A stretch of 64,000 nucleotides of DNA from an uncultured virus (IMG/VR IMGVR_UViG_3300014208_000040). Its lineage: Duplodnaviria; Heunggongvirae; Uroviricota; Caudoviricetes. This document shows, in pieces, positions 1 to 64,000 of this stretch. The position numbers were made by a program, and so were the translations under genes. The notes under the pieces were generated by a model. That model worked only from the letters and a program-made list of their open reading frames with translations. It made no database searches and was not told the DNA's origin. The stretch is from IMG/VR virus record IMGVR_UViG_3300014208_000040. One strand, given 5' to 3'. The first letter of the stretch is position 1; every line of letters starts with the position of its first letter.

Positions 1-416
1 CCTTGGGGTTTTTCATCGTCGTAAATAAAATCCTCGTGTTCCTTCAAAAATTTCACATAGTCAGAAGCACTCGCCGCATGAAGAGTAATATACAGTGTGG
101 TTTCACGATTATTGCTAGAATTACCCCACATGATGACCAGATGGAGATTGGGGTTGACTTGAATCAAAGTGTGCATCCCGAGCAAAGCTGGTCCAGTCGG
201 GAGGAACATGGTGTTATACACGTTATCTTTGTATTTGTCCAACAAATCCACCTTGTATGGAAGCATGGTAGAAAAAATGTGGAAATCACTTTTCTTACCA
301 TATTCAAAATATTTGATGTATTTCTCGATGGAAATATAAGGGTTATCCGTAAACAACCACGGTCTGGCTTTGAGAACGTTTACAGCACGTTTACCGTTTT
401 CTAGGAATTCGTTCAT
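1..416 (-). CDS. Hypothetical protein (partial, runs off the window start)
   Basis: Hand translation from ATG at 416 (MNEFLENGKRAVNVLKARPWLFTDNPY...) is open to base 1 and co-oriented with neighbours; the + ORF 3..404 is its antisense shadow. Confidence 0.7.
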   Translation of the reverse strand, partial: MNEFLENGKRAVNVLKARPWLFTDNPYISIEKYIKYFEYGKKSDFHIFSTMLPYKVDLLDKYKDNVYNTMFLPTGPALLGMHTLIQVNPNLHLVIMWGNSSNNRETTLYITLHAASASDYVKFLKEHEDFIYDDEKPQ

Positions 417-579
417 GTGATAATCCATTTCAACCAAACGATACATTCTTTCCAATTTTTTCGTTTAGCATGTTTGTAACTGGTCAAAAATCCTGCCCAC
501 TTTCGCCATGACCACATTGCCAATTTGTTTTTGGATGCCCTAAAAAATAACCAAATATAGATTTCATCAAACAACTTGG

Positions 580-894
580 TCATGGTAAATGTTTTCCTTC
601 TCCGTTACATCTATCGCACCGTGATGTAGAACTACGAGTTCCAAAATTTTCAGTAATGTTGCCTCTGCCGTGACATTCTTTACAGGCAATTTTTGATTGT
701 TCGACTTTCAACTCTCGTTTAAGTTGTTCGTTTTCCAACTTAAGCGGATTGGGAATACAATCGTGTCCGAACGCCATACCATATTGGTCGTGAGAAATCT
801 CAACGCATTTGGTAATGGTTTCAATTTGATCAGGTGTCGCCGTTAAACCTGCTTCATCCAAAGCGGCTTCAATGCTTTCTTTCCAATAGTTCAT
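580..894 (-). CDS. Small protein with C-terminal DnaJ-type zinc-finger repeats
   Basis: CKECHGRG and CDRCNGEG (CxxCxGxG twice). Confidence 0.6.
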   Translation of the reverse strand: MNYWKESIEAALDEAGLTATPDQIETITKCVEISHDQYGMAFGHDCIPNPLKLENEQLKRELKVEQSKIACKECHGRGNITENFGTRSSTSRCDRCNGEGKHLP

Positions 895-1322
895 GGGTAA
901 AGAGGGAGTTCACCAACCAAGTGTTCAAGGTCTTCCTTCAATCCGAAAACGTAAGCACAGGTCTTTTCTTTGCGGTGAATCAGAATCTTGGATGGGTCAG
1001 TTTTCGACACTTCTTTGAAGACGCCTTTAATGTAAGGTGTGAGTTCAACCGAAATGGATACGACATAATCGGGATCAACCACCCAACCTTGAGGAATTAC
1101 ACGGCTCTTGAGAATCTTTTCAATTTGGGTCTTGTTGGCTGACAGAACGATTGCGGTGCCAAAACCCTGTGGGGTTTGTCGTTGCCACTCCTTTACGTCG
1201 TTATGGGTACCCCATGCGTGAATGAAAGCGTTGGAGGCATGAGAAGCTTGAGCCGCTGCCCTCCCTACCGATAGACTCGGTAAATCATTTCTCATGAGAA
1301 TATACAGTCTATAATCTTTCAT
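891..1322 (-). CDS. Peptidyl-tRNA hydrolase type 2 (Pth2)-like protein
   Basis: YILMRNDL-x4-GRAAAQASHAS matches the Pth2 N-terminal signature; likely start ATG 1322 overlaps the upstream stop. Confidence 0.7.
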   Translation of the reverse strand: MKDYRLYILMRNDLPSLSVGRAAAQASHASNAFIHAWGTHNDVKEWQRQTPQGFGTAIVLSANKTQIEKILKSRVIPQGWVVDPDYVVSISVELTPYIKGVFKEVSKTDPSKILIHRKEKTCAYVFGLKEDLEHLVGELPLYP

Positions 1323-1582
1323 ATTTTTTGAATAGTTCTTCCACATCGAATACAGACATCATGAACGTAGGTTGTAGTCATGGAATTCATAACACGAAAT
1401 CCATTCATTATTTCTGAAATTTCATCTTCGTCTATGTAAGATGTTTCCTTGATATACATCTGAATCGCTTCACATGCTTCTTTGAAGGCGATGTCAGGAG
1501 TAGTATCGGTTTCACTGAATCTCGGTTGAAATTTGTGACCGAAGATTCTTCCAAAAATTCCATGACATTTATCATCGTTCAT
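1319..1582 (-). CDS. Hypothetical protein
   Basis: Coupled ORF in the minus-strand operon; GHKF and CIRC motifs. Confidence 0.55.
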   Translation of the reverse strand: MNDDKCHGIFGRIFGHKFQPRFSETDTTPDIAFKEACEAIQMYIKETSYIDEDEISEIMNGFRVMNSMTTTYVHDVCIRCGRTIQKI

Positions 1583-1932
1583 ATTAATATGAAAGTATTA
1601 ATTTTCTATGAATTAATTTGGCTTTCGCCAAACACAAATAACAAGGTTTTCCGTTATCATGATCAAAACTATCAGCATAGAAAGACCGACCAAGACCATG
1701 ACATTCTTTACAGTTTTTTCTTGGTTTCATGGTTTTCATATTTCAACACTATATCACTTCGATTCGGGTTTGTCAAACCAAAAAAAATCCAGTTCGAAAT
1801 CGTAAAAATGAGTACAATTAAAAAATTTGGAATACGCACGGATGTAAGTCTTCCCATCCTTTAGTTTGAATGGTTTTCCTTGGAATTCATACTGAGGCCA
1901 CTTTCCCTTAATTTCAGTTGATACGTGAATGT

Positions 1933-2769
1933 TCATTGTTGTGGAGGCGTCGGCATTGGTTTTAACGCACAGTGAAATGAAAATGAATAATCGCCGGGCC
2001 GATGAAGATAGGCAATAATACAGAAATGTTTTGCCAAATCCTCAAACACTTCATTAATCATCTGAATCTCCGTGTATTGACCGTAATGACACATGTAACT
2101 CTTCTTGGTTTCTTGACTGATGAAACCGCATGTTGGTCGGTTAGGCTCATTACATACCATTGACACGGAAAATATGCCGACGCCGGAATGAAGAATTTTG
2201 GCAATCTGTTCGTAGTAATGCCTTCGTTGTTTTATGGAAAGGTGTTGAAAGACATTAGTGGATACGACCAACCCGAACTTTTCATTCATCACTTCGGGTG
2301 GCAAGGTGGAATCACCATCAACCAAAGGTAATACGCCGGGAACTTTGGGATAAACATCCACTCCGTAATACTTCAACTTGGTTTCCTTCTCCACAAATTC
2401 TTTCAACATACCATATCCGGCTCCAATGTCTAACAGTGGCATATTGGGAACGTCTCGAAACATCATTATGTTGTTTACCATTCCAAGTTGACAGGCCAAA
2501 CAGAAGTTTTTACGGTTGACTTCGGCTATCGGAACATCGGGCGTGGCATTGAAGCCGATGGCATCCTTGGCCAGTTGAGGATTCTTTTCAATCCACTCCC
2601 AAAATGACGCACTGTTAATGGCGTCGGGTGACATCAAATCAATTTCGGATTGTGGAACTCCACCGGTTCTACTATCCCGTGCCCGTTTGTATTCGACATA
2701 TGATGGAATGTCTTTGATGTTGTAAGTTCCTTCAATGACTTCGGTGAAATCTTCAAGTGTAGTAATCAT
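1933..2769 (-). CDS. Class I SAM-dependent methyltransferase
   Basis: LLDIGAGYG motif I, YYGVDV, STNVFQHL. Confidence 0.8.
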   Translation of the reverse strand: MITTLEDFTEVIEGTYNIKDIPSYVEYKRARDSRTGGVPQSEIDLMSPDAINSASFWEWIEKNPQLAKDAIGFNATPDVPIAEVNRKNFCLACQLGMVNNIMMFRDVPNMPLLDIGAGYGMLKEFVEKETKLKYYGVDVYPKVPGVLPLVDGDSTLPPEVMNEKFGLVVSTNVFQHLSIKQRRHYYEQIAKILHSGVGIFSVSMVCNEPNRPTCGFISQETKKSYMCHYGQYTEIQMINEVFEDLAKHFCIIAYLHRPGDYSFSFHCALKPMPTPPQQ

Positions 2770-3536
2770 AAAATATTTTCTGTAGTATTTATCATTTTTA
2801 ATTTGAATTTATGATATGCTTCTGAACACCACGGATATAATTCTTCAAATATCTTAAACATAGATTGTGCATATTGTCTAATTTCCCATTGAGCGTGTTC
2901 ATCTAATCGGAGTGAAAAGAAGTGCATTAAATTATGCAAATCCCACTGACTATAAATTTCGGTGTATAGATTTTGAGGTAATACCATGCGAGCCATTTCT
3001 CGGGCCACACCCATGCTCAAGAGCAATCTGTATTTGTCGAAGGCTTCATCGTTCCACTGTTGTAAATTGAATGAAAGGGCGTGATGGTTTAACTCAGCCG
3101 TTTCCACACTTCCCTGTTTGTTCTTGATGTCTTGTTTACGCCACTTGGTAGGAATGTAAAACTCTTCTTTCATTTCGGAATATCTCGCCGAAACTTGATT
3201 AAGTCGTTGGGTTCTATGTCTTACCATTTGACCCTGTACAAACAACGGCAATCTAATATTGAAAGTTATTACACATTGTTCAAATGGGCTAGTATGTCTC
3301 ATCTTATACAAGTAAAACAACAATTTTTTGTCTTGTTCTTCACCCTTACTTGGTGATTTGTAGGAAAGACGAGCTGCTTCACAAATACGTGAATCAGTGC
3401 CCATCCAATCTATAAGTCTTACAAATCCGTGGTCTAAAACCGGAATAGTCCACCCTATTAACTTTTCTTGTTTATTAGTTTCCATAAATTCAACCACGTT
3501 CTTTTTTTGATATGTCTGAAATTGTAATCCATCCAC
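2766..3536 (-). CDS. thyX: Flavin-dependent thymidylate synthase
   Basis: HTSPFEQ, RHRTQRLNQVSARY (RHRx7SxR), EMARMVLP, HAQWEIR; true start may be ATG 3485. Confidence 0.95.
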   Translation of the reverse strand: MDGLQFQTYQKKNVVEFMETNKQEKLIGWTIPVLDHGFVRLIDWMGTDSRICEAARLSYKSPSKGEEQDKKLLFYLYKMRHTSPFEQCVITFNIRLPLFVQGQMVRHRTQRLNQVSARYSEMKEEFYIPTKWRKQDIKNKQGSVETAELNHHALSFNLQQWNDEAFDKYRLLLSMGVAREMARMVLPQNLYTEIYSQWDLHNLMHFFSLRLDEHAQWEIRQYAQSMFKIFEELYPWCSEAYHKFKLKMINTTENIL

Positions 3537-3590
3537 ATTTAATTAGGAAACGAGAAAATTTCTGTTCCATCCATTCCATCTGATTGTGCG

Positions 3591-4424
3591 TCACTCATAC
3601 TTTGGAATCATTGTTATTAACTTCTCTTTATCTTCGGTGAACTTCCATGCTGGTTTGGAAACCCAACGGGTTCTTATTGCTGGGTTGCTATTAGATGTTC
3701 CATAAAATTCAAAATCATTCATTTCTGAAATTGGTGCCTGATATTGTTCTTTAACAATTATGCGACCATTCTTTTTTGCTTGGTCATATTCTGACCAATT
3801 GACATTATGTTTTTGAAACATCATTTCTTGCATTTCAAACGTTGATTTATTTTGAAGTTCCTTGTGAGAGAATAACGATTGAGCCACCATAGACACACTG
3901 TTACGAGCCGCATCTTGTCCACGCCAAATGAAGTAATTCATCACTTCGGTATGGTCGGGAATGGTGAATACACGAGCGTCAAAGTATGCCAGAGGTATGG
4001 ATAATACATCACTACCCCACAAATGAGTGCGACCTTCCACATCCCTATGTTCCTCTGAAAATCTATACAAACGACTCTTATTAAATTCCGCTGTAATGAT
4101 TGAGGATGCTACAGACACCATTTTCTGAATGTTCCCATCGAACCACGCATCGGTGTTGGGTGTAGCGAAATCCGTCAATAACAATGAGATTTCATCGGAT
4201 TGAGTGTAAGCGAATTGAACACCTTGAATGTGAGGCAACATCGCAATGATAGCCGCATCCATATCTTTAATCAATCCATCATCAAATGGTTTTTGTAATC
4301 TACGAGTGTAGGTATGAAAACTTTTTCCGTCTAAGCGAATTATAGTGTACGTTCGTCTAGGAATGAAGTATCTTGTTCTATCTTCATACTGATTTTTAAT
4401 CCGTTCTCCAAGATCATCTTTCAT
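3591..4424 (-). CDS. thg1: tRNA(His) guanylyltransferase Thg1-like protein
   Basis: IIRLDGKSFH, YTQSDEISL, FDARVF, YFIWR...RNS. Confidence 0.93.
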   Translation of the reverse strand: MKDDLGERIKNQYEDRTRYFIPRRTYTIIRLDGKSFHTYTRRLQKPFDDGLIKDMDAAIIAMLPHIQGVQFAYTQSDEISLLLTDFATPNTDAWFDGNIQKMVSVASSIITAEFNKSRLYRFSEEHRDVEGRTHLWGSDVLSIPLAYFDARVFTIPDHTEVMNYFIWRGQDAARNSVSMVAQSLFSHKELQNKSTFEMQEMMFQKHNVNWSEYDQAKKNGRIIVKEQYQAPISEMNDFEFYGTSNSNPAIRTRWVSKPAWKFTEDKEKLITMIPKYE

Positions 4425-5012
4425 ATTTTGACAAATGTTGGGGCAATTACTTCCGAGGGATAGAAGAAGGCGGTTGAATCATCTTCCATCGTAAAAAAAT
4501 CAAACAAGACACTTTTAACTTCCCGTGTGCCTGTGTAAACCACACGTTGTTTCTTACCGAGTTGATCGGTGTAAATGAATACGTCATCTTTTGTCATTTT
4601 AATCTCACAATTTCGATTGTTGGAAACGCATCAGTCATTTGATTGAATTGTCGTTTGGTCAGTGGACTAATGGCAATTGGATAACACAATTTGTTCATGC
4701 CGGCCAAGTAATGTGTGGGGTCGCCATTGGTCAACAAAACTCGTTTGATAATATTACAGTTTCTTGTTATTGGAATATAAGTGACAAGTGAATACATAAT
4801 TTAATCTTTCAAGAACATGACAGTGTTAAGACTTACTATGACTTCGTTATTACTGCCTGCACCTTCAACCCTCAATACCGCAAAATATCCGGAGCCATCA
4901 GCAAAGTCGCCGTAAGGTGGCCAGATTTCTTCCCTTACCAAAGGATAGACAGCAATCTTATTGTTAAGGATGGCAACAACGTTCTTACACCTTGCTTTTT
5001 TTGTTTTTGTTT

Positions 5013-5333
5013 TCATATTGTAAAGAATTCCACCGAGGGTTCTTTTTTTTCTTTGTTATATGGAATACCTTCCAAATATTCAATAATGACCATGCCGTGG
5101 CAAAGTTCGGGAACGCACCAACATCCAAGAACATGACCTTTCAAAGAATGTATTCTATCACGAAACTTGGCATCTGTCAATATTCGTTTGTAGAACCATT
5201 CACGATACTTTTCAATGACTTGAATGCGGTCGCCGTCAACTCCAATCTTAAAAGGATTTCCAAATATACTTGTGCGGTCAATTATTGTGTGACACGTTCC
5301 AAGATTATGAAGGTTTGTGAGGGTAGTTAACAT
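5013..5333 (-). CDS. DUF4326-like protein
   Basis: IDRTSIFGNPF...LKGHVLGCWCVPELCHG. Confidence 0.8.
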   Translation of the reverse strand: MLTTLTNLHNLGTCHTIIDRTSIFGNPFKIGVDGDRIQVIEKYREWFYKRILTDAKFRDRIHSLKGHVLGCWCVPELCHGMVIIEYLEGIPYNKEKKEPSVEFFTI

Positions 5334-5873
5334 TCTTTCAATATTGAGTCGTATTTTCCATATGAGCCGTTACAAATTGGACACAACATAAACCCATTAA
5401 CACATATCAATGATTGTTTTTTAATACAACATGGCCATTTTAGACAAAATTCTGGCATTGGAGTAAAAATTTCATCCCCATCTTCTTCATCTTGAACAAA
5501 ATTATCAATTGGATTTTGGATGGTCTTTACGCTGTTCATTCAAGTATTGAGTTTTGTAATCCTTTACAACCTTCGACCACACCTTACCATTTTTTGAAGC
5601 GACATTCAAGGCGTAAGTTTTGACTTCATCGGGAATGGTCTTACAGGTTCGGATGCGATTCAAATGGAAGTCTCGGCACTGTAACAACAAGGTTTCCAAC
5701 ATTCCCATATCATATTTGAAACGTGAATGACACGACGCCAACAGAAACAAACAGCGGTTCATTTCACAGAGATACTTACCCAGCTTGCGAGTCAGGCGAG
5801 GGTATTTCTCTGTCACTATCTTGGCCAGTGTGACGGCTGCCGGAGAATTTCCATAGGTGAATGTGTCCATAAA

Positions 5874-6119
5874 TCATGCGTGTTCTTGGCTTCCTCGTTT
5901 ACATTCATGTGCTTCAAACGTATCTTCTCCTGATTCCAAAATATATTCTCGACAAACATCCAAACATTCAGGATGCCAACGGTGATCTTGGAACTCTCCG
6001 TCATATTTGCTAACTTCATGAACGTGTTTTTCTCCAATTTTAATTCTCTCTACACACCACATACAAGAATATTGTTTTCTAGCAACGGGTGTAGTTTCGG
6101 ATAATAATTGATAACTCAT
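5874..6119 (-). CDS. Small Cys/His-rich hypothetical protein
   Basis: ARKQYSCMWC...HPEC pattern typical of small phage Zn-binding proteins. Confidence 0.55.
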   Translation of the reverse strand: MSYQLLSETTPVARKQYSCMWCVERIKIGEKHVHEVSKYDGEFQDHRWHPECLDVCREYILESGEDTFEAHECKRGSQEHA

Positions 6120-6838
6120 AACAAGTTTTGATGTTGACAGATTAACTTACAATATTCAAAAAGTTTTTCGGTTGAAAATTCCATTTTCATTTTGTTAATG
6201 TCTTTATGAACCCATTGAACATTTCCTTCGGCGTATCCTCTGGAAGAATTTATTCTATCCAATGAGGCGTTGCCATCATTTCCTCCTGAAAATTTGGAAA
6301 ACCACAATGCTAATCCTGTTAATGCACATCTTTTATTTTGATTAATAAATAATTTCCAAATGTATTCTTTAGTTATTGAAAATTCTAAATTTCTAATCTT
6401 GGCTCCGTGTTCTATAGTTCTAAAAAATGTTCCGGAAAATTCTCCAAAACCAGTCCAACAAGGATGTTTACTACCAGTTTGAAATTGTTCACATCCACAC
6501 GATTTTATATTTTCATTTACCAAATGTGATTGTCTTACTTTCGTCTCATTGCCACAGTCGCATTTACATAACCAATATCTATCATGACAAATTTTATCTG
6601 TTTTTGATAACAATTTTATTACTGTTAATTTATTAAATGTTTTTCCAATCAAATCAACACCCCCAAGACATCCACACGATTTTGTATAACCCATCAAAAG
6701 ATTATAACCTGTTATAATTTTTTCGTTGCCGCAGTCGCATTTACATAACCAATGTCTTTTTCCCCATTTATTTTTTTGACTTCTACACAAAACGGTCAAC
6801 TTTCCAAATTTTTGTTTTAATAAATCTTTTACACTCAT
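6116..6838 (-). CDS. Putative HNH-type homing endonuclease
   Basis: Two FGKLTV...WLCKCDCG...SCGC repeats plus CALTG...SLDRINSSRGYAEGNVQWVHKDINKMK. Confidence 0.8.
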   Translation of the reverse strand: MSVKDLLKQKFGKLTVLCRSQKNKWGKRHWLCKCDCGNEKIITGYNLLMGYTKSCGCLGGVDLIGKTFNKLTVIKLLSKTDKICHDRYWLCKCDCGNETKVRQSHLVNENIKSCGCEQFQTGSKHPCWTGFGEFSGTFFRTIEHGAKIRNLEFSITKEYIWKLFINQNKRCALTGLALWFSKFSGGNDGNASLDRINSSRGYAEGNVQWVHKDINKMKMEFSTEKLFEYCKLICQHQNLL

Positions 6839-7606
6839 ATATTCAATCTCTTTTTCTAATAATAAATAGAGTGGAGATTTATATGAACCTAATATTATTT
6901 CATCTTTTCAGACCATTCTTGGAACGCCATTTCACTAACTTTTTTAACTATTTCAGATTTTTTAGCCGCATATGTTCCTGCTGAAGTAAAGGAATTAAAT
7001 TCCATAAGCCAAAATGACTTTCATTTCGACCTCAACGTGTCTTGAATATCCAAAATGTTATCCCAAATAGCAACCAATAAGCAAATGACTATCCAATTGA
7101 AATAGGTCATAGTTATCACGGGAAATAACCACCCACCAATCAATATCATTGGTAACATGATGAACAACATTATCCAAAAATGTTTTCCCGGAACAAAAAA
7201 CAACAGAAATTTTTTCATAGTTTGATTTGAGAATCTGCGATGTAAATATGCGTAAACGGATATCCACCGAGGGCAGTATCCAATTCAACAATCACCACAG
7301 GGCCGATTTTTCCACAAACCTTGCCTGTGAGATTAACGACCTTTTCGCTTAGGTCGAATGTTACTTGGTCGCCTTGTTTTACTTCTTTCATGTTGTTTCT
7401 TTCGTTTTGTTGGTTTCGCTCTTGGTTTCAAAATTCCGGGAGGTCGTTTCTTATAGGCTACCACCTTGGCTTTCCAAATATTATTGTTCCAAGATTCACA
7501 TTCTTGGATTGACATTTTCTTTGAACGATAAATTTCCGGGTGTGTCCACCACTTGTTTTTTGGCCAATTTCCTTCAAGTCGATGAATAACGAGTTTGTAA
7601 TACATG

Positions 7607-7948
7607 TTAATCCCTTAGATTTTTCCAATGGTCAATAAATTGTTGGACAAGAATCTTATCACGTCTCGGTTCACCACGAACATCATTCCACAGACATTCT
7701 AAAATGATTCCACTAATGTCATCCGCATGTTCAACTCCGTAATTTTGTTTGAACCATTTGACCAAATGGGTTTCCTCATCCCAGAGACTCCATGCGTTAC
7801 GAATTGACATACCGTCACTAAAATGATATTGAGTAGAAACGGACATGGGCCGATTTATTTCTCGAAGGTCTTCTTCGGTCAACGACTCTTTCAAGAATTT
7901 AATCGCTTCATCGAGATTCGACGGAACAACATCTTCGAGTAAATTCAT
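7607..7948 (-). CDS. Conserved hypothetical protein
   Basis: HFSDGMSIRNAWSLW...HADDISGII; coupled to the AAA gene. Confidence 0.6.
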   Translation of the reverse strand: MNLLEDVVPSNLDEAIKFLKESLTEEDLREINRPMSVSTQYHFSDGMSIRNAWSLWDEETHLVKWFKQNYGVEHADDISGIILECLWNDVRGEPRRDKILVQQFIDHWKNLRD

Positions 7949-8931
7949 TTCATGGCTCCAGTAAATCCCATTTTGTCGTTGTAGTCCGCACTCGAAACTT
8001 TTGTCGTCATCATGTCGGTTAATGTTTTGACGGCTTCATCAAATGGTTTCTCAAAACAACATACGGAAATAACCAACTCAGCACAAGCGGCGAAGGAGAA
8101 ACCTTCAGTTGACTCCAACCATTTTTCCATTTCCGAATCCGTAACTTTGAGTTTCTTTTGGAAATATACCTTCCGAACTTCCTTGCCCGGCATTCCAATT
8201 TTAATAACTCGGTCAAAACGTCTCGGCCTTGCCACCAATCGTTTATCCAACTTTTCAGGATAATTAGTTGTAGCAATATTAAGAACACGGTCAATCTGAT
8301 TTTCACCATCCAGCAAAGTTAAAATTTCATCCTCACCATGTTCATCAATAATGGCGTCAATATCTTCAAATAAGCATACAACGGGTCGGTCGGGTTCAAC
8401 CTTACGAAAGAGGGATAAACCATCATTGAATACCGATGGGTGAGTGTTACATAGGAATACCAAACCGTCAGCATTCACAATATCGGCAATGATTTGTTGA
8501 ACTAAACAAGTTTTACCTGAGCCTGCAGGACCGTGAAGTAAATAGCCACGACGATGTAGAAACCCGTGTTCCTTGAACTTCTTTCCTTTTTTCCAGAACG
8601 TTGTTATTTCGGCCAGAATCTTTTCCGAAAGACTATCGGGGAAACGGAGCAGTTCATCAATGTTAATAGTATTCTGAGTGAACATTAAACCGTGATACTG
8701 ACTGACACTGACGCTGTAAACCCCACGGTCCAACATGGCAAAGGTATTGGAAACTGGCTTAAAAGTGTTTGGTCCACAATTAGCCCATTGAACTAAGGTT
8801 GTGGAATTGTGGTCTTTGTCTTTGGATGGACCGGGAGCTTCGACTGGAGAATCGGGTCTTGATTTGACTCGGGCACGATTGGAACGACTCGTGGAGTTAC
8901 CAAAATCTTGAAGAGACATTTCATCATTCAT
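7945..8931 (-). CDS. AAA+ ATPase
   Basis: Walker A GPAGSGKT, Walker B LFEDID, ATTN sensor, RPRRFD arginine finger. Confidence 0.92.
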   Translation of the reverse strand: MNDEMSLQDFGNSTSRSNRARVKSRPDSPVEAPGPSKDKDHNSTTLVQWANCGPNTFKPVSNTFAMLDRGVYSVSVSQYHGLMFTQNTINIDELLRFPDSLSEKILAEITTFWKKGKKFKEHGFLHRRGYLLHGPAGSGKTCLVQQIIADIVNADGLVFLCNTHPSVFNDGLSLFRKVEPDRPVVCLFEDIDAIIDEHGEDEILTLLDGENQIDRVLNIATTNYPEKLDKRLVARPRRFDRVIKIGMPGKEVRKVYFQKKLKVTDSEMEKWLESTEGFSFAACAELVISVCCFEKPFDEAVKTLTDMMTTKVSSADYNDKMGFTGAMK

Positions 8932-9000
8932 AATACGAAGTTTACACCATCAAAGACCATTTGTAAAGAAAAAAATCAAAAAGATGAAACTGAATTATAG

Positions 9001-11209
9001 TTATCCTTCTCCGTAGATTTCTTCAATTTCTACCCACTCATGATCGTCACCCATTGTTAGTTCTCTAACCCGATTGTCTTTGATATCACTCGGATATACG
9101 AGCTGGTCACGGTTACTATCGGGAGACAAATGAACACTTCCATGATACTTCAATCTCACTCGCAACCGTTTTTCGGCTGGAATGAGTTTAAGGTTTATTT
9201 CGTCAATGTCTTCCCAACGTTTTGTTTGTGAATTCCACACTCCGCCCAACGCTTTCAACTTGTCTTTGATGTGAAAAGTTGTTTTCTTGAAACGACCGTA
9301 TGAATTTTCAACAATCGTGTACTTTCCGTTGGGTTGGCGGATAGCTCCAAACATAATCAAAAAAGTTTCTTTTTCCAAAACGATTCTATGTAACCGCCTG
9401 CATTCTTGTTCATCTTTTCTTTAATCAATTGTTGTTTATATTTTTTAGGGTCGTCTTTTTGCCGTTTCTTGTCTAACTCAAGACGTTCCTTTCTTTCCTT
9501 TTCATTGATGCCTCGAGCATCAACCGAAGCATAGTAACCTGTAAAGAAATACGAGTAAAGATCGCCTTCCTCCTTGGAGTTGAACGGAGATTCCATTGGA
9601 CGGTGTAACGCATGAGTCCACATTCCCGTGAGACATGCCATGTAATTGGCAGTCAACATACTGCCTTTTTCAAAAAGTTGTTTAGTTCTGTCTGCGTAGT
9701 TAGTCAAGAACTGATTGACCAATTCCGTCTTGTTACCTTTGTTGTTCATATTATCTGTTAGTTTTGACCTGATATTCGAGAGCTGTGATACGGTCGTTCA
9801 AAGGTTTAATAGCCTTTTGAATCTCGGTCTGAACTTGGTCTTGGTAGGACATTTTGTAATTCCACCAACGACTGATTCTCCAACCCGTGTAAGGAACTGT
9901 CACCAAGAAAACGATGATGAAAACTCCGAAGAGTATTGTTTTGACATTCTTCATACTATTGCCTTTCCTTTGAAGTGAATACACTGAACAACGTTCTGTT
10001 TGACTGTCGGTTTCCGTTTATTCCTTGGTTGTCTGTTCATAAATGTTTTGTAGTTCTCAGTGGGTTCGCCATATCTATCCCACCAATTAGGTCTGTTCCG
10101 TTGTTTCCGTTGGAAGTCTGACGGCGGGCCTTTTCGTTCGGTGGCTCCTGTGCTGACACCACAACCACACCCACAAATGAATTGGTCAACCACTTCATCA
10201 GTTTTCTCTCGGTTGATGCGAGCACGCACTTTCGTGAAATCTCTACGAGCCTCGGCCATTTGACCTTGAGAAAGAAAGTATCGTTTGTCGCCGCCTTGGC
10301 CTCCAAGACGTTTTCCATCCAATCGTTTGAATTTTTTGGTGTCGTGTTTTTTCATACATTGTCCAGTTGTAAACTAATTTGATACTTCACCTTGTCAGGG
10401 ATGGCTTCCCACGTCCAAGTTGAAAACTTTTTGTTAAGAATTGTGTCGGCTAATTGCCAACGATGGCCCAATAGGGCTTTACGGAAATCTTTGAGTTTAT
10501 CATACTCTTCCTCGCCGGAAATCCATTCTTCATTGAAATACGTTTTGATTTCTGCGTCGGTAAGGGGAGTGCGATAAAATTGGATGGCTCGGATAAGTTC
10601 TGATTCGGCATCTTCAAGAGACGAAAACTCTCCGCCGAATGTTTCGTTACCCATTATTTTGAATGGACTCTGCCACCCGAAATTTTCAGTGCCGACTTTC
10701 CAAACATCCAAGACATGCCAAATTGAAAAAGTCACAGAAACGTTGGAATCAAGGTTTGATGTCAACGAATACTTCGTGGTCGTAACCAAATCTTTGAGGT
10801 TGATTTTCATGTGGCAGTATCATACCACATGATTTTATAGAAGTCAAGTATTGATTCGGTTGTAGAACGGATGTTTATCCACCATTTCTTTCATGGCGTT
10901 GACCGTCTCAACTGTTCTTTCCATTATTGAAGTCTGCTTGTAACCACACGTAGGACAAATGAATCCGTCTTTGGTTGGCACTAACTCACGGTCAAGAATG
11001 ACCACCTGTTTCCAGTTGTCACCTTCCCAACTCTTGAAGTCAAGTGGTTCTTCTATCAACTCGCCTGATTCAGTTTTGAGGAACCGGGTGCCGAGTTTAT
11101 CCCGACAGTAACCACACGTATAAGGATGAAACATGACGCCGGTTTGATGCCACTTTAGGGCTTCAATCAGTTCGTCACTCCACGGTAAATTATTTGCTGT
11201 GGCGGTCAT
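9001..11209 (-). other. Run of small hypothetical phage ORFs (9001-9378, 9357-9749, 9751-9984, 9951-10355, 10352-10810, 10844-11209)
   Basis: Co-oriented, abutting or overlapping ORFs with no recognisable motifs; the 9751 ORF has one TM helix. Confidence 0.55.
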
Positions 11210-11519
11210 TGTTTGGGGGTTGTTGTCTTGGTGGACTTTGATGTGGCGGCCCCGGCGGTCTTACATCATGTCTCGAAGGTTGATCGGAAGGAGGATTGTG
11301 ATGCGGCATTGGATGAACAATTACAGGTGGACAATATGGCCGGTGATAATATGGACGATACACCGGATATGGATACATGTAAACGGGATAGGAATTGTAA
11401 TAAACAGGAAACGGGTCGTATGTTACCGATGTTGATACATAACCTTCGGTTGCACAACTGACCAACAGAACTAGGCCGGCGAGGGTGGAAATAATTGGAA
11501 TAAGTTTCTTCATAAACAT
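11190..11519 (-). CDS. Putative Pro/Tyr-rich lipoprotein
   Basis: MKK + hydrophobic stretch + LVSC lipobox-like motif; YPY/PP-rich tail. Confidence 0.6.
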   Translation of the reverse strand: MFMKKLIPIISTLAGLVLLVSCATEGYVSTSVTYDPFPVYYNSYPVYMYPYPVYRPYYHRPYCPPVIVHPMPHHNPPSDQPSRHDVRPPGPPHQSPPRQQPPNNDRHSK

Positions 11520-12114
11520 AAATAGTTTTCAATTAACAGAATTTCACATAAATTCATAGTAGGTTGCGGTATAGGTTTTCTTGATTACTTCGTGTGGTTG
11601 ATAGATGCCGGGTGTTTGATATTTGGAAAGCGGATGACCATTCAGAAACTCAATCCCAAAAAGTTTATCCCCGTCTTGGAAAATTTCCATTGTTTCAAGA
11701 TTTCCACATTCGTCGTAACGATGTTCAGCCGTATCCACATGTTTGTGGGATTTCATCCATGTTTTGAGTTCTTCAAGAGTCATATTTGAAAATTATCTGT
11801 TTTCTCCACAAGGTCTTTTACCAACATTTGTGCGTCTTGTCCGTCACAAGGATTCCAATCATGGTCAACGTGTGTAGGAATTTCGTGATACTCACATCCA
11901 TCGCCTTCTGAATAGAATGTTTCACAAAATACTTCGCCTTGTTCCAAATGAACAACAGGCCGTGAACCATCTTCCGAACGGAAATCCCCAGCCGATGTAT
12001 GGTTGGCACACACCCGTTTCCACCGACACTCTGTTTCTTCACAAATCATTGCCCCATAGTTCTTTATGTCAGCATTGATTTTCTTTTTTTGTCTTTCCAT
12101 ATTTTTCCTTTAAC

Positions 12115-12187
12115 ATATTCTATCACATGGCGAGTCGAAGTCAACAAAAAACTAAATCCTTGACATTCTGAAAAAGTTGTGTATAGT
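12115..12187. promoter_or_regulatory. Divergent sigma70-like promoter pair at the strand switch
   Basis: Plus strand TTGACA(12160)-16 nt-TATAGT; minus strand TTGACT-17 nt-TAGAAT upstream of the 12100 ORF. Confidence 0.7.
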
Positions 12188-12195
12188 TATACGTC

Positions 12196-12861
12196 ATGAA
12201 TATCATAGTTGAAATTCGAGCAGCCGAAGGCGGAAACGACGCAAAGTCCCTCGTCATCGAGCAATCTAAAATTTATTCAAAGGTCTGTTCCAAAAACGGG
12301 CTGTGAATGAATGTTTTGGATTGTTGCTCAGGTTTCACACTTCTAAAGATTTCTGGCAACAATCCCCTTTTAATTTTCAATAATGAGGCTGGCGGACACC
12401 GGTGGCAGAGAACACCCCCGAACGAACGAAACGGCCGAGTTCATACTAGCACCATCACGGTTTCTGTTTTTGTAGAACCAAAGCCGATGGAATTCATTCT
12501 TTCCGAAAAAGATTTAGAAATAAAGACTTGTCGTGGGGCGGGTAATGGTGGTCAAAATAGAAATAAATTGGAAACTACTGTTATTGTAACCCATATACCT
12601 ACAAAGACTACTGTAAGATGTGAAAGCGAACGGTCACAATATCAAAATCGTCAGATTGCTATTGATTTGTTGAGAACTAAATTGTATAACAATCAGAATT
12701 ATAAAATGATGAATGATATTAACGGAGTGAGAAAACAACAAATTGGTAGTGGTATGAGAGGGGATAAACGGAGAACAATAGCATGTCAAAGAAATTCCGT
12801 GGTTGACCACATTACTAATAAGAAATGGACTCTTGACCAATACTATTCTGGCAAATGGTAA
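12196..12861 (+). CDS. Class I peptide chain release factor homolog lacking domain 1, with an in-frame UGA at 12304-12306
   Basis: MNIIVEIRAAEGGNDAK (PCRF start) from ATG 12196 is in frame with the 12307 ORF (EAGGHRWQRTPPNERNGRVHTS, GAGNGGQNRNK, ERSQYQN, RGDKRRT). Confidence 0.85.
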
Positions 12862-12910
12862 AAATCGCTTGACACTTTCAAATTCTCTGATATAGTTATT
12901 GGTGTAATAG

Positions 12911-12984
12911 GCAGGTGTAGCACAATGGTAGTGCGAAAGATTTCCAATCTTTTGATGAGAGTTCGATTCTCTCCACCTGCTCCA
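12911..12984 (+). tRNA. tRNA-Gly (TCC)
   Basis: GCAGGTG/CACCTGC acceptor stem, AAAGA-TT-TCC-AA-TCTTT anticodon arm, GTTCGAT T loop, encoded CCA; upstream TTGACA..TATAGT promoter. Confidence 0.93.
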
Positions 12985-12998
12985 GTTTCAATTTTAAG

Positions 12999-13070
12999 GC
13001 GAGATTAGTTTAGTGGCAGAACAGGAGATTGCCAATTTCCGGGCGGGGTTCGATTACCCATTTCGATCCA
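12999..13070 (+). tRNA. tRNA-Gly (GCC), degenerate, possible pseudogene
   Basis: Good D arm and GGAGA-TT-GCC-AA-TTTCC anticodon arm and a CCA end, but mismatched T stem and acceptor; 3' part overlaps the HNH ORF stop. Confidence 0.55.
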
Positions 13071-13251
13071 ACTTTTCAAGTATTTGATTTTTGGATATTA
13101 ACCCATCTTGTTCTTCTCCGTGACAATTACGACATAAAAGAGCACACTTTTTCAATTCTGCTAACACTATGTCGTTATCCTTTTTCCACATATTTGATAT
13201 GATGAATTCTTTTTCGTCTCCATCAACATGATGAAAATCCAAAGACCTCAA
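13054..13251 (-). pseudogene. HNH endonuclease remnant
   Basis: LDFHH...ELKKCALLCRNCHGEE; only the C-terminal HNH part is present, TTG start. Confidence 0.6.
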
Positions 13252-13306
13252 TTTGTTGTTGACATTTCTCGCTCATCTGATATAGTTATTGTCAGTTGAT
13301 TGAAAT

Positions 13307-13401
13307 GCTCCTGTAGCTTAATTGGTAGAGCGCACGGTTTATACCCGTGATAAGCATTAGATTGATGCACGATATCGGTTCGATTCCGGTCAGGAGTACC
13401 A
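13307..13401 (+). tRNA. tRNA-Ile (TAT) with long variable arm
   Basis: GCTCCTG/CAGGAGT acceptor, CACGG-TT-TAT-AC-CCGTG anticodon arm, about 24-nt variable region with GCAT/ATGC stem, GGTTCGATTCC, ACCA end. Confidence 0.85.
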
Positions 13402-13554
13402 ATTTCAGTTCGTATGAATGAAATCATCATACATGAAGTCAATGTTATTTGTAACAGTGATTTCAACTGTGAATGGTGTAATTGTAGTTTGGTTGACCAC
13501 CTGCTCGGTTGGATATGTCCTGAATGTAAAAAAGTTACCGAATGTGAATAACCT

Positions 13555-13889
13555 ATGAAAAAATTATTGTTCAGTTTGATGGTCGTGTGCTTGGCAATCA
13601 ATATGGCTCAAGAAGAAACTTCCAAGGAAATCTTTGACAAATCGTGTGTGAAGTGTCATGGGGTTGATGGCAAAGGCGACACCAAAATGGGGAAGAAACT
13701 CGGCGTGAAGGATTATACCGATGCCAAGGTGCAGGCGGAAATGAAAGATGACACCGCATTCAAAGCCATCAAAGAAGGCATCAAGAAGGCATCAAGAAGG
13801 ATGAACGAACTTTGATGAAACCAGCCGAAGGTTTGTCTGATACGGAAATGAAGGCGTTGGTCACTTACGTTCGTACATTTAAGAAATAA
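13555..13889 (+). pseudogene. Class I monoheme cytochrome c, frameshifted by an 11-bp tandem duplication
   Basis: Signal peptide, CVKCH heme motif; removing one AAGAAGGCATC copy restores ...IKKDERTLMKPAEGLSDTEMKALVTYVRTFKK* including a likely axial Met. Confidence 0.85.
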
Positions 13890-13995
13890 CCCCTACGCAG
13901 TTGGGTAGGGTGAATGGTGGGATAGACGGGCACTCGGTAAGAGTCACTAATAAAATTTCCTGACTCTCCCCACTCAGAACAGAGAATGAATTTAT

Positions 13996-14079
13996 GCTAC
14001 AGTGGCGTAACGGCAGCCGCGGCGGTCTTAAGAACCGTTCTCTTCGGAGGTGTGGGTTCGATTCCCACCTGTAGCACCA
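13996..14079 (+). tRNA. tRNA-Leu (TAA)
   Basis: GCTACAG/CTGTAGC acceptor, GCGGT-CT-TAA-GA-ACCGT, variable arm CTC-TTCG-GAG, ACCA end. Confidence 0.92.
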
Positions 14080-14860
14080 TCTTCTATGGCCTCATGAACC
14101 ATTGAGTATGTCCTTGATATGGTTTCTTCTTCGTGGTATTCTTCTTCACCTATGAATAAACAACTCCAATCTGACATTGCGGATAACCCCAAAGATGACA
14201 ATGTTGATTTCGATGTTGACTTCGGCCTGATTGGTGGTATAATGCCGATGATGAAAATTCAATTGAAAAATTGGTCGTTTACGGCGAACGGTGATGATGG
14301 TTACAAAGCACCTGAACAATTGATTCCGTGTCTCCAAGGCAATGTTTACGGCCATCCAAATCCAAAACATCACGATGGCAAGTTCATCGTAACTTCAAAA
14401 CTGATTGGCAAACGGAATGGGTTGGCGATAACTCAATCTGGCAGTGAATATGAACTCGGTGACGTTGATCCCAACTACGAGAAAGCATTTCCGAACGCCA
14501 AGGATCGATTGTTTACTCAATTGAAAGATGTATGATCGAAGAAAATCAACGTCTAATTATAGCGGAATATTGTGGTTGGAAAAACTTAATGTTTCGGGGT
14601 ATTTTTGAACCAAAACACGAAGACTGGATTGGGGAACATGAAAGTTGTATTCCGCCTAACATGACGGGAAAATGGACTGGTCCATTACCAAATTATACAA
14701 AAGACCTTAATGCTATGAATCAAGCAGAAATGAACTTGCCAAATGAAGAGATAAAACGTCTCTATGTAAGCAATCTTGTTTCTTTAATGAAAGAAGGAGA
14801 ATTTACGGTAATGGCACCCAGTTATTTACGATCTGAGGCATTTGTAAAAACAATTGGAAA

Positions 14861-15196
14861 ATGGGAATGATTATTATGATGTGGAATAGAGACGACGCAT
14901 TAATTCTAATGCCTAAACTTGAGGCAATAGCGAAGTTCATGGGGTATCATGTGGCCTTGGGTGGTAGTGTTATGTATAACGGTGAATCCAAAAAGGATTT
15001 GGATGTTATTGTTTATCCACACAAAAATATCGACCCACATCGGCCCCAACCAACGATGTTATTGGAAATGTTTACTTACCATAAACTTATTGACAACTAC
15101 ACGGATATCGCTCAGACCGAAGGCATGGATAGAGTGGTGTATTGTGGTTGTTACCACTTGGATACAGCCAAACGTATTGATTTCTTTTTCGTATGA
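14861..15196 (+). CDS. Minimal nucleotidyltransferase-like protein
   Basis: ALGGSV...KDLDVIV (hG[GS]-x-DxD) and terminal IDFF. Confidence 0.55.
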   Translation: MGMIIMMWNRDDALILMPKLEAIAKFMGYHVALGGSVMYNGESKKDLDVIVYPHKNIDPHRPQPTMLLEMFTYHKLIDNYTDIAQTEGMDRVVYCGCYHLDTAKRIDFFFV

Positions 15197-16121
15197 AACC
15201 CAAAACCGAAGAACAATTGAAACGGGAAATTCGTCATCTCAAGATAGAATTAAAGAATCGTGATACGGAAACCCGACGACTTGAAAAAGCAAATTATCAA
15301 TTAAAAAATGATTTAGATTTTGCTAAACATGACCTTAACACAAATGAAAGATTGATCAAATATTTACGAAAACAAAAAATATGAAAAAACTACTCGAAAT
15401 AAAAGTGTTGAACCAGACAACCGGACAAATGTATCGCTTATTGGGATTTCATACCAGCGGGGACGACCGTGGCGGTATCCACATCAAAGGTTTCACTCTT
15501 CACGATATCAGTAATCGCCAAGTTTTGGTGGTGAATGATGTCATGGAAATGAAGAAATATTCCCTCGTCATTGAATGACATCTACGACACCAAAATCAAT
15601 GGAGTGCCGTTGTATTTACTATTGTTCGTCAAACCTTCAAAGGAGAATGGAAGAGAAATATGAAAGTGCTTGAAAAAGGAAGACCACAAAAGGGTTGGGC
15701 TAAGGAATTTGTCTGTTCCGGTAAAGGAAACAACGACGGTGGTTGTGGAGCAAAATTGCTTGTAGAATTTGATGACCTGTTTCGGACATTCCACACCGAT
15801 TACGGTGGTGGCAAAGATGTGTTCGTCACGTTCAAATGTATGGACTGTGGAGTGTTGACTGACATTGACCCCAAACATTGGCCAAGCACTACGGACATGC
15901 CCGACAAAGACCTTTGGGAACGTCGTGAAATCGCAAAGTCGGTCGGAGTGTTACATGGATGAATGCGATGAGTTTCTTTGGGAATGTCAAGATTGTCACG
16001 ATTTGTTTGACCTTGAACAGATGGTGATTACTTACACAGGCCACAATCTTTGTCAAAAGTGTTACAAACTAGACTTGACTTTTTTCACGGATTCGGTATA
16101 GTTATTGATGACTTCTTTTGT

Positions 16122-16201
16122 GCTGATAAGGTGTAATTGGAATTTGCATACTTGTTTCCTAAACAATGTGGTTGTGGGTTCAAGTCCCACTATCAGCACC
16201 A
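16122..16201 (+). tRNA. tRNA-Arg (CCT)
   Basis: GCTGATA/TATCAGC acceptor, TTGT-TT-CCT-AA-ACAA, GTGGGTTCAAGTCCCAC T arm, ACCA; upstream TTGACT..TATAGT promoter. Confidence 0.8.
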
Positions 16202-16467
16202 TTTTTTATTGGGCCGTGAAACACGGTCACAACAAAATCAACATCAGTTAAAGTTCAAACTTCAACTGTTCCGAATACACTTTCGCTCCACCACAGGTAC
16301 AATTTTTCCAACCAACATTATTTGAATGGTCTGAATGACCGCTGACTTTTACTTTGTGAACTATGCAAGTATGCCAACGGTGGCCTTTTTCACATTCACT
16401 ATCACCACGGAAACAACGACACATTGTAACGGCTGGTGATTCACATTCAGGACACTTGTTGTTCATA

Positions 16468-17328
16468 TTATTCTGGTTTTCGTGTTAATACTTTACACGA
16501 TTCAAAAATTTCAAATGCTTTTTTACAACTCTCATCAAATCTAACATTTTCCACAGTTTTCAAAAATACCACTTCCTTTATTCCAGCCTGAACTATTGAT
16601 AACGCACAATTTGAACATGGAGATAATGGAGTTACATATAATGTTGAACCATCTATTTTTATTCCTTCTCTACAAGCATTAAAAATAACATTTTCTTCAG
16701 CATGAACGGTCCACAAATATTTTTCAGGACGGTCGTATCGAGACGTGTCATTATCGTTGACCCCTCTAGGGAATCCATTATATCCTGTGGCTACAATAGT
16801 TTTATCTTTAACTATTATTGCGCCGACTTTTGTTGATGGGTCTTTGGAACGAGTTGCAACTAATTCGGCAATGTCTAAAAAATATGAATCCCAACTTTTT
16901 CTGGAAGAAAATTTCATCAAATATGATAAACAAGAACGAAATAAACTTTGATTGTCTTTCAATGTTCCCAATGTTCTGTTACAACGATGACAAAGCAATC
17001 CTCTTATTTCTCCCGTCGTATGATTATGGTCAACACAAAGTCTGTTGTTTTTACTATCAGTATTTCCACATATAGCACAAACATTTCCCTGTTGTTTTAA
17101 CAATTGATTGTATCTGGTTTCATCAATACCATATTCTCGACGTAAACGATTTTTGTGTTGTTTTAACTTGTATTTATCTTTCAAATGATATTTAGCGTTT
17201 CTAGCATTTTCGTTGTGTTCTTCACGAAGACACTTGGAACATCGTGGATTTTTTGTGGATTTTTTTAACTTAAAAATCGTTCCACATTTACACGTATATT
17301 CAGTTTCTTTGTTTGGTGTTCTATTCAC
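16468..17328 (-). CDS. Endonuclease VII-like domain fused to dCMP deaminase
   Basis: QGNVCAIC...LCVDHNH...IRGLLCHRCNRTLG (EndoVII), then SKDPSTKVGA, GYNG, HAEEN, PCSNC (deaminase); probable GTG start 17328 just after a TTGACC..TAATAT promoter. Confidence 0.88.
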   Translation of the reverse strand: MNRTPNKETEYTCKCGTIFKLKKSTKNPRCSKCLREEHNENARNAKYHLKDKYKLKQHKNRLRREYGIDETRYNQLLKQQGNVCAICGNTDSKNNRLCVDHNHTTGEIRGLLCHRCNRTLGTLKDNQSLFRSCLSYLMKFSSRKSWDSYFLDIAELVATRSKDPSTKVGAIIVKDKTIVATGYNGFPRGVNDNDTSRYDRPEKYLWTVHAEENVIFNACREGIKIDGSTLYVTPLSPCSNCALSIVQAGIKEVVFLKTVENVRFDESCKKAFEIFESCKVLTRKPE

Positions 17329-17411
17329 AGGCAACCATATTATCATTTCCCATCGAAAGGTCAACATATTATAGACTTGACGAAACGACTCATTTAGCAC
17401 ACATTGTTTCA

Positions 17412-18341
17412 ATGTTAAAGCCAAGCCTTTGTTGTATATCTATTCAATTACAGAATGAGGGATTCAAAGCCTCTACGATGACCCGTAAACGGTTTTTGAT
17501 GCTCGAACGCAAAGATGCTTTACAAACAGTTATTGACCGTACCAAGTCAAACCTACGCACCATTCATCGCAGTATTCAGTTGTGTGCTGATCGTGGTTGG
17601 AATTACCGAATCGGTTCTGATATCATACCGCTCGCCACCTTGCCTGAGTTTATGGCTGACGATGGCGTTCAGAAAGTCTTGGCTGATCCAGCCGTTAGTC
17701 GTTGGTGTGACGATATTCTTAAGTTAATTCTACTCACCGACGTTCGTTGTAGTATGCACCCCGACCAATTCGTTGTTCCGGCTTCCGCTAACAAGGATAC
17801 TGTTATCAAGGCTATTCACGATTTGGAATTCCATGCTCTAATGATGGATAGATTTGGATTGCCTAAATCTCATTATTCCCCAATCAACATTCACATGAAC
17901 TGTTTCAAAGGTAACACCAGAGAAATTTCCTTTCGGTTTCTGAAACAATTTGAAAAATTATCTCCAAACATCCAATCACGTTTGGTTCTTGAAAATGAGG
18001 ACAAACTGAATAGTTGGTCAGTCAATTCTCTCATTAAACATTTTGGTGGAATGGAAATACCTATCACTTACGATAATTTACATCACAAGTGTAACCCTGA
18101 CGGTCTTGATGCTCATACGGCGATGACAAAATGTATGGATACTTGGCCCACAAACACCCATCCTTTGTTTCACTTTTCCGACAGTATTCCGGCTTACAAA
18201 AATCTCCGTGCTCACGCTGACTATGTTTCCAATATTCCTTCCGAATATCGTGCGTTGGGTAAACTTGTTGACCTTGATTTTGAATTCAAAATGAAAGATT
18301 TGGCCATTGAACGATTTCAGAAAGAGATTGACATCGTGTAA
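17412..18341 (+). CDS. uvsE: UV DNA damage endonuclease
   Basis: PSLCCI, YRIGSDIIP, SMHPDQF, NIH, LVLENED, YDNLHH, FHFS, AHAD, FEFKMKD. Confidence 0.92.
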   Translation: MLKPSLCCISIQLQNEGFKASTMTRKRFLMLERKDALQTVIDRTKSNLRTIHRSIQLCADRGWNYRIGSDIIPLATLPEFMADDGVQKVLADPAVSRWCDDILKLILLTDVRCSMHPDQFVVPASANKDTVIKAIHDLEFHALMMDRFGLPKSHYSPINIHMNCFKGNTREISFRFLKQFEKLSPNIQSRLVLENEDKLNSWSVNSLIKHFGGMEIPITYDNLHHKCNPDGLDAHTAMTKCMDTWPTNTHPLFHFSDSIPAYKNLRAHADYVSNIPSEYRALGKLVDLDFEFKMKDLAIERFQKEIDIV

Positions 18342-19053
18342 AAAAATGGTATGATTCACCGATGAATAAACTGTATTCTCATACCTGTGTTCGTTGCGGA
18401 AAAGTAAAAACTTACACCACAAAATCTCATTGGGAGAACCTTGCTAAAAGAACCGACTGCGTTTTTTGTAAAGGGATTCCCGATGAATCTTTGTCCCGTT
18501 TGGTTAATGACCACTGTTTTGTTTTACACTGTAAACGTTGTCATGAATTTTCGGAATATGTGAGTAAACAAGGTTTGGTTATGGCGGCTCGGGCTCAACG
18601 GCCTGATTGTGTTAAATGTCATGGGATACCTGACGCCACGTTACATCTTTTTATCTCAAAAAAAATTCTTGCTAGAATCTGTCCAAAGTGTCAATCTCTT
18701 GTAGAACATTCGACCAAGCCTGTTCTGAAAGCGGCGATTCGGGCTAACTACCAATGTCATTTGTGTGCGATGAAGGAAACAGGAGAATCAAACCATCGTC
18801 TATTGCGGGCACAATGGACTCCTATCATTGGTTATGAAAACTACATTTACAAGACCTTGGAAATGGTGCGTAATCATTGGGAAACGTTAAACGAAACTGA
18901 ACGTCAAGATATTCTCAACAAAACTTCCAGACAAAGGTATTACAAAACTTCGCCAGAAAGCAACGACCCTTTAGGGAGTTGATGAATGGCGAAAATAGTT
19001 GACATCTTTCGTAGTTCTGTTAATATGTATGGTAGATAGAAGTCATACACCTA

Positions 19054-19467
19054 ATGAATATAGAAGATACAACGAAGAAGTACAAGAGTGATGGGACTAT
19101 AGTGTATTCGTGTCAATACCATGTCATCTTCACGCCCAAGTATCGTAGGAAAGTTTTGACTAATGGTGTTGACTCTCGTTTGAAGGAACTTGTAAAAGAG
19201 AAACAAGAAGAATACAAATACAATATCCTTGAAATGGAAGTGATGCCCGACCATGTTCACCTACTCATTGACTCCAACCCAAAGGTAGGCATCTTCACTC
19301 AAATTAACAAAATCAAAGGCTACACCAGTCGGACACTCAGACAGGAGTTCCCTTGGTTGAGAAGTCGTTTGCCTTGTCTTTGGACTCGTTCAAAATTCAT
19401 CTCCACATGTGGAGCCGTATCGCTGGAAGTTGTAAAGAAATACATTCAAGACCAAAAACATGTCTAA
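19054..19467 (+). CDS. tnpA: Y1 HUH transposase
   Basis: YHVIFTPKYRR, MPDHVHLL (HUH), LWTRS, KKYIQDQ catalytic Tyr. Confidence 0.95.
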   Translation: MNIEDTTKKYKSDGTIVYSCQYHVIFTPKYRRKVLTNGVDSRLKELVKEKQEEYKYNILEMEVMPDHVHLLIDSNPKVGIFTQINKIKGYTSRTLRQEFPWLRSRLPCLWTRSKFISTCGAVSLEVVKKYIQDQKHV

Positions 19468-20485
19468 GTTGACCTACAAAGTAAAACATGGTGTTGACCT
19501 TTCTGTTGAGTTAAAGAAAGCCAAAGACATTGCTTTGTTCGCAATTAAGAGACGGAAACTTTCTTCCAAGGATGTAAAGCAATTCGGCTTGAAATCAATG
19601 TTGGCTAATCAGGTTCTTAGGAAGTATGCCCGTAATTGGAAATGTAAACAAATACGAAGAGTCAAATTGACTGTTCCAAACCAAGGAATAACTTTCAAAA
19701 ACAATTCCGTTTGGGTGCCTTCGCTGAAACTCACACTTCCTTTTGACAAGACCGTTGAGAAAATCAATCAAATAGAGTTGGATGACACCTATGCCTACAT
19801 TTGTTGTTCAATCAAAGACGAACCACAATACAAAGAGTGTAACTACATTGGAATTGACCTAAATGCTACGGGTCACATTGCCGTTGCTTCCATTGACAAT
19901 AAGATATTGAAAATGGGAAAAGAAGCACCACACATCCGTAGAGTGTATCAATCCATTCGTAAACAAGCACAAAAGAAGGGTGCCTACAAATTTGTCAAGA
20001 AACTCAAGAACCGAGAAAGCAGAAAGGTAAAAGAAATCAATCACAGAATTAGTCGTAAGATTGTGGATATTGCCAAACAAAAGAATTATGCTATCAAGAT
20101 GGAAAAACTTGAAGGCATTAGAAAGAAGAGACAAGGAAAGAAAGTAAACGGAATCAAATCCAATTGGTCGTTCTATCAACTCCAGCAGTTTGTAGAATAC
20201 AAGGCCAAGTTGCTTGGTGTGCCGGTGTTCTATATTGCTCCCGCCTATACATCTCAAAAATGTAGCCGGTGTGGACTAATAGGAGATAGACAAAAGAAGG
20301 TGTTCAAATGTAAATGTGGACACAATGACCACGCAGACGCAAACGCAGCATTCAATATAGGTAAGTCGTCTATAATGCGTGGAAATTTCAACCAAGAAAG
20401 AGATTGGTTGAAGAGCACCACTGATAGTGCTCAAGCGGAAATGACAACGAATGTTGTGTCAACCGCAGAACCCATTGCCCTTTAG
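19460..20485 (+). CDS. tnpB: RNA-guided RuvC nuclease TnpB
   Basis: IGIDLN, MEKL, YTSQKCSRCG...FKCKCG, HADANAAFNI; D-E-D triad intact. Confidence 0.93.
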   Translation: MSKLTYKVKHGVDLSVELKKAKDIALFAIKRRKLSSKDVKQFGLKSMLANQVLRKYARNWKCKQIRRVKLTVPNQGITFKNNSVWVPSLKLTLPFDKTVEKINQIELDDTYAYICCSIKDEPQYKECNYIGIDLNATGHIAVASIDNKILKMGKEAPHIRRVYQSIRKQAQKKGAYKFVKKLKNRESRKVKEINHRISRKIVDIAKQKNYAIKMEKLEGIRKKRQGKKVNGIKSNWSFYQLQQFVEYKAKLLGVPVFYIAPAYTSQKCSRCGLIGDRQKKVFKCKCGHNDHADANAAFNIGKSSIMRGNFNQERDWLKSTTDSAQAEMTTNVVSTAEPIAL

Positions 20486-20719
20486 GGCATGGAGTAAGTC
20501 AGTATTGGGGGCATTTGAGACGGAAGAATCGAACAACAGGACATCGTTTGTGTCGAGCAATCATGGCTGAAAAATATAGTGGTGACAACCATTGGGTAAG
20601 ACGGCCCGAGGTTTACATCAAAATTTTGAAATCCTGTGAGAAATATAAAGGTGACGGTCATTGGTTTCGGAACAAACGAAAAGACTTGACAACCCCCCAA
20701 CCTGTGATATAATAACCCC

Positions 20720-21346
20720 ATGATTATCCAAAACGCCATTATGATTGTTGAAGATTGGCCGGAAGTTTCTTTTCTGGTTTCTTCACACGTTCACGATTTC
20801 AAGACCCATACGTTTCACAACGGAATGAGTGTCAGCGTTGACGGAGGCCATGATTATATCCGTCGTTGTTATCCTCCAAAACTTGCTGGTTATGGCACGA
20901 AATATATGGAATTCAACCTCGATGACACAGAACCGTTCCATACCATAAAACACAGACTTTTGTGGGGAACTCGTGGTCTTGATGGCCATCAACCGTTGAA
21001 GTGGGTTCGCTTGATGGATTGTACCTCTGACCATCTCCAAGCCATTTTGGATTATCCCTATCCGACCAATAAACGACTGTCATCACTTTACAAGAAAGTC
21101 ATCAAAGATATTTTAGCCAAGGATAAACATGTTATGTATAAATCAAATATTTGCAAAAGGAAAGTGGCATGGATAACTCCAAAATTTTATATTCACAAGG
21201 CATTTCGGCCCAAACATCAGTTCATGAATCCAACGCTTTGTGTTGCGAATCTCAGTGACCAAGACTCACACCGTCTGTCTCGCATCCGGTGGACAAATGT
21301 AACGTGTCCAGCATGTTTGAGTAAACGAATCCACAACGATTTCTGA
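20720..21346 (+). CDS. Conserved phage hypothetical protein
   Basis: SSHVHDF...SVDGGHDYIRR, WGTRG; own TTGACA/TATAAT promoter. Confidence 0.6.
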   Translation: MIIQNAIMIVEDWPEVSFLVSSHVHDFKTHTFHNGMSVSVDGGHDYIRRCYPPKLAGYGTKYMEFNLDDTEPFHTIKHRLLWGTRGLDGHQPLKWVRLMDCTSDHLQAILDYPYPTNKRLSSLYKKVIKDILAKDKHVMYKSNICKRKVAWITPKFYIHKAFRPKHQFMNPTLCVANLSDQDSHRLSRIRWTNVTCPACLSKRIHNDF

Positions 21347-21507
21347 AATGGCGAAATATAAAAAGTATGACACTTGACAATAAAAGAAATGGGTGATATG
21401 TTTTTATTGTAAGTTAAACATATGTATGGGTGTCAGTGGTAAGTCGATTAAGATGACGAACCTCCCGACATATCGTAAAATAACCGAGATACAATAAGGA
21501 TTGATTT

Positions 21508-22455
21508 ATGAAAGATATAAAATCTGTTGATTCCGTTGGTGTTATTGTTGGAAGATGGCAAGTTCCTGACCTCCACGATGCCCACAAAGAACTGATTCAA
21601 GAAGTTCTTAACAAACACCCAAGAGTTATTGTTTTTGTTGGTCTTGCTCCCGACTCGTGTAAGTGTACCCACAACAACCCCTTGGATTTCGCCGCTCGCA
21701 AGGCCATGATTGAAGAAGCGTTCCCGCGTGTTGAAGTCCTCTACATCAAAGATATTGGTAACAATGAATTGTGGAGTAAAGAACTTGATCGCCAAATTTC
21801 CCGTAACGTCCTCAATGAGAAAAAAGATAACATTGTTCTCTATGGCGGGCGTGATAGTTTCATTTTCCACTACAAGGGAATTCATCCTACCCAAGAATTG
21901 GTGCCTGGCCGTTTCATTTCCGGTAAGGAAATTCGTAAGAATGTCGGCGTAACAACCAAGCGGACAAAAGAATTTAGGGAGGGCGTCATTTGGGCGGTAG
22001 AAAATCGGTGGCCTTCGGTTCTTCCAACAGTTGATATCGCTCCAATTGATACGGAGAAGGACCGAGTGTTACTGTGTCGGAAACCAAATCAAACGAAGTT
22101 CCGTTTCGTGGGTGGTTTTGCTAGTCCTGACTCTGATAATTTTGAAGTGGATGCCGCTCGTGAATTATTGGAAGAAACCCATTTGGTAGGTGCCAATTTC
22201 CGTTACCTTTGTAGCGCTCGCATTGACGACTGGCGTTTCCGAAACGAACGTGACAAAATTAAAACTACTTTCTTCATCTGTGAATACATGGGCGGAGTCC
22301 CGCAAGCCGATGACGATATTGCAGAAGTCAAGTGGTTTGACTTGGAGACTTTGACAGAAAACGATTTGGTGGAAGAACATAAAGTATTGTTTCTTACACT
22401 AAAAGAGAAGGTGATAGACCCGCTAGGTAAAGCTACCGCTGGTGTATGTGCCTGA
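21508..22455 (+). CDS. Bifunctional NMN/NaMN adenylyltransferase - Nudix hydrolase (NadM-Nudix)
   Basis: VGRWQVPDLHDAH (HxxH), NPLDF..R, SGKEIR, Nudix box GGF...AARELLEET. Confidence 0.9.
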   Translation: MKDIKSVDSVGVIVGRWQVPDLHDAHKELIQEVLNKHPRVIVFVGLAPDSCKCTHNNPLDFAARKAMIEEAFPRVEVLYIKDIGNNELWSKELDRQISRNVLNEKKDNIVLYGGRDSFIFHYKGIHPTQELVPGRFISGKEIRKNVGVTTKRTKEFREGVIWAVENRWPSVLPTVDIAPIDTEKDRVLLCRKPNQTKFRFVGGFASPDSDNFEVDAARELLEETHLVGANFRYLCSARIDDWRFRNERDKIKTTFFICEYMGGVPQADDDIAEVKWFDLETLTENDLVEEHKVLFLTLKEKVIDPLGKATAGVCA

Positions 22456-22482
22456 AAACAACAAACAACAAAAAAACACAAA

Positions 22483-23274
22483 ATGAAAAAAACACATTTA
22501 GTTTCCATAGATTGCCAGAATGACTTCTGTGATAAAAAAGGTGCTTTGTTCGTGGGTGGTGCTGACCAAGATGCTGTTCGGCTTGCTACCTTCATTACGA
22601 AGAACCAAAACCGCCTAACCGAAATCCACTGTACGTTGGATTCTCACGACCCAATCCATATTGCCCATCCGCAGTTTTGGGTGAACTCCAAGGGGTCACA
22701 ACCGGCTCCATTCACGCTCATCACGGCAGATGACGTGAAGAACGGTGTGTGGAGAGCCTTCAATCCTCAACTCCAAGTTCGTGCCCAAGCCTACGTGGAA
22801 ACCTTGGCCAAGAACAAGCGTTACGTGTTGGTCATTTGGCCGCCACACTGCTTGATTGGTTCGTGGGGCGCCGGTGTCGTTCCGGCTGTTCACGTCGCTT
22901 TGACCGAGTGGGCGACGAAGAGTTTCAACCGGGTCAATTGGGTTACGAAGGGTAGTAACTTCATGACTGAACACTATTCTGCCGTTCAGGCCGACGTGCC
23001 GGATGACCAAGACCCCAGCACGAAAATCAACACTGGCTTCATTGACATGTTGGTTGACGCAGACGAAATCCTTATCACGGGTGAGGCTCTATCACATTGT
23101 TTGGCCAATACTGTTCAAGATTTGGCTAATAATTTCGGAGACGATAACATTAAGAAATTAGTTCTTTTAACTGACACAACTTCAAGTGTGACCGGTTTCG
23201 AAAAATTAGGAACCGATTTTGTAATAAATATGACAAAACGTGGTATGAGAACCACTACAACAGCCGATTATTAA
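22483..23274 (+). CDS. pncA: Nicotinamidase / isochorismatase-family hydrolase
   Basis: IDCQNDFC, LDSH, WPPHCLIGSWG, KG, GEALSHC. Confidence 0.85.
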   Translation: MKKTHLVSIDCQNDFCDKKGALFVGGADQDAVRLATFITKNQNRLTEIHCTLDSHDPIHIAHPQFWVNSKGSQPAPFTLITADDVKNGVWRAFNPQLQVRAQAYVETLAKNKRYVLVIWPPHCLIGSWGAGVVPAVHVALTEWATKSFNRVNWVTKGSNFMTEHYSAVQADVPDDQDPSTKINTGFIDMLVDADEILITGEALSHCLANTVQDLANNFGDDNIKKLVLLTDTTSSVTGFEKLGTDFVINMTKRGMRTTTTADY

Positions 23275-24070
23275 CAAATTCTTCATACTTCAACCTTTTT
23301 CTGGATAATCCTAAAGATTGTCCAGAATAAAGGTATGAAAGAAATTTTTTGATGTGTTCTTTACCATAAAAATAAACATACGAAGATTGATGTCCTAGTT
23401 TATCTTTTTTGCGTCGAATTAAACCGGGAGTTTTTTGAATTATTTTTTGAATGAATTGAATCGTATCATTCCAATTTTGATTATGACTACCCGTGAAAGA
23501 TACACAACTTCCAGATTTTCCATTAGAAAAACATCCATCTCCGTCAAAATAACCACGAAAAAAATAATGCCGTAATGAAATTGGAATTTTTGATAATATT
23601 TTAGATGGACTAGACACACTTTTTATTGAATAATCATTATCAACCAAAAACTGATGTAGTGTATAATCATGAATATGAAACATAAATTGACCGTTTCGTT
23701 TTGTGACATGAACATTAAATGGAATATGTTTTAACAAAACATCATGTAACTCTTTACCATCTTTTTGTTGAACAGAAATAACGATGCCATTTTTTCTTTT
23801 AGTGATATGTCCATCCGCCCAAATAAATCCGAGGATATAGGCCATTTCCGGAGATTTAATGTTAAGAAATGGAATCATATTAACTTTTTGTGGAGACTTA
23901 TCCAGTTTCCATTGATCGGAATTTTTTCTAAAAAGTCCCAACGAATAGGCTTTTTTCTCAACATATGGAGAATTCCTATTCAAATGTTCCGCACATTTTT
24001 TTACTCCAAATTGTATAAAATTCTTTTTAAGGAAATTGATTTCGTCAGTAGTAAATTTTTTATGTTTCAT
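23255..24070 (-). CDS. LAGLIDADG homing endonuclease
   Basis: YILGFIWADG and FFRGYFDGDG motifs. Confidence 0.9.
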   Translation of the reverse strand: MKHKKFTTDEINFLKKNFIQFGVKKCAEHLNRNSPYVEKKAYSLGLFRKNSDQWKLDKSPQKVNMIPFLNIKSPEMAYILGFIWADGHITKRKNGIVISVQQKDGKELHDVLLKHIPFNVHVTKRNGQFMFHIHDYTLHQFLVDNDYSIKSVSSPSKILSKIPISLRHYFFRGYFDGDGCFSNGKSGSCVSFTGSHNQNWNDTIQFIQKIIQKTPGLIRRKKDKLGHQSSYVYFYGKEHIKKFLSYLYSGQSLGLSRKRLKYEEFVNNRLL

Positions 24071-24197
24071 ATATCGGATATGGTGTTACAGTTACAATGA
24101 ATACATAGAAGACAGAAACAGAAAACAGTTGACTTTTTTCACTGTTATGATAGAATTACGTTACGATAGATAACAACCAAAAAAGAAAGAATAAACT

Positions 24198-24947
24198 ATG
24201 AGCCTTCTAAATACAGGACTTGATACACTCAAGGCTGGAAGCAACTACAAATTCAGTGCGACCAAAATTAAAAATCTTGGTGCGAGCGAATACACCCTCG
24301 CAACGATAGTGGTGGACACAAGTTCGTCTGTCACGGACTTCGCTGCTCAGTTGGAACAAACGGTCAAGACAGTGTTCAAGGCGTGTGACAAGTCACCCCG
24401 CCGAGACAATCTGTTGCTCCGTCTGACTCAGTTCAATGACCAATTGGCTGAGATTCACGGGTTCAAACAACTCGGCGCCATCAAAGAAGATGACTACAAC
24501 GGTGTCCTCAATGTCGGTGGTATGACGGCATTGTTTGACGCAATGGATGAATCCATTACCGCAACGGCCACTTATGGTAAGCAGTTGACCAGTCAGGACT
24601 ACTTCTGTAATGCTATTATTTTCGTAATTACAGATGGACAAAGCAACCGGGGGTCAATTATGATTCCCGATACGATTGCTAAGTCGGTGGCGAATGCTCG
24701 TAAAGCAGAAAATCTTCAGTCGATTCTTGTTATTCTAGTTGGTGTAACCAATGATGATAACAATCTTGATGCTTATCTCCAAGATGTCAAGGACAAGGCT
24801 GGCGTCAGCCAATACGTTTCAATCGGTAAAGCGACTCCGGGTAAACTGGCCAAGTTGGCTGAATTCGTGAGTCAGAGTATTAGTAGCACCAGCACCGCAT
24901 TGGGTTCGGGTACTCCAAGTCAACCGATTAACTCGTTTAAGTTCTAA
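24198..24947 (+). CDS. von Willebrand factor A (TerY-like) protein
   Basis: MIDAS VVDTSSSV, GGMTALFDA, VITDG. Confidence 0.85.
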   Translation: MSLLNTGLDTLKAGSNYKFSATKIKNLGASEYTLATIVVDTSSSVTDFAAQLEQTVKTVFKACDKSPRRDNLLLRLTQFNDQLAEIHGFKQLGAIKEDDYNGVLNVGGMTALFDAMDESITATATYGKQLTSQDYFCNAIIFVITDGQSNRGSIMIPDTIAKSVANARKAENLQSILVILVGVTNDDNNLDAYLQDVKDKAGVSQYVSIGKATPGKLAKLAEFVSQSISSTSTALGSGTPSQPINSFKF

Positions 24948-24955
24948 ACTAAAAC

Positions 24956-24981
24956 GGGGTTGGCCCGTAAGGGCCAACTCC
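24956..24981. terminator. Strong hairpin after the vWA gene
   Basis: GGGGTTGGCCC-GTAA-GGGCCAACTCC flanked by A-runs; no plus-strand U tract. Confidence 0.5.
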
Positions 24982-25461
24982 AAAATAAAATGAAAATGCA
25001 TCATCATTTATGGATATACAATCGACCTCGTAAAGCAATAAACTATCCGTGGGGAAGGGTTAAAATTAGACATTGTATATGTGGTGAACATCAACAATGG
25101 TTTAGGGGAAGTTGGATACAATTCTCATCCTAAAAAATCAAGAACTAAACTATTTGGCGGTGTCATTGGAGAGAGGAACGAAAACTAAGACCGTAAGCCC
25201 ACGGGTTAAATAACAAGAACCGTCAGTGACACTACCACCAACTTTCAAAAATATGACAAGACTAACGGAAGATAAAAGACCAATCAAATCCATATCATCC
25301 GATGAAGGACGTTATACGTTAAAAATTGGTCAAGATGGCATCACTAAAATTGAAGTGTATGAAGAAATGGGTCAAATGACATATATCCCTTGGATAGCCA
25401 TTTGGAAAGGAGACGTTCTCTCTATACGAATGGATGTTCAAGGAAAATCGATTGAATATTT

Positions 25462-26286
25462 ATGAACGTAGATAACGATTTCCAAATTGGATGTTCACAC
25501 GTAGTTTGTGAAGACTACTCCCTCTCCGGTATGAGTGAGAATGATATGGGTGCCTTCATCATTGTGAGCGACGGCTGTTCCGCTTCTGGAGACGTGGATT
25601 TCGGAGCACGCCTCTTAGCTATGGCCGCACGGGAAACATGGGTCAAGATGAACTCCAATTTGTTTCACACCAAAAAGACCGACGTTGACTATCTTGATTT
25701 CGGAAGTCAAGTCATTCAACGAGCCAACGTCGTTCCACCATTGTTTCCATCGTTAGACTCCGGTGTGTTGGATGCCACGTTGTTAATGGCATGGGTTGAT
25801 TCAGGTGTAATGAAAATGGTCATGTATGGAGACGGCGTGTTTCTTCATAAGACCAAGGATGGAATACATGCCATTCATGTGTCATTCACCAACAACGCTC
25901 CGTCATATTTGTCATACCTTCTTGACAAAAACCGGCAAGCCGGATACATCGCAATGGGTGGTAAGAAAGAAGTCACCAACTGTATGATTGTTGACGGAAA
26001 AGTTGTCACATCCAACACGACTGCGGTTTCTCCATTTGAACCTACCACGTTTGAATCTGCTGTTGGGCCGGGCGATGTCATTGCTCTGTGTTCGGATGGT
26101 ATCAATTCCTTCCGCACGGCAGGCTTCACTAACATTGAATGGATGGATTTGCTTGAGGATTACATCGGTTACAAGAATTTTGACGGCGTGTTTGTTAAAC
26201 GAAGAATGGCAGCCTTCAAACGAAAATGTCTCAAAGAAGGCACGACTTTTTATGATGATATAAGTATTGCGAGCATAGTTGTATGA
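25462..26286 (+). CDS. PP2C-family protein phosphatase (TerY-P-type)
   Basis: GCSHVVCED, IVSDGCS, ATLL, YGDG, LCSDGI, DDIS. Confidence 0.88.
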   Translation: MNVDNDFQIGCSHVVCEDYSLSGMSENDMGAFIIVSDGCSASGDVDFGARLLAMAARETWVKMNSNLFHTKKTDVDYLDFGSQVIQRANVVPPLFPSLDSGVLDATLLMAWVDSGVMKMVMYGDGVFLHKTKDGIHAIHVSFTNNAPSYLSYLLDKNRQAGYIAMGGKKEVTNCMIVDGKVVTSNTTAVSPFEPTTFESAVGPGDVIALCSDGINSFRTAGFTNIEWMDLLEDYIGYKNFDGVFVKRRMAAFKRKCLKEGTTFYDDISIASIVV

Positions 26287-26521
26287 ATTTCAAAATCAAT
26301 GATAAAGTAAAATCTATTGCTCCCGGCGATGACAAACGATGGAGAGGTATAGTTGTTCAAGTTGGAGTTGGCCAAGTTAAAATACGCCGAGCTTCGGATA
26401 AGAAGGGCAAAGATGTCTTTTGGGTTTTAACAAATCACTTGGTCGTTGTATGAAACGAGAATTCCAATTTACAATCACGAATACTCTTTCTATTTCATTT
26501 GGGGTTGGTGTGGCTTTGTAA

Positions 26522-27082
26522 TTGAATTTAGGTAATATGAAATCATCAATTGAACAACTAATCAAGCGAATAATGAAAGAAGTCAATATAGACCGAAATA
26601 TTGACCACCTTTCAACATTAAAACAGGTTAACATTGAATCAAAATTGAAAACATTAAATTTTAGTGTTGATGATATGGAATATAAAGTTGAAATTAAAGA
26701 TCAAATGTTTAATAATACTGTATTATCTATTTTTTCATTTGTTAATATGACGGCCAAGAAAAAACTCGTTAAAGGAAAAGATGAAGATTTATCCTTCTAT
26801 TCGGATCGTTTGGCTCAAACAAAAACAGGTAAGACAGGAACGGGAAAACAAATGAGAATTTTCAACGAAATTTACAATGTTTTCATAAAATACATTGAAA
26901 AATTCAAACCTAAATATGTCGGTTATGAAGCCATAGAAACCAATCGTCAAAAATTGTATTTTACTTTGATGAAAAGAGCAGTAAAACAAACCAATCTCCG
27001 GTTTACACAATTAAAAGTTCATCCATTTACAGAAGAAAAATTAGACCCCATTGAATTTTATTTTGAAGTGATTTACTCATGA
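26522..27082 (+). CDS. Hypothetical phage protein
   Basis: Low-GC ORF coupled to the kinase by an ATGA overlap. Confidence 0.6.
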   Translation: MNLGNMKSSIEQLIKRIMKEVNIDRNIDHLSTLKQVNIESKLKTLNFSVDDMEYKVEIKDQMFNNTVLSIFSFVNMTAKKKLVKGKDEDLSFYSDRLAQTKTGKTGTGKQMRIFNEIYNVFIKYIEKFKPKYVGYEAIETNRQKLYFTLMKRAVKQTNLRFTQLKVHPFTEEKLDPIEFYFEVIYS

Positions 27083-28800
27083 AAATTAGAATTGGAAATA
27101 CAAAAGCCGTTATTGATTTATCTCCAAAAAGTTATTTGGGGGCAGGTGGTGAGGCTAGTGTTTACAAACATGCCGGTCAGGTCTTCAAAATGTATCATGA
27201 ACCTACGAAGAAAATTATTCCGGCTCAGAAAATGAGAGAGTTGTCGGCCATCACCAATCCTCAAGTAGTATTGCCTAAAGAAATCATCTATGACGCCTCG
27301 ACGGGTGAACCACTCGGTTACACGACCAAGTATGTTGATAACGCTGAACCATTATTGAAATTGTTTACTCGGACATTTAAACAAGACAACAACATCGATC
27401 CGAAAATGGTGGCGGATTTGGTCAAACAACTGCAATTGATAACAACGGATGTTCATAATGCTAAATGCCTTCTGGTTGACTTCAACGAGTTAAATGAATT
27501 GGTCAACGTTACACCACACAGCCTGACTCCGTGGTTCATTGATACCGATTCGTATGCCACTCCATCGTTCAAGGCTACCGCGATCATGGACAGCGTGAGA
27601 GATAGACGAGTTTCGACTTATGATAGTAACGGAGTTCTACATTATCATCCCGATGAAATGTCGGATTGGTATTCATGGGCCATTTTAACTTTTTGGTTAT
27701 ATTGTAATATTCACCCGTATAGGGGGAATCACCCCAAGTATCGGCCAAAAGATAAGAATAAACAAATGGATGACGGTATCAGTGTCTTTCATAAAGACGT
27801 GCGTGTTCCCCAATGTGTCAACCCATTCAACGTCATTCCAAAACGTCACTTGGATTGGTATCATTCGGTATTCATGAATGGCGAACGTAGTGTTCCACCG
27901 TTGGCCGATAGTAGTGTTCCGTTGTTGGTGCCAAACGCCATAATTACCATCAAGGGTAACGCTCGAATTGACGTGACTCAAGTTGGTTCATACTCTGAAC
28001 CAATCTTGTATGTGACTCAGTTCTTTGGCCTCAATTATATTGTGACACACAAACACGTCTATCGGGATTCTATGCCAGTCATGGATATTGGAAAGGCCAA
28101 AAAGGTTTTGGTTGTCCCAAGTTCGGATGGAACGATGATTGCCGCGACATTGTTGGGAACAAAGGTTACGTTTAGCGAACTCCAAACCGGGAACGTCATT
28201 GGAACGATTTCTAGCACGGACATGTTTGTTAGAAACGGATTCATCTATACGATGACTAACGACCGTTTAACTGAAAATTCTTTCTCGACATTAGGAAACC
28301 GGGTCATTCATCGAATTGCCGAAGTGGAAAACATATCGGCCTATTCGGCGAAAGTGTATGAAGGATGTGTAATTCAGGATTTGTTGGGTAAACCATACCT
28401 CACTATAGCTTCACGTAAAGGAGCAGCGTTCTCGAAACACTTACCTCAACTTGATGGTTATCGTATCATTGAAGCGAAGTCTGACAAATGGGTGACGGTC
28501 ATCGTTGGTGAAAAGAAAGGTCAATACGACCGGTTCATCATTGTGTTTACCAAGGATTACAGTTCGTTCGACATTCGTAAGGTTGAAGACGTTGCTTATG
28601 ATACTATAAATTTTTGTGTAATGGATAACGGACTATGTGTATTATTGGCTTCACCAACTGAATTGGAACTCTTTGTGGACAACAGGAATGTTGAGGTACT
28701 ATCCGACCCGCCGTTTGATGCGACGATGAAATTGTTCTCCACCCCGGACGGAATTTATTTCATAAATGATAACAGCATCCACAAAATTGCTAAGAAATGA
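27079..28800 (+). CDS. Ser/Thr kinase-like protein with beta-rich C-terminal domain
   Basis: LGAGGEASVY, VFKMY, VDFNELN catalytic loop, IDTDS, SDWYSWAIL, HPY. Confidence 0.85.
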   Translation: MKIRIGNTKAVIDLSPKSYLGAGGEASVYKHAGQVFKMYHEPTKKIIPAQKMRELSAITNPQVVLPKEIIYDASTGEPLGYTTKYVDNAEPLLKLFTRTFKQDNNIDPKMVADLVKQLQLITTDVHNAKCLLVDFNELNELVNVTPHSLTPWFIDTDSYATPSFKATAIMDSVRDRRVSTYDSNGVLHYHPDEMSDWYSWAILTFWLYCNIHPYRGNHPKYRPKDKNKQMDDGISVFHKDVRVPQCVNPFNVIPKRHLDWYHSVFMNGERSVPPLADSSVPLLVPNAIITIKGNARIDVTQVGSYSEPILYVTQFFGLNYIVTHKHVYRDSMPVMDIGKAKKVLVVPSSDGTMIAATLLGTKVTFSELQTGNVIGTISSTDMFVRNGFIYTMTNDRLTENSFSTLGNRVIHRIAEVENISAYSAKVYEGCVIQDLLGKPYLTIASRKGAAFSKHLPQLDGYRIIEAKSDKWVTVIVGEKKGQYDRFIIVFTKDYSSFDIRKVEDVAYDTINFCVMDNGLCVLLASPTELELFVDNRNVEVLSDPPFDATMKLFSTPDGIYFINDNSIHKIAKK

Positions 28801-29792
28801 AGCTAACTACAATTTTGAAATGTATCAGTAAAAGAACGTTGTTGAAGCGTGAGGTATGGAATGTGAATATCCGTCAAACTACCGCTTCAAGACACATTCG
28901 AGAACATGCTGATTTGGAAATGGCTATCCACAACGTTGATTTGAATACGTGTTCCGTATGTGGGTCGGTTTCTCATACAGGATTGATTGATGTTGCTCAC
29001 ATGAAAGCATCAAGTTCTTTTACAGATGATACTCCGTTAGGTGAAATCAATCACATTTTCAACTTGTTGACAATGTGTAAAACATGTCACCGTAAATTTG
29101 ATTTGAAAAGACATGATAAAAGTTGGAGTGACCACCAACTTAAAGTTATTGAAGTGTTACGACAACACCAAGAAAGAATCAACTACATTTATGGAGATGT
29201 GAAATACAAATCTCCGGTTGACTTGGATTTGATGGTTAAATTCGCAAATTCTCCTTTTTATTACGAACCGTTTTTTGAAATTGGTGGCCCTCTCGTCATC
29301 AAACCTACCGGCGATTTGTATTCTGTTTCAGACTCGGCGTTGGAACGTTATAGACAACAGACGATGGAGGAAATGACGAACAATAACACCGTTAATGGTT
29401 CTCCATATTTTAACCAACGTCAGCACGCTAAATTTGAAGCGTATAGACATGGAATGTTTGACGATTACAGATGTCTCTTATGTACGGAAAAAATGGTGTG
29501 TGATTTATCACACGTCAACCGACTGTGTGATATTCCTCCAAACACCCCAATGGGGGTCGTCAACCATATTCATAATTTGGTTTGGTTGTGTCCAAATCAC
29601 AATCATCTGTTGGATAATCCTCCGACGCAAAAAGTCGATGAACAATACAAAAAAGAATACGAGGGATTTCTTCACGGATTACAAACAAAGTTATTGGTTC
29701 ATCGTAACAAATACAAACAAATTCCCATTCAAAATAGTTCTTTCTCTTTCAATGCTTTAAGTTTTAATAATTGGAAATTGATTTGTTCTTGA
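28797..29792 (+). CDS. Protein with two tandem HNH-like domains
   Basis: CSVC...DVAH...NHIFNLLTMCKTCH and CLLC...DLSH...NHIHNLVWLCPNH. Confidence 0.75.
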   Translation: MKLTTILKCISKRTLLKREVWNVNIRQTTASRHIREHADLEMAIHNVDLNTCSVCGSVSHTGLIDVAHMKASSSFTDDTPLGEINHIFNLLTMCKTCHRKFDLKRHDKSWSDHQLKVIEVLRQHQERINYIYGDVKYKSPVDLDLMVKFANSPFYYEPFFEIGGPLVIKPTGDLYSVSDSALERYRQQTMEEMTNNNTVNGSPYFNQRQHAKFEAYRHGMFDDYRCLLCTEKMVCDLSHVNRLCDIPPNTPMGVVNHIHNLVWLCPNHNHLLDNPPTQKVDEQYKKEYEGFLHGLQTKLLVHRNKYKQIPIQNSSFSFNALSFNNWKLICS

Positions 29793-29823
29793 CATTCTCT
29801 AAATCCATGTTAGTCTATTCATA

Positions 29824-30165
29824 ATGAATCTAAATGAATTTCTTGCCAACGATAGTCTGAGGAACGCGTGGTTAGACGAGTCAGACATGAAAGTGTATGT
29901 TCGTCGTTCGGTTCGTTATCTTACCAATACTCCTGTTAAATGTTTGGATGTTGCCTCCATTGAAGTTGATGAAGACCATAGAGGCAACGGAGTATTTACT
30001 GCCTTTTTAAACCGATTTGAACAAGAAGCCAAGAAACTGAATCGTGTGGTATATGTTGAAAGTATCCTCGAACCACGACTTTACCAATTTTTGCTAACAA
30101 AGGGATACAAGGATGTTCCGGGCACCTGTGAAACGTCGCCGACCGTGTTCAAGATTATTACTTGA
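29824..30165 (+). CDS. GNAT-like acetyltransferase
   Basis: IEVDEDHRGNGVFT acetyl-CoA loop; FLLTKGY. Confidence 0.65.
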   Translation: MNLNEFLANDSLRNAWLDESDMKVYVRRSVRYLTNTPVKCLDVASIEVDEDHRGNGVFTAFLNRFEQEAKKLNRVVYVESILEPRLYQFLLTKGYKDVPGTCETSPTVFKIIT

Positions 30166-30526
30166 CTTTTTATATCACTGTGATATATTGATGACATGAA
30201 AGATGAACCAAACTTATGTTTTGATAGTCAATGGTGATTGTAGTTGACTTTCTATATTTCATGTGATACCATACCTTCATGAAACTAAAAAAGGTTATCA
30301 GACTCAAGAAAATCGACCTATCCAAAATGGGTCAACAAGGTGGAAACAAGGAAGATTGTGACCATAAGGATATTTCTGTTGAGAAGACCTACATGGTTCA
30401 GTATGAAGATGAAACTCTTGTGGGAAATTTTGAACGTGAGTGGTATGGTTGGAATTTCAGCTGGTTCAATATGACGTATTGTTATCTTAAACTTGATTGT
30501 TTGGATGAAGTGTGGGAGGTATTACC

Positions 30527-31690
30527 ATGAAAGTTAAAGACCCAATTATTACGAGTTTATTGGATAATGATCTGTACACGATAACGGTTGGTCAGGTCGC
30601 ATTTCAGAAATTTCCCGATGCGACGGTGGAGTATTCTTTCATAAATCGTAACAACACCAAATTTACAGAACATTTTTTGGCGGAGTTGAAACATCAATTC
30701 AGTTTGATGAAACAATTGAAATTGACTTCCTATGAATTGGTGTGGTTGAAATCCCTTGATTATTTCACCGATGATTATTTAGCTTGGTTAAACAAATACC
30801 AATTTAACCCAAACGAACTCATCATTAAACTTGTTGATGGAGTTTTAACTATTACAGTCAAAGGCAGTTGGATGCGAACTATTATGTGGGAAGTTCCAAT
30901 CCTCGCCCTCGTTTCCGAATTGTATTTCAAATTGGAAAGTAAACAAAAGATGGATGGGTGGATTGACCGAATTGCTCGCAAAGCTCAAAATTTAAGTTCA
31001 AACGGTTGTCTGTGGATTGACTTCGGTACACGACGCCGGTTTGATTTTGAAGTTCAACAAGAAGTGGTTCGTTCGATGAAATCTTACACAGGATTTCTCG
31101 GAACAAGTAATATGATGTTGGCTCAACAATATGAAATTCAACCTGTCGGAACTATGTCTCATCAAGGTCCAATGGCAATGATGGCGAAGTATGGTGTAAA
31201 AAACGCAAACAAACAATGGATGTCACATTGGATAGAGTGTTACAAGGATAAACTCTTGACCTATTTGCCGGATACTTTTACAACCGGAGTTTTCCTAAGA
31301 GATTTTGACAAAGAATCTGCTAAGGTTTGGAATTTACGTCAAGACAGTGGCGTTCCGTCGGAATGGATGGATACAGTTTTGGCCCATTATGAAAAATTGG
31401 GTGTTTCAACAAAGAATAAGAAGACATTTGTGTTTTCTGATGGGTTAACCGATGAAACTTACAAGAATCTTTCGTTGAAATATAGGAAGTATGCCACCAT
31501 AGTAGGGGGGATTGGTACTTCCATATCTAATGATTGTGGACACACCCCACTTAACATTGTAGTGAAATTGACCCGGGCCAACTTCGGTCAGGGTTGGGTA
31601 GATGTTGTGAAGCTATCTGATAGTAAAGGTAAATACACCGGAAATCCGGAAGCCGTTAAATTGGTCAAACTCGAATTGGGAATTATATGA
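30527..31690 (+). CDS. pncB: Nicotinate phosphoribosyltransferase
   Basis: SLLDNDLY, DFGTRRR, GTSN, GTMSH, LPDTF, RQDSG, VFSDGL, GIGT, NIVVK, VKLSD..GK. Confidence 0.93.
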   Translation: MKVKDPIITSLLDNDLYTITVGQVAFQKFPDATVEYSFINRNNTKFTEHFLAELKHQFSLMKQLKLTSYELVWLKSLDYFTDDYLAWLNKYQFNPNELIIKLVDGVLTITVKGSWMRTIMWEVPILALVSELYFKLESKQKMDGWIDRIARKAQNLSSNGCLWIDFGTRRRFDFEVQQEVVRSMKSYTGFLGTSNMMLAQQYEIQPVGTMSHQGPMAMMAKYGVKNANKQWMSHWIECYKDKLLTYLPDTFTTGVFLRDFDKESAKVWNLRQDSGVPSEWMDTVLAHYEKLGVSTKNKKTFVFSDGLTDETYKNLSLKYRKYATIVGGIGTSISNDCGHTPLNIVVKLTRANFGQGWVDVVKLSDSKGKYTGNPEAVKLVKLELGII

Positions 31691-32464
31691 ATGGATACTT
31701 AGGAGAATTTCCGGTGGATTTATCCACTACAAAATACAAAGGCTATACCCGTTCTGATTGGGCATTGGTGTTTATTGAAAAATACGGGCAGATTGATGGC
31801 AGATTTCTAAATTGAGTTACCAAAACGTTCAAAAATAATATGTCAAACTTCATTTACTACAAAAATTGGTTGGGTCGGGTCATTCAACATCATTCAGATG
31901 GTTCGTTAACAGTAGAGTTTAACTGTTACATTGAAAATGCTCCGTGTTATGTTTTGAGAGTATGGAAGGGCGAATGGAAAGATGCGGAGGCAAAAATATG
32001 ACCAAAATCTCAACGAATCAAATTATCTGTGAACTCCGGGCCGAAATTAAGGCTTTGAAGAAGGAAAATGCCGAACTCAAGAAGAATCAGAAACCTCCGG
32101 CTGGTATTCTTCATATCATTTCTGACACGAATGCCGATGGTGATGTAATGGAAGATTTGACGGGTCGTATCATTTTCATACCCGGTGACAATTTCGGTGA
32201 GAAATATTACGGTCAGGAGAACACTTACACCATTGATTTCTACTGTGGTCCGGAAACCAAGGCTGGTTATCTGTTGGATTATAGTGACTGTGGTTTGTAT
32301 GACCAATTGGAAAAACTTTTCAAGGAAAGTAATTTGGAAGTTTCCATCGGTGATGCCGAGAATTATCACTCAGCGTTTATCCCTGATGGTTCAACTGCGA
32401 ATGACACTTGGGATGTTGTTAAGAGTATCCTTAAAAAAGCCGGTGCGGTTGAGAAAGGCAGGGA

Positions 32465-33133
32465 ATGAAACCTGAAAATATAGTACTCGTTCGTCACGGT
32501 CAATCAGAAGGCAACATAAACCATGACATGTATGCTGACACTCCGGATTATACGTTACGGTTAACCCCTATGGGTAGAGAGCAGACTGCCGCGATTGGCA
32601 AAGAATTAGCCGATCTTCTTGGAGATACCACCGTTCAATTTTATGGTTCTCCATTTTGGAGAACTCGGGAAACTTACAAGGAGATTGCCAAGTTTTTTCC
32701 CAACTCAGGATATTACGAAGACCCACGGTTGCGTGAACAAGAATGGGGAAATTATAGAGAGTCGGAAGAAACCAAAAAAATCGAATCTGAACGTGAAGGT
32801 TACGGACATTTCTACTATCGTTTCCCCGATGGAGAATCATGTGCGGATGTTTATGATCGTGTGAGTACTTTTTTCAGCACGTTGCACCGTGACTTTGAGA
32901 AACCACATTTTCCAAAGAATGTCATCATTGTCAGTCATGGAATGACCATCCGGGTTTTCCTAATGAGATTCTTTCACTTATCCGTGGAGGCGTTTGAAGA
33001 AATGGCAAACCCAAGGAACTGTGAATACTTTGTTTTGAAATTGAATCGTGAAACGGGCAAGTATGCCTTGATCACGATGCCACGAAAACACGAAGTCAAA
33101 CACGACTATCAGTTTAATTGGAATACCGCTTGA
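32465..33133 (+). CDS. Histidine phosphatase (PGM family)
   Basis: LVRHGQSEGN, SPFWRT, RLREQEWG, GES, VSHG. Confidence 0.92.
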   Translation: MKPENIVLVRHGQSEGNINHDMYADTPDYTLRLTPMGREQTAAIGKELADLLGDTTVQFYGSPFWRTRETYKEIAKFFPNSGYYEDPRLREQEWGNYRESEETKKIESEREGYGHFYYRFPDGESCADVYDRVSTFFSTLHRDFEKPHFPKNVIIVSHGMTIRVFLMRFFHLSVEAFEEMANPRNCEYFVLKLNRETGKYALITMPRKHEVKHDYQFNWNTA

Positions 33134-33853
33134 CTTTTTATATTCGTGTGGTAGGATACTTACATGACAATACCTTGTATTGAAGTTAAATGTTCATGTG
33201 GTAACAAATGGATGATTGCCATGCCACCGTGGGAAGTTTCTTGGTCAACATGGACAGAAGGTGGATATTCAAATTGTCCGGTTTGTAAAAAATTGCCCGA
33301 GTCGTTTATTTGGGCAGGATTTCAACCAATTGGTGGAAAATAATATGAAGATGAAAACATTCATCAGTAACTCGGTGTTCTTGTCTGACGTTCCAAAGGA
33401 ACACCGTTCGGCTAATGGCAATTGTCAATACGCAACGGTTGTAAGGGCGAAAACCAAGAAACGAGTGGCTGAATTACTTGAGTGTTCCTATGGAACACTT
33501 GTCAATTTTTATGGTTGCCACGAAGCCGGACCAAATCATATTGGAATTCCTCAAAAAGACGAAACAATTTACTACCGTGTCGAACACACCAAAACGGGGT
33601 TTGTCGGAGAGTGGTTTGAATACATAAAGAAATAATAAATGAAAATTTTTGAAACAAATTGTATTATCGTTATAGAAATGACTCGTTTGGAAAAACAAAG
33701 TTATTTTGATACATTTGGAGAATTTTATTGGAATGATACCGAAAATATTGTTTGTATTCCTCTCCAAAAAATGGAACGTGACGAAATTTCAAAACTAGAA
33801 ACGTTTTTCTCTGGAATGAATTTCTCAAAAGCACAGTATTTGGTAATCGAATT

Positions 33854-34339
33854 ATGAAAACAATTGATTGTAACCTTCTCGACGTTCAAGCCGATATCAT
33901 CGGCCATTGCTGCAATTGCCAAAACACAATGGGCAGTGGTGTGGCTGCCGCCATCCGTCAAGAGTATCCCGAAGCCTACGATGTGGATTGTAAGACGGTC
34001 AAGGCTGACAAAGCCAAGTTGGGTACCGTAAGTCTGGCCGTCGTGATTGACCCAACTCTTCACAAGAATCAAACCATCAAAGCTGTTGTCAATCTTTATG
34101 GTCAATACTCCTACGGTGGAGAAAGGCCCATGAGTTACGAAGCGATTTACACCGCCTTGGTGGCCTTCAAAGAGAAGTTGAAGCCCGCTGTCAAGACTGT
34201 GGCTTTTCCGTATAAAATGGGGGCAGATAGGGCAGGTGGTTCGTGGCCTATTATTGAAAAAATGATAGAAATAGTGTTTGAAAATAGTGGTGTTGATGTA
34301 ATTATTTGTAAGTTCGACCCAAATAAATCCCCTGTTTGA
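33854..34339 (+). CDS. Macrodomain protein (ADP-ribose binding/hydrolase)
   Basis: HCCNCQNTMGSGVAAAI, NLYGQ, FPYKMGADRAGGSW. Confidence 0.88.
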   Translation: MKTIDCNLLDVQADIIGHCCNCQNTMGSGVAAAIRQEYPEAYDVDCKTVKADKAKLGTVSLAVVIDPTLHKNQTIKAVVNLYGQYSYGGERPMSYEAIYTALVAFKEKLKPAVKTVAFPYKMGADRAGGSWPIIEKMIEIVFENSGVDVIICKFDPNKSPV

Positions 34340-34365
34340 TGAGTTGTCATATATTTATACAGTGT

Positions 34366-35214
34366 ATGATAACCGATAAATGTCCTATTTGTAAAAAAGA
34401 ATTAACTTTCAAAACTGTTAGCGGACATTACAAATTTGTAAAGTATCATCGGCAATGCCGGTCATGTTCTAAAACAAAACCATCACACCCACAAGAAGAC
34501 TTCATACGATTTTGTAGCCGTTGTGGAACACCAAAAGTTTACAAAACAATATCAGAAAAAAATAGAGCCGACCGAAAACATCAACAATGTAAATCTTGTG
34601 CGGCTATTCTTCACAATGGAATGAAAGGAAAACATCATTCCAAAGAAACAATAGAAAAATATTTCAAAGGAGAAAAGAATCCACAATTCGGAAAACCATT
34701 GTCAGACCAAACCAAAGAAAAATTAAGAAACAAACTTTCCGGAGAAAACAATCCTTTTTATGGAAAAAAACATACGGATGACATTTTAAGAAAGAACGTG
34801 GAAGTAAATAGCGGAATAAATAGTTTTTGGTATGGAAGAAAACATTCCGAAAACACCAAAATAAAAATGAGATGCTCCATGATACAACGACTGAAAGATT
34901 TGGGCTTTCATTATCGTGGTAATTTTAACAAAGTAGCATGTGAATATTTTGATAAATTGAACAAACAAAATGGATGGAGTCTTCAACATGCTATGAACGG
35001 TGGCGAAATTGATGTTTTAGGATATTGGGTTGATGGATATGACAAAGATAAAAATATCATAGTTGAATATGACGAACCAAAACACTACGATTGTTTTGGA
35101 AATTTAAGACCTAAAGATGTTAAACGAATGTCACGAATCATAAATCAAACTGGCTGTAAATTTTTCAGATACAACGAACGAACAAAAACATTAACCGAAC
35201 ACTTTTCTTCTTGA
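34366..35214 (+). CDS. NUMOD3-repeat homing endonuclease with Vsr/PD-(D/E)xK-like C-terminal domain
   Basis: GKHHS, GEKNPQFGK and GENNPFYGKKH repeats; VDGYD..IVEYDEPKH. Confidence 0.78.
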   Translation: MITDKCPICKKELTFKTVSGHYKFVKYHRQCRSCSKTKPSHPQEDFIRFCSRCGTPKVYKTISEKNRADRKHQQCKSCAAILHNGMKGKHHSKETIEKYFKGEKNPQFGKPLSDQTKEKLRNKLSGENNPFYGKKHTDDILRKNVEVNSGINSFWYGRKHSENTKIKMRCSMIQRLKDLGFHYRGNFNKVACEYFDKLNKQNGWSLQHAMNGGEIDVLGYWVDGYDKDKNIIVEYDEPKHYDCFGNLRPKDVKRMSRIINQTGCKFFRYNERTKTLTEHFSS

Positions 35215-35811
35215 CTTATTATAGAACCGTGTTATGATAGAAGTATGAACGACACGTTATTCCAAAGAATGGAAAAATACCTAAAAGCCAACATGGATGA
35301 GACTTTCTATCGGATTCGGTATTTCAATGGCTTGGATTGTTTCTGTGACCTACACGGAAATTATAAGGCAATAACCCTCGAAGAATCATTGATCCTATTT
35401 CTGAAAGAAAGAGGATTTTGATTACTACTACTAATTTATGAAAAACGAGATTATTATGACAAACAAACTACAATTACTTCAAGAATGGGAAACCCAATAC
35501 AAACAAATTAATGAAGCATACCATTTGGTGAAAAATGTTTTTGATGTCAATCCCGAATCTAATGGGATAAGACCCACATTTGAATTGTTTGATAGATATA
35601 CCGATGTTTTATCCGCGCTCTTGGGCGATACCAGTAATTGGTTGAGTTGGTATGCTTGGGATAATGAATTTGGAATAAAAGAAATGAAAGCCAAGGCATA
35701 CTATTGGAAAAAGTTAAGACCCATCAAAAATCTAAAAACGTTGTTAGAATTAATTGAAGCCAAATAATTCTTCTTGACTTTTTATAGAACATAGATTACA
35801 CTCCTACCACT

Positions 35812-37083
35812 ATGGCAACACTGATTAAAGAAGTCCGTCTGATTAAGGTTGAACAGACAGATGAAACGAATTCGTATAAATACTGGAATGGGCAACTGTT
35901 TGACGACGGCAACGTTCATGCGGAATGGGGCCGCGTTGGTTGTGCTAATCCAGCAAGCGGTGATTGGTCAGGTGGTGAAACATATCTTGATAAGAAGAAA
36001 CGTGAAAAGGAGAAAAAAGGATATGTAGAACAAAAAACCGTTGGCGTGGCTAATACTGGTAGCATGTCGTCAGTCAAAGTTGATTCTAACCTCCGTGAAA
36101 TCGCCAAGAAAGAACTTCTCAAGGATGCTTCCAACACTGTGTTGGCGGGTTTGGTTGACCGCCTTGTTAAGTCAAACATTCACAAAATCACCGCAACTAC
36201 CAACATTACTTTCAACAATACCACAGGTTTATTTCAAACTCCGTTAGGGATTGTAACTCCATCGGGAATTAGTGAGGCTCGTGACATTCTTGCTCAAATT
36301 CATCCGTTGGTCAAGGCGTCTCGGTTCACCCCTACGTTGAACGATTACGTCAACAAATACGTGCTCATCGTTCCTCAAAACTTGGGCATGAAACGTTTTA
36401 ACGCTGAGACGGTGTTTCCCGATGAAACTGCGGTTCAGAAACAGTCCGACATTCTCGACAGTTTAGAGGCATCCTATCAGGCCATGACAACTTCGACGCC
36501 CAAAGAGGTTGGAACACCTACCGAATCTGGAGTGTTCAAAGTTGACCTTGATACTTTTAATGACTCCAAAGAAACAGATAGAATCACTCGTTGGTTTAAT
36601 TCTAGTAATCATTCCACCCACGGATATAGAAATGTTAAAATTCGAAATTTCTTCAAAGTAAAAATTCATGATAATTGGAATAATTTCAATGAAAAATTGG
36701 GAAATGTAAAAGAAATCTGGCACGGTTCGGGGGAGGGAAATCTTCTCAGTATTTTGAAAGTCGGATTAAAATCCGCTCCTCCATCCACGGTTCACATTAC
36801 CGGAAAAATGTTTGGTGCTGGTCATTATGGCGCTCTCGATAGTTCCAAGTCAATGCAGTACACATTTGGACGATTTGGTGGTAACAGTGGAGATACGGGC
36901 TGGTTAATAGTCGCGGATTTTGCTTTGGGGAATACTTACTACATTAAAAGTTACGGAGGAAATAAACCGTCTGGATACGATTCAATTTGGGCAAAGAAAG
37001 AACACACCGGCCTCCGATTTGATGAATTGATTGTTCCCAAGGACAACCAAGTTAGAATTAAATATCTTCTTGAAGTTAAGTGA
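35812..37083 (+). CDS. WGR-domain PARP-like ADP-ribosyltransferase
   Basis: EWGRVG WGR domain; WHGS, GKMFGAGHYGA..SKS..Y, FDELIV (H-Y-E triad). Confidence 0.88.
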   Translation: MATLIKEVRLIKVEQTDETNSYKYWNGQLFDDGNVHAEWGRVGCANPASGDWSGGETYLDKKKREKEKKGYVEQKTVGVANTGSMSSVKVDSNLREIAKKELLKDASNTVLAGLVDRLVKSNIHKITATTNITFNNTTGLFQTPLGIVTPSGISEARDILAQIHPLVKASRFTPTLNDYVNKYVLIVPQNLGMKRFNAETVFPDETAVQKQSDILDSLEASYQAMTTSTPKEVGTPTESGVFKVDLDTFNDSKETDRITRWFNSSNHSTHGYRNVKIRNFFKVKIHDNWNNFNEKLGNVKEIWHGSGEGNLLSILKVGLKSAPPSTVHITGKMFGAGHYGALDSSKSMQYTFGRFGGNSGDTGWLIVADFALGNTYYIKSYGGNKPSGYDSIWAKKEHTGLRFDELIVPKDNQVRIKYLLEVK

Positions 37084-37227
37084 TTTGTTATTTTTCACAT
37101 ATTTATATGTGGCACTGATAACAAGAATTTACGGAAGTAGTATCTCCACAACCAACTCTATCAGTGCCAACAAAATAGTCAAATGGTTTGTTGGTATTAC
37201 TTCCACTTTTTAAGGCACTGATAGTTT

Positions 37228-38124
37228 ATGAAACATATTAAACGTATAGGGATAAATAACAAACGTTTATCAAAATCCGAATGGAAATCAATCTCTAATA
37301 ATTACGGGGTTTACAAAATTTGGAATAGACATAACAACAAATTTTATATTGGTAGTGCTAATAATCTTCTAAAGAGATACTATTCACATATTAGATTACT
37401 TCAAGTTGGAAATCATCCTAATTTACACTTACAAAATTCGTGGAATAAATATGGACATTCTCAATTTGAGTTTCATATTTTAAACATTACGTCTTCACAT
37501 TTGGGTGCTATAAAAATTGAACAAAAATATCTAAACAAATTTGTTGGTTCGAACGAATGTTATAACATATCCACAGACGCAACATCCCCAATGAAAGGAA
37601 GACATCATACTGACGCAACAAAGGAAAAATTAAGGCTTTGTGATAATGCTAAACAAGGCGGCATTTTTTTAAAAAATTGGGTTAATAAAAACTGGAAAGG
37701 CAAAAAATGGAGTAAGCGTTGGATAGATAAATTTAAAGAAATAGCCAACACAAGAGATGACACAAAAAGAATCAAATCATTAAAAACCGTTGAACACAGA
37801 GAAAAAATTTCAAAAATAATGAAAGGAAAAAAGAATCCATCCGTTTCTAAAAGATTGAAAAAACTTTGGAAAAACAAAGAGTATCGGCAAAAAATGTTCG
37901 AATTATTATCCGTTCCACAATCCGACGAACAAAAGAAAAAATCTTCTGTAACAAATCTAGGAAAAAGTATCTCTCTTATAAATTCAAATGGAAAAATAAT
38001 AAATCTAATATCTATACGGAATTTTTCGGAAACATTTAAAATTAGGCGTCGTGAAATTCAAGAAGTTATTAATGGGAAGCGATTAGAATACCGAGGGTGG
38101 AGACTTTATCAAGTTAACACTTGA
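37228..38124 (+). CDS. GIY-YIG homing endonuclease
   Basis: GVYKI...FYIGSA...R...H, LQNSWNKYG, EQKYL, YN, KGRHHT (NUMOD3). Confidence 0.9.
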   Translation: MKHIKRIGINNKRLSKSEWKSISNNYGVYKIWNRHNNKFYIGSANNLLKRYYSHIRLLQVGNHPNLHLQNSWNKYGHSQFEFHILNITSSHLGAIKIEQKYLNKFVGSNECYNISTDATSPMKGRHHTDATKEKLRLCDNAKQGGIFLKNWVNKNWKGKKWSKRWIDKFKEIANTRDDTKRIKSLKTVEHREKISKIMKGKKNPSVSKRLKKLWKNKEYRQKMFELLSVPQSDEQKKKSSVTNLGKSISLINSNGKIINLISIRNFSETFKIRRREIQEVINGKRLEYRGWRLYQVNT

Positions 38125-39398
38125 CTTCTATAAAATGTATGGTATGATGTCGTAATGAAAAAGCCGATAACTAAATTCGCTTGTGAAGTAATTACTAAAA
38201 ACGTTCCTCAAGTTACGATACAACACGCATCGGGTTGGGGCGAGAATGCTCAGTCAACGACCCTTGATGGAGTGCCCATGAAGTTCACGGTCATACGTGA
38301 TGGTAAACCTTCATTCTCTTTTCGTATCTGTGAGACGGGCCGATTGATTTTCACGAGTTACGATGGAAGTTATGAATTCGGCCCTGTTCGTAATCTCGAC
38401 CTTGAACCTTCACGCCCTTGGAAAACATAATGAAACTTCGTAAAGGAACACATTTGTATTGGATAAAGAACCATCCAAAAGATTCCACACTCTGTCCACT
38501 CTGTAACTCTCCGTTGTCAGGCTGCCACATTGGGGAATTCTGTTCCAAAAAGAAATGCCCTTATGTTGACGGAGTGGCTTGGTTGACCAAGACTCAAGCC
38601 AAGAGATTCAAAAACAAAATTTGGAACTTACGGTGATGCCATGACGAAAGCCGCAAATAATACTACAAAATGAAAACTAACATCATGTTTACTGTTCCGG
38701 TGGTTAAAGGGTGGACACGATTCTGTGACATTCCAAACGGAGGACACTTCAAAGACAACGCCGGTCGTAGATTCATCAAATTAGTTGATAAAACTGCTTG
38801 TGGAATTCCTCAAACATTTGGTCGGTTAGTAGCCAAATCCGAATATGGACCAAAAAGTGAACCCCTATTGTTTAATTCCGTAGATTATGATGGTTATGTA
38901 GGAACTTGTCCTGCTTGGGTACCTTTTAAAATTGTTAAGAAACCAAAATGAAATACGACAAAAAAACTAAGAATTTTTCAAATATATGATTACTGCAAAA
39001 ACAGCAATATCTAAAATCAAATCTCAACTTTCAAAAAATGAACGCATTCAACGGAATGAGTGGAAACGAGAAGATATTGAGAAGAAAAAACAAATACAAC
39101 GAGCCAGAATTGAAACTCTTCCATCGGTGTTAAAAGAAGTTGAGAAAGAAATCACAAAAGAAATCAAAAATAATCAGACGAGTTGTTATTTTCATTTTCT
39201 ACCGTGGATGGCCGGAGTTTATTTACAAGATGATGTTGTAAAATTCCTCACTAAAAAAGGATACAAAGTAGAACATAGTAATCATACCCCTACGTCTGGA
39301 GGCGACCCTGATAGTGGAGAAGGAGCGGAAGTTTGTGGACCAACTTCATACAATATTGATATAAGTTGGGATAATGACGAGAAAGAGGAAAAATAAAA

Positions 39399-40379
39399 AT
39401 GAAATACGACAAGACATTCGATTCCCTCAGTCACGGAACTCATTTTCAAACAGCCGATGATGGCCCATTCATTAAAGTAAAGAACATCACTGAATGGTAT
39501 GGTTGGTCTGTGTGGTATCAGGACGATTGGGGTAACAAAAACAAATTCAATGCCATATCTTATAATGGTACACCAACAAACATCAAATGGGATGAAAAGG
39601 TAGCTATCATTGACCCATCTTGGAACGCTCTCTTGGAAGAACTCAAATTTTTTGGTGAAAGTTTTTCTAAAAACCCTCTTGACAATTCTACCTCATGTGA
39701 TAAAGTGGAAGAGTCAAAGGCAACAACTGACGTGGTTGCTGCCGAATTGTTGAAAAATAAACACATAGAAACAACAAAACAAATGAATACATATAACAAC
39801 CTGACGGAAGCGGTTATTGCCGCTATTAACGAACTCAAGGCGGCTGACACTCTGTCTGCCCACCAAATCACTCAACTGATTCGGCAGAAGACTAATCAGG
39901 ACGAATGGGTGGTGGTCGGTTCGGAAGCTCGACCCAACCAACAGAACATCAAGTATTGGATTAACCACGACGATGTTCGTCGGATTCTGAATGAACTCTA
40001 CGCCAACAACGAGTTGGATGCTCTCGGTTTTACGGGTCGTCAGTTCAACGGTACCTACATGGAATACACTTTCGGTTCGACTCCACTCGATGCCTCGGGT
40101 GACGTGGCTGGAACGGCTGGATGCTCAACGGGTCAAGTCAACCCTGTTCAATCAACTCCGGTTCCTGCGACGGTTTCCACCACGTCTCAACGCCTCGATG
40201 AATGTATTGAGAGCCTGAAACTTATCGGTGGTGACGTGACCCTGAAACGGGTTCAGAGCGCCCTCAAAACCAAGGGTTTAACTTGTGACTCGCTTTACAA
40301 GATACTCACGATCACCGGTTATACGGTGAATCCCGGCCCTTCGGCGGATGATTACTACTCACAATATGTCGTCGAATGA
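39399..40379 (+). CDS. Hypothetical protein, possibly a fusion of two genes
   Basis: N-terminus resembles the 38670 ORF; internal TTGACA promoter-like site near 39679 precedes a possible second start. Confidence 0.5.
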   Translation: MKYDKTFDSLSHGTHFQTADDGPFIKVKNITEWYGWSVWYQDDWGNKNKFNAISYNGTPTNIKWDEKVAIIDPSWNALLEELKFFGESFSKNPLDNSTSCDKVEESKATTDVVAAELLKNKHIETTKQMNTYNNLTEAVIAAINELKAADTLSAHQITQLIRQKTNQDEWVVVGSEARPNQQNIKYWINHDDVRRILNELYANNELDALGFTGRQFNGTYMEYTFGSTPLDASGDVAGTAGCSTGQVNPVQSTPVPATVSTTSQRLDECIESLKLIGGDVTLKRVQSALKTKGLTCDSLYKILTITGYTVNPGPSADDYYSQYVVE

Positions 40380-40771
40380 GGTTTGCATCCATGAATCGGA
40401 CAAAATTCCAAACTAATAACAATACAAAAATTATGAACTCAATATCAACTGTAATGTTGGCCGGCTTTGCCGCTATTGGACTTTTATTCGGCGTCGCGGT
40501 TCTCACCCTTTACGGAGCGTGGTCTGGCGCCTTCATCGCAACTCACCTTTGGGCATGGTACGTCATGCCGGCCTTTGGGGTAACATCACTCAAAATGATT
40601 CATGCCTTCGGAATTTCCCTCCTTATCAGTTTTTGGACTTACCATCATCGTTCACACTATAGCAAGGATGAACGTAAAATGGGTGAAAAGATTATGGAAA
40701 TAATTATTCTTATGTCATATCCGTGGATGATTTTATTTTTAGGTTGGTTGGGTGTCGTGCTCTTCATGTAA
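40376..40771 (+). CDS. Membrane protein
   Basis: 3-4 hydrophobic helices. Confidence 0.65.
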   Translation: MRFASMNRTKFQTNNNTKIMNSISTVMLAGFAAIGLLFGVAVLTLYGAWSGAFIATHLWAWYVMPAFGVTSLKMIHAFGISLLISFWTYHHRSHYSKDERKMGEKIMEIIILMSYPWMILFLGWLGVVLFM

Positions 40772-40837
40772 CCTACAAATAATTCACCCGATTGTATTTG
40801 ACTTTTCTCGGAAATGGGGGTATAATATCCTCAACAG

Positions 40838-41680
40838 TTGAGAAACAAAAACACAGAACAATATATGAATACAGACCTAGAAGTAAAACGTAAACGCATT
40901 GAACTGGCCGTAAAACTCTTGGCCCTCGGAGTCATTGGATTTTTCGTTGCCCCCTTCATCTACGTCGCCATTGGAGGAATGATTGGTTTGATCGTAGCCG
41001 GAGGCATTGGTTTGGTGGCTATTAACTTCGCTCCTTCTGTGGCCGCCTTGGTTGCCAACTGGCGTTTGAAGGCTCTCAAAGCCGTGGCGTCAGCCAATCC
41101 CATTGAAACCTTGGAAAATCGTTATCAAGACAGGCAGAACGCCCTTGTTGGTATTCGTGAAAACATCAAGAAATCTTACGCCGTTCTCCAAGAACTTTGG
41201 TCACAAATCCAAGAGCACACGGAGAAGTATCCGAACCGTCCTTCGCAATACCTTGACAAATACAACAAGTTGAAGTCTTTGGTGGAACTTCGTGGCAAGA
41301 AATACAAACACGCCCAAGCCAACCTCGTGACGTTCGGTGAACTGATTGAAGAAAAACGTTCCGATTGGAAGATTGCTCAGACGATGGCAGCGGCCTCCGA
41401 GCTGGCCAACGTGGGTGAAGACTTTACCTCAAAATTGCTCCAAGATACCGCCCTCAACACCATTCAAGATGGTTTGAATATGGCCTTCAGCGAACTCGAA
41501 ACGAGTCTATTGGATGAACAGCCGAGTGGTGCTGTAACCGTAGTGGAAGTATCCTCGACTCCTGTGAAAGCGGGTATCACTGTGAAGTGTGGCCCTCCTA
41601 CCCTTGATTTGGGATTTGATACCGACGCTTTCGAAACTATTGTAACTCCGACTCGTCGTCAGAAAATTACAACGTCATAA
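40838..41680 (+). CDS. Membrane-anchored coiled-coil protein
   Basis: Two N-terminal TM helices, NPIETLE, long helical region. Confidence 0.65.
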   Translation: MRNKNTEQYMNTDLEVKRKRIELAVKLLALGVIGFFVAPFIYVAIGGMIGLIVAGGIGLVAINFAPSVAALVANWRLKALKAVASANPIETLENRYQDRQNALVGIRENIKKSYAVLQELWSQIQEHTEKYPNRPSQYLDKYNKLKSLVELRGKKYKHAQANLVTFGELIEEKRSDWKIAQTMAAASELANVGEDFTSKLLQDTALNTIQDGLNMAFSELETSLLDEQPSGAVTVVEVSSTPVKAGITVKCGPPTLDLGFDTDAFETIVTPTRRQKITTS

Positions 41681-41710
41681 CCAACCTCCAACTATAAACT
41701 CAAAACAACC

Positions 41711-41842
41711 ATGAAATTCAGAATCATCGCATCAATCGTCGTAGTCGTCGTGTTGGTCATTGCTGCTATCATCATTGGAGCGGCACGAAATACGCCTGAT
41801 CTGGATGCTGACGGTCAACCAATATCCGTTGAACAGTATTAA
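41711..41842 (+). CDS. Small single-pass membrane protein (43 aa, below the ORF track cutoff)
   Basis: MKFRIIASIVVVVVLVIAAIIIGAARNTPDLDADGQPISVEQY*. Confidence 0.65.
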   Translation: MKFRIIASIVVVVVLVIAAIIIGAARNTPDLDADGQPISVEQY

Positions 41843-41868
41843 CCGTAATTAACCAAACAAATCAAAAC

Positions 41869-42936
41869 ATGAAACTAAACTCCCTACTCCTAATCGGTGC
41901 CCTCACCTTGGCAACTGCCTTTGGTGTTTCGGCTCAAACCAACGCCCTCTTTATCAAGGGAACGTTGAACATCAACTACAACACACGCCAAAATCCGCCG
42001 GGAACAAAAGGCATTCAAGACAATTACGACATCAACATCAATGTCGCCAATAGTGCTTTATTTCATGGTAAAATGACTGACCGGCCTCAGATTATTGATG
42101 GTTGGATTAGTAAGAAAGTCGTTCAATCTCGTTCATTGAAATATGACGTGGCTTGTGATGTAGTGAATCCCAAAAATATCACGCAGACTCGAAACATTGG
42201 TCGTATGTATGGTTTTGTGCCGATTACTTCCGAAGGCATCTATGACTATGACAAAGGAACTCTCGTGGTGGACATTCTACCGATAGGTAATGCCGGAGGT
42301 TTCACTAGCAAGTTTAGTGGTCAAGCCGCCGGCAAGCCACTCATCCGCCCCTCGAATTGGACAGATACAATTCGTGAAACCGTAAACATCAATCGTCTTG
42401 TTAATGGAAAACCCATGTCAGTCGCTTTGAAACGTTATGACAAAATGGATTTCCGTCAAGTCATACTTGCTCAAGGACCAATTCAAATCTATCAGTCCGT
42501 TTCCGTCAATGGTCAAATGCTATATGATTACGACAAGGAATGTTGGTTCTTCAATAACTTCACGGTTCAGTATGCTGATAGTGGCGTTGTCAAGATTGAT
42601 CGTGTGACTGGTACCATCCGATACGTCAAGGACAAGGATTACGCCGTCAACAAGGTTAGCCAATACGAATTCGATGTTCGTGTAAATGAACCGATTGCGG
42701 ATGGTACTGGAGCGTTTTCCGCTCCAACTAGCGAGTCAGACTTCTTTTCAACTGACAACACCGTTCCCGGATTGGTCGGAACGATGAAGTATAAGGACAC
42801 TGTAAACACTAAGGGCGAAACAGTAGGTTCATCGGTGGCAATTGACCTTAACGGAAACAACATCACTAAGCAACAACTTATGGTGCTCAACAAGGTGATT
42901 ATCTTCGCATCCGTCATTCCGATGAACGCGGATTGA
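41869..42936 (+). CDS. Secreted beta-rich protein
   Basis: Sec signal peptide ending VSA|QTN. Confidence 0.7.
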   Translation: MKLNSLLLIGALTLATAFGVSAQTNALFIKGTLNINYNTRQNPPGTKGIQDNYDININVANSALFHGKMTDRPQIIDGWISKKVVQSRSLKYDVACDVVNPKNITQTRNIGRMYGFVPITSEGIYDYDKGTLVVDILPIGNAGGFTSKFSGQAAGKPLIRPSNWTDTIRETVNINRLVNGKPMSVALKRYDKMDFRQVILAQGPIQIYQSVSVNGQMLYDYDKECWFFNNFTVQYADSGVVKIDRVTGTIRYVKDKDYAVNKVSQYEFDVRVNEPIADGTGAFSAPTSESDFFSTDNTVPGLVGTMKYKDTVNTKGETVGSSVAIDLNGNNITKQQLMVLNKVIIFASVIPMNAD

Positions 42937-42969
42937 TAACAATCGATAATCCTCAATCGACAAACGTAT

Positions 42970-43518
42970 ATGGCAACATTTCTCGCAGCAATCTTAACGT
43001 TCTTCATGTTTCCATCGGTGGGGTTCTTCATTGGAATCTTAGTTCTATCGGTTATTTACACCGCCGCTACGGAACAAGACATACATGGTTTCGCAATCTT
43101 AGCGACCATCATTGGGGCGGCCCTGTTTTGGAACACCATTAACATCGCAATTGCCTCGTGGCATCTATTATTAATCGGAGCCAGTATTTACGTCTTGGTG
43201 GGTGGGGTGTGGTCGGTATTTCGTTGGTTCAAGTATTGTCGTGACTACATTTCTCATCATCCTTATAGTCAAGTGGGGGAAGATTATCTTAAATGTTGGG
43301 AAGCTGGTAAGGAAGTTCAACTGACTCCTCAAGAGTATTACTGTAAACAACTCAGACCGGCGAAACATAAGTCACGTCTGATTGGATGGATTGCCTATTG
43401 GCCGTGGAGTTTACTTTGGAATATCGTGGGTGACACTCTCATCGCAATCTATGACACACTGACTAATGTTTATCAAAAAACCGCCAATGGTGCCATCAAG
43501 AAGGCTTTGAACAAGTAA
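42970..43518 (+). CDS. Membrane protein
   Basis: Several TM helices; WIAYWPWS motif. Confidence 0.65.
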   Translation: MATFLAAILTFFMFPSVGFFIGILVLSVIYTAATEQDIHGFAILATIIGAALFWNTINIAIASWHLLLIGASIYVLVGGVWSVFRWFKYCRDYISHHPYSQVGEDYLKCWEAGKEVQLTPQEYYCKQLRPAKHKSRLIGWIAYWPWSLLWNIVGDTLIAIYDTLTNVYQKTANGAIKKALNK

Positions 43519-43571
43519 AACAGAAGGTTTCCGTCAACAACAAACAACAGTTAATTAAATAAAACAAACAT

Positions 43572-44108
43572 ATGAAAAAGACAATTATTACATTCGCACT
43601 ATTCCTCACCGTGGCCACTGTCAGCCTCAACGCTCAGACAAATGTTTTGAACACAACTAACGCGGTTGCAGGTGGAAAGAAATCAGGTAGCTGGGAACTT
43701 ACCCTTGGTGGCGCAGGCGAAACCCTTAACGGAGTATCCTACTTTGGTCTGGATTTCTCCCTCTCAACCAATCCTTTCAAGGCTCGACCCGAAGTTTGGG
43801 TTGGTATCGCTCAGAGTTTGTATTGGGAGCCGTCATTTGCCGGTTCAACGGATTTGTTCGTTGACTGGTCAGTAGCCATCCTTCCATCCAAATTGGATGA
43901 TAGTTTATATCTCAATTTGGGTTGGAGTGGGGGGGCATTGTATGACACAACCTCGGCAACCAATTGGCGCACGGGTCCCGAAGTCACTCTGCAATACTAC
44001 ACGTCTGACACGGCTTTTATTTTTGCAGGTGTGAACTATGATGTTTATCGCAGTGACAAGAATGAGGGCGGTTTCCGTTACAGTTTTGGTATCGGTATCA
44101 CTTGGTAA
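43572..44108 (+). CDS. Small outer-membrane beta-barrel protein
   Basis: Signal peptide LNA|QTN, alternating amphipathic strands, C-terminal beta-signal RYSFGIGITW; GCGCCGG hairpin downstream. Confidence 0.75.
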   Translation: MKKTIITFALFLTVATVSLNAQTNVLNTTNAVAGGKKSGSWELTLGGAGETLNGVSYFGLDFSLSTNPFKARPEVWVGIAQSLYWEPSFAGSTDLFVDWSVAILPSKLDDSLYLNLGWSGGALYDTTSATNWRTGPEVTLQYYTSDTAFIFAGVNYDVYRSDKNEGGFRYSFGIGITW

Positions 44109-44765
44109 TTTGGATACAATCAACACCGAGCGCCGGCGGTTCTCCGGCGCAAACACAAACTGTTATGATGCCAATTGTTGGTTGTAAACTCTGTGGTGTG
44201 AACACCATTCCTTTTGGTCAAAGTTGGGTTGATGTTAAAATATCCAACGCAACGTGTTGTGACCACTGTTCAGAAACCAGAACGGATAAACAAACACTGT
44301 TCTTCTGCTCCATCGAATGTTTCAACACCTATTTCTCCAAAAATAGGTTAGAGTGGTCAAAATAAATAACGTATCGTGGAAGGTGACGCATATTCAAATT
44401 ACAATGGTAACTTGACTTTTTCTAAATAGTGTGATACCATATCATCATGAAAAGTGAATGTCAGACTTTGACAGAACAAATTACAACCAAAATCACCATA
44501 TGAAATTTTACAAATTCAGAAGGCAAGGGTCGTCAAGTCCCGGAACATGGGAATACATCCGATTGCCCGAAGGCGAAACTCCCAAATCATTCTTTGATGA
44601 AATGGAAAGGGAAGACACTTTGTCTGAATATTTTCGTGGCCTTGAATTCAAGAAAATCAAAGCGCCACCGAAAGAATGGTTACAATCTGAAATTGAATCT
44701 TTTAGAAAACAAAGACTAAAATTAAACCATTTAGCCAATGAATATTTAGTCTTACTAAATGACTT

Positions 44766-45296
44766 ATGAAAGAAATCCGTTACGAAGAAAACATGGATGG
44801 GGTTGATTTTTCCACGCCGACCGTATTCTTGGCCGGACCAACGGTTAGGGGAAACCAGCCACACTTAACCTCGTGGAGATTTGAGGTCGTGGAACTGTTC
44901 AAGGCAAAGAGATTCACCGGCCAACTGATTATCCCCGAATTCACTGACAAGAATGAATCTGACAAGTATCGGTATGACCTTCCGCAATGGGAATTCAAAG
45001 GGTTGCGTGACAGTCATGTGAATATGTTTTGGATACCACGCACACGGGAATTAATTGGATTGACCACGAATCACGAACACGGTTATTGGATGGCGAGAAA
45101 CCGAACCAAGATGGTTTATGGACGACCGGACGATGCCTATCGTATGAAGTATCTCGACATCATGTGGGTTGAGGATGCCAAGATAACGGGAGAGAAATGC
45201 CCTATCTACAATACATTGGAAAAAACCATTGATGCGGTCTTGGCCAAGTTCAATGATATGCCGGGTATTGACCCGTTTGAAATCCGATTTGCGTAA
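44766..45296 (+). CDS. Nucleoside 2-deoxyribosyltransferase-like protein
   Basis: VFLAGP...SWR, QWE, MFWIPR, TNHEHG. Confidence 0.7.
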   Translation: MKEIRYEENMDGVDFSTPTVFLAGPTVRGNQPHLTSWRFEVVELFKAKRFTGQLIIPEFTDKNESDKYRYDLPQWEFKGLRDSHVNMFWIPRTRELIGLTTNHEHGYWMARNRTKMVYGRPDDAYRMKYLDIMWVEDAKITGEKCPIYNTLEKTIDAVLAKFNDMPGIDPFEIRFA

Positions 45297-46565
45297 TGAA
45301 AGAAAGAATCATAGAAGCCTTGCGGGAATACATCCTCGCTGATCGTGACTTGAGAAACAATCCGGCAAGTTGGCGTTCTGTCCATCCGCCTTCAGATTCT
45401 CCACAAGGAGAACTTTATGCTCAATAGAGAAAGAGATACGAAACGGCGTGTGACAAGTTGTGGCAAGTAACAAACGTGACGTATGCCGAGGATGGATTCA
45501 ACAATGTAGTATGGGAATGGCGTTATTGGAGCGTGATGGCTCAAAAGTGTTGTTGGTATCAAACGTTACCTCCACTGTTACAATGGCAAGCCGGATACAC
45601 GATGGCTCAACTACAAAAGGCGGAACAGAATTTTGTTGAAGTTTGTGGTCTGCTGGAAGAATACAAACCCGTCTCGTATTACATCGAGAAACAATTTCCA
45701 AATTTGAAACCGTGATTGAATACCCATCCATCATAATTTATGAAAAAATTCTATCTGTTAATTGAAACCAATCAGTATGCCGGTAATTTCGGACGCGAAC
45801 TGTGTTCGTATGTTTTTGGGGCATACTACAATACCCAAGAATGGGTGGAAGATTTGAGAAAACTGTTTGATACGGAAGTTGGCGAAGACCACGTATTGAC
45901 TGACAACCTCCACCAATTTTACGATGAATACGGTGAAACTGTTTGTGAAATCTACAATGAAAAATGTTTAAAAGTTTTCTTCGATGAAGACCCCACTCCA
46001 CACATGGATATCATTCAAGAACGACTCAAGAAGTTTCCAGATGTATTGGCAACCTCATGGAAATTTGCCGTCAAGAATCTCAAAATCAAACGTGTAACCT
46101 TGTTTCAGGAAGTGACCAAGGAAGAAACGATATGGGTGAAATCATTATGAAATATAATGAATTTTTAGAACTATGTGAATCCGTTTACAAGAATTTCTCT
46201 GGCGACGGAGAAGTTCAGATATCCTATTATGCGGATAATTGGAGATCCCGAGCCACTAAAATTGAAACGCCAAGATTGTTTGTAGAATGGGAAACCGGTG
46301 GTTACTCAGGCGGAAATTGTTGGGATAGTTCCGACCCACAGCCATATACGTCAAATGGTCCACCAAAAGAATTGGAAATTCTTGATACGATTCTTGAAAA
46401 GGTGTGTCCGACCATCACGTTCTTACAATACAAGAACCTGACGGCCACACTTGAAAAATACGACACTCGTTCGGTTGGAGAATATTATGGTAATTCAACC
46501 GACTACGCCTACAAACACGTTGACCTGCGTGATTTGTATGATTATCTTATGGAGAAGGAATTCAT

Positions 46566-46960
46566 TTGAATTTATACAAAAGAGCAATCTTAATCGTCGG
46601 ACTTCCCGGTTCAGGAAAGACTTATTTGGCCAAGTCCAAATATGTTCCGTTGGGTTATACGTTACTTGATGACCCAAGGAACTTCCCGGTCACAATCATA
46701 TACTTTTTGACGATGTAGTTGTAACCGACCCACATTTATGTAATGAAACCACGCGAAAAAATTGTATTAAATTCTTTGAAGATGTTGGCTATTCGGTTGA
46801 ATGTATTTATTTTGAAAATGACGAAGCGAAGTGTCGTCGTCTGCTTGACTTACGGAATGATGGCCGAGTCATAACCTCATTTGAATCGTTCCGATATATC
46901 ATTCCCAACGATGTAGTTCCTATCAAAATTTACGAACCTCTTACGAACGAAAAATGTTAG
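46566..46960 (+). pseudogene. P-loop kinase-like protein with a 1-nt frameshift near 46675
   Basis: LIVGLPGSGKTY...LDDP, then continues in another frame as DVVVTDPHLC...IYFEND. Confidence 0.65.
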
Positions 46961-47550
46961 GAAACATAACAAGGAATGCGGTCGTATTCGATATTGTATT
47001 TGTTACATAATTCTCGGCATTTCTTGAAGGCTAAGGTTGATTCTTCAATATTTGGAGACTTAGTAAGTGATTTGAGTTTCTTCAATTTGTTAAACGTATC
47101 AAGAGTTATATGACCATATAAATAGGTAAACATATCATCGGGAGTTCTAAAATTATCAGATAGAGTTTCAGAATCACGGTCTTCAACGTTTCCATATTCT
47201 TGATTATATTTATCACGAGATTTATACAGTTCCCGATCAATTTCTTCACTTTCATGTAAGATGAAATATAACAAATTTAGCAAAGGTGTTGAAATCATAG
47301 GAACGAAACCGCCACGATAAACTTCCTTCATCACTTCTTCTTCGGATTTGCCGCGGTCTTTTCCTTCACCAATCATTTTGACGGAACGGCGGGTGCCCTC
47401 TTCAATTTGTTCGTGATATTTTTCGGAGTAATCCGTTGCCATCTTTAGAAGATTTTGTTTATCTTTTTTTACTTCTTCCCGTTTTTTTGCTAAACGGGGT
47501 GCGAAATCCGGATCGGACCTTAATAACGTAACTAATGAAAAATCACTCAT
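46957..47550 (-). CDS. Hypothetical protein
   Basis: Long open frame; C-terminal KLKKLKSL..SPNIEES..AF motif. Confidence 0.6.
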   Translation of the reverse strand: MSDFSLVTLLRSDPDFAPRLAKKREEVKKDKQNLLKMATDYSEKYHEQIEEGTRRSVKMIGEGKDRGKSEEEVMKEVYRGGFVPMISTPLLNLLYFILHESEEIDRELYKSRDKYNQEYGNVEDRDSETLSDNFRTPDDMFTYLYGHITLDTFNKLKKLKSLTKSPNIEESTLAFKKCRELCNKYNIEYDRIPCYVS

Positions 47551-48350
47551 AATGGTTATACATAGTTTTAGTATCCCCAAACGACAAAAAAGAAAGTTGG
47601 GGTTGACAATCTATAAAAAGATGGTATGATGCTGGCATGAAACAAAGACTTGAAAGACTTGAAGAACTCCGTTTGGAGTTGGGTGATATTGCCAACACTT
47701 TCGCTGGAAACAAAACTGGTTGTGCGGCGTTTGAACTTCATGATGCATCCGGTCGCATCAACGAAGCCATCCGAATGATTACCGAAGGGTCAACCATTGA
47801 AGATTCGGACAGACAAATCGCTGAATGGTGCGATAAACAGGTCATGCCCATGTCACCTTCAACGGTAAAACAAATTCAGTGTTTGATGCGAAAGTAGTTG
47901 ACATTCTATAAAAAGTGGTTTAAGATACACGTATGAAGATTACAAAGTTTGACCGAACTAACCTCCGTCTGATTGCGGATTACCTGAAAACGGCTCTCGC
48001 ATCCGTAGAGGAAAAATACGGCATCACATTCACCTACAAGGGTGCCCGCTTCACCGCTTCCAACGCCACCTTCAAGATTGAAGGCATTACCATCGGAACG
48101 GATGGGGTGGCAGTTTCCAAGGAACGTCAGGACTTCCTCCAATATCATTCCCTTTTCAATCTGCCCAAGGAAGTCTTGGACCAAGAAGTGGATTTCGCCG
48201 GTGACGTGTTCGTGGTGACGGGATTGAATACCCGCAGTCAAAAGTATCCGGTCACGGCCAAACGGGTCAGTGACGGTAAGGGATTCAAGTTGGGCGCCGA
48301 CGGCGTTCGTAACTCGTGGGAACGAAAAAACAAGGTAATTGCTTAACATT

Positions 48351-48779
48351 ATGGGACTCGACGTTCATGCTCTATTGGTGGTTGGATTGCCGACCGACCA
48401 AATTCTCAAGGTTGAAACGAAACGTTCGGCGGTGAAACGTTTCAAAGAAGATACCGGCGAGCCGTATGACAAGCCTGTTGAAGAAAAATTTATCACCATT
48501 CTTGGTCGAGAATTTCCACTTGACAACGAGTTCTTCATGGAATTCGCTTTGGAAACCATTCATCCTTATTTGAAATGTTTCTACTACGACTCGGATCATT
48601 GTGACGATTATGACCGGGATAGGGTCATTGGATTTGAAGTCAAGGAAATGGGCGGTCGTTACGAGGAGCGGACTCGTTATCTTGTTACACAGACGGAGAT
48701 TGACAACGCTAAGGATGAATTTAAGAAACGTTTTGGTCTGGAACCTCAGTTGTTTTTGACCATGAATTACAGTTATTGA
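48351..48779 (+). CDS. Hypothetical protein (MGLDVHALLVVG...)
   Basis: Likely start ATG 48351; pattern resembles the bodies of some SNSSS-leader proteins. Confidence 0.55.
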   Translation: MGLDVHALLVVGLPTDQILKVETKRSAVKRFKEDTGEPYDKPVEEKFITILGREFPLDNEFFMEFALETIHPYLKCFYYDSDHCDDYDRDRVIGFEVKEMGGRYEERTRYLVTQTEIDNAKDEFKKRFGLEPQLFLTMNYSY

Positions 48780-49860
48780 TTATGAAAAAGCCTGAACCAT
48801 TCCGAATGCCGTATGAAACCTATGCTTTTCTTAGAGCGTTGATTGAATTCCGACAAGAAAAGTTGACGGAAGATTTCCGTTCGGCTTGTAATTTCATTCC
48901 ATCGGAAACTCCTAAAGATGGTGGACCCTCCGGAATCAATAAAGCTCACAAGATATTCTCGAAGGAGAATGCGTGGATGAACCAAGCGAAGGCAGACCTT
49001 CATTCTGCCGCACAGGCAACCTACAAAGACCATTCGAGCAAGGAAATGAGAAAGTTTTGGGGATTTGAATAATGAAAACTATTGACCAAAGAATTAGCAT
49101 ACTCGAAAGGAAAATGGGATATGTAAAAGGAAGAGTACCTGGAACGCAACTGTCAAGAACACTAAATCCAATTGAAGGAATTGAGTGGACTTTGTCTCTT
49201 GGGTTGTTTCAGGAACGAAAGAAATTTTTTACGGCCCCAACTATTCAAAAATGTTTAAGATTCGCGGAAAAAGAATTGTTGTGACAAGGAATTTGGTTGG
49301 TTTTGTCCTGTGAACCCCAAGGGCTACTGTGAATATGATTGGGAAAATACCGGTGAAAATTGTATTTTTTGTAAAGAACCAAAGGAAAGAAAATGAATAC
49401 TAACAATAAAGCAGATAGAGAAATTGGTTCACAACATTTATGTTCTGTCTGTAATTGGACAAACGTTGGTTGTGTTAATTTAGGTGAATTTGGTAAACCT
49501 CATTGGGTTTGTCAGAGTTGTTGTAAGACTGCTCTTGAAAAACGTGATCGTCTTCATGTTGAATTGGCTGATGCCATTTAGAATTGGACAGTGGGAAATT
49601 AAAACTTGACAAACGAACCTTTTTATATTAAACTTCTAACTGAAATGGAAACTCCGTCAGAAATTAGGATTCAAAAAACTGTTAGACGGCTTGTAAGAAT
49701 GGTGGGGTATCCCGCCGTGGAAGAAATACTTGACCAATTTGAAGGTCAAATAGAAGGATATCCAAGTAGAAAACGAAGGAAAAAAGTCGCTTCTACACTT
49801 TGCGTAATGGATGAATCGGAAATTGAAGGTGGTTAATAAATACAACAAAAAGGAAATCCC

Positions 49861-51405
49861 GTGTTAATCAAGAAATCAATCGTTGAAAAGTGGTATCAAA
49901 CCGACAGTTGGGTTTACAAGAACTTCTCCTATCTTTTCCAAAACCCTCTGTGGAAGAAACGAGTGCCTCGTGGTTTCTCGGTCTGTCCCTACTTCTGGTT
50001 GAGCCTGTTCAGCATTCTCTTCCGATTTTGCTTCGTGGCGCCAATCCAATATATCTTCACTCCTCTGACCAAGTTGATTGGAAAACCGGCCACGGTCGTT
50101 GACACATTCTGTAAGAAGATTCTCGTCAAAATTGGATTTGACGAGGACAAGTTGGGTAGCGAGTTGTTCGTTGGATTCAATATATTTCTTGTAGTAGTGA
50201 TTTTGGCTTGTGTTGCGTGTTGTGGCATCTCAATAGCTTTCGTCGGAGTCAAATTAGTTGTCCTCTACGCATTCTTGAAAGATATCTCCTTGGGAATTTT
50301 TGCCTATTGGAGTGGATTGAGTTTTATTACCATGTGGACAATTCTGTTCATTCACAAAACGATGACCAACACGGAATGTAGAACCATGAACTATTTGTGG
50401 GTGTTGGTAGTCTTGTTCTTCATTGCCTCTGGCGTCTTCATTCCAACCGAACTCATTCATGGAATAGTTGTGTTGTTCACTTCTATTGCCGCAGTGGTCG
50501 TAACCGCCGGGGGTATAATTTGGAACGGTATATGTTTAATTGGTTGGGGTATTGGCATCGGCGCCGTCTGGCTTGCCAAAATTGTTTGGACTGGTGTATG
50601 GTGGAAACCGCTGGCCGTCTTGTTCCTTCCGTGGTGGGGGTTCATCGCCATTCTCGGTGTCGTTGGTTGGTTGTTTGACAAGTTATGCACTCGGATAGAA
50701 AAGAGAAACACCGAAACGCTTTTACAGACTGATCCGATGGAGTTGTATTCTCGTTACCGTAGTGCTTGGGTGGGTCTATTTCAGAGAATATTGACGTTGA
50801 ATGACCATTGGGGGAAGGGAGAAGTGTTTGAAAAATACGACTCATATACCGCTCGGGCATGTAAGGTTCTCAGTTACGAACTCTTCCGTGAAACGTTTGA
50901 AGTTATGTATAAAACCAAATTGGATAAACTCCAAATGACATATCCCGGAATATCTAGCGACCCGTGGAAAGTGTTGAAGAAATACAACGGAACGGCAGAA
51001 CGATTTGCTAATCTGGCGGCGGTGGTGAATGGTGGCTTCAAGGAAGACGGAGTTGATTTCTCGGCATCCGTCTTTGAACTCACTTTGGATGAAATCATCA
51101 AATCTCCGAGGTTCAGGGGTCAAATCGAATCTTTGGAAAAAGAATTCATCAAGGCTGATAAAGAAAAGGAAAAACGTCGTGAGAATCGGCATACGTCATG
51201 GTCACACTTGACCTGTCTCAAGGTAACATCCGCCATTGGTGAAGGCGCCTGTTCGGTTGGCCGTGGTCTGCTCAAGTGTGGTAAGTTGATTCGCTCGGCG
51301 GCCTGTCAGATTCGAACGCTCTGTGCCTATTTATGGATGTTGACGAAGGCAAAGAAACAGGGTGTGTGCCCATATTTCGTGTTCACCGACGCCAACAACA
51401 AATAA
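49861..51405 (+). CDS. Large multi-pass membrane protein
   Basis: About 8 hydrophobic segments; VCPYF motif near both termini. Confidence 0.7.
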   Translation: MLIKKSIVEKWYQTDSWVYKNFSYLFQNPLWKKRVPRGFSVCPYFWLSLFSILFRFCFVAPIQYIFTPLTKLIGKPATVVDTFCKKILVKIGFDEDKLGSELFVGFNIFLVVVILACVACCGISIAFVGVKLVVLYAFLKDISLGIFAYWSGLSFITMWTILFIHKTMTNTECRTMNYLWVLVVLFFIASGVFIPTELIHGIVVLFTSIAAVVVTAGGIIWNGICLIGWGIGIGAVWLAKIVWTGVWWKPLAVLFLPWWGFIAILGVVGWLFDKLCTRIEKRNTETLLQTDPMELYSRYRSAWVGLFQRILTLNDHWGKGEVFEKYDSYTARACKVLSYELFRETFEVMYKTKLDKLQMTYPGISSDPWKVLKKYNGTAERFANLAAVVNGGFKEDGVDFSASVFELTLDEIIKSPRFRGQIESLEKEFIKADKEKEKRRENRHTSWSHLTCLKVTSAIGEGACSVGRGLLKCGKLIRSAACQIRTLCAYLWMLTKAKKQGVCPYFVFTDANNK

Positions 51406-51419
51406 CAAATAATAATTCT

Positions 51420-51719
51420 ATGAAAACAAGACAAGGATTCGTTTCCAATAGTAGTAGTTCAAGTTTCTGTATCATGGGTGTAGTCATTGATAATGACACC
51501 TACGACAAAATTGATAACACTCCGAAAACAAAAACGGCTCTCAAAACTCAGTATGGTATTGACTCATTCTATGAACAATACTTGGCCGGATTTCCAGTTT
51601 CGGATATGAAAGATGACGAAACTCTGGCTCAGTTCAAGGCCCGTTGTCAGGCTGAACTCGCCTTGTTTGGTGTCACCGATAAAGTAGAATGGTGTTTGGA
51701 TGGTGGAAGGGATTCGTAA
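51420..51719 (+). CDS. SNSSS-leader protein 1
   Basis: Starts MKTRQGFVSNSSSSSFCI (true ATG 51420). Confidence 0.85.
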   Translation: MKTRQGFVSNSSSSSFCIMGVVIDNDTYDKIDNTPKTKTALKTQYGIDSFYEQYLAGFPVSDMKDDETLAQFKARCQAELALFGVTDKVEWCLDGGRDS

Positions 51720-51722
51720 CCG

Positions 51723-52226
51723 ATGAAAACACGACAAGGATTTGTAAGCAATTCAAGCAGTTCGTCTTTTATCGTAAGACGACAGGGTTTGAGGGATGAC
51801 ATTATTCAAACCACAACCATACAAGACTTGGCCTTGAAAGAATTCGGTTTCCGAAAAACGACGGCTCATAATCCACACCAACTTCCTCCGTTCCACGATA
51901 AGGAAGAATGGAAGACGGAACGAAAACTCTTACGTCTTAAGGTCTATAAAAAAGGATTCAATTTTGGCTATGAAGTAATATGTAATCAAAATGTAGTCAT
52001 TACATTTCTCGTGGAGAATCGTATCTCGTTTGTGGCAGCTTGTCATTATGGTCATGAATCTGTTCTGTATGATGGTAAAACTGACACAATGCACGTTGGG
52101 GTCAATTACGGTAGTATCATGGAAACTTACGGCGTTCCAGACGTGTTTAATGATATTTATCTTGACAAACGGCGGCCCGTTGTTAAAATGACTGGTAAAG
52201 AATGGTTGAAAACCAACCGATATTGA
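51723..52226 (+). CDS. SNSSS-leader protein 2
   Basis: MKTRQGFVSNSSSSSFIV. Confidence 0.85.
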   Translation: MKTRQGFVSNSSSSSFIVRRQGLRDDIIQTTTIQDLALKEFGFRKTTAHNPHQLPPFHDKEEWKTERKLLRLKVYKKGFNFGYEVICNQNVVITFLVENRISFVAACHYGHESVLYDGKTDTMHVGVNYGSIMETYGVPDVFNDIYLDKRRPVVKMTGKEWLKTNRY

Positions 52227-52408
52227 TTTATGAGTTTTGATGTGTGGATTAAAACTATGCCCAAATGCGATATACGACAATATGCGACTGCTCGTGTTGC
52301 TTGGAATGCTTGTAAAGAAGAAGCTAGTAAAATCATTAAAAACCAATTGATTTTTGGAATGAATCATACAACGGAACACAAAGAAATGTTAGATAAAATA
52401 GAAGACCT

Positions 52409-53008
52409 ATGAAAACACGACAAGGCTTTGTAAGTAACAGTTCCAGCAGTTCGTTTATTGTTGGATTCAAGAAAGTTCCCAAGACGGATTGGGAACTCCG
52501 CGACCTTTTGTATCCCGCTGACAAGGATGGGAAACGAAAGAACGTAACGACCGACTATAGCGATGACGGTGGGTTGGATACCACGACTGCCGCAACCATT
52601 GTGTTCAAGGATTTACAGGATCAAAAACCGTTGACACAAAAACAAATTGGGGAAGAAATCAATTCTGGTTACTTTGAGGGGTATCCCGAAATCAATTACA
52701 GCAGCGACCGTGAGGCCGACCAAATTCGTCGTGATTACGAAAAGGCATCGGGCAAGGATGTTTACGACAAGGATGCCGACCCAGCCGTATTCAAGAAATA
52801 TAACGAAGCGACCAAACAACATTGGGCTACCGAACGGGCCAAGGTTGACGCGGCGGCCAAGGAATACTGGAAGAGAGTCAAGGCACAGTTCAAAGGGTTG
52901 AAGTGTTACCGTTTCTCGTATTCAGACAACGATGGAACGGTGTTTGCTACGTTGGAGCACGGAAATACTTTCGATTCACTTCCACATATAAAAATATCCC
53001 ATCATTGA
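52409..53008 (+). CDS. SNSSS-leader protein 3
   Basis: MKTRQGFVSNSSSSSFIV; ends LEHG..F..LPHIKISHH. Confidence 0.85.
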   Translation: MKTRQGFVSNSSSSSFIVGFKKVPKTDWELRDLLYPADKDGKRKNVTTDYSDDGGLDTTTAATIVFKDLQDQKPLTQKQIGEEINSGYFEGYPEINYSSDREADQIRRDYEKASGKDVYDKDADPAVFKKYNEATKQHWATERAKVDAAAKEYWKRVKAQFKGLKCYRFSYSDNDGTVFATLEHGNTFDSLPHIKISHH

Positions 53009-53320
53009 TAACATGGATTTTAAGTTAGAATCTCAAATTATTGGCGTCCCTGACAAGTTGCCAACCGAACCGAAACCAGAATTCAAGTATCTGGAAGTTG
53101 AGGTAACGAGAATCGAAGGAACGACGTTGTATTTGAAAGTTCCTTACAACTTTAACCGAAAAAATTTGTCGATTAAATTGTTAGTCAACGCCTGTAAAGA
53201 AACTTGTGAGGAATACGATTGGGATAATTCTGGTTGGGAACACGACGTAGAATTGCAATCAGTCAAAGAAGTTACTGAAAAAGATGCTACCGCATACAAC
53301 GTTTATGAGGTAAAAACAAC

Positions 53321-53587
53321 ATGAAGATTCGCCACGGGTTTGTCAGTAATAGTAGCAGTGCTAGTTTCACTGTGAATGTGGATAAGTTATACGCTCGTGA
53401 CGCCATTGTGCTCATGGATTACCCACACGTTGCGGCTCAAGAGGGTTCTCAGTGGACTGACTATTGGGATATCAACATATACACTCGTGGTCTAATCATC
53501 GGCACAACCAACATGGATAACTGTGATTTGTCTGATTATCTGAAAGCTAACAACGTGGATACCTCGGCTTTTTACTTTGGAGATTAA
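53321..53587 (+). CDS. SNSSS-leader protein 4
   Basis: MKIRHGFVSNSSSASFTV. Confidence 0.85.
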   Translation: MKIRHGFVSNSSSASFTVNVDKLYARDAIVLMDYPHVAAQEGSQWTDYWDINIYTRGLIIGTTNMDNCDLSDYLKANNVDTSAFYFGD

Positions 53588-53590
53588 CAC

Positions 53591-53977
53591 ATGAAAACAC
53601 GACAGGGATTCGTTTCCAATTCAAGTTCAAGCTCATTTATCGTGGGCCTCAAGGTTGACTCGACGGAGTGTCCGCACTGTCATCGTAAGGATGCCAATTT
53701 CTTTGACCGTCTTGAAGCTTTGGGCGACCGCACTTGGGATGAATCTCGGTTGCGGTATCGTGGATTACCAAAAGTCGTGGAACAATTACAGGAATATTAC
53801 AGTCATCCTGACGATAAGGAAACGTATGACCGTTTGTTAGCCGAAGCACTCTCCTTGAGCCACGCCGGTTATGAACTCGGTTCGGTGGAAATTTCCTATC
53901 ACGATGAAGCGTTGAACGACGAGTTTCGTGCCCTCCGAGAAACGGGCAAGCTGGTCGTCATTTTGGATAACAACTAA
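53591..53977 (+). CDS. SNSSS-leader protein 5
   Basis: MKTRQGFVSNSSSSSFIV; CPHC. Confidence 0.85.
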   Translation: MKTRQGFVSNSSSSSFIVGLKVDSTECPHCHRKDANFFDRLEALGDRTWDESRLRYRGLPKVVEQLQEYYSHPDDKETYDRLLAEALSLSHAGYELGSVEISYHDEALNDEFRALRETGKLVVILDNN

Positions 53978-53985
53978 TAACATCT

Positions 53986-54360
53986 ATGAAAACAAGACAA
54001 GGTTTTGTATCCAACAGTAGCAGCAGTTCCTTTGTGATTCTCGTGGAAGAGTCCACGCACGAAAAGGTTATGGAAAAACTCACGGAATACCAACGAGCAT
54101 GTATGGAAAAACTCGCGGGTAAACCCCAAAACATTTTCGGTCGCAATGTAATTGTGATTGGAGAAGCGACGGACATGGGCGGCAATTCAAGTTTGATTGA
54201 AGAAGGATGGCAGCCAGAGGGTTGGGAAGAGAAGATTGAAAAATTGGCGGCGACAGGTGAGGATGAAGATTACTATCCATCCGAAGCCCTTTACGCCTAT
54301 ACTAACGCCGTGGAAAAACAACCGAAGTCGGCGTGGTTCAAGTGGGATGCTGACATGTGA
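53986..54360 (+). CDS. SNSSS-leader protein 6
   Basis: MKTRQGFVSNSSSSSFVI. Confidence 0.85.
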   Translation: MKTRQGFVSNSSSSSFVILVEESTHEKVMEKLTEYQRACMEKLAGKPQNIFGRNVIVIGEATDMGGNSSLIEEGWQPEGWEEKIEKLAATGEDEDYYPSEALYAYTNAVEKQPKSAWFKWDADM

Positions 54361-54424
54361 ACGTGGTGTTTCAATGTTCCGGAGAAACGTGGTGTTTCAA
54401 TGTTCCGGAGAAACGTGGTGTTTC
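54360..54424 (+). repeat. 26-bp tandem repeat, 2.5 copies
   Basis: AACGTGGTGTTTCAATGTTCCGGAGA twice plus AACGTGGTGTTTC. Confidence 0.9.
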
Positions 54425-54544
54425 GGAATTCCGAGGGAACACACGTTTGAAGGACTTGATGCCCTTCCATATCTTGACTTGAAATACGGTGAAAAATGAC
54501 ACGATTTACTATGTCATTGAATTTTTGAAAGAAGTCAAAAAACT

Positions 54545-54877
54545 ATGAAAACAAGAAACGGATTCGTATCTAACAGCAGCAGTTCATCGTTTGTCGTTGT
54601 CATTCCGACTGACATCGCTGAAACGGTTCTTCAAACACTCACGCCTTATGAACAGGCCGTCGCTAAACACGTTCGGCTTAGTGACAAGAAGTTCATGGGC
54701 GGCAAGGTTGCCATCTTCCAAGGGTCAACCGGAAACAATGATGTTTGGGAATATGGATTTGACTTTGAGGGTGACAAGTCTGACGAAGACAACACCTATG
54801 ACGCATGGCAAACCTTCTTAACCAAGGTCAAAGAAACCGGCGAAGACCATTTTCTAATCAGTGAAACCGACAGTTAA
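54545..54877 (+). CDS. SNSSS-leader protein 7
   Basis: MKTRNGFVSNSSSSSFVV; body resembles protein 6. Confidence 0.85.
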   Translation: MKTRNGFVSNSSSSSFVVVIPTDIAETVLQTLTPYEQAVAKHVRLSDKKFMGGKVAIFQGSTGNNDVWEYGFDFEGDKSDEDNTYDAWQTFLTKVKETGEDHFLISETDS

Positions 54878-54886
54878 ACAAAACCT

Positions 54887-55213
54887 ATGAAAATCAGAAG
54901 TGGATTCGTCTCAAACAGTTCCAGTAGTTCTTTCGTTATTCTTGGAACACGAATGAAACGAGAAGTTCTAAAGAAAAAGGGTTGGTTTCGGGATACCGAC
55001 GGAAATTCGGGAAAAAACAAACCCAAAGATATTCAGGTCTATTATGGTTCAACTGATGCTGGATACATTGTGGGGATTCCGCTCTGTGACAGTAAAGAGT
55101 GGGGATTGAACAACTCCGAAGTTACCTTTGAAAAACTTGAACAAATTCGTCAAGATTTACTCACTTTGGGATTGCCAAACGTCAGACTTTTAATGGGAAC
55201 TAGGTCAACGTAA
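54887..55213 (+). CDS. SNSSS-leader protein 8
   Basis: MKIRSGFVSNSSSSSFVI. Confidence 0.85.
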   Translation: MKIRSGFVSNSSSSSFVILGTRMKREVLKKKGWFRDTDGNSGKNKPKDIQVYYGSTDAGYIVGIPLCDSKEWGLNNSEVTFEKLEQIRQDLLTLGLPNVRLLMGTRST

Positions 55214-55256
55214 AAAAGGTCTTGACTTTTTATATCGTTATGGTAAGATGTTTGGC

Positions 55257-55670
55257 ATGAAGATTAAATTGTGTCCAAAATGTGGTTCTTCCAATCTTGG
55301 TGAAAGGTGGTCCAACGGACGCAAACTTGTCCAATACTGCCACAGTGATGAGGATTGTTATTGGGTTGGTGAACCATACACTCCCTCGAAACGTCGCATC
55401 ACCAACACCACTGACTTGAGGATTGACAACTTCTCGGGCTGGCACTACATCGTTTATGATCGTTTTGGACATATCCAAACGGATTCTGCTACCTATCACA
55501 CCAAGGCAGAAGCAGTGAAAGAGATGGAAGAGGACTTGACGCCAAGGGCAGGTTACAACGACCCCGCCGCTCCTTACACTGCGGTCTTGTTCAACGTCCC
55601 CTCTCGTGTCACCATCAAGGGTAAGATGTTCAAGTTCAAGGATGGTGAGGTAGTTGTAAAAAGGGCTTGA
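55257..55670 (+). CDS. Zn-ribbon hypothetical protein
   Basis: CPKCGS...YC...CYW; own promoter. Confidence 0.6.
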   Translation: MKIKLCPKCGSSNLGERWSNGRKLVQYCHSDEDCYWVGEPYTPSKRRITNTTDLRIDNFSGWHYIVYDRFGHIQTDSATYHTKAEAVKEMEEDLTPRAGYNDPAAPYTAVLFNVPSRVTIKGKMFKFKDGEVVVKRA

Positions 55671-55692
55671 CTTTTTATAGTGACGTGATAAG

Positions 55693-56199
55693 ATGTCTAA
55701 CATAATGAATAAAGGTATTGTATCTGAATCCAAGGATGGCCGCTTCAAAATTTTTAGGAGCAAGTCATATAACTATAACTTTGACAAACATTCAGGAGAA
55801 TTTGCCCGTTGGGGAGAAACTACTGACGAAGACCCGTTATTCAGTCCATTCGGCCCCGAAATCATGGATATTGAGATTTCCGAGGGTGAATCCTGCCCGA
55901 TGACGTGTGCGTTTTGTTCACCAAAAGGAACATTGATAAACACACCTAATGGGAAAGTGGAAATTGAGAATTTGGCTGCCAAAAATTTGGTAATTGGATT
56001 CGATACCCAAAACAACACTCCCAAAATTCAAGAAATTGAAGAAATCTATTTCAAACAATATATCGGAGAATTGATTTGTATTGAACTTGATAACGGACGA
56101 ATTCTTAAACTTACTCCTGAACACGAAATTTTCACAAGAAACCGTGGCTGGATTATGTCTAAAGAATTGTTGGAAACTGATGAAATTGTTGAATTTTGA
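55693..56199 (+). CDS. Radical SAM enzyme N-extein plus split intein N-half
   Basis: PEIMDIEIS..CPMTCAF, then intein from Cys at 55915 (CSPKGTLINT) with block B LKLTPEHEIFT; start may be ATG 55705. Confidence 0.88.
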   Translation: MSNIMNKGIVSESKDGRFKIFRSKSYNYNFDKHSGEFARWGETTDEDPLFSPFGPEIMDIEISEGESCPMTCAFCSPKGTLINTPNGKVEIENLAAKNLVIGFDTQNNTPKIQEIEEIYFKQYIGELICIELDNGRILKLTPEHEIFTRNRGWIMSKELLETDEIVEF

Positions 56200-56247
56200 A
56201 TTTTCTAAAACCTAAATATACAGGTGATTGGACAACTATCACCTTAT

Positions 56248-57033
56248 ATGAAAATTGTAAAAACATTATGTCGTAGATGCGGTAATCAAACAGGAACTCT
56301 TGAAAAAGAAAATTCAAAAAAAGATTCAATAATAGATAAAAATCGGTATTGTAACGATTGTGTTGAAAAATATAGGCAACACCGAGACGACAGAATGAAA
56401 AATCATAATCCTGTTAAACAACAATCCACTAGAGATAAAATATCCAACACACTAAAACGAAAATATAAAACCGGAGAAATATCTTCTCCTTTTTTAGACG
56501 CAATCAAACTTAAAGAAATACATTCAAAAAGAAAAGGATTATCCAACGAAGGGTCTGCTATTATAAGCAGACGAATGAAAACAAAAAATCCAATGTTTGA
56601 TGCGAAGATTCGTAAACGTGTTTCCGTCACAATTAACGAACGTATTAAAAGTGGGAAATTAGTTTACAAAAAAGGACATTTCCACCATCTTTACAAAGGA
56701 ACACGAACATTTTCCAACGATTGCCGTAAGTGGTTAAAAGTATGGATAAAGTCTATACTGAAAAGAGATAAATTTTCTTGTACGGTTTGTGGTAGAATCG
56801 GAGGATATTTACACACCCATCATATCAGACCACTGAGAGATATTATAAAAACTGTGTTGACAATTGAAGGTGTTGTTGATATAGTAAGTGTCAAGTTGAA
56901 CGATATAAGTAGATACGAACAACTCATTCAAAAAATAGTAGATGCTCATAAAATGGAAGATGGAATTACGGTTTGTAAACAGTGTCACGCAAATATAGAC
57001 GATAGATACCGAAGAATTAAAAAGACAACATGA
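56248..57033 (+). CDS. Free-standing HNH homing endonuclease between the intein halves
   Basis: ILKRDKFSCTVCG...LHTHHIRP...GITVCKQCH; NPM/NPV repeats. Confidence 0.85.
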   Translation: MKIVKTLCRRCGNQTGTLEKENSKKDSIIDKNRYCNDCVEKYRQHRDDRMKNHNPVKQQSTRDKISNTLKRKYKTGEISSPFLDAIKLKEIHSKRKGLSNEGSAIISRRMKTKNPMFDAKIRKRVSVTINERIKSGKLVYKKGHFHHLYKGTRTFSNDCRKWLKVWIKSILKRDKFSCTVCGRIGGYLHTHHIRPLRDIIKTVLTIEGVVDIVSVKLNDISRYEQLIQKIVDAHKMEDGITVCKQCHANIDDRYRRIKKTT

Positions 57034-58079
57034 AAAAAATCAAAAAAATCAGTAGAGAACAGTTTAACGGAAACGTTTACAATTTTCATTGTTTGCCTAG
57101 TGAAAATTATTTTTCGGAAAACGTTTTGGTTCATAATTGTTACAAGGGCAACCGTAAAGGTGACGCTACCAAATCTCTCCACATGTCACTTGATACGTTC
57201 AGGGGATTGTTTGCCAAATTTCCAAAAACCGTTACCCAAATTGCTTTCGGTATTACATCCATTGGTGCTCACCCTGAATTGTTTGGTATTTTCCAACACT
57301 GCCGGGATAACGGCGTCATTCCAAACGTCACCATTAATGGGGCAGACAACTTGACGGATGAACAGATTCAGAAGTTGATTACTGTCTGTGGGGCCATGGC
57401 CATTTCCATCAACAAACAAAATTTCGAGTCGGGCTTGAATCTGATTAACAAGTTGACAAGCCGTGGTGGTCAACAAATCAACATTCATTACGTCATCAGT
57501 AAACAGAGCATCACGTTCGCCTATACATTGGCCGAAGCCATCAAGAACGACTCTCGGTTAACTAAAATGAATGCCATTGTGTTCCTCGGCCTCAAACCCA
57601 AGGAACGTGGTCAAGTGTTTGATGTGTTGGAAATTGACGAATACATCAAATTGGTGAACTATTGTCTTGAAAACAACATTCGTTTCGGATTTGATTCGTG
57701 TTCTGCTCCTCGTTTTGATAAGGCAGTATCACTAACAAACATCGAAGAAGCCAAGAAACGTCTTCTCCTTCAATGTTCGGAACGTTGTGAGTCGGGATTG
57801 TTCTCCGCGTATCTTGATTGTTCTGGCAAATACTGGCATTGTTCTTTCGGTGAGAATCTTGAAGTTGCTTATGGCATTGACGTTACCAAAGTGGAAAACT
57901 TCGCCCGCGACGTGTGGTGTAGTGAACCGATGAACAAATGGCGTAAAACTTTGTTGGGCCTCAATCGTGAATGTCCATTGTATTCTAAAATTCATGTAGA
58001 ACCGCGTGAACCATTTGCTCATGAAGTCGAAAAGGAACAACGTGAATTGGCGGCTGCTAAGGAAAAACTGACCACATGA
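57030..58079 (+). CDS. Split intein C-half plus radical SAM C-extein (SPASM/twitch-like tail)
   Basis: 36-aa IntC (VYNF...NYFSENVLVHN), then CYK at 57138; QIAFG, PNVTING, GFDSC, CESGLFSAY..SGKYWHCSF, ECPLY. Confidence 0.9.
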   Translation: MKKIKKISREQFNGNVYNFHCLPSENYFSENVLVHNCYKGNRKGDATKSLHMSLDTFRGLFAKFPKTVTQIAFGITSIGAHPELFGIFQHCRDNGVIPNVTINGADNLTDEQIQKLITVCGAMAISINKQNFESGLNLINKLTSRGGQQINIHYVISKQSITFAYTLAEAIKNDSRLTKMNAIVFLGLKPKERGQVFDVLEIDEYIKLVNYCLENNIRFGFDSCSAPRFDKAVSLTNIEEAKKRLLLQCSERCESGLFSAYLDCSGKYWHCSFGENLEVAYGIDVTKVENFARDVWCSEPMNKWRKTLLGLNRECPLYSKIHVEPREPFAHEVEKEQRELAAAKEKLTT

Positions 58080-58519
58080 AAATACATATTATGTCTGACT
58101 CAGCTTATCCTGTTTATGGATTTTGGGAAGCGACCGAACATGACAGACATTCAGTAGAATTGACCGATGAAGACGTGATATGGTGTAAACGTGTCGAATC
58201 GGAATACAACAAAATGCAAGAATTTCTGGGGAAGAAACACGACGAACAATGGAGAAATTCAAGATGAATAAATCATTTATAAAAGTCCATATTGTTAAAG
58301 GCGAATCCTATCCAACTTATGGGGTTTCACAAGATTGTGAACATGAAAAATGGATGGTTGAATTGACCGATCAGGAAATTTCTTGGTGTCGGTATATTGA
58401 AAACGAATATCATCAACTTCAAGATTTTCTTTCAAGAAAATACGACGAACAATGGATATCCACAAATGAAAACGAACAACGTGAATTGGCGGCTGCCAAG
58501 GAGAAATTGATCGCATGAA
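58035..58519 (+). repeat. About 46-bp imperfect direct repeat (58035-58080 and 58474-58519) bracketing two paralogous small ORFs
   Basis: GAACAACGTGAATTGGCGGCTGC.AAGGA.AAA.TGA.C.CATGAA; ORFs 58076-58267 and 58264-58518 share YPxYG..VELTD..I.WC..E.EY..Q.FL. Confidence 0.8.
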
Positions 58520-59307
58520 CCTCGTCGCCATTGAACAAATAACAATTGACGAACAGGAAGAATTGAATAGGTTAAACAAGCTCGAAGAAGAACGAGTATT
58601 GACCGATGTTGAAGCCTATCGTCAACTCTTTCTATCCATGAAACAGTTCTGGAACTGTGAGTGTTAAATTTATGAAAAAGAAGTGAGGTTGTAAATCAGT
58701 ATTCGGAAGAATCCCAAATGCTGTTATCCTCATGTGAACACCACAAGAGAACACAGAATATGGAAATAATGACCAAGACGATGAAGATAATGTCGGCAAC
58801 GTTATTAACTTTCCGCCCCACATTTTGAAATAGGTTTTTCATTTACGACAACTTCCTCAACCAGCACCGGCTTCTGAATCGGCCTTGGAAGATTCATCCA
58901 AGCAATGACCTGAAATGTAGTTCCTCCATCAGTCAACCCCTGAAATATCCAAGCCGAGTTTTTTTCACAGTCATTGATATAGGTAGCAATAACTACCAAC
59001 TCTCCATCCGTAACCAAACAACGGGTAGCGTTACCGGGTGGTGTTTCCATGCTCGACCAATAACTTTTGAATTCGTATTCTTCCATAATTCTTATCTAAT
59101 TCTCTCGTATATTTATATCCGAAACAATGTAACCTTCTTTTACAAACATTTCCGCTTCCAAATAATCCACAATGTCTTGCGTCCATATACACGGGTTTTT
59201 ACAAGCACGAACATGATTAATATGTACTATTGTTTCATCAATAACCACAACATTATGTTTCTTGATATTTATAGAAATCGAGTTATTAGGTAGTAGATTT
59301 TCTTTGG

Positions 59308-60030
59308 TCATACTTTAGTTGGGGGTATGATTGGAGTTGACTGCCATTCGGGCCGTTTCAATGGTGAGTCAACAAAAGGAATGACTTCGGTCTTGACCAC
59401 AAATCTCTTGGTGGACTTGTCATAGACCAAGCGAGCTTTCTTTTCCGCATTACCTACCAACGCATAATCATTCTGCTCTTCAAACTTGCTCTGTGACCAT
59501 TCAGCGTAGTCACCATCCAACTTCCGTAAAATGAAATGGAGAGAATCGTCGTTGACATTTGCTTCTTGTAGAAATTCAATGATGTTTTGGGGAATGTGTT
59601 TACGGGTCAAATTCCGCTGAAACACTTCATGTAAATTTGGATAATTCAAAGATTCTTCGGCTTCTTCAACCGTATATCCTTTTGCCAACAGAATGGCGAA
59701 CGCAATCGAAGGAGAACGATTGGCTCCTGCATGACAATGAATCAATACGGGCTTATCGCCTTTGAAATAATGGTCGGCGACTCGTAACGTTCCGAAAAAT
59801 GGGGAGTGACCCCACTGACCAATTTCATTAATGGGAAACCAAAATGACGGAACGCGGAGTTGATAATCAAAGGTCGCACAAGGACTGTCAGCCACGTTGA
59901 TGACCGCACAATAATACGATGCCGCCACGTCAGGCCGAACACTGAGAATTTTATCAAGTCCCTTAGGCGTTTTTGAAACATGAAAAATTTTAGGCTTCAT
60001 TCTTCCATTCCTCTCCTTTACCAAAATCAA
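59308..60030 (-). CDS. Dual-specificity / tyrosine phosphatase-like protein
   Basis: VLIHCHAGANRS (HCx5R). Confidence 0.85.
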   Translation of the reverse strand: MILVKERNGRMKPKIFHVSKTPKGLDKILSVRPDVAASYYCAVINVADSPCATFDYQLRVPSFWFPINEIGQWGHSPFFGTLRVADHYFKGDKPVLIHCHAGANRSPSIAFAILLAKGYTVEEAEESLNYPNLHEVFQRNLTRKHIPQNIIEFLQEANVNDDSLHFILRKLDGDYAEWSQSKFEEQNDYALVGNAEKKARLVYDKSTKRFVVKTEVIPFVDSPLKRPEWQSTPIIPPTKV

Positions 60031-60587
60031 AAACTTCGGCTAACCCACGACGTTCAAATCTTATTTTAGTGTGAATATATTCTAGTTTGGGCCAGAGTTG
60101 TTGGCGGGCATGTTCGGTGCGACATGCCTCGTATTTCTTTATCAGGGTTGTGGCTTGTTTGGCATACCACTCAGCGGAGTGGATCAACATATCAGCAGTT
60201 TCTTCGTCATTCATATTTCTGACGCTCGCTTTCTTAACGCAGCCATTTGAATATCGTCTTGGCTTGACATTTTTTGTTCCAACTCCACTTTCTTGATAAT
60301 CACATGTAAGGATGCCAAGTCGGTTTCCACATCCTCAACCATTCTGGATTTTTCATCCATTTGTTTCATAAGACGTTCGGCCTCACAATTCAAAAACTTC
60401 GCAGTCTGTAAATCCAATTCCGATTTAAGAAGTAACTTCAAAGCTTCGGACTTGATGCAAGCCATTTCCGCAAGTTTTTCTTTATCTGTCATGACAATAC
60501 TATATCACAGATGATCGTCATTATCAACTTATTATATCGGTTGAAAATATCCCTTGACTTCTTAATAAGATATGATAGGATATTGTT

Positions 60588-63500
60588 ATGCTAAAGAAAC
60601 AGAAAACCGTTTTCTCCGACAAAGGAATTGAACATTCCGTTCAGTTGTCAGAACAACCCACTATTACAAACGGAGGGATAACGATTCTTCTTGACAAGGT
60701 GGTTGATACCATTGTTGAAGATTTTGAAAAGGATTCTGATAACTGGCAAATTGAATTTGAAAAATTATCTCCGGAATTCACGTATTACAATTATGTCACA
60801 ACTGAAAGACGTTACACCGTTTCTCGTTTCCAATACAATGCAGATGACAAAATCCATGTTCTTGTCATGAACGATAACATATTGACGTTGGCTCAACAAG
60901 ACCGTATTCGTAAGGCCATAATCAATTGGCAACGCAAGTGTGATGAAACCCGGAAGGATTACAGAACAAATCAAGCGGTCGAGAGTTTGAAAACTATATT
61001 TCCTAACTCAGTCGTTCCAAATTATGGCCAGCAAAGATAATCCATGAAATGTGGAAAGAAACGGTTGGATAAAATAAAAGCCATGTTGGTAGTGGCCGAA
61101 GCGTTGAACTCGCCCCCATTCCCACCGTATGGAAAAACGATATTACTTCTGTCAACCGTGTAACGCTTACCACGTCACCAAAACCGATAAACTACCATGA
61201 AAAACTTCTTCCAATGGAAACGGGTCGTGGTAGTTCTTAACGGAATAGAATCAGAACCGATTTATGATGTACCTGCCGACGACTCACTAACCACGTTACA
61301 AGCCGGCGAAAAAATTGAAGCCTTCTTCAAGTCGTTGGATGAAGTCAAACAACTCATAATTACTTCTATTGATTGTAATTTGAATGACGTTCACGGTGGC
61401 TACGATGTTACCATTACGACTCAAGAATACGACCCGGGACTTACCTTCATTCCCAACGATCCTTCCTCACCTATCAATAATCTTGATAAAGATATTGAAA
61501 CAATTATTTATAGTTGTGATTGTGCCGAATTCAAACGGCGTAATGGAATTGACTTTGATTCTCAAGACGCCTACGAACAAGGCTGGAAAAATTGCCCGTG
61601 TTGTAACAAACCATTTAAGACGAGAAAAAGTAAGTCAATATCTTACAATAAACCGTCATTACTCACACCGGAAAAAATTAAACAAATGAAATCATTATTC
61701 CCCAACGTAAATTACTGTACGTTAGATGATGTAAAAAATGCTCCTTGACTTTCTATATTCGTGTGGTATCTTCTCCCCATGACGAACTGGAAACTATTTT
61801 GGAAGAACCTCAAGGCACTGGCTCATGCCCTTGCTACAGAGGAATCCATTTGTATTACTCCTTCGGTTATTCCCAAACGCAACATCACCAAACGGGAAGT
61901 CAAAGACCTTATTGCCAAGGCCACCAAAAAGGTCCGAGTCAACAAGAAAGAAAATAACGAGAAGCCTGAAATCCAATGGCCCAAAGGGGAATTGACTTTT
62001 AAGGAACTCTGTCAGGCCAATGTCAATTTCTCCAAGGAAGAACTCCATAAAGCCATTGGTAAAAAGATGGAACAATCAAGAAAGGTATTAACATGAAACG
62101 TGAAACATTTACATATAAATATCGTTCGGTAATGGGCACCGATGTCAGCGTTACGCACGAAGTTGAATTCGGCAAAACTCACGATGTTGCGATTGCCCAA
62201 CTCAAGGAAAGTTTTCGTCAATCCTGTACTCCGCTTGTGGAACTTGACGGTCATAAAATTGATATCAGTAATTTTCTTATCAATGAAATTCACCGCCTTG
62301 AAGTTGATTGTAACCGGCTTAGAAGCATGATTACAGCCTTACAACGAGAAATCCTCCAACGACAGCCAAAAGTGATTATTTGTGATGAATGTGGTTTGAA
62401 TGTTGATGACTCCGGATGTTGCCAGAACGACCAAGATTTATGGAAATAGAACTTGACTTTTTATACAATCAAGAATAGAATACCAACATGAAAGATTTTC
62501 CAATTGATGACCCCGATTCACGCTGTAAGAAAGTCAAGTTCATCGTCTTTGATGCTGACCGTTTTGAAATTTGGCGTGAATGGCACCAACGACTCACCTT
62601 TAAGGATGATAGCTCTGGTTTCTGTTTTCAATATGCTCAGTTCGGTAAAAAGAAACCTTGTTGGGCCACCCTTTGGTTTTCTGATGTTGAAGGTGTCTAT
62701 ACTGCTTTTGTCGAAACAGACGGGGCTTATGTGGATTGCCACGCCCTTGAAAAGGCGGTATGGAAACTGACGGGATTGAAACCGACCCCTGATAATCAGA
62801 CCAATCAAACCAATTTCCATAACCATATCGCGTGGCAAACGATGGAACGAAACCTACGGCACGAACGATTGGTCAAATGTGCTGAATATCGAATTAAAGA
62901 AGCCACGAATGACTTGACTCGTTACTGTTCTAATAATCGTTGAAATTTCACTTGACTTTTTATACCTTCGTGGTAGAATGTGTTGAATATGAAACATAAA
63001 CTCAAAGTTGGTGAATTGGTTTTCCTAAAAAATGTGGGCTACCCATATAATCGAACCGATGATGGTGGGGAATCTTGGGAAGGGGCTTCTTGTATCGTCA
63101 CGGAACTCAATAGTGGGTATGATAAAGACATGGTTACGGTTGAACCTCTCATTCCTATTAAAATTAGACCGCGTGAAACCATGACGAGTTGCCTTTTTCA
63201 TTCAGAATCCGTCGTCAAGGAAAACCGGCCGTGGTTGAAAAAGAATTTGACAACGTTGTTCAAATATAAGAAAGAATTACTCAAACTCGCCGAAATCATC
63301 ACCCAAACAATATGAATATCACTCACGGAACAATTATTTCTGGCGAAATTTTCGGCGGAAATCTAAAACGGTTTACGATTGAAACTCTTCAAAAAGATAC
63401 CAACATTATTCTTGGCGAATCGGTTTGTGTGGTTACGTTAACCTCCGATGATTTATTCCAACTTAAAAGTCTGCGGCTTTACCTCAAGAAAGATTTGTTC

Positions 63501-63991
63501 GCAGAACATGAAAGCAAGGCATTCATTCATTCTCTTAATTCCATTCTCGGAACTCCAACCGAAGACCTATGAAAAAACTCTGTATCAACTGTAAATGGAA
63601 AAACGGCATCTGGTGTGATGCTCCACGAAACCTTGTAACCAATCCCGTAGATGGAACAACGACCCACCATTGGATTGCCAGTTGTATGGGTCAACGCACC
63701 GGCGTCTATACATCATGGCTAGGGTGCCGATGGAATGGCCTTTGTGGTAAAGAAGGTCGTTGGTTCACCCCCAAATTGGCCGAATTACTGAAAAGATAAA
63801 ATATGAACGTTGCCTATTACAAAAATAAACTTCAAGACTTGAAGGCTACGGCTGAAATTAACCGGCTCAAATCTGAAATTGCCAAACTTGAAGGCGATCC
63901 ACTACATCCCAAATCCGAAGGTTGGGAATGGGATGGTGACTTGGGCATCTGGGAACAACCAAACCCACCCGTTGAACATACCGATATATGA
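60588..63991 (+). other. Run of small hypothetical early-type ORFs, several with their own sigma70-like promoter
   Basis: Promoters TTGACT at 60554, 61745 and 62453 directly precede ATGs at 60588, 61779 and 62488. Confidence 0.55.
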
Positions 63992-64000
63992 ACACAAGCA

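Follow-up and report, generated by a model that had tools for sequence, protein, structure and literature searches.

The locus considered here raises the question of why a phage should hold the gene of an iron-sulfur enzyme in separate pieces, where a split intein, together with a nuclease gene, is lodged within its cluster-binding motif, and whether this arrangement serves the enzyme or only the element that broke its gene. We hold it to be quite probable that the element is a selfish mobile cassette in the radical SAM gene of a jumbo phage, that the trans-spliced enzyme acts on a set of tagged proteins, and that the intein is a passenger, not a regulator that the enzyme needs.

The fractured gene and its enzyme

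The window, by which we mean the whole stretch of 64,000 nucleotides analysed, carries the fractured locus as three genes on one strand. Gene 1 (55693-56199) encodes 168 amino acids from its first start and 164 from the ATG at 55705, the likelier start because a promoter-like site (55667..55694, plus strand; TTGACT, 16 nt, TGnTAAGAT) ends at 55694. Its N-extein (55693..55914, plus strand), 74 residues counted from 55693, contains a four-strand N-terminal sheet and the first two iron-sulfur cysteines, Cys-7 (codon at 55894) and Cys-3 (55906), and the junction reads ESCPMTCAF followed directly by CSPKG. The IntN that follows (55915..56199, plus strand; 94 amino acids, net charge -6) opens with Cys1 at 55915, carries block B as TPEH at its residues 67-70, and ends in a TGA (56197-56199), with a second in-frame TAA at 56206-56208. 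An earlier note, made from the sequence alone, had read gene 1 in this way, and the reading agrees with a match to TIGR01445 (intein_Nterm) of 34.6 bits, above the curated cut-off of 24.5, and with NrdJ-1 as the best PDB match (8ubs, E 8e-7). Gene 3 (57030-58079) begins, as the same note had it, with an IntC (57030..57137, plus strand; 36 amino acids, block F YNFHC, net charge +2) that ends in block G VHN, with CYK directly after it at 57138. This IntC on its own is a weak match (PF14890, E 0.057), and a PDB search with it gave no match; over its whole length, however, it can be aligned with the family's contiguous mini-inteins. The C-extein (57138..58079, plus strand; 313 amino acids) holds Cys+1, a partial TIM barrel, and Twitch/SPASM-like cysteines. 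Both exteins are covered by a single phage family, phrog_7293, and removal of the two halves, which lie on separate genes, restores a conserved host protein. All the marks of a class 1 split intein (Cys1, TxxH, block F, penultimate His, terminal Asn, Cys+1) are present.

Between the two halves lies a free-standing HNH endonuclease gene (56248..57033, plus strand; 261 amino acids, with an alternative GTG at 56224), in the order typical of fractured genes: IntN gene, endonuclease gene, and IntC gene at one locus. Its product has a C-terminal CxxC..HH..CxxCH domain and matches phrog_8446 (HNH, E 1.9e-11), while falling below the cut-off of Pfam HNH; the CxxC-pair catalytic motif is recognized by pattern in 20 of the 22 members of this HNH family. 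The ATG of gene 3 overlaps the HNH stop as ATGA (4 nt), in a different frame. An RNA hairpin (56216..56249, plus strand; z -3.2 over 71 nt) takes in the SD-like AGGTGAT and extends to the second base of the HNH start codon. The same stem is found at the related loci L035 (z -5.1) and, with base changes, L006 (z -1.0), and a strong hairpin (z < -3) in only six of the 21 family loci folded; such hairpins are recorded at 15 of 16 loci by Dassa et al. (2009; PMC2677866). The promoter-like site occurs twice in the window against 0 expected, and its core motif 17 times at no more than one mismatch against 3.6 expected; its position directly upstream suggests that the fractured gene may have its own transcript. 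The window also contains Thy1, NAPRTase, PARP, a release-factor-like gene, and several homing nucleases, and its N-half protein is recorded on a contig of 351,839 bp, all of which would fit a jumbo phage.

The identity of the host enzyme follows from its intact relatives. The C-extein has 1185 homologues at E <=0.001, and the best 120 were examined at the junction: 100 are intein-free and possess the restored motif, nine start with a 35-residue IntC, one has a contiguous mini-intein, and 10 are unreadable, so that 10 of the 110 readable homologues carry an intein. The three nearest intact relatives (P0001-3, 86-90% identical) read CPMTCAFCYKGN across the junction, as had been predicted for intein-free homologues (CxxxCxFCYK), and thus Cys+1 is the third ligand of the [4Fe-4S] cluster, in accord with the earlier note. 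The cassette is inserted into the radical SAM gene at its most conserved point, immediately ahead of the CxxxCxxC motif's third cysteine, and the enzyme is, by this reading of its motif, likely unable to work unspliced. The model of the nearest intact homologue (pLDDT 95.6) finds its best fold matches in SuiB, SkfB, CteB, and anSME, and the hallmarks of SPASM/Twitch radical SAM enzymes (CxxxCxxC, a partial TIM barrel, C-terminal auxiliary-cluster cysteines) are all seen. Of 94 intact homologues, 81 match PF04055 and 22 match PF13186 at E <=0.01, and C258, C287, C305, and C349 are conserved. None of the curated families reaches its cut-off for the intact enzyme, and PADLOC gives only a weak viperin match, over the triad. 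Relatives (up to approximately 35% identity) are present in 172 GenBank phage records, mostly of KP15-like phages, and these cultured phages have the enzyme intact; a further 18 loci come from GTDB, several of them probably on phage contigs.

Recurrence and spread of the element

As to recurrence, we now have many examples of the same break. A search with gene 1 gave 24 matches, namely gene 1 itself, four fragments of intact genes, and 19 further N-halves, all ending after 94-97 amino acids of IntN. A DNA pattern for IntC gave four viral and 43 metagenome matches, and none in GTDB genomes; all 47 are followed by CYK or CYQ. Together with the window these represent 37 distinct elements, of which 34 are split at this site and three contiguous, which bears out the claim of a naturally split intein and, from the sequences, means that the locus is not an artefact. 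In each of the 34 split elements, IntC has a stop just upstream of it and its own start codon, 32-44 codons ahead of its end; an SD-like site is seen in 25 of them, the halves are spaced from 21 to approximately 1590 nt apart, and each of the three frame offsets is represented. The split elements retain Cys1, the block B His, Cys+1, and the final His-Asn, which was part of the search pattern.

Both halves can be seen in 29 of the split elements. Of these, 22 have a free gene of the window's HNH family, one has a free gene of a second HNH family, whose motif suggests the HNH-AP2 type, two have this second nuclease fused to IntN, two hold nuclease remnants, and two have only short spacers. The HNH is decayed in some relatives, and in five elements (L005, L012, L030, L037, and L039) the nuclease is lost and the intein is still split; L012, a further case of a nuclease remnant, is outside the 29 since its IntN is cut. 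A search that set a contiguous member against 50% representatives added five contiguous alleles and several IntN-nuclease fusions; a fully fused IntN-HNH-IntC was not found in proteins of 612-2000 amino acids (two hits among 2247 candidates), which is weak evidence. Radical SAM enzymes of other families, among them one whose motif is RlmN-like, also have related inteins ahead of the third cysteine, and in P0294 the site broken in the window is occupied by an unrelated LAGLIDADG intein.

The element also appears to move. On a C-extein tree of 99 rows (60 empty alleles, sampled from 100 available, 35 split, and four contiguous) intein presence changes 12 times, with at least 11 changes forced by the starred branches, and the window's nearest rows are intein-free. 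Among 51 close exteins, a tree that unites the eight alleles with an intein in a single clade is rejected (p-AU 6e-53). Between one split locus (L006) and one empty allele (P0008), extein identity is 95% and 98%. The exteins of the window match those of empty alleles at 85-90% identity, and its IntN is 78-82% identical to that of N-halves which share 61-68% identity with it in the extein. Compared with L035, the window is 81% identical in the HNH gene versus 67% in the C-extein, and third positions differ in 43 of 206 versus 75 of 158 cases; this low divergence of the element is due in part to its A+T-rich composition (27-33% G+C, versus 42-43% in the exteins). Such patterns are what homing of the whole cassette would give. 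The trees do not separate gain from loss, and thus repeated loss by recombination with empty alleles would explain part of the pattern.

The forms of the intein are themselves intermixed. On a rooted intein tree of 47 rows and 126 columns, with 18 of its 44 forks unresolved and a bootstrap that had yet to settle, contiguous forms are interspersed with split, nuclease-fused, and nuclease-lost ones, and a single fracture with every contiguous form outside it is rejected (p-AU 7e-9). One contiguous intein (P0151) nests among nuclease-fused forms (support 96/95) and another (P0166) among split forms (93/92), and L036 retains a Met exactly where the split IntCs begin. Such a picture could arise by re-fusion, by repeated fracture, or by recombination, and a tree of this size does not fix the direction of change between contiguous and split.

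The tagged array as candidate substrate

Upstream of gene 1 lies an array of eight genes (51420..55213, plus strand; starts at 51420, 51723, 52409, 53321, 53591, 53986, 54545, and 54887) whose products share the N-terminus MKxRxGFVSNSSS[SA]SF and are candidate substrates of the enzyme. The array had been taken to be adjacent to the fractured gene, which is not strictly so: a gene for 140 amino acids (55248-55670) and the promoter-like site intervene. The link between enzyme and array is better supported than the earlier note could know. A tagged gene lies within 8 kb of the enzyme in 58 of 79 viral loci, not all of them independent, and near it in six of the 18 GTDB loci, leaving 21 and 12 loci, respectively, with no tagged gene in view. 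A reverse scan for the tag gave at least 153 stretches, and the flanks of the first 80 loci yielded 58 contigs; among the contigs listed, the enzyme family is in view on 36 of the 58 that bear the tag and, where at least four tagged genes are present, on 22 of 23. The enzyme is thus genetically linked to genes with a shared leader, as is typical of RiPP-type maturases. The 422 distinct tagged proteins belong to many unrelated body families. A tagged protein compared by fold has only generic ferredoxin-like matches (best Z 6.7), and in a model of the product of the gene at 53321 residues 1-11 are disordered, though several are invariant. An Atlas search with a tagged protein gave only unnamed matches, below 0.9, and the tag MKxRxG is not mentioned in the literature searched by title and abstract.

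A model of the complex between the 53321 product and P0001, which is 90% identical to the window's enzyme and served as its stand-in, scores 0.76 (runs 0.77, 0.76, and 0.49) versus 0.07 for the best control. The mark for a complex is reached by 116 of 157 solved and two of 215 mismatched pairs, and roughly so with the alignments made here; neighbouring genes picked blind passed in seven of 44 cases in the tool's own test. The runs share at least 40% of contacts, with a partner pLDDT of 41-66. In the model, residues 1-6 of the tag pair with the enzyme strand 30-37, encoded in gene 1, which has invariant G31 and G37 and, in or near it, near-invariant R35, W36, and D43, and the remaining tag residues, as far as residue 12, contact barrel residues 104-285, which gene 3 encodes. 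Tag binding by the enzyme is supported by this model, though its score may be owed to likeness to solved complexes of radical SAM enzymes with peptides. Candidate chemistries on the tag include an aromatic-x-Ser crosslink, serine oxidation, epimerisation, and backbone cleavage.

The mode of docking predicted here, with the leader on a strand and the core in the barrel, resembles that of SuiB-type enzymes. The fold is shared with SuiB, SkfB, CteB, anSME, and BtrN at a TM of approximately 0.5-0.6, as is the GxxxxC auxiliary-cluster motif; identity, however, is only 10-17%, the N-terminal sheet of the model lacks the RRE helices, and the candidate substrates are folded proteins of many unrelated families, whereas those of SuiB-type enzymes are short precursor peptides.

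Known fractured genes, rival readings, and significance

Fractured genes of this layout have been described from phages (Dassa et al., 2009; PMC2677866), and, as far as the accessible parts of that paper go, the set comprises gp41-1, gp41-8, NrdJ-1, NrdA-2, IMPDH-1, DnaE, ligase, and terminase, along with one unnamed protein of unknown function. The likeness drawn by the earlier note to such genes holds in gene order, half lengths, hairpin, overlap, and charge: three same-strand genes of phage origin, IntN of 94 amino acids (88-105 in the published set) and IntC of 36 (33-54), a short spacer with a hairpin before the nuclease (48 nt to the ATG here, 27-51 there), a nuclease stop overlapping the IntC gene (4 nt here, 6-69 there), an acidic IntN with a basic IntC, and a nuclease-less variant (theirs is gp41-7). 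By the same partial account, the published hosts are enzymes of DNA synthesis, repair, or packaging and the nucleases GIY-YIG or Vsr-like, traits that are not a strict criterion for the class and are not found at this locus, where the host is a radical SAM enzyme and the nucleases are HNH of two kinds. Unlike that set, to the extent it could be consulted, the present site offers a whole allelic series. The closest case of a phage enzyme gene broken by an HNH gene, with hairpin control and overlap, is the Aeh1 nrdA/mobE pair (PMC2677866), which has no intein and whose halves assemble without ligation; L126, a relative of the window's enzyme gene split at another site by a GIY-YIG gene, and without an intein, is a closer analogue of it than the window locus.

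The earlier note had also called a radical SAM host unusual. This stands for the split form, which was not found in a search of titles and abstracts with subscription journals and InBase largely outside it, and does not stand for inteins as such. The intein of Pyrococcus abyssi MoaA, reportedly a subject of Callahan et al. in 2011, probably occupies the same position, at the third cysteine of the triad. It shares with the window a radical SAM host and an extein Cys at -3, and its natural Cys-3/Cys1 pair has been proposed as a redox trap (PMC10663303 and PMC3922620); it is, according to these, contiguous, archaeal, and chromosomal, with redox trapping tested, whereas the element here is split, of phage origin, and read from genes. 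NCBIfam likewise has intein-containing radical SAM families (NF045703, Tes; NF038136, the Rv2578c family), which are other enzyme families with inteins that are not split, and the window's enzyme is far below their cut-offs. The word "radical" does not occur in the accessible portions of PMC4760082, PMC7090010, and PMC12707363.

Taken together, we propose the following course of events. The selfish, mobile cassette would consist of the end of gene 1 encoding IntN, the HNH gene, and the start of gene 3 encoding IntC. One transcript, from the promoter before gene 1, would give three proteins, with the hairpin holding HNH translation low and IntC translation coupled to it through the ATGA overlap, as proposed for the published fractured genes. 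IntN and IntC would associate and trans-splice by the class 1 route, using Cys1, the block B Thr and His, the His-Asn pair, and Cys+1, and so rebuild CPMTCAFCYK and join the N-terminal sheet to the barrel, as the intact motifs and the homologues lead us to expect. In a mixed infection, the HNH enzyme would cut the intein-free allele and the cassette would be copied in, a step for which the spread is read from trees and the cutting is presumed. The spliced enzyme most likely binds the N-terminal tag, as modelled, and modifies the FVSNS stretch of the linked proteins.

The main rival to a passenger is a domesticated switch, in which a Cys-3/Cys1 disulfide, or an Fe-S or Zn site made by Cys-7, Cys-3, and Cys1, would keep splicing in check as long as the cell is not reducing and thereby control modification of the tagged proteins. 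Cys-3 is indeed present in all 39 records with the N-junction in view, with the geometry described in reviews for P. abyssi MoaA, and the element stays split in the five cases where the nuclease is lost. However, Cys-3 follows automatically from the insertion site, the intein is found in only three of the 79 viral enzyme loci and in no more than the 10 readable homologues counted above, near-identical alleles differ in its presence, and tagged genes are neighbours of 54 of the 75 viral alleles that are intact and intein-free, so that the array system evidently runs without the intein. The cassette comes and goes between closely related alleles, and the suggestion that splicing acts as a switch for the array is weakened accordingly; we regard domestication as unlikely. 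Splicing is likely to be redox-sensitive in vitro, and oxidants or metals might plausibly affect it, as the precursor would have a triad of Cys-7, Cys-3, and Cys1, while selection for redox sensitivity is not indicated. That triad, by which the N-precursor alone already reads CxxxCxxC with Cys1, also speaks for the idea that the two halves come together and are active while still unligated, like those of Aeh1 NrdA, with Cys1 or Cys+1 as third ligand and splicing slow or dispensable, and L126 gives a precedent within the family. It is a very improbable reading, as the split elements keep Cys1, the block B His, Cys+1, and the final His-Asn (this last within the search pattern), and a folded intein would sit inside the cluster-binding loop.

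The remaining two readings concern the break itself. One contiguous intein might be made if the HNH segment were an intron spliced out of the RNA, or if ribosomes skipped it, and contiguous mini-inteins do occur at this site. Rfam, however, finds no intron in the window region (one unrelated hit, E 0.66) and only tRNAs on 12 related loci, the window's locus has only 48 non-coding bases, leaving no room outside the open reading frames, and gaps of such varied length in every frame offset, with IntC having its own start codon in 34 of 34 split elements, render this alternative extremely unlikely. An assembly error or dead pseudogene might be suspected from the metagenomic origin of the sequence. 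It would have to explain two breaks with tidy signals and the same breaks in dozens of divergent phages, a recurrence that refutes it, and we give it practically no credence. Contigs from two groundwater runs (of two studies), either of which may be the source of the sequence, have no variant letters or indels over the locus at approximately 150-fold contig depth, and a joint skipping the cassette was not found among them; contigs of run X2 break near 56363-56388 and 56972-56995, with differing mean depths, and may reflect a strain variant.

Having thus preferred a mobile passenger in a working enzyme, we may go further. In this extended proposal, for which we consider the balance to be even, the enzyme would serve as maturase in an as yet undescribed system by which the phage modifies proteins; there the MKxRxG leader, shared by numerous small proteins of unrelated kinds, would be docked by the strand from gene 1, radical chemistry would take place on FVSNS in the barrel from gene 3, and trans-splicing would join recognition to catalysis, and, at the same time, fracture at this site is reversible, with contiguous, split, nuclease-fused, and nuclease-lost inteins interconverting repeatedly.

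In conclusion, the fractured layout has been known since 2009, and a radical SAM host for inteins has precedents too, while the full allelic series and a testable link between enzyme and tag are new in print as far as searched. The locus extends fractured genes from enzymes of DNA metabolism to an iron-sulfur enzyme and to HNH nucleases, and one site now displays most stages of the gene-breaking model of 2009, so that the order of events becomes testable. As candidate tools, the family offers upwards of 30 natural IntN/IntC pairs that are divergent and have Cys+1 at the junction. The tag linkage and the complex model point to a direct first experiment on the enzyme and a tagged protein. Inteins persist at conserved sites of genes that matter, suggesting that this unstudied phage enzyme matters as well.

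Inteins and gene breaks in radical SAM enzymes

The third-cysteine site of the phage radical SAM enzyme family is also occupied, at the identical position, by a contiguous LAGLIDADG intein unrelated to that of the window, in protein P0294. In radical SAM families other than this one, relatives of the window intein likewise precede the third cysteine, being represented, as contiguous inteins and as N-halves, by ten proteins (P0288, P0221, P0249, P0254, P0258, P0289, P0172, P0201, P0205, and P0265), the host in P0288 giving a weak match to RlmN. Two inteins are present in P0252, the N-half of a radical SAM protein: one follows the region of the first cysteine, and the other, which is split, precedes the third cysteine.

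Another example of a broken gene of the enzyme family is presented by 7950-9738 of L126, a related locus (L143 is apparently the same contig), where a GIY-YIG gene interrupts the enzyme gene at a site different from the intein site of the window, with an ATGA overlap with the enzyme gene part on either side. No intein is present at this split, and an Rfam search of the locus gave no intron match; the arrangement resembles that of Aeh1 nrdA/mobE.

Distance between enzyme and tagged genes

In a KP15-like phage, represented by a single contig of 178,768 bp (L165/L166 and L104), about 20 kb separate the tagged genes, the predicted substrates, from the enzyme gene, and thus a lack of tagged genes within 8 kb does not equate to their lack in the genome.

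Other features of the window

The C-terminus encoded by gene 3 (QRELAAAKEKL, 58030-58079) recurs at 58480-58518, as the end of an 89-aa ORF (58249-58518). At 56363-56995, around the HNH gene, groundwater run X2 shows a depth step and broken contigs, possibly due to a strain variant. Elsewhere, the window encodes a phage-borne NAD/ADP-ribose set, of a PARP catalytic domain (35812-37083), a NAPRTase (30512-31690), a NUDIX-cytidylyltransferase (21508-22455), and a macrodomain (33854-34339), along with release-factor-like (12307-12861), Pth2-like (891-1346), Thg1 (3591-4424), and TnpB/Cas12f-like (19460-20485) genes. A promoter-like motif, CTTGACTTTTT, is found in nine exact copies across 16074-62961, all on the plus strand. 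As the start codon lies only a few bases downstream in both copies examined, transcripts from this motif are suggested to have short leaders or none.
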